A program made the translations under genes and the position numbers. The notes under the pieces are model-generated. The model saw only the letters and a list, made by a program, of their open reading frames with translations, was not told the DNA's origin and made no database searches. A stretch of DNA of 63,972 bases, filler included, from Octopus bimaculoides (taxonomy: Eukaryota): assembly GCF_001194135.2 (NCBI RefSeq). It is 6 parts of 6 records of this genome, joined end to end, with 100 filler letters (N's around TTAATTAATTAA, not from the genome) between each part and the next. Parts side by side here need not be neighbours in the genome. Positions count along the whole stretch, not along the records: positions 40,628 to 56,483 come from NC_069003.1; 5 more parts are not named here. One strand, 5' to 3'. This document shows positions 1 to 63,972 of the stretch, piece after piece; position 1 is the first letter of the stretch; each line of letters starts with the position of its first letter.

Positions 1-15824: not shown

Positions 15825-15942
15825 ATATACATATATACAAGAGTTACATCACTATTGTCCCTGAAAGTTGCTTTTATATTTACTACGGATTGTTTGTAGC
15901 TTTCTTCCTACACCTTGGTCCCTGGATCTTACATTTATATAT

Positions 15943-15974
<32 letters not shown>

Positions 15975-16239
15975 GTAGGTAAGTAGGTAGGTAGGTAGGT
16001 AGGTATAGTGACTCATGGTCAGCATATTATTGGTTTAAATGTATTTCTTTCCTTTAAATGTTTTTCTTTTCATTTGCTATTGTGCTATCGTTCGATGTGT
16101 GTGCGAGTATCTTGTTTGTTTGTATGTGTGTGTGTGTGTGTGGTGTATGTGTGTGTTTTGTGGTGCGTGTATGTGTTCGCGCGCGCAGGTATATTTAGCC
16201 AACTGTTTACTTTGTATTCGCATATAGAGATGCATAAGT

Positions 16240-16314
<75 letters not shown>

Positions 16315-16395
16315 CATTTCTTTTATTAGCCACACAGGGCTCAACGAAGATGGGACAAATACAATGTAGAGCTTTTCTTTTTGGGAGGGGGAAGG

Positions 16396-16495
16396 NNNNN
16401 NNNNNNNNNNNNNNNNNNNNNNNNNNNNNNNNNNNNNNNTTAATTAATTAANNNNNNNNNNNNNNNNNNNNNNNNNNNNNNNNNNNNNNNNNNNN
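16396..16495. other. Artificial scaffold linker N44-TTAATTAATTAA-N44
   Basis: The 12-mer has stops in all six frames and an identical layout at five sites. Confidence 0.95.
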
Positions 16496-16530
<35 letters not shown>

Positions 16531-17263
16531 CATAGATATATATGTGTGTGTGTGTGTATATATGAATATGTGCGTGCATATGTGTGTGTATGCCTTTGTG
16601 TCTGTGTTTGTTGCCCACATTCGCCTGACACCTGGTATTTTCGTGTTTACATTCCCTGGACATAGCGGTTCGTCATAAATAACCGTTGAATAATTACCAG
16701 TCTTAAAAACATACTGAGATCGATTCATTTCATCAAAATTCCTTAAGCGGTGAGACAGCATGTTCGCGGTCTAATGACTGAATGAAAAAAAAAATAACAC
16801 ATACATACATACCTAGATGTTGTGAGTTCAAATATGTATTTTTATGTGTGTATCTATCCATCTATGTTGGGTCTTGGGAAGGTCATATTGCCAACTATCA
16901 TAATCACACGCACCGGCTGGTTCCATATCATTTCTTTATTCTTAGTCAAGTGGTTAAGTATCGAAACAACTACCTATTCTATCCGACAAATAGCGTTACG
17001 TATAGACACGTGCCGTGCAGTATGCGTATTCATTCTTCAATGTTTCGCCACGCAGAGCCTCGCTGCCGTTCTTCTTCAAAACAAAAAACATAAACTAAGA
17101 TTCAAAGAGAGGGAGCATTTTATCGATCTTCGAATCGATGAGAAAGCAGCGTTCAATACGCCGAGGATTGGACCCAAAGCGCAGAGAACCGCTGCCAGCG
17201 GGGTAACACCGCCAACCTTCGAATGAGTGAAAACATTTATTTATACTCGTTCATGTCTGGCAG

Positions 17264-17651
17264 TGGAGGCGCAATGGCCCAGTGGTTAGAGCAGCAGACT
17301 CGCCGTCATAGAATCGCGGTTTCGATTGCCAGACCGGGCGTTGTGAGTGTTTATTGAGCGGAAACACCTAAAACTCCACGAGGGTCCGGCAGGGGATGGA
17401 GGCGAACCCTGCTGTACTCTTTCACCACAACTGTCTCTCACTCTTACTACCTGTTTTTGTTGTGCCTGTAATTCAAAGGGTCAGCCTTGTCACACTGTGT
17501 CACGCTGAATATCCCCAGGAACTACGTTAAGGGTACACGTGTCTGTGGAGTACTCAGCCACTTGCACGTTAATTTCACGAGCAGGCTGTTCCGTTGATCG
17601 GATCAACTGGAACCCTCGACGTCGTAAGCGACGGAGTGCCAACAACAGCAA
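17264..17651 (+). mobile_element. Full-length tRNA-derived SINE (family B) with 12-bp target-site duplication
   Basis: tRNA-like head GGAGGCGCAATGGCCCAGTGGTTAG...GGTTTCGATTGCC with A/B boxes, a CAA-repeat tail, and TSD catgtctggcag at 17252-17263 and 17652-17663. Confidence 0.85.
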
Positions 17652-18129
17652 CATGTCTGGCAGCGAATCTAAAATTTTATGTCTATAGATTGCATTAAAA
17701 TCCAGATTAACAAATAGATGCTACGTAGTAAGTAATTAATAATAAATTAATTAATATACATTGATAATCTCTGTTAACTTAAACACCTGCAGTGTTTCGA
17801 GAGATTACGTAAAATAAAAACGGTGAACATTTTCTGATTATTCCCGGCAGTAGTTCCGTTTCTGAGATAGAATCGGCTGTAAATATGGCAAGAAAGTGTG
17901 TAAAAGGTACAATAATTCTTCACCACAACTGCGGTTCATCTATCGCGGTTTATTATTTAAGTTTACGTCTATCCCACCGTGGTGCTGTTTTGCATTTATA
18001 ATAAAATAGATATATAGAAATTATAAAAATAATAAAAGATATATATACAGTACAGTACTGTTTCTACTTCGCGGATTTTCACCTATGAGCAGAACAGTCA
18101 GCTCGTGCAATTAATGTGCAAATCGCTGA

Positions 18130-18345
18130 TCGATCCACTGACAACGTAGTTCTCATGGAGTTTCAGTGTGTGCAGAATATGATAGGGCTGGCCCTTGCAA
18201 TTAAAGGTACCACGCATTTTTTGCTAGTAGTGTACGCTGGAGCAACTCGAAATAAAGGTCCTTGCTCAAGGACACAAGGTGCCGCCGGGAATCGAAATGA
18301 CGAAATTATGATCGGGAGCCGAGCCCTCTAACCACTAAGCCAGGG
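18130..18345 (-). mobile_element. tRNA-derived SINE (family D)
   Basis: Minus strand reads ggcttagtggttagagggctcggc...ttcgattcccggcggcaccttgtgtccttgagcaagg: a tRNA head followed by the common tgtgtccttgagcaag domain. Confidence 0.7.
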
Positions 18346-18401
18346 GCCCTCGCGTGAATTACAGATGTGGCGGGAGTAGTAATATATAACGAAGTATAGG
18401 G

Positions 18402-18612
18402 CGGCGTGCTGGCAGAAACGTTAGCACGCCGGGTGAAATGTTTAGCAGTATTTCGTCTGTCTTTAAGTTCTGAGTTCAAATTCCGCCGAGGTCAACTTTG
18501 CCATTCGTCCTTTCGGGGTCGATAAATTAAGTACCAGTTGCGTACTGGGGTCCATCTAATCGTCTAATCCCCTCCCTCAAAATTTCAGGCCTTGTACCTA
18601 GAGTAGGAAAAG
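18402..18612 (+). mobile_element. About 210-bp tRNA-derived SINE (family C) with a central gaggtcaactttgcc...cctttcggggtcgataaattaagtaccag domain
   Basis: B-box gagttcaaattcc. The central domain resembles the conserved Meta-SINE-type domain (from memory). Other copies lie at about 7190-7390, 7400-7560 and 8130-8290. Confidence 0.75.
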
Positions 18613-18695
18613 ATATATAAAGAAGTAAATTTCACAGTTATTCAGAAATCTAAACCTATCAAACCATTTATTCTCTTTTCTCTTTTTCTTTTAAC

Positions 18696-19080
18696 CTCTT
18701 TTACTTGTTTCAGTCATTTGACTGCGGCCATGCTGGAGCACCACCTTTAGTCGAGAAAATCGTCCCCAGGACTTATTCTTTGTCAGCCTAGTACTTATTA
18801 TGTCGGTTTTTTTGCCGAACCGCTAAGTTATGGGGACGTAAACACACCAGCATCTGTTGTCAAGCGATATTGGTGGGACAAACACAGACACACACACACA
18901 CATATATACATATACATATATACGACGGATTCCTTTCAGTTTCCATCTACCAAACCCACTCACAATTCTTTGGTCGGCCGAAGGCTATAGTAGAAGACAT
19001 TTGTCCGAGGTGCCACGCAGTGGGACTGAACCTGGAACCATGTGGTTGGTAAGTAAGCTACTTACCACACAGCCACACCT
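18696..19080 (-). mobile_element. Full-length tRNA-derived SINE with internal CA/TA microsatellite (family A, most abundant repeat in the window)
   Basis: Head gtggctgtgtggtaagtagcttacttaccaaccacatggttccaggttcagtccc, CORE-like central region, internal microsatellite and tail gactgaaacaagtaaaagag. The published family name (OK/OR type) was not assigned with certainty. Confidence 0.85.
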
Positions 19081-20264
19081 GTGCCTATTTCTTGTTTTTT
19101 TTTTTAATTTGTGGGGTATTCTATAGCATTAGAAATGTTGGGTGTATGTTTATGTCGCTCGCATCGCAAGCACGTAGTCTAGGGTTCACTCGCCTTGCGT
19201 GGCACGGCACCTTACACAAACGTCTACAATAGCCACAGGCTGACCAATATTTTGTGAATGGTTGGCGGAGACTGTGTGGAAGCCAGTGACACACATACAC
19301 GCACACACACATACAGACACACATGCACACGTGTGTGCCTGTGTTTGTGTATGTGTGTGTCTTTCTCTCTGTGTTTGTTCCCCACTACCACATTATTACC
19401 GGTGTTGGTTAATTTACGTCCGTAGCTCAGGAAAACAAATACCAATACTGGGGTCCATTCGATCGACTAAACCTTTCAAGTAGATGCTCCAACTTGGCCG
19501 CCGTCTACAGACTGAAATTAGTAAAAGTAAAAATTATTAATACAATTTTATTAAAGGGCCAAAATATTGGTCTACTTTTAAGGGGGCCGAAGAACTATAC
19601 ATTTTAAAAAGGAGGAGATGAACGAAGAACGACGTTCGAAAGTAGCTTCGGCGGATCTGAGGCGAAATGGTTTCAAATAGGGAATAACAGGACAAAATAG
19701 TAAAGCGAAACGTCGTTTCAAATGAAGGAAGCAAAATATTGGCTTTTGTAAGGATGCTAGAATTGTAGCGAAGACATTAGAAGCGTTGGGAGGTGGGGAT
19801 AAAACGAGATCATTTACACTATCCTTCGCTTGAATAACTTAGCTTATCTCTTTGCTTAATTTACCTGATGCAATAGCTATCAGCAATTCTACACAAAAAA
19901 GACACACACACACACACACATACACACACACACACACACACATACACACACACACATACACACACGCACTTAAAGTACACGCATACATATATACACACAC
20001 ATACATTCAAATACACACACGTACACGCATATAGGCATTTAGAGTTCTTCTGAAGAATTTGATGCCAATTGAATATCGATTACTTCCGAGCATATCTGTT
20101 GCCAGAATACTCACTTCTGTAAAGTTAAATGAGAGTGTGTATGCCTCGCTAGAAGAATGGATTTAGTGTTAATCATGTATGTTAAGCGTGTGTTGCTGTT
20201 GGTATTTCGCTAAACCTTAGAATATTCGTGAAATTAATCTATCTATCTATCTATCTATCTATCG

Positions 20265-20312
<48 letters not shown>

Positions 20313-20331
20313 GTCTATCTATCTATCTGCC

Positions 20332-20376
<45 letters not shown>

Positions 20377-20442
20377 GTCTATCAATCAATCTATCTTATC
20401 TATCTATCTATTTGCCTGTCTGTCTGACTCTCTGTCTATCTA

Positions 20443-20479
<37 letters not shown>

Positions 20480-20482
20480 GTC

Positions 20483-20534
<52 letters not shown>

Positions 20535-20579
20535 NNNNNNNNNNTCTCTCTATCTATCTATCTATCTATCTATCTATCC

Positions 20580-20800
20580 CAAAGGCACAGGATCCGTCGT
20601 GCCGGACGTGTTGCAAGGTTCACAGACAACAAGTGCATCTGTGCAGTTGCCGAATGGTATGAAAGTGATGGTAAGACCGTTCAGTTAAACAATCTTGGTT
20701 AAATATGAAAAAAAANNNNNNNNNNAAAAAAAAAAAAAAAAAAAAAAACGGAGCAATCTAGACAGAAGTGGAAGTGCATTGTGAGCAGCGGTGTATAACA
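20580..20800 (+). mobile_element. RTE-like LINE C-terminal fragment
   Basis: RHRIRRAGRVARFTDNKCICAVAEWYESDG resembles the RTE motif RWAGHVARxxDNRWTxxVxEWYPxDG. Confidence 0.55.
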
Positions 20801-22467
20801 GCATCTGATGGTCTAGTTGGCACTATGATACTGTGATACTGCAATATATATAACAGCCTTCTTGATTCCGAACGTTCCAACGCCACTAAATTGATGGCAG
20901 ATGTCTAATTCTTGTATTTTATCTACAAGTAACATCTCATTGCTGTCGTTATTTAACCCTGAGTGAGACCTGATCGGATTCGATAGACCTTTGAACAACG
21001 GCTCGCCAAACATACGTTCTGTCTCTTGAATATGTCTACAACTTAATTATCCAATGTGTGCTTCCTTTTTAAATGAGATTAGAAACGTTTCGAGAAAGAT
21101 TTTACTTCTATTTCTTGCAGATTCGAGCTTATTAAATTTTCTCTTGGCTCCTTTTAATCGCAGGCATGGTTTTGTGATTAAGAAGCTGCTTAGGAAACCA
21201 CGATGTTTCAGCTTGTGAGAGCGTGAGCGAGTTTCCTCTGCTGTAGACCCGGGGTTGATCGTTGCCTTGTCAGTGAATTTGGTGACAGGAAGGAGTGCTG
21301 GAGTTCGTCGTTTATATCTGCTTGTTTGATGTAATTAATCAAGTTCGCTTAATACTTTCTACATATCTATCTGGATTCATTAATGTCCATTTTACCTCTT
21401 GTTATATGTGTGTGTATGTGTGTGCGTGTGTGTCTGTCTGTTCATCCACTCAAGATTTCGACAAGCTGTGTGGTTTATTTTGAGTTCCTGTAAGCTAGTG
21501 GTTCGGCAAAGCAGTATAGGGACAGATTTATTCGACTAAAGCCTCCTAGACGGTGCTTCAGCATGGCCGCAGTCCAATGACAAACACAACTAAAAGAGAG
21601 AAAAAAAGATAAAAACTAAACGACCAGTTCAAGTGGGTCTTCTCGCACGGACTTGTTTAGAACCAACGTTGTTACTCATAGTGCTAATTCATTGAGGGCC
21701 GATCACAAACGTCCAATCTCAGGTTACTATGACAATTGAACTGATCTGGCGCGTGTGACAGATCGACTATCACGAAACTGTGAAGAAAATTTCCGTTTCA
21801 TTCTAATATTCTGTCTACTCATTGATCACTGTTCCAAAACGTCAGGGACGGAGCAGGGAGGGAATTGGGTTGTGAGCGGAATCACTTTCTGATTCAGTGG
21901 CTGGAGTTTGGAACCAGAGATGATCTAGCAATCGAATTCTTCATATTCAACAGATCTCTGTTTAAAAGCTTCAAGTATGGAATTGCCTGATCATGCAAGC
22001 AACCCATCAAAAGATTCCATATATAGCTTCGTCGCCTTATGCACGATACGTATCGGCGTCTAATAATAACTCATGATTGAAGACTGAAAGTTAATACATA
22101 ACTTGAATTCAACGAAATTCCTCTCCACTAATCATTGTAAATGATACATCTTCAATAGTTTTGCTGCAATAAATTTGTATTCTCTCCTGTTGTAACACAA
22201 ATTAATCCGCAACATCACCACAGTGATCGTCACTCCAATGGCTCCTGGCAAAATAAATACGTATTTATGATTTAGGAAATTTTAAAGTTTATACCTAAGT
22301 TTCACGACTGACGTCAATTGACTCTGATTATGGTGGTAATAATGTAATTATAAAGGATTTCTATTAAAAGGGGTCCAATCAATGTGTAGTAATCTGTTGT
22401 AATAGTACAGTTATCGGTCAATGTCCCGATAATCTAGGAATATAGTACCAAACTACAACATGATGGG

Positions 22468-22552
<85 letters not shown>

Positions 22553-24180
22553 GTGTGTATATATGTATATATGTATGTATATATATATATATATACGTGT
22601 GTGTGTATGTATATATATGTATGTATACATATGCATATATATATATGTGTGTGTGTATTTACATATTATATATAANNNNNNNNNNGTATATATGTATGTA
22701 TATGTATATATATATGTGTCTGTGTATGTATGTGTGTGTGTATGTATATATATATATGTACGTATATATATGTATATATGTGTATGTATATATATGTATA
22801 TATATGTGTGTGTGTGTATTTACATATTAGATATATATGTAATTTTCCTGTATGTATGTGTGTATGAATGAGTTAATTTGGTTTACATATACATGTATGT
22901 GTGCGTGTGTGTGTGCGTATGTGTGCGTGTATGTGAGTGTATGTACGTGTATGTGTCTGTGTTTGTGTGTGTGTGTGCGTGTGTGTGTGTGTGTGTGTGC
23001 GTGTGCGTGTGTGTGTGTGTGTGTGTAGAATATGTAACGTACCATCCGGATGACACGAAGATATTGAACGAAGTCGATGTTATTGTAATATTTAAAATAT
23101 GACAACGCTGTTGAGTGTCGATATCAAACTGATTCTCAATGTATTGTTATGTTATAGTAGTAATAAGGAGATGAAGAAAAAGATGGCGGAAAACCTGAGG
23201 TTGGCTGATATCCGGAGCTTGTATCTCTTACTGAATCCGTAAGCTTTGGGTTTAGATTAATATCGGAATATATTGATTGTTCGTATTTTTAAAACGACAC
23301 CAAGCGATTGGTATGGATGTAGTTGTAATAATGGATGCTGGTCAATGATAAATCATTATTCTATTGGTTGTGAAAAGGTGAAAGGCAGGCTCAAATCTGA
23401 TAGAATTTGAATCACGAATGTTAATGTTTTGAAGTTGATTGCGTGATTGACCAAATGGTTTCCGTACCTGAAAATCAATATTTGAAGTTGATCAATATCT
23501 AATATTTGCTATATTTCAATAGTTGTCGTTTACTTGCAGCTCAACCTTCATGAAGCAGACACGTGATCAAAGAGGCTTTGGACGTAAGTACTTTGTCAAT
23601 TTAGAAGAATATCTCAGACTGTCTTATCTAATGTGTCCATTCCTACTTCAAAACATAAATATGTGAAAGATTTACATGCTTTTTTCGGTAGATCTACAAA
23701 CCACGAAGAGGTTTCCACGTTGATTCCCGTTATTTCAGCTGGAATTGTATGAAACAGATATATTGCCATGAAGAAGAGATGACTACCCAGTTTCTAATCA
23801 AACTGGCGATATTGAGTTCCCAAAACTCAATATTACTGGTTTCATGCGTGTATGGGAAATCAATGTATCAATAAATGCTATCTGATCATTCCTATTTGTC
23901 TCCCTCGGTGTCTTGTGTTCCCATTTCACTTTCAAACTCCACATTATCAACTCTCTTTTCATTCACTTTGCCGTCTGGACTATCTCCTTTAAACCACGTC
24001 GCATCAACCATCTTCCCTAAATATGATCTCCCTCCTCCAATGAATATCAATTCTTCAGCAAAATTCTCTTTTTATGAATTCGGTGTTTTTTATTAATCAT
24101 TGAATTTCATGTTCTTTTTTTTTAAATTTTGCTATTCATTTTTCAATATTATTTAATAGATTACATGTTAATTAATTATC

Positions 24181-24546
24181 GGCACTTCGACGGTTACGAC
24201 GACGAGGGTTCCGGTTGATCTGATCAACGGAACAGCATGCTCGTGAAATTAACGTGCAAGTGGCTGAGAATTCCATAGACACATGCACCCTTAACATAGT
24301 CCTCGGGGAGATTCAACGTGACAAGGCTGGCCCTTTGAAATACAGGTAGAACAGAAACAGGAAGAAAGAGTGAGGGAAAGTTGTGGTGAAAGAGTACAGC
24401 AGGGTTCACCACAACACCTTGCTGGAGCCTCGTGGAGCTTTAGATGTTTCCGCTCAATAAACACTGACAACACCCGGTCTGGGAGTCGAAACCACGATGT
24501 CACGACCGCGAGTCCACTACTCTAACTGGTGAGCTATTGCGCCTCC
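24181..24546 (-). mobile_element. Second near full-length family B SINE
   Basis: Reverse-complement homolog of 17264-17651 along its length. Tail fragments also occur at about 50306-50390 and 51363-51420. Confidence 0.8.
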
Positions 24547-24805
24547 ACAATGAATTATTACATGGGAAAAGTTGACAGAAACTTCAATATTTCCGCTTCC
24601 GAGCCTTCATTACACTGTCTGACGAAGACGACCAAGCCAAACTATGAAACGACTGCCAAATATTTCCTTGTAAAAGTTAATTATATACACACATATGCAT
24701 ACATACATTAATACATACATGCTTGTGTGCATACATACATACATACACATATACACATATACATACATACAAACATACATACATACATACATACATACAC
24801 ACACA

Positions 24806-24839
<34 letters not shown>

Positions 24840-26425
24840 CATACATTATACGTATATACGTGGATACACATATACATGCGCGCACACAATTATTTGCGAC
24901 AAAAACAGTATTCGTACCAGAAAGCCATCTTTGTATCCATCTGAAGCTGGATGTCTTCGTTAGAACGCCTAATATTGCGCATTTTGCCTTTGAAACATCC
25001 CCTTGGTTCATAAAAGCAAAGACATGTATCGACTGCTACAATATACGTCAGTGCTTTTATACACCATAATTATGCATGAGATCTCTGGAGGCTGATAGTG
25101 CAGTATTTGGCCTTCCAGCAAGACATCCACGTGAAGTGGCACATAAAGTCTGCTCTTGAATCACACACACACAGATATGTATATTTATATACGTATGTAT
25201 ATGTGTGTGTGTGTGCGCGTATGTGTTTCTATAGATTATATCATCATCGTCATCATGGACATTGATCAATTAACTGTAAAAGATACCGTGAAGATTTCCC
25301 AAGTAAATTCAAACATTAAACAAAGTTAATTGACTGCTAAAGGCAGAAGTTTTCGGAAATGCTGAGGTGACAAGTTCGAAAGCGTACATCCATTAATCTT
25401 CTTCAGTTCATCAAGAATCGAATTTACTCTGTCAACCAGGACTCTGATAATCCATTCGAAAGAGAAATTAGCAGACATTGTGGAAAGTTTGGAATTTTCT
25501 AAATTAAGAGTCTGTCTTTCTCTTCTCTCGCTAACTCTCACCGTTTTCTCCATCTTCCTTTATAATTTCGGTTTTCTTTGATCTAACTTTTCTTATCTAA
25601 AGTAATTTTATGCTAGTTTCTAGCGTTGGTCAATTCCAGGGCTTATTAAAGAAATGGGTAGTGAACCAAGCGATGTAACCTCTCTGGCTCAATATAGAAC
25701 ACATATTTACAGCTTGTTGTATGATCTCTGTTACAAATTGTTAGGGTACCATGATTGGTCGACATATTGGATTACTGAACCATGAGTTCAGAATAATGCT
25801 GTATATCGATTTGTATCATGATCTTAACAGACCCGCCAACGCTGAAGGGAGATAGAGACAAGCAATTTTATATATATATGTATATATANNNNNNNNNNNN
25901 NNNNNNNNNNNNNNNNNNNNNNNNNNNNNNNNNNNNNNNNNNNNNNNNNNNNNNNNNNNNNNNNNNNNNNNNNNNNNNNNNNNNNNNNNNNNNNNNNNNN
26001 NNNNNNNNNNNNNNNNNNNNNNNNNNNNNNNNNNNNNNNNNNNNNNNNNNNNNNNNNNNNNNNNNNNNNNNNNNNNNNNNNNNNNNNNNNNNNNNNNNNN
26101 NNNNNNNNNNNNNNNNNNNNNNNNNNNNNNNNNNNNNNNNNNNNNNNNNNNNNNNNNNNNNNNNNNNNNNNNNNNNNNNNNNNNNNNNNNNNNNNNNNNN
26201 NNNNNNNNNNNNNNNNNNNNNNNNNNNNNNNNNNNNNNNNNNNNNNNNNNNNNNNNNNNNNNNNNNNNNNNNNNNNNNNNNNNNNNNNNNNNNNNNNNNN
26301 NNNNNNNNNNNNNNNNNNNNNNNNNNNNNNNNNNNNNNNNNNNNNNNNNNNNNNNNNNNNNNNNNNNNNNNNNNNNNNNNNNNNNNNNNNNNNNNNNNNN
26401 NNNNNNNNNNNNNNNNNNNNNNNNN

Positions 26426-26461
<36 letters not shown>

Positions 26462-26619
26462 GAGAGAGAGAGGTAGGAGCGATGGAGAGAAGGGAATGGG
26501 AGGATGGGAGAGGGAAAAGAATTCGTAAATCATCTGGCATAGTCCATCACAAGGGCTTCCGCGTAGTTTCCGTCTTTGCAATATCAGCGACAAATCATAG
26601 GATCAATTCGAATTTAATA

Positions 26620-27020
26620 GAATATATGCATGGGTTTGTTGTAAGAAGTTAGCTTCGCACCCATATGGTTCTTGGCCCAGTCCCACTGCGTGGGACCTTG
26701 GCCAAGTACCTTCTACTATAACCTTAGGCCGACGAAGCACTTATGAGTGGATTTGGTAGACGGAAACTGAGAGAATCCAGTTGTACATAAATGCATGTGT
26801 ATGTGTGTGTGTGCACGTGTGTCTGTGTTTGGCTCCCACCTCCACTTGATAACCGATGTTGATTCTTATTTCCTATAGCCTTGCGGTTCGGCATAAGCGC
26901 CCGATAGAGTAAGTACGACGCTTATAAAAAAATATAAGTACTAGGTCGATTCATTCGCCTAAAATTTCGCCAAGGAGGAGCTCCAGCATGGAGTCTAATG
27001 ACAGAAACAAGACAGCTAAA
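26620..27020 (+). mobile_element. Diverged family A SINE
   Basis: Head, central cccactgcgtgggaccttggccaagt and tail motifs are colinear with other copies. Confidence 0.75.
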
Positions 27021-27140
27021 AGATTAACATAAAATATATTCATATATTTAACACGTTCGTGTACAATTTTGCATCATATACGATATATTTATTTCTCTCT
27101 CCCTCTCTCTATCTTTCTTTCTCTCTCTCTCTCTGTCTAT

Positions 27141-27177
<37 letters not shown>

Positions 27178-27201
27178 CATACATATATACACACACACCT
27201 A

Positions 27202-27232
<31 letters not shown>

Positions 27233-27468
27233 GCAAGTCACATGTATGTGTAAAGTTGTCTAAACGCATATATATATATATANNNNNNNNNNNNNNNNNN
27301 NNNNNNNNNNNNNNNNNNNNNNNNNNNNNNNNNNNNNNNNNNNNNNNNNNNNNNNNNNNNNNNNNNNNNNNNNNNNNNNNNNNNNNNNNNNNNNNNNNNN
27401 NNNNNNNNNNNNNNNNNNNNNNNNNNNNNNNNNNNNNNNNNNNNNNNNNNNNNNNNNNNNNNNNNNNN

Positions 27469-27519
<51 letters not shown>

Positions 27520-27572
27520 ACACACACATATATATCAACACATGCACATGTCAATATGTGTGTACCTGTGTC

Positions 27573-27609
<37 letters not shown>

Positions 27610-27974
27610 CTACATGAAAACAGCTGTGAGAACGAAAAAAGAAGAAGAAAGAAGTAACGATCCCCAAAATACCAACGTTTTCATCTGATCTGTTGCTTCG
27701 TTCTAATTTGTCTGAATGGCGAGACATAAACATGCAAACAACATTAGAAATATATGTTCCAATCAATCAGACTTTATGCTGCTTTTTTAGTATAGCAATG
27801 TATTTTGGGTCGCTAGTTAAAGGTGTTTGTAAACACATTCTGTTATTTAAATAAACGAAAGTCATGAAGTAAAACGCAAGTATTCAATGCGGTTGCTTAC
27901 TCCACACTATATATAAAGCTGTTTACATTCAATTACCGCTTCACTATAAATAGAACTCTGTTATAACGGTAGGC

Positions 27975-28290
27975 TCTATCGTGGCTCTATGGTAAGAAGT
28001 TTGCTTACCGACCACATGATAACCGGTTCAGTCCTACTGCGTGGCACCTTGGGTGAGTGTTTTCTTCCATAGCCCTGGGCCAGCCTGGTGTGTGGATTTC
28101 GTTGATGGAAACTTAAAGAAGCCTGTCTTAATCTTTTACCTGTTTCAGTCATTTCATTTGACTGCGGCCACACGCAGCACCGCTTTTAGTCCAACAAATC
28201 GACCATAAGACTTATTCTTTGTAAGCCTAGTACTTATTCTGTCGTTCAATTTTGCCGAACTGGTAAGTTACGGGGACGTAAACACACCAA
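27975..28290 (-). mobile_element. Family A SINE pieces
   Basis: Both halves are recognisable, in rearranged order. Confidence 0.7.
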
Positions 28291-28551
28291 CGTCAGATAC
28301 TGGTTAGGATACTGTCTCTGCAAAAGAGGCGATCGACGATGAAAAAGGAAACCCAACAATTTTCCTCTCTTCTGATTTAAACTAAAATATCAATTTATGG
28401 GTTGCTCAATTCTACCATATAACCGCTATAATCTTAAGTATCCTTAACCATTATTTTAGCTTTAAAATATGTGATTACCAGCTTGAATGCTGCCTAAATT
28501 GTTCGGTTTTTTCAAAAGATTGCGTCCCTGTGAATTACAAACAAAGAATTA

Positions 28552-28631
<80 letters not shown>
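28552..28631. repeat. (ATT)n microsatellite; similar AAT arrays at 4375-4450, 36528-36607 and 52484-52529
   Basis: Directly visible. Confidence 0.98.
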
Positions 28632-30209
28632 CGCAGAGCGATTTATTTCTAATTTCGAAATTGCTATTTCTATAGAGTTCGTGGTCCAACACACTAGAAG
28701 AAATACGAGCAAAACTATTGGAAACGTCGATATATTTATCATAGAGATCTGGGAGGAATGACGAAAACGTAGTCTTGCAATACAATTACTTCCTCGCAAA
28801 ATAGTTATAAAATCCTGCTAATTATACCTGCTATTAATTAAATAATTAGTTCTAATTATTAATACAAACATTATATAATTACGAAGCCTAAATGTTTTTT
28901 TTTCGGTTTTTATGAAATACATTCGTGTTGTGTGTCGTTGATTGCTCCTCACTGATTTCTACCAGAATCTGCAAAGCATTTGATGCAGAGACAGGAAATG
29001 TTTGGGTTATCTGCAAATAGACAGATGTCAGCTCGTTCACGTAATCATCCTACACGACCTCTGAACAAATATGTTGCAGTGGAAGCCTCTAAAAAGCTTA
29101 ATCAGATCTCCTTCAAGTTACTCCGTACAGAATCAAATTAAAGATGTTCTTTTCTACTCCAGGCACAAGGCCCGAAATTTTGGGGGAGGGGGTCAGTTGA
29201 TTAGATCGACTCCAGTATGCGCGCACACACACACATATATTAAGGGTATGCGGGCTTCTTTCACTGTGTACGAGCCAGATCCACTCACAAGGCGTTGGTT
29301 GGCCCTAGGCAATAACAGACGATTCTTGCCCAAGGCACCACGCAGTTGGACTGAAGCTTAAACGTTGTGATTTGAAATCAAAAGCCTTACCACAGAGCTA
29401 AGCCAAGTTCACCGTTAAACAGCATAATTAGTTATCCCAGGAAAATATAAATTTTTAAGCTGTTTAAGCAATATGAGTCCCTAACCATTTGATTTAACTT
29501 TGCCCTTCATGCTCCCCGGAGCTATTGATTAAAATAAACACATGTAAACTCCTAGGATCGAAGAAGTCAGGCAAAACCCCTGCCCTTAACATCTGAAGTT
29601 TCTTCCGAAAGATAGAAAAATCGCTAAAACAATAAAAATATAGATTTCCTTATTTCTAAAAAATAGAAAAAACAAACACTTGACAATAGATAATGTATCA
29701 ATAAACAATGTCTTTAGTGATCTGCTCATTGGTTTCTTATATTGTTAATATTCATAGTAAAAGGGGAATTGAGGTTTATCTGATTTTTTTTTTCAAGGAC
29801 CTTAGCGACATGAATCAAAATGGCGATACTGTTTGGAATGAAAACTGGGTCAAGGCTGCAGTGAAATGGCGGCTACCATGTATAACACTTCTGTCAGAAA
29901 TTAACAATTGTTTCAAATAATGAATAATTGATCGACTTCGACTATTTTAAGTGAACATTTGAATTATATATATCTTCATTTCATCGGATTTAAGGTTTCT
30001 GCGTTTGTTCATATAGCCTTTGTGTGGCTGCGTATTTATTTTGTTGTAATTACTCCGTTGAGATTTTCAACCTAAAGGCAGAGTCATCAATATAAGAGTA
30101 GATAACGTGATTGTGATTTTTGTTGTTTAACCCTAGGATCAAGTTATCCTATGATCAGATACTTTCCAGCCTGAAACGATTTCATTAAAAAATCATTTAA
30201 CTTGTTTGT

Positions 30210-31975
30210 TTCAAATTTTGGAACAAGGCCAGTTATTTCGTGTAAGGGGGTAAGTTACATACATCGTCCTCAATACTCATATGTAATTTATCGACCCCGA
30301 AAGGGACAAAAGGCAAAGTCGACCCCGGCGATATTTGAACTCATAACGTAAAGTCGGAAGAAATGTCGCTAAGCATTTCGTCCGGCGTGATAATTACTCT
30401 GACAGCTCACCTCGTTAGTTATTTAAAATATTACACATCTTTCGAGAAGGTAGCGTGTGATTTGAGGTCGATTTAGTTGCTATTTCTCGCTGACCTAGAG
30501 GCTACACAGAGGCTTCTTCAATGGCATGTTTAGCAGTATTCTTTTAATCTTTCTGTTAGTAGTTCCTCCGCTGCGGTATGGCCTTGAGGAACACTGCATT
30601 CTAAGACAGGTGACCCACTATATCGACGTCATACGTTTCTATAAGGAAAAGCAAAACCAATCATTCTTTTCTTGTGCTTTGAGTCTTTTAGGAGGGGCAA
30701 AGGAGAGAGAGAGAGAGACGATATTTTCACATTAGAGACCATGTTCGAATGCTCGGAGGCAGCCAAGTATCAGATGTTGGCGTTAAAACGTGCAGTAGAA
30801 TTAACTCATCAGCCATGTAGGCCACACTAGGATTTGATCTTAGAACGCAAGGAGCTTGCGTAAATACAGCAATGTAGCAATTCTGCTCCCCCCCCCCAAT
30901 CCAATTTCATAATCGAATTAAGGTATTCGTGAAACAGGCGATTTGGCTTGGAGGAAAGGTCCGTGCGAATACCAGCAGACGGAGATGAACGAACAACCAT
31001 ATTGGAATATATTTATATGAATAGTTATATAATTATGCATGACATGATCATATCTTTACAGCAATAAAGATATCATTATAATGTTGGGAAAGAGAGTAAA
31101 AGTTACAAAACAGCACTAATTGTACCACGAAAGGACGAAAATTGCACGACGCCGACCAATCCTGCAGAATGCTGGTTGGTTTATTAACAGAATGCTACAA
31201 CAAAAACAAATATGGCGTTCTTCATGACAATAAAATTCAATAACAACTCACGAACTCCAACATGACGCCTTTAATTTCTAAACGCAACAGCAATGAAAAT
31301 AATCCTTTCTTCCATAAGCACAAGGGTCGAATTTTGTGTGTGTGTGTGGTGGTGGTGGTGGGGGGGGGACTACGCGATTACATCGACCCCAGTGTTTCAA
31401 TAGAACTTAATTTATCGACCCAGAAAAGCAAAGTCGACCTCGGCGGAATTTGAACTCTGAACGTAGCAACGGGCAAAATACCGCTAAACATTTCGTCCAA
31501 CGTGTTAACGATTCTGCCAGTTCGCGGCCTTAGCAACAAGGGTAATAATGCTTTTGCAATAGCAACAAAGACTGGAATTTTGATGGGTGGAGATGATTAG
31601 ATCGACCCCTGTGTGTAACTGGTACTTACTTCATAGATTTGGAAAGGTTGAAAGGCAAAGTCGACCTCAGTGGAATTTGAACTCAGAACGTAAAGTCGGA
31701 TGAAATGTCGTTTGGTATTTTGTCCGGTCTGTTAACGATTCTGTACCTTAAATAACTGTTTCAAATTTTGTCTCAAGATCAGACTTTTTAATCGAAGCGG
31801 GTAAATCGATAACATCGACCACACTGAGTGATTGGTACAATAGTTTATCGACGCCCGAAAGGATCAGAAGCAAAGTTGATCACAGCAGAATTTACCTCAG
31901 ACGGTAAAGAGTCGGAACAAATGCCGCTAAGTATTTTGTCAACTGCGATAGATATTCCGCCAGCTTGTCGACTTA
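30210..31975 (-). mobile_element. Cluster of four minus-strand family C SINE copies
   Basis: Copies at about 30210-30415, 31310-31530, 31570-31745 and 31760-31975, each with atcgacccc...aaaggcaaagtcgacc...atttgaactc. Confidence 0.75.
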
Positions 31976-32039
31976 AGATGATGATGAGGACGATGATGAT
32001 GACGATGAGTATGATTTCTTTTCTTGGCCATAGGAGTGT

Positions 32040-32680
32040 AGATGCGGGGTATATCGCAAGTAGTCAACAATTTGTGTGAGGCTTTATATAAAAGATGCGG
32101 AAAAATCAATACAGAAGTCGGTGAAATGAGATGAAGATATTTTTTATTCAAAGAGACCTTTATGTTTTTCACCGACTTTTCGGTTGATTTGTTATTCAAA
32201 GATAATTCATAATGACATGAATGGTGCAGTCCTCCTGATGTAGGAAAAAAACGCCAGCTAGAGCTAATAAAAAAAAACCCTAAAGATTCAAGATTACCCT
32301 GATCAACAAGGTACGAACCATCTGCCAACAGTTGTTGTCCAATCTATAGACGCATGCTTAGAGAAGAGTTATTCACTCTAACCGTTTTTGTCACAGTCTC
32401 GCATTTTTCGCTAATTCTTTGGGAGGGAGCACATCCCTGTACACCCACACTTTTCAACAGGAACATAAAGGAGTTGGTAAGGACCTGACCGAAGAGAAAG
32501 GTGTCTTTCCTTAATTTTTCAGCCTTGTTCAACACAAAACCTCTTCGGTCATACCAACAAGACAGGAACAACACTTGCCCAGCCTTACTAAAGGTGAGTG
32601 GTAGGGCGATCCTGACGACGGATTCGGCCGACATCCGTTCTGTGTAAGATGATAACTGTTCGACAGACCTCCATAAGTCA
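32040..32680 (-). mobile_element. Second Tx1/L1-like ORF2 C-terminal fragment
   Basis: ADLWRSVEQLSS...DTFLFGQVLTNSFMFLLK...TVTKTVRVNNSSLSMRL* parallels the 36900-37070 peptide. Confidence 0.55.
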
Positions 32681-32684
32681 GCGT

Positions 32685-33165
32685 ATTTTGTTTTGGTATA
32701 AAAAATGGACAACAGCAAATATTCTGCTCAAAACTATAGATTTGTTTGTCAGTTGCTTGACCTTGAGCATGTCCCTTGGTGGTTGACGATATGTGCATCT
32801 CTGATCACGAGCAGAAATAGTAGGGGAGCATCATAGCCATGTGTTGAGAGGAATTCTTTGGGGTCTGGATAATTCACCTCTGGAAACATGGGTGTTTCGT
32901 TGAGCATCCTTAAACAACTCTCATTCAAGGACCTTTTGAGCGGGATGAACAACAAGAACCAGAAGAAAATTCAAGCTCGGCTCAACTTGCGAGGTCATGC
33001 ACTGTTTGTCTTGATATGAGATCACCATGTCGCGCACATGTGGCTGTGATGCACGTGCCTGGTGTACCCTTATCTGACGGGTAGTCATGATGGGTATACT
33101 GGGCTTCGTATATTTTACCCCAGTGTCACTTTGGTGGCATGTATTGCTCTCTCACTCAATTATAA
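32685..33165 (+). mobile_element. Family E element, 5'-truncated
   Basis: Colinear homology with about 52005-52490. Confidence 0.7.
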
Positions 33166-33419
33166 TAGAGACTCTTGTTCACTTTTGTCATTTGTTAGAA
33201 AGTTGATTACACTTTCTATAGTTTTACCAAAGTAACCACCTCCTCTTCATGGATGATTTAAAAACTGTTCGCAAAAACAGGGCCTGAAATGGAGAGGCTG
33301 GCTGAGGTTGAGCAAATGTGCAGCAAAGGTATAGGGTGTGGGGGAATGAGATCACAGTCACAGGCTGAAACTCGGCATCTCAAAGTGTGCGGTGCTCACT
33401 TTGAAGCGGGGGGAAAGAG

Positions 33420-34012
33420 CAGATTGTAGGGGCATAAAATTGACAGACGGAGCGAGAATGGAAGACTCAGATGATGATGGGTATAAGTACCTCGGGATCC
33501 TGGAGCTGGACAATATCTTACACAAAGAAATTATAGAAAAGGTCATCTCTGCTTGTTTCAAGCACCTCAAAATTCTTTTGAAATCAAAACTCAGCTCAAA
33601 GGATCTTGTGATTGGCATCAATGTTTGGGCGGTTACTGTAGTCCGCTATAGTGCACCCATCCATAGCGCAGAGAGAGTACAAGCGCAGACACGACAAGGC
33701 AGTCCAAAACCTTCACTGGCAACCATGCTGGAAGAATGAATACGATGTAACGGATGCTTGGTACCAACATACACCGGAAATGGTAATGGACGAAAAGGGG
33801 AAGGCCAAAATCCCCTGGAACTTTGACTTCCAGACAGACAAAGTATTAGAGCACCGATGGCCAGATATTGTAACCTTTAGGAGGAGCAGACAAGTGTCCC
33901 TAATAATCGACGTAACAGTGCCAGGAGATCAACATATCACCATGAAAGAAAGATGGAGACCTGAGAATTGAGATCGCTAACATGTGGCAGCTAAGACGAG
34001 AGTCAAACATAA
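33420..34012 (+). mobile_element. R4/Dong-clade non-LTR retrotransposon fragment (RT thumb and restriction-like endonuclease), frameshifted
   Basis: GYKYLGILELDNILHKE...LLKSKLSSKDLVIGINVWAVTVVRYSA and YKRRHDK...WYQHTP...IPWNFDFQTDKVLEHRWPDIV...LIIDVTVPGD are characteristic R4-clade motifs. Confidence 0.85.
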
Positions 34013-34084
34013 AGGTATACTGAGCTTCGTATAATTGTACCCCAGCGTCACTTTGGAGGTGTGCATTACTCTCTCACTCAACAA

Positions 34085-34146
34085 TAATGATGGTTGTAGT
34101 AGAAGCGATGGTTGCAGTAGTAATAATATTAAAAATATTGACGATG

Positions 34147-34178
<32 letters not shown>

Positions 34179-35070
34179 GATGATGATGATGGTAAAGACG
34201 ATGATGGTGGTGATGTAGTGGTGGTGATGACGATGATGATAGTGGTGTTGGTGGTGCTGGCAGTGATGGTTGTGATGATGATGATTATAATGATGATGAT
34301 GATGACAGTGGTGATAATAATGATGATGATGATGATGAGGATGATGATAATGGTGGTGGTGAAGGTGATGAGTAGTTCTCTCCTCTGTCACAGGTAGGGC
34401 CGCGTCGGATGAAAAGGGCATCACAACAAAGGCCCACAATTTGTGTGTTTGCGTATAATCTGTGTAGGTTACATCAAACCGGACAAAGAGGGGGGGCAGA
34501 AACTAATGTGTTGGGGGGGGGAATAAAATCACAGTCACCATCAGCAGCAGCAACAACTAATTTACAAACACAAAACAACAACCACCACCACCACGACTAC
34601 TACTACTACTACTATAACGTATATTTAAAGCACCAAATACCGTGTGTGCATACGTTCACCGCCATCACCACTACCACCACCATTACCATCACCAGCACCA
34701 CCATCAGCAGCAACACCAGCACCACCTAGCGGCTGTCTGCTATGGTGTCAACATTGTCAATAGACAGAGCAGTTATAAGAACTACTAGAGCTAGCGGCAC
34801 GGTTGGAGTATCACCGTTGTAGACACCACTAATACTACAACCAGGACTATGACACCAGTATCGCTTCTACCCTCAGTACCATTGCTAGGCAACATCATCA
34901 CCATCATCATCATCATCATCATCATCGACACCACCTCTACCATCACCATCATCACCACCATCACCATCAGCATCTTTCTTCATCATCATCATCATCACCG
35001 CCGCAGCCGCCACCACCACCACCACCACATCCATTAGTATCAACCACATGAACGCAGTATTAGTGCCATC
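34085..35070. repeat. Low-complexity (GAT/GGT)n and (CAC/CAT)n tracts
   Basis: Directly visible degenerate trinucleotide repeats. Confidence 0.9.
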
Positions 35071-35813
35071 NNNNNNNNNNNNNNNNNNNNNNNNNNNNNN
35101 NNNNNNNNNNNNNNNNNNNNNNNNNNNNNNNNNNNNNNNNNNNNNNNNNNNNNNNNNNNNNNNNNNNNNNNNNNNNNNNNNNNNNNNNNNNNNNNNNNNN
35201 NNNNNNNNNNNNNNNNNNNNNNNNNNNNNNNNNNNNNNNNNNNNNNNNNNNNNNNNNNNNNNNNNNNNNNNNNNNNNNNNNNNNNNNNNNNNNNNNNNNN
35301 NNNNNNNNNNNNNNNNNNNNNNNNNNNNNNNNNNNNNNNNNNNNNNNNNNNNNNNNNNNNNNNNNNNNNNNNNNNNNNNNNNNNNNNNNNNNNNNNNNNN
35401 NNNNNNNNNNNNNNNNNNNNNNNNNNNNNNNNNNNNNNNNNNNNNNNNNNNNNNNNNNNNNNNNNNNNNNNNNNNNNNNNNCGGCTGTTGAAATAAAAGC
35501 TCACAGTGTATAATTTAGATTTTCTGCAAGCAATCCATTTGCGGTCACGTGTGCTGTGACGTCAATGGTAGGAGAGAAAAAGAGAGAGAGAGAGAGAGAG
35601 AGAAATATAATGAATTAGACTGTTTATGGAGGAGGGGGGGAGGGAAATGTCAGGTGTGTCTGTGTGGAGACATTTTGATGCTGTTCTTGTTTAGTCCCAG
35701 ATCAGCTTCGATTAAACACACTTTCCAACCGTGACCGTCGCCACATTCTACACTGTTATGCCACTACATTTCTTGATATTGCTGATTCTTCTTTTTATTT
35801 TCCAACTTCTCTC

Positions 35814-35862
<49 letters not shown>

Positions 35863-36528
35863 ACAGCAGTGTGTCATTTGTGGAATATTCGACTGCTATT
35901 TCTTGCAAGTCGAGCCACCACACAGAGACCCTCTCCCCTCCACGGTACCTAATTTCATTGAATTGATTAATTCTAGATCAACCCTCCTTCAATAGACTTA
36001 TAATCAAAGACATGCCAACCGTGACCGAGCCATTTGTTTAGCAGTTATGCAAATATTTTGATGTCCGCAGTGTGTAAACTGAGTGAGATTTGACTTGTGT
36101 TTCTAGCATACCTAGAAGCCCACCTACAGGCTTCAATCATTGTACATTAATAGTTCGCTACTGCTACTGCTGCTGCTGCTGGAACGTTTTCCGGGCGGAG
36201 CAGTGGGTTACTTTCCGGTCCACTTAGCTGAACTTACAACAGACACTAACATAGACGGGCAGACGGGCAGGCAAACAGACAGACAGAGAGAAAGACAGAC
36301 AGACAGGCAGGCAGGTTAGGTTAGGTTATTGCTGACACTAATGGTGTGTGAGTGTGTGATGTGATGTGTGTGTGTATGTGTGTGTGTGAGTAACTTATAA
36401 TGCTACAATGGCGGTTAAATAGATCTAGAGATTGGTGTAGTAGTGGAACGCTGTCTACAGAAATGATGGTACAACGTTAAATTGCAAATGTATAATATTG
36501 CTCTCTTGGAAATGAAAATGTAAATAAA

Positions 36529-36606
<78 letters not shown>

Positions 36607-37105
36607 CATTGATTCTGGTTTTATTGGCCACAAGGGCTAAAACAAATTAAAAACATGTAAGGACAAAGACAGGACGAAGGTTACAAAGGGTTTTGTCCGA
36701 AAAGGAGAAAACGTTTGAGTAAACAATGGAAAAACAGGGAAAGATATAACAAATAAAACTTCCAATAGGGGGAGGCGCTTCGAAAGGTTACACGTGGAAA
36801 AACTCATAAAAGCCACGGGAGCCTGGTCTATAAATAAAAGGGGTATAGAGCCCTTTCTCCTTTTATATTACCTTTTTTTTTACAGGTGTATCTTCAGAAT
36901 TAGTCCGTTCATACTGGCCATTCTTCCAACAGTCACCCATCTTTCAACGAATTTGCCATGAGACAGCACTTCCTTCTCTACTCTCATCTTCCTTTTCAAG
37001 TGGAACTTGAAAAAGTTGACGAGGCCTTGGCCAAAGCGGAAAGCGTCTGACTTTAAAGGGGTGTTATCTTAGTTCCCTGGCAGCGAACAACTGACAACGC
37101 TATGC
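36607..37105 (-). mobile_element. Tx1/L1-like LINE 3' end abutting (AAT)n
   Basis: Minus-strand FGQGLVNFFKFHLKRKMRVEKEVLSHGKFVERWVTVGRMASMNGLILKIHL* followed by a 3' UTR ending ccttgtggccaataaaa next to the AAT array. Clade assignment is from recalled similarity. Confidence 0.6.
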
Positions 37106-38249
37106 ATCTCCAGCGTTAGAAGCTGTGCAAAGGCAATAAATTATGATGATGATAATAATAAGAAGAATAGGAATAAGAATAATTTGCTCGAAAAAAAAAC
37201 TTTGTTGGGGACGGCGGTGGGAGTGGAGTATTTTGAATTTGGTACTTGGGTGTTAAGTAACGTGGGAAGAAACCTTGTGAAACCTTTGACAAAAGCTTGC
37301 CGTCTGCTCTCGCAGAATGAACCGGAGCAAGTGAGGTTGGGAGCTGTGAGAAGTAAATTGATGTAATAATGGTAATAACTTTTATTAGCCACGAGGGCCC
37401 AAAATATGGAAGGCAATAACAAAAGACGAGATACAGTACACAAAACAGGTGGGGTTTACATCGCTCAAGGACCAGCGCCGACACGTACATATAATTAGGT
37501 GAGGGGCTACTTCATAAAATGTTTAGCCGTTGTTTTAATATTGTGTAAAAGGAAACAAACACATAAAAAGAAAATCTATACATAAACTTGATTGGTTCGC
37601 GTTTTAGTCACGAAATCCCCTCAGTTTTTGAAAAATCCCCCACAAATTACAAGATAAGGGGGTATGCACCCTAGTATTCAAATCCTGGCAGCAACGCTGT
37701 AACTGGAAGCAGGATAATAATCTAACCCTACACCTTATCACAAGACACGCGGAGGCAAAAGGAAACACCTTTCAATCGGCACTGTCGTTCACGCAATGCT
37801 CTCTCTCTCCCTAGTGTGAAGCTTCCTATCTCGGACATGTGAGCATGCGCACAACAGCCAAACACCGCCTCGCTGGAACTGCGAAGCGCAAGTTCTATAC
37901 AAGGATTTTTGTACATTTCTGTATTTAAGAGATGAGGAATTATATACATTATTTACAATGAAAGGATTTTTGTTTTTTTCTTAAACTAAGGTATGGCTGC
38001 TGACATAAAGCTTAAGGATTATATAATGTACAAGTATAAAGAAATAATTAAAGAAAAACAGGACTCATTATATTGAATGTCATCGATAAAATTGAGTGAA
38101 AATAGTGGGTGCTGCAGTTCCGCAGTTCCTGTACAGGAGCCAACACAGTCAAGGACAGGCACTACAACATTAAAGGATACAACAAAAGGATATATAAATA
38201 GGAATTAGAAAACTAAATAATTTATAAATAGACTCTCTAATATATATAT

Positions 38250-38280
<31 letters not shown>

Positions 38281-38506
38281 GGTTCTTGGCATCTTTTTTG
38301 TCTCGGGAGACAATGGAGCTGCGCATAAAATAATCTAGTCCGTTTTTTACATTTCATGTCCGAATACATCTCCTACTGTGGCTGTGTAGTCTTATCCTGG
38401 ACAAACACTCCCTCTGGCAGGTTTCGCAAATGTACATGTAACGTGTAAATCGTTGGCGATATTTTTTGCCCCCGTCTTCCTTTTCTCTTGGACTTCCCTG
38501 TCTTCT

Positions 38507-38541
38507 GTTACTGAAGACGTGCTTCGCTCGAAACGTAAAAC
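38507..38541 (+). ncRNA. Degenerate hammerhead-like motif in a Penelope-like terminal repeat remnant
   Basis: GTTA CTGAAGA C GTGC TTC GCTC GAAA CGT A AAAC. Core boxes are present with an ACGT palindrome and GUA triplet, but stem I and stem II each carry one mismatch. Confidence 0.4.
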
Positions 38542-39126
38542 CTCCTTTCTTTCCTTCCCTGAGTGTCTGCTAATACTTTGCATGTACAACGTCCTTACGT
38601 TGTTGTTTTTTTCTTGTTTTTGTCTTTCGTTTATTTATTTATTTATCATATATGTACATGCATCTATGACGGGAATCTTTCAGTTTCCGTCTGTCACTCA
38701 CAAGGCTTTGGTCGACCGGAAGCTATAGCAGAAAACACTTGCGCAAAGAACTGCGCAGTGGGACTGAACTTAGAACCCTGTGGTTGAGAAGCAAACTTCT
38801 AACCACACAGCAACAATATTTATCTCTCACCAGATGGAGTACTTTTTTGTTAAATTTTCCATCACGGAGCAGTACCTTATATATAAATATATATATATTT
38901 GTGCGTGTGTGTGTGTATGTGTGTGTGTGTGCGTGTGTGTGTGTGTGTGTGTGTATGTACATGCATGCACATATACAGATATGTATACACCTAGACTGAT
39001 GAGATCTCAGTAACATGAGAAATGACCGTGTCCACTTTATAAATTTAGGAACAGAACTGCATTCACGTTTTTGCCAGGTTTTCAAATTACTTTCTTCCTA
39101 CGCGTCATCATCATCACCATCATCAC

Positions 39127-39170
<44 letters not shown>

Positions 39171-39975
39171 GCGACAACAACAACTATCAGCCACAGAATT
39201 ATATCTAAACGTAAAAAGTAAAAAGCGAATAACCAAAAATGCGGTGAAACAATGGAAGATATACAAATATTTAGTGTTGGAATCGTTTACTAAATTGGAA
39301 AGAGAACCGTATTAATTGTAACGTTAGCTCCGTAACTAAGAAAACCACCATTTCGCCATTTGGGTCAAATGAATAACTGGACTAAGAAAAAGGAGGAGTA
39401 GATAAGAAAGAGTGACACAAGATAGCGCATCTTCGCATGATGAATTGAACTAGGAAAGTGCGAGGAAGCCGATAACATATCTCATATTATTAAAGAAGCA
39501 GATTTCACATAAACAAGTCTTCATAAAATGTATTGAAAGAGGTCTTGGATAATATAGCAAGATACTGTGAGCAGGGCATGTACTACACCGACAAGAGCAG
39601 ATGAGAAGCTACTGAGATCGACAAATGCAATTCAAACTCTTTCGGCCATTTCATTGATGCATTCACAGTCACCCAACGTACCTGGACGAGAATTCATCGC
39701 CTTCAAAATAGAAAACAATGAAAGAAACATTCTCTGACCTTGCGAAAAGCCGCCTAGTTGGATGAAAATCCGTTATAGACAATTGAAGTATTATTAAATT
39801 ACAATATCGTGAAGTATTTTTGTCACCTAAATGTAGCTAACCCTTAAGGGTTGACGCTACTCTAGCTTGTAGCCCCAGGAAGTCATCTCCTCCAGCTGGC
39901 TATTGACACACTTTCTGTGTCCTATCAGTATTTGCAAAGGGAAGTCATCGTTCCCCTCTCCAGCCTGACGTGATA

Positions 39976-40020
39976 CACACGGACCCGAGTTTCTGGGTAT
40001 TGACCCGTCATCAGCGTGTG
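39976..40020 (-). ncRNA. Candidate minimal type I hammerhead ribozyme with variant core
   Basis: Minus-strand RNA: CACACG CUGAUGA C GGGU CAAU ACCC A GAAA CUCGG GUC^ CGUGUG. It has a perfect 6-bp stem I, a 4-bp stem II, a near-palindromic ACUCGGGU stem III region and a GUC triplet. Confidence 0.72.
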
Positions 40021-40146
40021 ACAACCACTGGTTGGCAATGGAAGGTGGTTCTCAATGCAAATATATATACTTTTTCCAGTGACGAAAAGTCACTGATCTC
40101 GAAAAAGTGGAAGCAAGCAATAATAAATCTCTGAGCGGGGTATAAG

Positions 40147-40222
40147 CAGTAGCTACACAACATCGTGAAGTACATTTTCCACCTAGGTGGCAAATATACT
40201 TCACGATGTCGTGCAGCTACTG
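40147..40222. repeat. 76-nt imperfect palindrome
   Basis: cagtagctacacaacatcgtgaagtacattttccacctaggtggcaaatatacttcacgatgtcgtgcagctactg. Confidence 0.85.
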
Positions 40223-40527
40223 TTAATACCTCGCTCAGAGATTTATCATAAAATTACAATAGCTATCTCTATATTGTAGAAAATGTTGATCGGTCGATTG
40301 CTGCTGAAATGCACTTGGCATTCTCGGTGGTCACTGTAGTAGCGGCTTTTCGTCTCCTTCTGATATTTATTGTGTTTTTAACACAGCACGGCCTTAAGAT
40401 AATGTAATCTCAAGACAAATAGATTGTAACTGGCCTAACAATGGTGTATCTACACTGAGGCAGTTTATTTAATTCTGTATCAACTGCGTATACAAGATAT
40501 ACATGCATATATATATATATATATATA

Positions 40528-40627
40528 NNNNNNNNNNNNNNNNNNNNNNNNNNNNNNNNNNNNNNNNNNNNTTAATTAATTAANNNNNNNNNNNNNNNNN
40601 NNNNNNNNNNNNNNNNNNNNNNNNNNN
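40528..40627. other. Artificial scaffold linker
   Basis: N44-TTAATTAATTAA-N44. Confidence 0.95.
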
Positions 40628-41385
40628 ATAAACTGGTATGAAAAATAAGGATGCATGAGAGTTGAGAGTTTTGTTAGGTTTTTTATATATTATTGTTTTA
40701 TATATTATTTTCTTCATTTTGTACTTCTTTGTAAAAAAACATTTTCATTCTCCTTCTTCTTGATAATTTGCTTTTCGCAATGAAAACCCGTTAGAAGAAA
40801 TCTTTATTAAAATATGCTTCTAGTTCAGCATTCTGGCTTTTTTTTTCATTTTCCTATATATATATATATATATAGATATATACACACACATACACACACA
40901 TTCATACACACACATACGTTATGTACGTCATTATTCAGTTTAATTTCAAAATTTCTTACCAATAGAGAAAGAACCGGTTTCTAACCTAGCTTCAGGCTCC
41001 TTCATTAGAATTTCAACATCAACAACAGGGTATGTATGTATGTATGTATGTATGGATGTATGTATGTATGTATGTATGTATATCCTTATTTTTCAGTAAA
41101 CATTTCGTGTTCTGACGTAAGTAAAAATTCATACGTTCTCCATTAAATGTGGATCACTTAAGGATTGTCTCTGGAAAGTTGGAACGGAAGTGTTTGTTAA
41201 TCTTTTTACATACACACACACGCACGCACACACACGCATACATATATACATACGTACATACACACACACCTATACATACATACATNNNNNNNNNNNNNNN
41301 NNNNNNNNNNNNNNNNNNNNNNNNNNNNNNNNNNNNNNNNNNNNNNNNNNNNNNNNNNNNNNNNNNNNNNNNNNNNNNNNNNNNN

Positions 41386-42712
41386 ATCAGTTGGATCTTC
41401 GATACTCAACCAATTGGATCTTCGATATTCAACCAATTGGATCTTCGATACTCAGCCATTTGGATCTTCGATACTCAATCAGTTGCATCTTCGATATTCA
41501 ACCAATTGGATCTTCGATATTCAACCAGTTGGATCTTCGATACTCAACCAGTTGGATCTTCGATATTCAACCAGTTGGATCTTCGATACTCAACCAGTTG
41601 GATCTTCGATACTCAACCAGTTGGACCTTCGATACTCAACCAATTGGATCTTCGATATTCAACAAGTTGGATCTTCGATACTCAACCAGTTGGATCTTCG
41701 ATACTCAATCAGTTGGATGTTCGATACTCAACCAGTTGGATCTTCGATACTCAATCAGTTGGATCTTCGATACTCAATCAGTTGGATCTTCGATACTCAA
41801 GCAGTTGGATGTTCGATACTCAACCATTTCGATCTTCGATATTCAACCAGTTGGATCTTCGATACTCAACCACTTGGATCTTCGATACTCAACCAGTTGG
41901 ATCTTCGATACACAACCAGTTGTATCTTCGATACTCAACCAATTAGATCTTCAATACTCAATTGGATCTCTGATATTCAACCAACTGAATCTTCGATACT
42001 CAGCCATCTGGATCTTCGATACTCAATTGGATCTTCAATACTCAATTGGATACTCAATTCTCAATTCGATACTCAATCAGTTGGATCATCGATACTCAAC
42101 CAATTGGATCTTCGATATTCAAACAGTTGGATCTTCGATATTCAACCAATTGGATCTTCGATATTCAACCAGTTGGATCTTCGATACTCAACCAGTTGGG
42201 TCTTCGATTCTCAACCAGTTGTATCTTCGATACACAACCAATTGGATCTTCGATATTCAACAAGTTGGATCTTCGATACTCAACCAGTTGGATGTTCGAT
42301 ACTCAACCAGTTGAATCTTCGATACTCAATCAGTTGGATCTTCGATACTCAATCAGTTGGATCTTCGATACTCAAGCAGTTGGGTCTTCGATACTCAACC
42401 AATTGGATCTTCGATATTCAACCCGTTGGATCTTCGATACTCAACCAGTTGTATCTTCGATACTCAACCAGTTGGATCTTCGATACTCAACCAGTTGGAT
42501 TTTCGATACACAACCAGTTGGATCTTCGATACTCAACCAATTAGATCTTCAATACTCAATTGGATCTCTGATATTCAACCAACTGAATCTTCGATACTCA
42601 GCCATCTGGATCTTCGATACTCAATTAGATCTTCAATACTCAATTGAATCTTCAATACTCAACCAATCGAATCGTCAATACTCAACCAATTGGATCTTCG
42701 ATACTCAACCGT
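41386..42712. repeat. 23-bp minisatellite (GGATCTTCGATACTCAACCAGTT)n
   Basis: Directly visible period of 23, giving a 23-aa repeat in all three plus-strand frames. Confidence 0.97.
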
Positions 42713-42879
42713 GCAACATTCAACCAATCAAAGCACAGGACTCAATCAATGTTCCAAACTCACATGGTAGGTAAGACGACCAATCATTACAAATTAGCGC
42801 GCTGAGCCTCTGACACTTCAATGCATTCAATATACCACAAGAGAAAACGGCCTTGCTTACATGTACGTACGTACGTATG

Positions 42880-43595
42880 TATGTATTTGTGTGTTTGTGC
42901 TTGTCCCCCACCATCGCTTGACAGCCGATGTTGGTGTGTTTACGTCCCCGTAACGTAGCTGTTTGGCAAAAGAGACCGATAGAATAAGTACTAGGCTTAC
43001 AAAGAATAAGTCCTGGGGTCGATTTGTTCGACTAAAGGTTGTGCTCCAGCATANNNNNNNNNNNNNNNNNNNNNNNNNNNNNNNNNNNNNNNNNNNNNNN
43101 NNNNNNNNNNNNNNNNNNNNNNNNNNNNNNNNNATGTATTTGTGTGTTTGTGCTTGTCCCCCACCATCGCTTGACAGCCGATGTTGGTGTGTTTACGTCC
43201 CCGTAACGTAGCTGTTTGGCAAAAGAGACCGATAGAATAAGTACTAGGCTTACAAAGAATAAGTCCTGGGGTCGATTTGTTCGACTAAAGGTTGTGCTCC
43301 AGCATAGCCACAGACAAATGGCTGAAACAAATAAAAGAATTAAAGTATATATATATAAATGTGAGTGTGTGTGTGTGTGCGTGTGTGCGTGTATGCTTTC
43401 CGCTTATCACCACTTGACAAACGGTGTTGGTGTGTTTACGTCCCGTGACTTAGCGTTCCGCAAAAATGACCCATAGAATAAGTACTAGGCTTAACAAATA
43501 TGAGTGCTGGGGTCGATCTGTTCGATAAAGGACCCTTCAAGGCAGTGCTCCAGTATGGCCGCAGTCAAACAACTGAAACAAGTAAATGAGTAAAA
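42880..43595 (+). mobile_element. Cluster of family A SINE 3' halves (one duplicated across a gap)
   Basis: Three copies of the tgtccccc...ggtgtgtttacgtcccc...gactgaaacaa tail. Confidence 0.75.
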
Positions 43596-43606
43596 GAATA
43601 CACACG

Positions 43607-43665
<59 letters not shown>

Positions 43666-44327
43666 GTATACACAGGCACATTCACACACGTGCACGCATA
43701 CACATACATACATATACGCACACACGCACGCAAGCATCCACGCACATACCCACCCACACATGTATACACACGCACATACACACATATAAACGCATGCACA
43801 TACACACACCCGCAACCACACACGCATACACACATTTACACACATGAACGCGTACACATACGTACACGCACGCATACATACACACGCACGCACTCACACA
43901 GACACCAACATGCGTATACAAACGCACATTCACACACAAGCACACATACATACATACGCACGCACGCATACGCACACAAACATACGTATATACACGCACA
44001 TTCACACATGCACGCATACACATACATACACACACACATGCAGCACACAAATTCATACACATTTACNNNNNNNNNNATCTATCTATCTATCTGTCTGTCT
44101 GTCTGTCTGTCTGTCTGTTTCTCTCTATCTGTTTCTCTGCCCATATACACATATACACACATGCATACATGCATACATATATAAACACCCGCATCCCTCC
44201 CCCTCGTCCAACACATAAACAAGTACCGGCATCTTAAATACCACACCAGATGCGGAGATAATTCTAATAAATCAGGAATTTTTGTTCTTTTTTTTTATAG
44301 TATTTGGTACATCGCTATAGTGTCTAT

Positions 44328-44555
44328 ATTCGGTTTTCAACCGGGGTCAATATAACCATTGCGGATCTACATAAGATTTTGATGCTAAAATATATCTGAC
44401 AATAAACTCGTTATACTTCTACAATGCACAAAACGTTTTGACATTAAAATATAATATTAAGATATTTTAAAACATCGAATGGTTATGAAGGTCTAACCGA
44501 GCAAACTAGGGATCAAAACAAAACAAAAGAAAAAAAAAACGATTGAGAACCGTTG
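44328..44555. mobile_element. hAT-type MITE, degraded; related left end at about 5077-5200
   Basis: cggttttcaaccgggg ... ttgagaaccgttg. The 5077 copy starts cagtggttctcaacc, typical of hAT-Charlie TIRs. Confidence 0.55.
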
Positions 44556-45115
44556 GTTTATGTTATTTAAACACATGCCACTAACCACTTCGTGTTTTGT
44601 CTCTTAGCTCATTCAATTTAAATTCTTTCAACGTCCTCTTTCGTGAACATGTTTACCAAAATATTGCGCATTGTCGTGCAACATTCTGTACTCTATATTG
44701 AAAAAAAAAAAAAAGACCCTATTTTTGTAATTAATATTCATATTCATATGGTTTTGTTCTTTTCTTTTTAAAGTGGGTTAATAAAGATTAAGCATGGTCT
44801 ACTTTAGAAGACTATTAATTTGTGTCCATGACTGCTAAACGAAATCAAATTCTTTTATCTTCGTTTAATTTCCATCCTACAAACGTCACACAGTATACAT
44901 GGTAAAACCATGATATATTTTAAGAATTTGAAGTGGATTGCTAACCGTCTAAGATATCCTGTTTTTAATGTGTATTAATTTGAACCTGTTAAATACTATT
45001 TAGATCTTCACTTTACATAAGATTATTTTACATTTTAAGTATATGTATTTAGGCTGTGGCTACAATAACCGGAAAATCTAGAAATCCGGGTTTGTTCCGG
45101 GTCAAAGCTTACTGG

Positions 45116-45196
<81 letters not shown>

Positions 45197-45211
45197 ATGT
45201 ATGTATGTATG

Positions 45212-45276
<65 letters not shown>

Positions 45277-45413
45277 ATGTACATACGCACATGCAGTTTT
45301 ATCTATGTAAACGATCACATAGTAGTTTGAACTCTATATAGGCTGGTCGAGTTAGCCTCTTGCCACCGTGAGTTTTGCGTGTGAGTTCAGAGAATCTTCG
45401 GACAAGATACCGT

Positions 45414-45457
<44 letters not shown>

Positions 45458-45766
45458 NNNNNNNNNNNNNNNNNNNNNNNNNNNNNNNNNNNNNNNNNNN
45501 NNNNNNNNNNNNNNNNNNNNNNNNNNNNNNNNNNNNNNNNNNNNNNNNNNNNNNNNNNNNNNNNNNNNNNNNNNNNNNNNNNNNNNNNNNNNNNNNNNNN
45601 NNNNNNNNNNNNNNNNNNNNNNNNNNNNNNNNNNNNNNNNNNNNNNNNNNNNNNNNNNNNNNNNNNNNNNNNNNNNNNNNNNNNNNNNNNNNNNNNNNNN
45701 NNNNNNNNNNNNNNNNNNNNNNNNNNNNNNNNNNNNNNNNNNNNNNNNNNNNNNNNNNNNNNNNNN

Positions 45767-45811
<45 letters not shown>

Positions 45812-45942
45812 CTGAAAGGAGTGTCAATGGAAAATAGAAGGAAAGAAAGAAGGAAGGAGAGAAAAAAATGTGTTTACAGCTGGTCAGTTCTTTCAATAGA
45901 AGATGACAAGTTGGTTAATAAAAGTTATTTTTCAAAAAATTG

Positions 45943-46072
45943 TCTGGACTTATCATCATCATCATCATCATCCTTGTCCAATGCTTGATTCCCGTGATTT
46001 TCCAACTCATACCAGCACTGGAATCAAGCATTGGACAAGGGTGATGATGATGATGATGATAATAAGTCCAGA
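45943..46072. repeat. Inverted repeat, about 50-bp arms with a 27-nt loop
   Basis: tctggacttatc(atc)n cttgtccaatgcttgattcc / ggaatcaagcattggacaaggg(tga)n taataagtccaga. Confidence 0.9.
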
Positions 46073-46128
46073 GAATAAAAGTCTGTAAATGTACAACCAT
46101 CCAGATCTCTGAGTACCTTATTTTTCTA

Positions 46129-46173
<45 letters not shown>

Positions 46174-46189
46174 CTTTTGCTTTATGCAG

Positions 46190-47150
46190 CGCAGCCCAAA
46201 GACTGGCCATGCAGGAGTACCGCCAGTATCATCAACTTTTGAATGGCCATTCTTTTGTGATTAGCTTTTGGTGAAGTAGGTTGCTCGATATTGCTGCTTT
46301 CTTTCGAGTTTCTTGCCGTGACATAGGTTCATCTGGGATCTTGGATTGTAGGAGGTCAAATTGTTTCTTGAAAATATCTGCATCTACTCCATGTAGACCT
46401 GTCAGACGTTCTTGCAAGATATTAAATACGTGTGGGCCTTTGAATCCATCCCAAGCTATTGCAGCACATGGCTCTCACTCTAGACGGGATGGGTGAGATC
46501 TTTGGAACAATGAAATGACGTCCCGTTTGGAGTCTGGCATAACTCGATGGCAAAGTTTGGTGCCAAACCCAAGCAGGACCTTTCTTATGTATACCACCGT
46601 ATATCTCTCCAGGGAGTAAAGTTGTAACTTTTTTCAATCTTTCCCAGTAGCTCGGTTGTTCCATTGATGCAATATTTCCCATGTAGCACCACTGAACTGC
46701 CTCGAGTTCCACAAATAATTTGACACTGTGGCGTGATCACAATTGAGAGCAGTAATCCAGAAGGCCAGAAGGCCAGAAACAAATGTTTTCCGTAGAACCA
46801 GTATATTTTCCTGCTCCTTTCTGAAAGTTCTCAGAATCCATCCGGCTATTGGTCAGCACATTGCCACCATCTTGGTGACACGAACATGAAACGAGGTGTT
46901 GTTGTTCATAACAATTCACAGATCACGCACTGTACTTGAGTTTGTGGTTGCCGCTCCTTTTGCTCCAAAATGTTTTTTGTTGCGGCAGGTTAGTACAAGT
47001 TTGCTGGTAGTTGATGGCTCCAAGTATTTCTGCATTAAATTACATGTTTTATTCTGACCGTTTATATATGGCAGCTAGATCTTTCTCAAGAAGATTAACA
47101 TCAAAAGGTTTCTTGACTGCTTTTACTTCTGTGCCGTCGGCATAGCTAGT
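46190..47150 (-). mobile_element. CR1/L2-group LINE, degraded RT C-terminus
   Basis: Frameshifted peptides ELEAVQ...SYWERLKK...LTGLHGVDADIFKKQFDLL..IPDEP...AAISSNL match the C-terminal pattern of CR1-group RTs. Confidence 0.7.
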
Positions 47151-47180
47151 AAGTAACTGTCTCTGTAAGTGATGGCATGT

Positions 47181-47215
<35 letters not shown>

Positions 47216-47550
47216 NNNNNNNNNNNNNNNNNNNNNNNNNNNNNNNNNNNNNNNNNNNNNNNNNNNNNNNNNNNNNNNNNNNNNNNNNNNNNNNNNNNNN
47301 NNNNNNNNNNNNNNNNNNNNNNNNNNNNNNNNNNNNNNNNNNNNNNNNNNNNNNNNNNNNNNNNNNNNNNNNNNNNNNNNNNNNNNNNNNNNNNNNNNNN
47401 NNNNNNNNNNNNNNNNNNNNNNNNNNNNNNNNNNNNNNNNNNNNNNNNNNNNNNNNNNNNNNNNNNNNNNNNNNNNNNNNNNNNNNNNNNNNNNNNNNNN
47501 NNNNNNNNNNNNNNNNNNNNNNNNNNNNNNNNNNNNNNNNNNNNNNNNNN

Positions 47551-47582
<32 letters not shown>

Positions 47583-47588
<6 letters not shown>

Positions 47589-48057
47589 AGTTGTATGCTG
47601 TCAACTTAATGTGACAGTCACATGAAGGGAATAATACTACTCCTATTTAGCCCTAGGAAGCAGTACCGCTTCCCGTCAGTTTTGACACATTTCCTGTGTC
47701 CTTATGTTTACAAGGTGGAGACAAGCACTTCCACTTAGCTAAGACTGCATCCAGAGACATGTTTCTGAGTCTTTGCTCGTCATCAGTCTGGAGTAGCAAT
47801 GATCTGCTAGTCAAGCTCTCGTAAACATAATAATTCTAGTGAAACACATTCACTGATTTCAAAATTAGAAATAATACATTTCTAAATCTCTCAGATTTAT
47901 GCAGTAGTGATGCGATAAAGTAGCTGCATGCTGTCAACTTAATGTGACAGTCCCATGAAGGGAATAATGCTACTGCTATTTAGCTCTCGGAAGCAGTACC
48001 GCCTCCTGTCGGACTTCACACATTTCCTGTGTCCTTATGTTTACAAGGGGGAGACAA
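47583..48057 (-). mobile_element. Partially tandem 333-bp unit carrying a hammerhead (retrozyme or Penelope pseudo-LTR-like)
   Basis: Direct repeats of about 142 bp at 47583-47724 and 47916-48057 (offset 333) with the hammerhead between them. Flanked on both sides by TA/CA microsatellites. Confidence 0.55.
47750..47792 (-). ncRNA. Candidate minimal type I hammerhead ribozyme with variant core
   Basis: Minus-strand RNA: UCCAGA CUGAUGA C GAG CAAAGA CUC A GAAA CAU GUC^ UCUGGA. It has a perfect 6-bp stem I, a 3-bp stem II, a palindromic ACAUGU stem III region and a GUC triplet. Confidence 0.7.
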
Positions 48058-48076
48058 ATATACATATATATGCATT

Positions 48077-48174
<98 letters not shown>

Positions 48175-48259
48175 CATATACATACACACATACGTAAGCT
48201 TATGCTATTTCAATAACACAGGCTTACGTGTACTTTCTATACTGACTTAGTTGAAAACA

Positions 48260-48323
<64 letters not shown>

Positions 48324-48503
48324 ATTATTGACGTCATAGTAACTCACGAAGTTAGTCAACAATTTGGTCACAAGACAATGTCATGTAGAAATACTTGAAT
48401 ACAGATTTTTATCAGAAACCAGTTATGTATGTATGTATGTATGTATGTATGCATGTATGTGTGTAAACACAGACACACATACATACACACACANNNNNNN
48501 NNN

Positions 48504-48616
48504 ATTTTGTTCTCGGGGGATTTTGTTCTCGGGGGATTTTGTTCTCGGGGGATTTTGTTCTCGGGGGATTTTGTTCTCGGGGGATTTTGTTCTCGCTGGG
48601 ATTTTGTCCTGGTACC
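48504..48616. repeat. 16-bp tandem repeat (ATTTTGTTCTCGGGGG)n
   Basis: About six to seven units, ending attttgtcctggtacc. Confidence 0.9.
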
Positions 48617-49159
48617 CGGCCACTTTGGTTGCAAGGTTGTGAAGGAGATCATCTTGTTCTATTCATCACCCTTTAAATCTTAAACGAAGTCTTGCAAATT
48701 CTTCTTATCCCAGATATCGCGATACATTAAGGAGTTGCGTTCTCTCCCACTAGAACCCAAATTCGGCCATGCTTTGCTCTAGACGGGTTTCTACGTATCA
48801 TGTTACAGGATGTTGGGGCTAAATTTGACGAATTTTTGTCTCATTTTTTCAGGAACAGCTTGAACAGTCAATGGCATTGGAGAGCATAAAGATTAAAGAT
48901 TAAAGATTAAAGTTGTTAGCTAGAAAAAGTTAGGTGACATGGAGGACCGGAAGCCATCTGAATATTAGAAAGGAGTTTCCTGTATCATGATGATTCGCAC
49001 GGGTATCAAAATGCTTGACAAGTAGTATTGGCTTGTTTACGCCTCCCCCCACCGTAAACTTAACAGTTCAATAATAAATACTGATAGAATAAGTAACAGA
49101 TTTTTAGCAGAATGGTCTAAAATCTTCGTTGGTTTCCTACAGATTTTGGCATACTATTC

Positions 49160-49400
49160 GAGTCTAGGACATTTACCCGCCGTGGACAATTACCCCCTTG
49201 GTTAATTACCCACTTGGTTAATTACCCCCTTTTCTATATATCAAGAAGTTTTGAATCATCATCTGTTGTCCTCAGGGGTAATTGTCCTAGGGGATAGTTG
49301 TCGTCGGGGGGAATTGTCCTATGGGGGTACTTGTCCTATGGGGGTAATTGGCCTATGGGGGTAATTGTCCTATGGGGGTAATTGTCCTGATAGTACCATT
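49160..49400. repeat. Foldback of 16-17-bp GGGGGTAATTGTCCTAT-type subunits
   Basis: ggacaattaccccc-type units on the left, about seven gggggtaattgtcctat-type units on the right, and a short AT-rich spacer between. Confidence 0.7.
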
Positions 49401-49751
49401 GTACTATATATGTTGCGTGTTCACTCCTGGAAATAATACAAGAATACTTAAAAACAGTGAGGCTTTATTCCTCCGTTGAACAGTGCAGTGGGCCAAATAA
49501 ATCATCAGAAATTCTTGTGATTGTATAGTTCATCCGTCGTTTGGATAATTCAGCTCGAGTTATCGTTGGTTACATGTGCTCAATTTATTAATTTTGTTCT
49601 GGTGAATAATGGCAGGAAAACAAGACTTGCTCTCATGAAAGCGTTTGCCTTTCTGCTCATTGATGATTTGTTAGACACATTTATAAAAGGAGGGTTGTTT
49701 CCAGCGCACATTCAGATTAATTATTTGATAATGTATTATGCGAAACGTGAC

Positions 49752-50206
49752 TGGATCTTCGATACTCAACCAATTGGATCTGCGATACTCAACCATTTGG
49801 ATCTTCGATATTCAACCAGTTGGATCTTCGATACTCAACCATTTGGATCTTCGATATTCAACCAGTTGGATCTTCGATACTCAACCAGTTGGATCTTCGA
49901 TATTCAACCAATTGGATCTTCGATATTCAACCAGTTGGATCTTCGATACTCAACCAGTTGGATCTTCGATACTCAACCAGTTGGATCTTCGATACTCAAT
50001 CAGTTGGATCTTCGATATTCAACCAGTTGGATCTTCGATACTCAACCAGTTGGATGTTCGATACTCAACCATTTCGATCTTCGATATTCAACCAGTTGGA
50101 TCTTCGATACTCAACCAATTGGATCTTCGATACTCAACCAGTTGGATCTTCGATATACAACCAGTTGGATCTTCGATACTCAACCAATTAGATCTTCAAT
50201 ACTCAA
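49752..50206. repeat. Second array of the same 23-bp minisatellite
   Basis: Same unit and orientation, ending at an N gap. Confidence 0.95.
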
Positions 50207-50563
50207 NNNNNNNNNNNNNNNNNNNNNNNNNNNNNNNNNNNNNNNNNNNNNNNNNNNNNNNNNNNNNNNNNNNNNNNNNNNNNNNNNNNNNNNNNNNNNN
50301 NNNNNNCGTTAATTTCACGAGCAGGCTGTTCCGTTGATTGAATCACCTGGAACCCTCGTCGTTGTAAGCGACAGAGTGCCAACAACAACAATGTCCACAT
50401 GTAGGTGCACATGTGGCTCTGTGGTAAGGAGTTTGCTTCTCAACCACATGGTTCTGAGTTCAGTCCCACTGTGTGACACCTTGGGCAAGTGTCTTCTACT
50501 ATAGCCTTGGGCTGATCAAAGCCTTGTGAGTGGATTTGGTAGACGGAAAACCGAAAGAAGCCG

Positions 50564-50602
<39 letters not shown>

Positions 50603-51592
50603 GTTTAACATCCGTTTTCCATGCTGGCATGAGCTGGATGGTTTGACAGGAGTTGGACAGCTAGGGAGCTGTCCAGACTCCAGTTATCTGTTCTGGCATG
50701 GTTTCGATGGCTGGATGACCTTTCTAATGCCGACCACTTTTCATAGTGTGCTGGGTGCGTTTTACATGCCACTGGTACATGTGCATTTATACAGCACCAG
50801 CATGAGTGCATTCACATTGGTTCAAGTGCATTTTATGCGACACTGGCACAAGTGCATTTTACATGGCACCAGTACCTGCAAAGGACATGCCTGTATGTAT
50901 GGATGGCTGCAATTTTATTTAGTGTCATAAATATGTAGTTGGCGTTAGGAAGGGCATCCAGCTGTAGAAACTCTGCCAAATCAGATTGTAGCCTGGTGTA
51001 GCCATCTGGTTTGCCAGTCCTCAGTCAAACCGTCCAACCCATGCTAGCATGGAAAGCGGATGTTAAACGACGGTGATGATGATATATATAGATATAGATA
51101 TATACATACATATACACACACACCTACATGTGTGTGTGTCTGTGTTTGTCCCCCACCACTGCTTGACAACTGGTGTTGGTGTGTTTACATCCCTGTATCT
51201 TAGCAGTTTGGCGAAGGGACAGTTAGAATAAGGGCATCCAGCTGTAGAAACTCTGCCAGATCAGATTGGAGCCTGGTGTAGTCATCCGGTTCGCCAGTCC
51301 CCAGTCAAATCGTCCAACCCATGCTAGCATGGAAAGCGGACATTAAATAATGATGATGATGAGTGTTCCGTTGATCGAATCAACTGGAACACTCATCATC
51401 GTAATCGACGGAGTGCCAGTCAGACGTGTGTAGGTAGACCATTAATAACATCCTCATGGGGATAGACTGACAGTTTCCATGTCTGTAATGCTGATGTTCT
51501 ATATCTGCATGAATTTGACCAACACCCCTAAAACACACACACACACACACAAAGCAAACTTGCAAGGACATTAAAATCTAGCCAAACCTTAC

Positions 51593-51838
51593 CTTGTTGT
51601 AACATAGCACACCCAATATAGATACAAACATCCCAAAGCAGTTGACTGGTGTAACAGGGTTGCGAAGCATCATAATGGATGCGGTTATGATGACAATTCT
51701 TTTCATGGCATTCGCTACAGCATAGCTAAGTGGGCTGATAAGAGCCAAGATGGTGAAAGCAATGAGATTTTGCAGAGTGTTGAAAAAGCCATCTAACAGC
51801 AGTAATATTAGAACAGTAGTGAGTTTTATATTGCTTGT
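51593..51838 (-). CDS. SLC35E1: Internal coding exon of SLC35E1, 82 codons
   Basis: Polypyrimidine tract then ttttgcag|ACA AGC ... TAC AAC AAG|gtaagg: 246 nt, phase 0-0, in frame with the 55953-56081 exon. It translates to [82 protein letters not shown], matching the SLC35E1 motif [26 protein letters not shown]...LRNPVT...LYNK. Upstream exons and the terminal exon were not found in this scaffold. Confidence 0.93.
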
Positions 51839-51870
51839 CTGCAAAAGAAAAAAAAGAAAAAAAATGATAC

Positions 51871-51906
<36 letters not shown>

Positions 51907-51925
51907 CGATGATGATGATGATGAT

Positions 51926-52483
51926 AAATGCCCTGATGCAATACCAGGCACTGGCTCTCATGGCTTCTGAATTTAACTGATTGGAAGTGTTATCGTGTAC
52001 ATGTTTTGTCTTGGTGTAAAAGATGGGCTACAGCAAATATTCTGCTCTGTAACACAGATTTGCTTGTCTGTTGCCTGACCGTAACCAGTTGAGCATGTCC
52101 CTTGGTGGTTGACGATATGTGCATCTCTGACCACGAGCAGAAGTAGTGAGGGAATATCATAGCCATGTGTTGAGAGCAATTCTTTGGGGTTTGAATAATT
52201 CACCTCTGGAAGCATGGCTGTTTCGTTCAACATTCATAAATAAACCTTATACAGGGACCTTTTGAGCAGGATGGGCTACTCGAAATGTAGAAAATTCAAA
52301 CTGGGCTCCACCTGTAATGTCATATGCTGTTTAACTTGATATGAGATCACCATGTCGCATACATATGGCTGTGATGCGTTTGCCTGGTGTACCCTTATGA
52401 CACGGGTAGTCATGATGGGTATAATGGGCTTCGTATATTTGTACCCGAGTGTCACTTTGATGGCATGCACTGCTCTCTCACTC

Positions 52484-52529
<46 letters not shown>
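51926..52529 (+). mobile_element. About 560-bp dispersed non-coding retroposon-like element (family E) ending in (AAT)n
   Basis: Homologous to 32685-33165. It starts after a (GAT)n run and ends ctctctcactc(aat)n. No tRNA head was recognised. Confidence 0.7.
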
Positions 52530-52531
<2 letters not shown>

Positions 52532-53396
52532 GGTTTCAAATTTTGCCACAAGGGCAGCAATTTTAGAGGAGGAGACTAATCGATTACATTAACCAGTTGA
52601 TTGTGATGTTTATCAGTATGTATGTGCCCAGCAGATATTTCCTTTTCCATATTAAATTCTTAAAGGTATTTGTGGAAAACTTTATTTTTAAAAATATCTT
52701 TTTTTTTTAGTGTTATGAGGAAACAAATTCGATGGAGGGGGGGGGCACTTGTGTACGTATACCATGTAACCGAGATAGAGATTGAGAGAGACAGGCAGAC
52801 GGAGAGAGGCGAAGAGACAGAGGCGGGAGTGACGCAGAGAGAGAGAGAGAAAGAGAGAGANNNNNNNNNNNNNNNNNNNNNNNNNNNNNNNNNNNNNNNN
52901 NNNNNNNNNNNNNNNNNNNNNNNNNNNNNNNNNNNNNNNNNNNNNNNNNNNNNNNNNNNNNNNNNNNNNNNNNNNNNNNNNNNNNNNNNNNNNNNNNNNN
53001 NNNNNNNNNNNNNNNNNNNNNNNNNNNNNNNNNNNNNNNNNNNNNNNNNNNNNNNNNNNNNNNNNNNNNNNNNNNNNNNNNNNNNNNNNNNNNNNNNNNN
53101 NNNNNNNNNNNNNNNNNNNNNNNNNNNNNNNNNNNNNNNNNNNNNNNNNNNNNNNNNNNNNNNNNNNNNNNNNNNNNNNNNNNNNNNNNNNNNNNNNNNN
53201 NNNNNNNNNNNNNNNNNNNNNNNNNNNNNNNNNNNNNNNNNNNNNNNNNNNNNNNNNNNNNNNNNNNNNNNNNNNNNNNNNNNNNNNNNNNNNNNNNNNN
53301 NNNNNNNNNNNNNNNNNNNNNNNNNNNNNNNNNNNNNNNNNNNNNNNNNNNNNNNNNNNNNNNNNNNNNNNNNNNNNNNNNNNNNNNNNNNNNNNN

Positions 53397-53447
<51 letters not shown>

Positions 53448-53689
53448 ACGTGGATGTTTGTTCTGCTAAATATAGCAATAACTTCCTTCCCACCTACCTA
53501 CATGCAAGTAAACAAAAGAAAAAAAAAAGAGAGAAAGGAACAAAGATAGACAAAGAAATAAAAGAGAGAGAAAGAAAGAAGTATAGATAGAAAGGTAGAT
53601 AGACAGAAAGGTAGAAAGACAGTCAGAAAGAGAGAAAGACAAAATAGATAGATAGACAGAAAGACAGACAAGCAACTATGAGAAATATA

Positions 53690-54118
53690 CTAGGTGCATT
53701 CCAGAAGTTTTGAGACTTTTTCAGGAGAGACGTTTATTAATTTCAAAAAACGTACAGAAATAATTTCTTTCCATGTACGATCCTCCGACTTCAATGCCTT
53801 CGTAGCGCTCCAGCAACGTCATGAAGTTCCCATGGCAATCCTCTAAAATGGGGACCCTTGACACAGCCTCCTTCAGCTTGGAAAGCAGAAGGTCACAGGG
53901 AGCAAGGTCTGGATTGTGGGGAGAGTGAGGCACAATTTTGGATACTTTCTCTGTCAAGGAGTTCATTACCAGAGTGGAATTGTGGGAACTGCTGCTGCGT
54001 TGTCCTGCTGCAAGTACTCTGGTTTCTGTACAAAATCTCTTCCCAGATTCCCTTAAAACCTCCACAATGTACTCTTTGCTGACAGTTTGGCCAGTGGGGA
54101 ACCCAGTGGCTGTAAATG
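53690..54118 (-). mobile_element. Mariner transposase C-terminal remnant with terminal repeat
   Basis: HSPHNPDLAPCDLLLSKLKEA corresponds to the mariner YSPDLAPxDF motif. The end reads tactaggtgcattccagaagttttgagact (mariner-like TIR). Confidence 0.8.
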
Positions 54119-54124
54119 ATGCCC

Positions 54125-54500
54125 TTCATCATCGTTTAACGTCCGCTTTCCATGCTAGCATGGGTTGGACGATTTGACTGAGGACTGGTGAAACCGGATG
54201 GCAACACCAGGCTCCAATCTAAATTTGGCAGAGTTTCTACAGCTGGACGCCCTTCCTAACGCCAACCACTCAGAGAGTGTAGTAGGTGCTTTTACGTGTC
54301 ACCTGCACAAAGGCCAGTCAGGCGATACTGGCAACGGCCACGCTCGAAATGGTGTCTTTTATGTGCCACCCACACAAGCCAGTCCAGGGGCACTGGCAAC
54401 GATCTCGCTTGAAAATCCTACGAAGGCCAGTCAGGCGGTACTGGCAACGGCCACGCTCAAAATGGTGCATCTTATGTGCCACCCGCACAAGAGCCAGTCC
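54125..54500 (-). mobile_element. RTE-type 3' tail element with internal direct repeats
   Basis: catcatcgtttaacgtccgctttccatgctagcatgggttggacg tail. Homologs lie at about 50567-50900, 50935-51082, 51230-51362, 55518-55690 and 59018-59220. Confidence 0.7.
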
Positions 54501-54559
54501 TTTACGGTTGAAAACAAGGGAGCGTTTCATAAGTGTCTGTAACATTTTTGCCTAGTTTA

Positions 54560-55030
54560 AAACGGGAAGGATGAGAGGCAATCTTGATACTCATCTCTGT
54601 TGGTTATCAGGATGGAATTGTGGGGACTGCTGCATTGTCCTGATGCAGAGGCACCGGTTTTTATAACAAAATCTCTTCCTGAATTCCTTTAAAACTTCCA
54701 CAATGTACTCTTTGTTGACTGTTTGGCCAGAAGGAATCCACTGGATGTATATTATGCCCCTGCTGTAGAAAAAGGGATTAATCATAAGCTTCCCAATGGA
54801 TTTGCTTGGCCTCTTATGCCAGCACAAACCAGATGCCCAGATAATACAAATTAACCCATAAGCAATCTGGAGCATATAAGTTTCTGTAGCATTTCTTCCC
54901 AGTTTAACACAAAATTTATGGCATAACGAGCTTTCAAATTATCTTTACATTCCAACAACTGCATTCCGCAAGGTAGTCAGCTGACGAGCAGTGTTTAGCA
55001 GGGTGTGTTCAAAGAATTGTTATGGCTGTC
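54560..55030 (-). mobile_element. Second mariner transposase remnant
   Basis: FFYSRGIIYIQWIPSGQTVNKEYIVEVLKEFRKR matches the mariner DDD-domain segment and overlaps in homology with 54030-54115. Confidence 0.75.
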
Positions 55031-55215
55031 TCCTTCAATCTCAAATAACAACAGTTGGCAGGTCAGCTTATTAGATCTATAATAATGATATACTAAAATT
55101 AGAATATCCTAAGACAGTTATAACTGCCTCTCTGAAAAAAAAAAAAGTCCTAAAACTCCTGGAATGAAACTTGTAATTCTTTATGCAGGCGTACTTATTA
55201 TGTGTTGAAACTTAA

Positions 55216-55436
55216 CCCCTTTCATTACCAACCCACATGAAAGCAGCTCTGGCTCTGTAGTACAAATATCTTGTTTCCATAAGTTTTGAATTTATATATT
55301 CCACTAAACCTTAGTCACAATTTATGTTACTAATGCTAGCTTAATGATAACTAAGTTATTTTACTAAATTTTTTGTCATATTTAAAATTAATTGAAAGAA
55401 ACAGAGCATCTCAAAATAAATATGGTAATGAAAGGG
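55216..55436. mobile_element. piggyBac-type MITE
   Basis: TTAA at 55212-55215 and 55437-55440 flanks 14-bp TIRs ccctttcattacca / tggtaatgaaaggg. Confidence 0.85.
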
Positions 55437-55736
55437 TTAAACAATTGCCGTATGGAAGACAGAAGTATGGAATACAGAAATGCAAAAAAGACCATTAACT
55501 TCATATAAAAAATTTACTGTTTGTTACATCATCATCATGATCCTCATTATCCTTCAATGTCTGTTTTCCATGCTGGCATGGGTTGGGCAGTTTGAGATGG
55601 AGCTGACCAGCTGGGAGCTGTTCAGACGCCATGTCTGTTTTGGCATGGTTTCTATGGCTAGATGAGCCTCCTGGTGCTAACCACTTTACAGAATGTGTGC
55701 ACGCGTGTGTGTGTTTGTTTTTTGCCTGTGTGCACG

Positions 55737-55784
<48 letters not shown>

Positions 55785-55952
55785 TGTGTGTGAGTGTGTT
55801 TGTATTTGTGTGTGTGTACCACATTTAAAACAAGTACTACCAAGAATCTCTTTACCTAACAACATTCCAAGGGGTGGGGAAGCCACAGTGCTCCAGCTTG
55901 ACCATGACCTGATGAGTGAAACAGATCAAAGAATAAAAGAGTAACCACTTAC

Positions 55953-56081
55953 TACAGTATCTATATTAATGAGTATTCTCCTGACATCGTATGTAAACCA
56001 GAAGGGGAAGAAGCAGAGGGCTGACCAGCGAGCTAGCATCACTAATAATCTCATATGGTGCATACCAGTATCTTTTAAACA
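55953..56081 (-). CDS. SLC35E1: Internal coding exon of solute carrier family 35 member E1 (triose-phosphate/nucleotide-sugar transporter family), 43 codons
   Basis: Minus strand reads ttttgcag|TGT TTA AAA GAT ... GAT ACT GTA|gtaagt: 129 nt, phase 0-0. It translates to CLKDTGMHHMRLLVMLARWSALCFFPFWFTYDVRRILINIDTV, which resembles human SLC35E1 VLRDSRIHHLRLLNILG...FFMIPTWVLVD (recalled from memory). Confidence 0.85.
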
Positions 56082-56258
56082 CTGCAAAATATTAATAAAA
56101 ACAACAACAAAAAAATGATAATAATAATAATAATAATAAATTATTTTACTGGCCACAAGGGCTTACATAAAACAACATGAAGAGACAAAGACAGGTGAAG
56201 AAAAGAAAGATGGACGATGGTCACGTGTGAGCAATGAGAGACAGAAAAATAGAAAGGG

Positions 56259-56300
<42 letters not shown>

Positions 56301-56483
56301 TAGAAAATGGTGAAGGGGAGAAAATGGGAATTAGAGAAGGATGGGAAGAAAACAGTATAGAGTCGCATCAAACAAAATGGTTAAGATAAACTTACTTGGA
56401 AATGGATGCATGACGTTCAGTTAAATATAATATATATACATATACATGTATATATATAAACATACATACAATATACATGCATA

Positions 56484-56583
56484 NNNNNNNNNNNNNNNNN
56501 NNNNNNNNNNNNNNNNNNNNNNNNNNNTTAATTAATTAANNNNNNNNNNNNNNNNNNNNNNNNNNNNNNNNNNNNNNNNNNNN
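56484..56583. other. Artificial scaffold linker
   Basis: N44-TTAATTAATTAA-N44. Confidence 0.95.
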
Positions 56584-56927
56584 ATATATATATATATATA
56601 TATATAATGTATGCGCATCTCTTTGTATCTGTGTTTGTTACCCACTACTGCTTGAAAGTTGGTGTTAGTGTCTTCACATCCCAGTAATTTAGTGGTTTAG
56701 CAAAAAAGACTGATAGAATAAGTACCAGGCTTTAAAAAAAAAATGCAATAGTATTGGGGCCAATTTGACTAAAATTCTGCAAAGTGGTTCCCCAGCAGGG
56801 CTACAGTCTGATGAGTGAAATGAGAAAAAAATAAAAGATAGACGATATATATATATATATATATATAAAATAGAAAATTTCTCTTTGTAAATCCCTCAAT
56901 GAGAGACATTCAGTAACAATACTCTAG

Positions 56928-57127
56928 AGTAAAGATTATTTGCCAACATAACTTGGCAGTCAAATGTTATTGTCATTTAGTCATTTAGCCCCAGGAAACA
57001 TAGTCTCCAGCTGGCTATACGACTCTCTGTGTCCAGCTGAAGGTGATGTTTCCTTGGGCTAAATAACAGTTACATTCGACTGCCATGTTATGTTGGCAAA
57101 TAATCCTTACAAATAATCTTTACTCTC
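56928..57127. mobile_element. MITE-like foldback with about 70-bp inverted arms
   Basis: gagtaaagattatttgccaacataacttggcagtc...agccccaggaaacat pairs with atgtttccttgggct...gactgccatgttatgttggcaaataatc...tttactc. Confidence 0.7.
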
Positions 57128-57824
57128 TCTCTCTATATATATGTTGTGTCAGTTTCCTGGCAAATGTAAGAGCATTATTCAATGAAAGAGCAGATCCAGA
57201 GGGATAATAGTTATTAATGTCAAACTTGAAAGGAAGTATTGTTCTTGTTACTTACATAATGGAGTATTGTTGTTACTTAACTGGCATTCAACAAAAAGCT
57301 AAAGCTTAAGTTTATTTTTAACCATCGGGATAATCCTATCCAAAATAGATTTACTAATACAACCAAGGTTAGATTTAGTGGGTCAAACAAGTTTATTTGA
57401 AGGCTTAATGAGAAAGTCAACCTTGTGATTCCTCAAAAGTGATGATGTCTCCATATGTATCGTTCAGTTCTATCCTCAACACCATGTTTACAATATTGAT
57501 CATTAATCTTCTTCAATACAGCTTTGTAAACCGTTTTATTATTCTCATTAAGTTCCTTAGTTGCAAAGTCATTTTAGATATTTGCAGAAAGATGTCTTGT
57601 CAGAGAAAAGATGGCTGTTGTTACACATCTGTATTGATGTTTCAAGCTTGTGTTCATAATGATTTCTTCTCATTTGATGTGTATTGCTGCACCACTGTGT
57701 ATGCCTGTTTGTGTAATCCACATTATTGCATCAACCAGTTGCTGAATTTTTCTAACAGTTGTAAAGACTTGTTGAAGAATATATTTTTGCTTCATTAATT
57801 ATATCTATAGTTATGTTTTTATCT

Positions 57825-58165
57825 TTTACTTGTTTCAGTCATTGACTGTGGCCATGTTGGAGTACCACCTTAAGGAATGTTAGTCAAACTTTTATATTTT
57901 AAGGCTGGTGGTTATTCTATTGGTCTCATTTGTTGAACCACTAAACTTCTTGGTTGCAAACAAACCAACAACAGTTATCAGGTGGTAGTGGTGAGCCACA
58001 CACACACACACACACACATATATGATGGGCTTCTTTCAGTTTCTGTCTACCAACTCTACTCACAAGGCTTTGATCAGCCTGAAGCTGTAGTAGACGACAC
58101 TCATCCATGCAATGGGACTGAACCCAGAATCATGTGATTGGGAAGCAAACATTTTACCATGCAGC
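57825..58165 (-). mobile_element. Diverged family A SINE
   Basis: cttttacttgtttcagtcattgactgtggccatg ... gggactgaacccagaatcatgtgattggg. Confidence 0.75.
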
Positions 58166-58230
58166 CATGACTGCTTATTCATTATATTTATGGTTATGTT
58201 TCCCTGTGAATGATATAAATGATATAATGC

Positions 58231-58263
<33 letters not shown>

Positions 58264-58619
58264 TTGTCAATCTTATGTCTTTTCTTTACATGCTTGAGCT
58301 ACACAGTTCTTGTAACCAACTGTTATTCTGTGGAGTTATTTTTACCCTGATTAGAAGTCAGATTTTTAGAGATTTGGACCTTCTGAGCATTAATCTGTAC
58401 ACGAGTATGTGACATTGATAAGCTGCACCTACAATAAAATATGGTATCTGTTTTTCTTGTGGTCGCTTGTGGAGTGATTTCTTTCTCTCTTAGCTCTGAA
58501 GTATATTGCATTTAACATTGTATGTTTTAAAGGTATTTTTTCTGTGCATAAACTTCGGCATTTCTGACACTTAGGGAATACACATGTGTTAAGGATGTTG
58601 ATTTGATAATGTTTTTATA

Positions 58620-58995
58620 TGTGGCAAGAGGTTTACCTCCCAGCCACATGGTTCTGAGTTCAGTTTCATTGTGTGACACCTTGTGCAAGTGTCTTCTACT
58701 ATAGTCTCAGGCCTTGTGAGTTGACTTTGTAGATGAAAGCTGGAAGAATCCTGTCATATATATGTGTGTTTGTGTGTGTGTTGTGTTCCTCCCCTACTGC
58801 TTGACAACTGGTGTTGGTGTGTTTATGTCCCTGTGACATAGTGGTTTGGAAAAAGAGACTGATAGAACAAGTACCAGGCTGAAAAAAAACAAAAAAACAA
58901 GTACTGGGTGTCAATTTATTTGACTAAAAATTCTTGAAGATAGTAACCCCAGAATGGCTGCAGTCTAATAACTGAAACAAGTAAAAGATAAAAGA
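58620..58995 (+). mobile_element. Family A SINE
   Basis: ccacatggttctgagttcag ... actgaaacaagtaaaaga, colinear with other copies. Confidence 0.75.
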
Positions 58996-59017
58996 TTTAT
59001 GTGTGTGCATTATATAT

Positions 59018-59935
59018 ATCATCATCATCATTTTTATCATTTTGCATCCGTTGTCCATGCTGGCATGGATTGGATGGTTTGACAAGGGCTGGTAAGCTGG
59101 AAGGCTGCACTAGACCCCAATCTGATTTAGCATGGTTTCTATGGCTGGATGCCCTTCTTAATGTCAACCATTCAGAGTGTACTGGGTGCTTTTATGTGCC
59201 ATTTGCGTGACACCGGTATCTGCTATGACTGTGATTTTACTCGGCTTGATGGGTCTTCTTCTCAAGCATGACATAATGCCAAAGGTCTCAGTCATTGCCT
59301 CCCTGAGGCCCAACACTCGAAAGGAGCTTTTCACGTGCCACCGGCATTAACCACTTTGCCTCAAAAGGTGCTTCTTATGTGCCACTAGCTTGGGTGCCAG
59401 TTATGTGACACCAGCATCAGCCACAACTATGATTCCGCTTGGCTTGATGGGTCTTCTCAAGCAAAGCAAATTGCCAAAGGTCTTGGTTACTAGTCATTGC
59501 CTCTGTGAGGCCCAAAATTTGAAGATCATGCTTCACCACTTCATCCCATGTCTTCCTGGATCTATCTCTACCACAGGTTCCCTCTACAGTTAGAGATCAG
59601 CACTTCTTTACACAGCTGTCCTTGTCCATATGCATCACATGACTATACCAGCGTAGTTGTCTCTCTTGTTCACCACATCTGATGTTTCTTATGCCCAACT
59701 TTTCTCTCAAGATGCTTACACTGATGTTGCACATCCAGTGAAGCTTACTGGCTTCATTTCTTTCGAGCCTACACATGTCCTCAGCTGTCACAGGCCATGT
59801 TTCACAGCCATGTAGCATAGCTGTTTGCATACAAGCATCATACAATCTGCCTTTCACTCTGAGGAAGAGGCCTTTTGTTGCCAGCAGAGGTAGGAGCTCT
59901 CTGGACTTTGTGCAGCCTATTGTTATTCTCACAGC
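59018..59935 (-). mobile_element. RTE-clade LINE, 3' end of RT ORF plus 3' UTR ending in (GAT)n
   Basis: RELLPLLATKGLFLRVKGRLYDACMQTAMLHGCETWPVTAEDMCRLERNEAS...ERQLRWYSHVMHMD is a typical RTE C-terminal region. Confidence 0.85.
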
Positions 59936-59945
59936 TTTTCTAATA

Positions 59946-59988
<43 letters not shown>

Positions 59989-60003
59989 ATATATATATAT
60001 ATA

Positions 60004-60103
60004 NNNNNNNNNNNNNNNNNNNNNNNNNNNNNNNNNNNNNNNNNNNNTTAATTAATTAANNNNNNNNNNNNNNNNNNNNNNNNNNNNNNNNNNNNNNNNN
60101 NNN
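60004..60103. other. Artificial scaffold linker
   Basis: N44-TTAATTAATTAA-N44. Confidence 0.95.
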
Positions 60104-60147
<44 letters not shown>

Positions 60148-62602
60148 TACTCTTTCTTTGTAAACTGTGCGAAAATGTGCACATATAAATATTCATTTCT
60201 TCGAAATTTGTAATATGCTGTAGCTGAGATAGTATTCACGCGTTTTGTGAATTCCTTATATGTACCCTAACGAGTTACTTTACTTAAATATGATATCTGT
60301 TGAGATATTCACTCGCACAAATACTTTCAACACAAGTGAAATGGAAAAGGGAAAAAAATATTAAATTCTCATTAATATATTAGAAAATTCTTAGTGATAT
60401 ATCTGGCCGATATTATTTGTTCAAAGTACTACTGCAACTGGCCAGACATAAACAAATATGTGTAGAGTTTTGACTATGCAAATTTCAATCTAATACATTT
60501 TCTCAACAGCATCAGCAAACAATGCAGCAGCACGGAAGCAAAAGCAAGAACAAGATCAATAATATTAACGAAAAGCTAAGATGCCTCTATGTCGTTGCTA
60601 CACCAGCTAGAAGTAGAAGCAAAATTTCCCTCAAATTACATTCTTGCCTCTTAAAACAATTAATTTAACACAACCTACAAATGTTATCCATAAAGCTGTG
60701 ATGGTTTCAGGAAGAATATTTTCGTTCATAAGTTTTCTCTGTAATAACTGATTTGGCACAAGGCAATACCACACTCCCCTCCACCTATACTTTAGGCATA
60801 ATGACATTCCTACCCTCAATATTTGACTGGTACTCTATTTTGTCAACCCCGATGCAAGATAAGTACGACATTGCTATGATTCCGTAAGGCGTTTATAGAC
60901 CAATGCTCTAACAATTCTGCCCGACCGAAATTCAGTTCTATGATGCTAAACGTATGAAGAGTAGACGTAATAGTAATTAGGAAATAATTATTATTAAAAT
61001 AATCACACATTTTAAGGGAAGACTCCGAAAGCTCACGGTAGCAAAACGACGTGAAATTGTTCGCTTTGCAACCACGTCTGTATGTGTGTTTGTTTGTCAC
61101 ACAGACAACACTTAACACCCTGATTTGATTTCTTGACGACTCTGTAACTTTGTAGTTTGGAAAAGAAATTAACAGAATAAGTACCAGGCATATAAATAAA
61201 TACCAAGAACGATTTGTTTGACTAAAAACTTCGAGGTGGTGCACCAGCATGGCCGCGGTTCAGTGACTGAAGCAAGGAAAAGATAAATGATGAAAATAAA
61301 TTGGTATTCACTTTTTAAAAGAATGACATTCACATCGTTAGTTTACGAATGTTTTAATACGTGTTGGCTAAAAGAAGCCATTACTTTGAGCAGCCCTAGT
61401 ATTACGTTTTTATTGTCGTTCATGTTAATGTGTAACTTTAGAGCTGCCCAAATCAAATCGACTGTTATCCAGACCAGTAAATAATCCACTAATGCATATA
61501 TCCTAAAACGTAATGAGTTAAATGGGTTAGCTTATCAGAAGTTTGAAAAAGTCCATGATATTTGGTATAAAGCATTTCGTTAATATTGAAATATAAACTA
61601 GTATAAACTTTAGTATCTTATTTCAAATTACGTCTGAATTACTGGGTGGTAGTAAATAATCATTGCTTTCTGGTATCGAATTATGAACTCGTTGTTAAAT
61701 ATAGTTATAAGATTTATTGTTTCTGAAAATCATTAATTTTATTTAATTAAGCAAAGCAATAAGCAACCGATGGAAATCTCATCAGACATCATACAGCATA
61801 CACTGTAATTATTATACGCTGTTTTTTAGCAACTAAACTATAGATGCAGATATGTGCAGATCTATGAATATAAATGAGTTTGCATCTAGATTGCCAAACT
61901 TATGACATTAAATAGATTAGAAATAAACCATTGTCTATCATTGATGAGGCAGTTATATCTACTTAGGAAGATTTCTATTAGATCGTTTGCTGTTCTATTC
62001 TGAGCAACCACAGGAACAGTAGCACGTAATATTAAGTACATATTCTGCTATTGGTATCGATTACTACATTGTGCTGGACAATACTCCATAAACTGATAAT
62101 GGAGTGTACAGTCACTTTTATGGAACTCAGAAGCGTAGGAACCCCTTGGTAAGATTTGAATTTAGAACACGAAGAAACAGGCATGATTGTGCGATGAAGA
62201 AACTCGATTTGCATCTACGTGGTCTCGGGATAAGCCCCATAAGATGTTACATTGTACAAGTATCTTCCACTATAACACCGCGCCGACCACCCCTCCCCCC
62301 ATTGTGAGTGAATTTACTTGACAGAAACTATAGGGAAACCTGTCGTTCACACACACACACACACACACACAAACTCTTTCTCTCACACACACATATCATA
62401 GAGGTAAGTACACTGACAAGTACCGCTGACTATTCACAGGAAGTTGATTATATGGCTGGTCCTAGAGTGACCAATGGTTTTGCATCCATATAGCACTTAG
62501 CCTTATAGGTGACTTGTCAGAATCCAATGACTACGGACGTATAACGTCTTTTCAAACTGAAGATAGAAAACCGTCATATATATATATATATATATATATA
62601 TA

Positions 62603-62702
62603 NNNNNNNNNNNNNNNNNNNNNNNNNNNNNNNNNNNNNNNNNNNNTTAATTAATTAANNNNNNNNNNNNNNNNNNNNNNNNNNNNNNNNNNNNNNNNNN
62701 NN
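62603..62702. other. Artificial scaffold linker
   Basis: N44-TTAATTAATTAA-N44. Confidence 0.95.
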
Positions 62703-62784
62703 ATCTTTTTCTCTTAGCTTTCTTAACAAAAATTAGTTCTTAATAAGTTATTTCATGTTAAAGTTGTCGTATTTGTGTAATTTC

Positions 62785-63334
62785 AACCAATCACTGACGT
62801 CTATTGAGGTGAAAACAATTACTGCCGTAGAATGTAAACAACATATTCTAACGGTGTCATGAGATCTTTTCCCTTGAATAAAATTAGTGACGTTGTTTGT
62901 CAACAACAACTATCGGCGGTAGTTATTTATAACATCGTTCGTGCGTTTGGGTTAGGGTTCGGGTTTTAGAGTTAGGGTTAGGGTTTTAGGGTTAGAGTTG
63001 GGGTTAGGGTTAGGGTTATGGTTATGAGTTATAGGGTTTTAGGGTTAGGGTTAGGATTATGAGTGAGGTTATGGCAAAAATAATCATAACCCTTACAGTA
63101 ACCCTAAAACTAACTTTAACTCTAAAACCAGAACCCTAATCCTAAAACCCTAAAGCTAAAACCAGTACAAACGCACGTACGATGTTATAAATAACAGTAC
63201 CGCCGATAGTTGTTGTTGACAAACAACGGCACTAATTTCATCCAAAGGAAAAGATCCCATAACACCGTTAGAATATGTTGTTTACATTCTACGGCAGTAA
63301 TTGTTTTCACCTCAATAGACGTCAGTGATTGGTT
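62785..63334. mobile_element. 550-bp palindromic element with about 165-bp inverted arms enclosing inverted telomere-like arrays
   Basis: Arms 62785-62949 and 63168-63334 are highly similar reverse complements. Degenerate (GGGTTA)n spans about 62950-63060 and (TAACCC)n about 63085-63163. Left-end homology also occurs at 41-160. Confidence 0.75.
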
Positions 63335-63777
63335 TCTGTTCTATAACACAAAATATACAAGTATACGAAGTTTGAAAGTGTTTCGGTACCAAAAACACTA
63401 CATAAAACATAAATGAAAAGTGTTGCCCGTCGAATCAGAAAGATCCGTCAAGTGACTATAGGGAATAAACGCAAAGACATATACGCACACACATATAGTA
63501 GTAGTAGTAGCGATTCGATCTCACGTTAAACTCTCCGCAAAGTGCACAGCTAACCAGAATGACTATGGTTGAGGTTAGGATGAACCTTGGCATCGTTCTG
63601 AAAATCCGGGTGATACAATGGTGGAGAAAATGTATATGTAATTAGAACAGATAAGAAAAGTGAAGTGGGAGAGAGAGTAAAAGTTTATTCCATTTGTCCA
63701 TTCATTTACAGGTGTTTCATATTCTTAACTATATAATAGCTATTACATCAACATTCACACACATATAAAGTACATGC

Positions 63778-63814
<37 letters not shown>

Positions 63815-63820
63815 TATATA

Positions 63821-63972
63821 CTCTTTTACTTGTTTCAGTCATTTGACTGTGGCCATGCTGGAGAACCACCTTTAGTCGAGCAAATCGACCCCAGGACTTA
63901 TTCTTTGTAAGCCTAGTACTTATTCTATCGGTCTCTTTTGCTGAACCGCTAGGTTATGGTGACGTAAACAAA
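63821..63972 (-). mobile_element. Family A SINE 3' end (cut by window edge)
   Basis: Near-consensus tail. Further partial copies lie at about 19290-19530, 21410-21600, 29220-29400, 38660-38815, 50403-50562, 51130-51230, 56610-56840 and 61080-61285. Confidence 0.8.

What the first reader, a model, noticed from the sequence alone, without database searches (positions are those of the whole stretch)
47583..48057. Hammerhead ribozyme inside a 333-bp partially tandem unit: candidate cephalopod retrozyme
Seen: the minus strand at 47792-47750 folds as UCCAGA-CUGAUGA-C-GAG(CAAAGA)CUC-A-GAAA-CAU-GUC^UCUGGA, with a perfect 6-bp stem I and a self-complementary ACAUGU in place of a normal stem III. It lies between two about 142-bp direct repeats 333 bp apart, and the block is embedded in TA/CA microsatellites. 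Established: minimal type I hammerheads with palindromic stem III act as dimers. They mark Penelope-like element terminal repeats and metazoan non-LTR retrozymes, whose tandem units of a few hundred nt can be processed to monomeric or circular RNAs. Inference: this is a member of a retrozyme or PLE-derived family that could yield a roughly 333-nt self-cleaved, possibly circular, RNA.
Basis: partly seen in the sequence, partly recalled or inferred. Interest (0 to 1): 0.85.

Follow-up and report, generated by a model that had tools for sequence, protein, structure and literature searches.

The report
Decayed hammerhead-bearing Penelope-type mini-retroelement
This is most likely an old, single insertion of a short non-coding retroelement of the Penelope-like / "retrozyme" kind that carries one minimal hammerhead ribozyme motif; that kind is already known in animals, and this copy cannot release a circular RNA by itself.

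Summary
The minus strand at 47792-47750 reads UCCAGA-CUGAUGA-C-GAG(CAAAGA)CUC-A-GAAA-CAUG-UC^UCUGGA. All canonical hammerhead core bases are present, with a 6-bp helix I, a GUC cleavage triplet and a palindromic ACAUGU in place of helix III. It lies in a 476-bp block of 1.43 units of 333 bp. The two 143-bp repeats are 90% identical, and the block is inserted in a (TA)n microsatellite.

A relaxed descriptor expects about 0.0002 such motifs per 14 kb. A covariance model built from independent hammerheads, some of them beside Penelope-like element (PLE) ORF remnants, hits the piece only here (25.9 bits, E about 1e-6).

Three limits apply:
- There is only one hammerhead at the locus, so no unit-length RNA can be excised from it.
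- Compared with the PLE minimal-hammerhead consensus (CUGAUGA-N-G…C-GAAA), this copy has one extra A before G12, so its activity is doubtful.
- No second copy of the unit could be found, so family-level covariation, copy number and the "cephalopod" label remain untested.

Verdict: a probable decayed member of a known class (non-autonomous PLE derivative or non-LTR retrozyme). Interest is modest.

The parts
47582..48057 (-). Whole insertion: 476 bp, which is 1.43 units of a 333-bp element (RNA sense is the minus strand)
   Evidence: Direct-repeat family D3 with spacing 333. The pairwise alignment loses homology exactly at both microsatellite junctions.
47915..48057 (-). 5' copy (in RNA sense) of the 143-bp terminal direct repeat, pseudo-LTR-like
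   Evidence: 90% identical to 47582-47724. 8 transitions and 6 transversions; K2P 0.105.
47582..47724 (-). 3' copy (in RNA sense) of the 143-bp repeat. It ends ...CUACUUUAU and abuts (TA)n.
47750..47792 (-). Minimal type-I hammerhead motif: helix I 47787-47792 with 47750-47755; CUGAUGA 47780-47786; extra C 47779; helix II 47776-47778 with 47767-47769 (loop 47770-47775); extra A 47766; GAAA 47762-47765; palindrome ACAUGU 47757-47762; C17 47756
   Evidence: Read directly from the sequence. Only descriptor hit in the piece. Covariance model R1 gives 25.9 bits, E about 1e-6.
47755..47756 (-). Predicted self-cleavage site (GUC^U), between 47756 and 47755
   Evidence: Position relative to the conserved core. 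Cleavage itself was not tested.
47702..47830 (-). Long-range inverted repeat (47702-47727 with 47805-47830) that closes the hammerhead domain into a long hairpin
   Evidence: Inverted repeat I23: 26 nt, 73% complementary. It forms in the MFE fold of 47700-47835 and of the circular monomer.
47598..47617 (-). 6-bp hairpin (CUGUCA/UGACAG) just upstream of the A/C-rich 3' end of the element. It is repeated at 47931-47950. Candidate site for reverse-transcriptase recognition or initiation (inference).
   Evidence: Sequence. Present in the circular MFE structure. The analogy is to the AC-rich stem-loop initiation site of the Anolis PLE PAc (PMC11167929).
47551..47584 (.). (TA)17 target microsatellite on the 3' side of the element. 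The TA-rich remainder lies on the other side at 48058-48079.
   Evidence: TRF; junction sequences.

Best explanation
The block 47582-48057 is one old insertion of a short (333-bp unit) non-coding retroelement. The element is a non-autonomous derivative of Penelope-like elements (PLEs); when such elements are tandem they are called non-LTR retrozymes.

Proposed mechanism (inferred, not shown here). A multimeric or circular RNA of the element was copied by a PLE reverse transcriptase/GIY-YIG endonuclease supplied in trans. Priming occurred at a nick in a (TA)n microsatellite, with microhomology at ...UUUAU. Reverse transcription ran for more than one unit length. That left a 143-bp terminal direct repeat (a pseudo-LTR) around a 190-bp segment that carries one minimal type-I hammerhead.

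In the parent family, the hammerhead would cut multimeric transcripts at GUC^U. Cutting would happen only when two copies pair through the palindromic ACAUGU to build a shared helix III. The resulting unit-length RNAs could then be ligated into highly self-paired circles.

This particular copy is probably inert:
- It holds a single hammerhead.
- Its two repeats have diverged by about 10%.
- It is CpG-depleted.
- It carries an extra A between helix II and G12.
For: - Motif: a complete hammerhead core, a 6-bp helix I, GUC and a palindromic helix III. Chance expectation is about 0.0002 per 14 kb.
- Dimer dependence: the isolated monomer prefers a non-hammerhead fold (-9.1 against -6.3 kcal/mol). 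The ACAUGU self-duplex is worth -6.0.
- Unit properties: 333 bp, 38.7% GC, CpG 5 observed against 12.5 expected. The circular monomer has MFE -94 kcal/mol, z = -4.2 on the hammerhead strand and -3.2 on the other strand. Both fit the retrozyme description of about 170-400 nt, under 45% GC and highly self-paired (PMC7229834).
- Insertion: a partial tandem with TA-rich microsatellite on both sides. This fits the partial-tandem insertions of PLEs and their (TA)n/AT-rich target bias (PMC8557442, PMC11167929).
- Independent comparanda: more than 120 metagenome contigs carry hammerheads with the same CUGAUGA…GAAAC-AUGUC design. Their helices I and II covary strongly: 87.5% of cells paired against 29-46% when partners are slid, and covariation score 0.714 against 0.147 or less. 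One lies 355 nt downstream of an RT ORF that also has a GIY motif, and six more contigs hold similarity to that ORF's C-terminal region, which includes the GIY motif. Many occur as head-to-head pairs or as same-strand repeats 351-920 bp apart.
- Model test: the model built from 63 of these hits the window piece only at 47749-47793(-).
- Published link: a 2026 preprint ties non-LTR retrozymes to PLE pseudo-LTRs (10.64898/2026.07.22.740005).
Against: - No second copy of the 333-bp unit was found in the piece, in a relative's contig or in any collection searched. Family membership therefore rests on one sequence.
- No PLE RT/EN remnant lies in the 15.9-kb piece.
- The helix II/core junction deviates from the class consensus. 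Among 56 unselected hammerheads in the comparison contigs, 51 read C-C-GAAA with G10.1-C11.1 directly next to G12. The window has an additional A.
- Rfam hammerhead models give no hit even at E<=10. However, they also miss the covariation-supported hammerheads of the comparison contigs.
- The pattern used to collect the comparanda was derived from the window motif, so the covariance-model score is partly circular.
Confidence: 0.7

Rival explanations
1. A chance hammerhead-like string inside an unrelated local duplication or an unclassified interspersed repeat. There is no ribozyme ancestry.
For: In a gigabase genome a relaxed descriptor would still give chance hits, at about 0.0065 per 14 kb without the palindrome requirement. 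The motif fails the strict consensus at the helix II junction. There is no Rfam hit. No other copies were found.
Against: Several independent features coincide: a full core, a 6-bp helix I, the palindromic ACAUGU shared with hammerheads from contigs that carry PLE ORF remnants (47 of 56 unselected copies), more-than-unit-length structure, a (TA)n target, low GC, and a strongly self-paired unit.
Confidence: 0.1
2. A live source locus. It belongs to an active retrozyme family whose transcripts dimerise in trans with other copies, self-cleave and circularise into a 333-nt RNA.
For: All core bases are intact. The self-paired circular fold has z = -4.2. The helix III design is that of the axolotl HHR_Amex1 retrozyme, which has a 330-bp unit and cleaves mainly as a dimer (PMC7229834).
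Against: There is one hammerhead only, so a second cut is impossible on a transcript of this locus. The repeats have diverged by 10% and CpG has decayed, which indicates age. There is an extra A at the catalytic core/helix II junction. PLE minimal hammerheads cleave poorly even as dimers (PMC4209133).
Confidence: 0.1
3. The visible edge of a larger structure, either a longer tandem array or a full PLE, that the draft assembly truncated or collapsed. A 335-N gap at 47216-47550 lies 34 bp from the element.
For: The assembly is gappy, with 8 N-runs in 15.9 kb. It also contains an exact 173-bp duplication across one gap. PLE tandem and inverted structures are known to break short-read assemblies (PMC8557442).
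Against: Homology to the unit stops cleanly at microsatellite sequence on both sides. (TA)17 separates the element from the gap.
Confidence: 0.1

Closest known systems
Minimal hammerheads of Penelope-like elements (Cervera & de la Peña 2014, PMC4209133)
   Same: The type-I core is the same. Helix I is short and open, with no evident loop-loop contacts. There is an extra nucleotide after A9 (C47779). Helix II is closed by a G…C pair. Positions 15.2-16.2 are palindromic, so helix III can form only between two copies. The same GAAAC-AUGUC design is seen in metagenome contigs, several of which carry PLE ORF remnants.
   Different: There is one additional A (47766) between C11.1 and G12. Helix II has only 3 bp, against the usual 4-8. 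The first helix I pair is A-U, whereas it is C-G in 54 of 56 unselected comparison hammerheads. No RT/EN ORF or recognisable PLE body lies nearby.
Non-LTR retrozymes of metazoans, e.g. axolotl Rtz_331/HHR_Amex1 and mussel retrozymes (PMC7229834)
   Same: The unit size matches (333 against about 330 bp). GC is below 45% and the monomer is strongly self-paired. Helix III is a single A-U pair capped by a palindromic tetraloop, which predicts dimer-dependent cleavage.
   Different: Retrozymes are defined by tandem arrays with a hammerhead in every unit and by abundant circular RNAs. Here there are 1.43 units with one hammerhead, and no expression data. Canonical retrozyme hammerheads have loop 1-loop 2 tertiary contacts, which are not evident here.
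Schistosome Sm-alpha/Sj-alpha SINE-like elements and newt satellite 2 hammerheads (cited in PMC6765202, PMC4209133)
   Same: These are short non-coding repeats of a few hundred bp that carry a type-I hammerhead with a weak helix III. A Box-A-like 11-mer (TAGCTAAGTGG) lies 14 nt 3' of the cut site, recalling the pol III promoter boxes of Sm-alpha.
   Different: No tRNA-like structure was found (no tRNA hit), and I did not recognise a Box B by eye. The Box-A match is a single post-hoc observation.

Membership tests
Hammerhead ribozyme, type I | Conserved core C3-U4-G5-A6-N7-G8-A9, G12-A13-A14, A15.1/U16.1, and H17 at the cleavage site | tested here: met
   CUGAUGA 47786-47780, GAAA 47765-47762, U 47757, C17 47756.
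Hammerhead ribozyme, type I | Helix I formed by the sequences flanking the core, with the 5' and 3' ends emerging from helix I | tested here: met
   UCCAGA/UCUGGA, 6 Watson-Crick pairs. It is extended by a long-range inverted repeat, 47702-47727 with 47805-47830.
Hammerhead ribozyme, type I | Helix II closed by G10.1-C11.1 directly adjoining A9 and G12 | tested here: inconclusive
   A 3-bp GAG/CUC helix is flanked by C47779 and A47766. It reads either as a C·A mismatch at 10.1/11.1, or as G10.1-C11.1 with one extra nucleotide on each side.
Hammerhead ribozyme, type I | Match to the Rfam hammerhead covariance models | tested here: not met
   No hit at gathering score or at E<=10 on 550 nt. Control: the same models also miss the covariation-supported hammerheads in L004, L022, L039, L088 and L096, so this test has little power for minimal variants.
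Hammerhead ribozyme, type I | Site-specific self-cleavage | not testable with these tools
   Needs in vitro transcription of monomer and dimer constructs.
PLE minimal hammerhead (min-HHR) | One nucleotide between A9 and G10.1 | tested here: met
   C47779. It is U in 55 of 56 unselected comparison hammerheads and C in 1 of 56.
PLE minimal hammerhead (min-HHR) | Palindromic 15.2-16.2/loop 3, so that helix III forms only in a dimer | tested here: met
   ACAUGU 47762-47757. The same hexamer occurs in 47 of 56 unselected comparison hammerheads. The monomer hammerhead fold is less stable than an alternative fold.
PLE minimal hammerhead (min-HHR) | Match to a covariance model built from hammerheads collected from contigs that include PLE ORF remnants | tested here: met
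   R1 gives 25.9 bits, E about 1e-6, and this is the only significant hit in the piece. Caveats: the training set was collected with a pattern derived from this motif, and the score lies at the low end of the range of class members (21-65 bits).
PLE minimal hammerhead (min-HHR) | Location in the pseudo-LTR of an element encoding RT plus GIY-YIG endonuclease, or in a truncated copy of one | tested here: not met
   No RT/EN similarity in the 15.9-kb piece (ORF list; tblastn with the L004 PLE ORF). The element is non-coding, and the hammerhead lies in the unique segment 25 nt from the 3' repeat.
PLE minimal hammerhead (min-HHR) | Consensus families with compensatory changes within the same genome | not testable with these tools
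   The source genome is not in any searchable collection, and no other copy was found.
Non-LTR retrozyme | Head-to-tail tandem of at least 2 units, each with a hammerhead | tested here: not met
   1.43 units and a single hammerhead.
Non-LTR retrozyme | Unit of about 170-400 bp, GC below 45%, highly self-paired monomer | tested here: met
   333 bp and 38.7% GC. Circular MFE -94 kcal/mol, z = -4.2.
Non-LTR retrozyme | Expression as linear and circular unit-length RNAs | not testable with these tools
   No transcriptome data available.

The most novel reading that the evidence does not exclude
The unit may represent a still unreported family of retrozymes in this (possibly cephalopod) genome that produces about 333-nt circular RNAs. 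It would have a hammerhead variant that tolerates an extra purine between helix II and G12. In addition, this sense-oriented copy, probably intronic in an SLC35E-like gene, might conditionally cleave the host pre-mRNA when a second copy pairs with it.
Probability: 0.1. Interest if true: 0.55.

Novelty: new member of a known kind. Interest (0 to 1): 0.3.

Why it matters
If confirmed genome-wide, it would add this lineage to the list of animals with hammerhead-bearing PLE derivatives. It would also give one more dated example of insertion at more than unit length into a microsatellite. That is useful for repeat annotation, but it does not change the current picture of these elements. The only potentially instructive detail is the extra A at the core/helix II junction. 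If that A belongs to the family consensus rather than to this copy's decay, it would define a tolerated core variant worth testing biochemically.

Tried and rejected
- Rfam at gathering score and at E<=10 gave no hammerhead. I treat this as uninformative after the control.
- Looking for more copies of the unit gave nothing. I tried sensitive self-BLAST of the piece and of the relative's contig L001; two protein-database searches with stop-free translations of the unit; a family-specific hammerhead pattern in metagenome, prokaryotic-genome and viral contigs; and a 26-mer of the repeat in genome and viral contigs.
- An orthologous-locus comparison failed. The closest available relative (ENA ERZ21867824 contig, L001) aligns only in two exon-like blocks at 73-77% identity, so the insertion site cannot be compared.
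- I first read the more than 120 metagenome hits to CTGATGANG…CAGAAACATGTC as proof that the extra A is a natural architecture. I rejected this. A structural alignment shows that A replaces C11.1 in those copies, and it occurs in only 1 of 56 unselected neighbours. It is therefore a minority mutational variant.
- The tRNA-derived SINE idea found little support. ARAGORN finds no tRNA, and only a Box-A-like 11-mer matches.
- The Lünse et al. 2017 paper on dimeric PLE hammerheads (PMC5785218) is not held.

Full report
**1. What is in the sequence**

Read on the minus strand, 47792-47750 is UCCAGA CUGAUGA C GAG CAAAGA CUC A GAAA CAUG U C | UCUGGA. It contains every conserved hammerhead position:
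- C3-A9 is CUGAUGA (47786-47780).
- G12-A15.1 is GAAA (47765-47762).
- U16.1 is 47757 and C17 is 47756.

It also has a perfect 6-bp helix I (47792-47787 with 47755-47750). Helix III is reduced to A15.1-U16.1 around CAUG, so positions 15.1-16.1 read as the palindrome ACAUGU.

Helix II is a 3-bp GAG/CUC stem with a CAAAGA loop. It is flanked by C47779 and A47766, which cannot form a standard pair.

The motif sits in a block bounded by two 143-bp direct repeats, 47582-47724 and 47915-48057. They are 90% identical and 333 bp apart. Homology stops at (TA)17 on one side and at ATATACATATATATGCAT…(AC)37 on the other. The block is therefore 1.43 units of a 333-bp element inserted in a TA microsatellite.

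**2. Is it more than chance?**

I ran a relaxed descriptor: CUGANGA, helix II of at least 3 bp with an optional unpaired closing position, GAAA, UH, and helix I of at least 4 bp.
- It finds only this site in the 15.9-kb piece, and none in a 19.7-kb contig of a related animal.
- In 6000 Markov simulations of the piece it gives 0.044 hits per simulation, 0.0065 with helix I of at least 6 bp, and 0.00017 when helix III must also be palindromic.
- The descriptor was written after seeing the motif, and a gigabase genome would still contain chance matches. The motif alone is therefore suggestive, not decisive. The context carries the argument.

**3. Structure of the RNA**

- The isolated 43-nt motif prefers a fold that sequesters part of the core (-9.1 kcal/mol) over the hammerhead fold (-6.3). 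Closing a one-pair helix III costs a further 4.5 kcal/mol. Two copies can pair ACAUGU with ACAUGU for -6.0 kcal/mol. This matches the published behaviour of newt, axolotl and PLE hammerheads, which are active mainly as dimers (PMC4209133, PMC7229834).
- A 26-nt inverted repeat (47702-47727 with 47805-47830) encloses the hammerhead.
- A 333-nt monomer permuted from cut site to cut site and folded as a circle has MFE -94 kcal/mol. That is z = -4.2 against dinucleotide shuffles, compared with z = -3.2 for the complementary strand.
- The unit has 38.7% GC and is CpG-depleted, with 5 observed against 12.5 expected.

**4. Search for relatives of the unit**

None was found.
- There is no other copy or fragment in the piece or in L001.
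- Two protein-database searches with stop-free translations of the unit returned nothing.
- Family-specific DNA patterns returned nothing in metagenome, prokaryotic-genome or viral contigs.
- The neighbouring gene fragment is a TPT/SLC35E-type exon at 51578-51961(-) (Pfam PF03151, 84.9 bits). Its best relative is an unnamed 175-kb ENA contig at 86% amino-acid identity. Only two exon-like blocks of that contig align to the piece, at 73-77% nucleotide identity.
- The source genome and its close relatives are therefore outside what I can search. Stem covariation within the family, copy number and the "cephalopod" label remain untested.

**5. Independent comparanda for the ribozyme**

- In 75 of 124 matches, the flanks (which are not part of the pattern) form a helix I of at least 4 bp. 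About 2% would be expected by chance.
- Sixty-three distinct sequences align cleanly. They show strong covariation in both helices: 87.5% of cells are paired against 29-46% when partners are slid, and the covariation score is 0.714 against 0.147 or less. No shuffle out of 500 reached the observed values.
- One contig (L004) has an ORF with an RVT_1 match (E 1.5e-6, 28.5 bits, just under Pfam's 29.6-bit cut-off) followed by a GIY motif. The hammerhead lies 355 nt downstream on the same strand. Six more contigs show similarity to the C-terminal region of that ORF, which includes the GIY motif.
- Fifty contigs carry two or more hammerheads, commonly as head-to-head pairs 50-350 bp apart or as same-strand repeats 351-920 bp apart. 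I read these as PLEs and their short derivatives. I did not identify the host organisms.
- A covariance model built from the 63 sequences finds 245 hammerheads in 99 contigs. With filters off, in the window piece it finds only 47749-47793(-), at 25.9 bits and E about 1e-6. The next best hit has 12.9 bits.
- The collecting pattern came from the window motif, so the core contributes circularly to that score. The helices do not.

**6. A correction that matters**

I first took these hits as evidence that the extra A before GAAA is a natural design. The structural alignment shows otherwise.
- Among 56 hammerheads in the same contigs that were not selected by the pattern, 51 read …C-C-GAAAC. This is the published PLE min-HHR consensus: CUGAUGA, one extra nucleotide (U), G10.1…C11.1, GAAA. 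Only 1 of the 56 has A.
- In the selected copies, A replaces C11.1, so they are a minority mutational variant.
- The window motif equals that consensus (with C as the extra nucleotide and G-C closing helix II) plus one additional A at 47766. Alternatively it has a C·A mismatch at 10.1/11.1.
- The two terminal repeats have diverged by K2P 0.105, so one or two mutations in a 43-nt motif are expected. Whether the A is ancestral cannot be decided from a single copy.
- The palindrome ACAUGU is present in 47 of the 56 unselected copies, so it is a genuine class feature shared with the window motif.
- Rfam's hammerhead models detect neither the window motif nor these covariation-supported hammerheads. 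Their silence therefore carries little weight.

**7. Interpretation**

The best-supported reading is a single, old insertion of a non-autonomous PLE-type element.
- The more-than-unit length (1.43 units) needs a multimeric or circular template, or the partial-tandem mode of PLE integration.
- The TA-microsatellite target fits the (TA)n/AT-rich preference reported for PLE endonucleases (PMC8557442, PMC11167929).
- The RNA-sense 3' end (…CUACUUUAU next to (AU)n) offers microhomology for target-primed synthesis. It is preceded by a 6-bp hairpin and an A/C-rich tail, reminiscent of the AC-rich stem-loop where the Anolis PLE initiates. This point is an inference.
- This locus has one hammerhead, so it cannot release a 333-nt RNA from its own transcript. 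It fails the defining tandem criterion of retrozymes. With its irregular core junction it is probably catalytically weak or dead.

**8. Rivals**

- A chance motif in an unrelated repeat (about 0.1).
- A live source copy acting in trans (about 0.1).
- The edge of a larger array or PLE hidden by the adjacent 335-N gap (about 0.1). The assembly is gappy and shows at least one artefactual exact duplication across a gap.

**9. Novelty**

Minimal dimeric hammerheads in PLEs, and short hammerhead-bearing tandem or partial-tandem derivatives, are well documented in many animal phyla, including molluscs (PMC4209133, PMC7229834). This is at most a new member of a known kind, and this copy is probably a relic.

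Noticed in passing
window 51578-51961 (-) and 55925-56088: There is a TPT/SLC35E-type exon (Pfam PF03151, 84.9 bits) and a second block conserved with ENA contig L001. Similarity to the relative's ORF (P0001) ends right after …CYNK, where both sequences continue with a valine codon (GTN), so I infer a splice donor there. If so, the hammerhead element, 3.5 kb downstream and in the same orientation, is probably intronic and would be co-transcribed in sense.
   Followed up: partly
window 41388-42710 and 49752-50206: Two arrays of the same 23-bp satellite (CAGTTGGATCTTCGATACTCAAC), with about 59 and about 20 copies, give long spurious ORFs. The second array runs into an N gap.
   Followed up: no
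window 50935-51082, 51230-51362, 54126-54269 (also 50588-50772, 55527-55697): A short interspersed repeat of about 130-145 bp is present in at least three copies at about 90% identity, in both orientations, around the SLC35E-like exon. It has no Pfam match and is unrelated to the hammerhead unit.
   Followed up: partly
window 54591-54875 (-), similar to 53966-54124: A mariner-type transposase fragment (Pfam Transposase_1, 25 bits against a 24-bit cut-off), with a second degenerate copy nearby at 79% nucleotide identity.
   Followed up: partly
window 42881-43053 and 43134-43306: A 173-bp stretch is duplicated at 100% identity on either side of an 80-N gap. This is most likely an assembly artefact.
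   Followed up: no
window 47731-47741 (-) and 51723-51733 (+): The 11-mer TAGCTAAGTGG fits the pol III Box A consensus TRGCNNAGTGG. It lies 14 nt 3' of the predicted cleavage site, and the identical 11-mer occurs antisense inside the SLC35E-like exon. Two matches were found against 0.11 expected in the window. There is no tRNA-like fold, and I did not recognise a Box B by eye.
   Followed up: partly
loci L002-L121 (JGI/ENA metagenome contigs), e.g. L037 3756-3801(-)/3918-3963(+), L028, L120: In head-to-head hammerhead pairs on these PLE-type contigs, one member often carries A at position 11.1 (a G·A mismatch) while its partner has the canonical C. Among unselected copies A is rare (1 of 56). 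I did not examine whether the asymmetry is biological or only a product of how the contigs were selected.
   Followed up: partly
L088 860-905(-) and 1211-1256(-); L022 1546-1594(-) and 1996-2044(-): Same-strand hammerheads spaced 351 and 450 bp apart lie on short metagenome contigs. These are retrozyme-like short tandem units of the same hammerhead class, in unidentified hosts.
   Followed up: no
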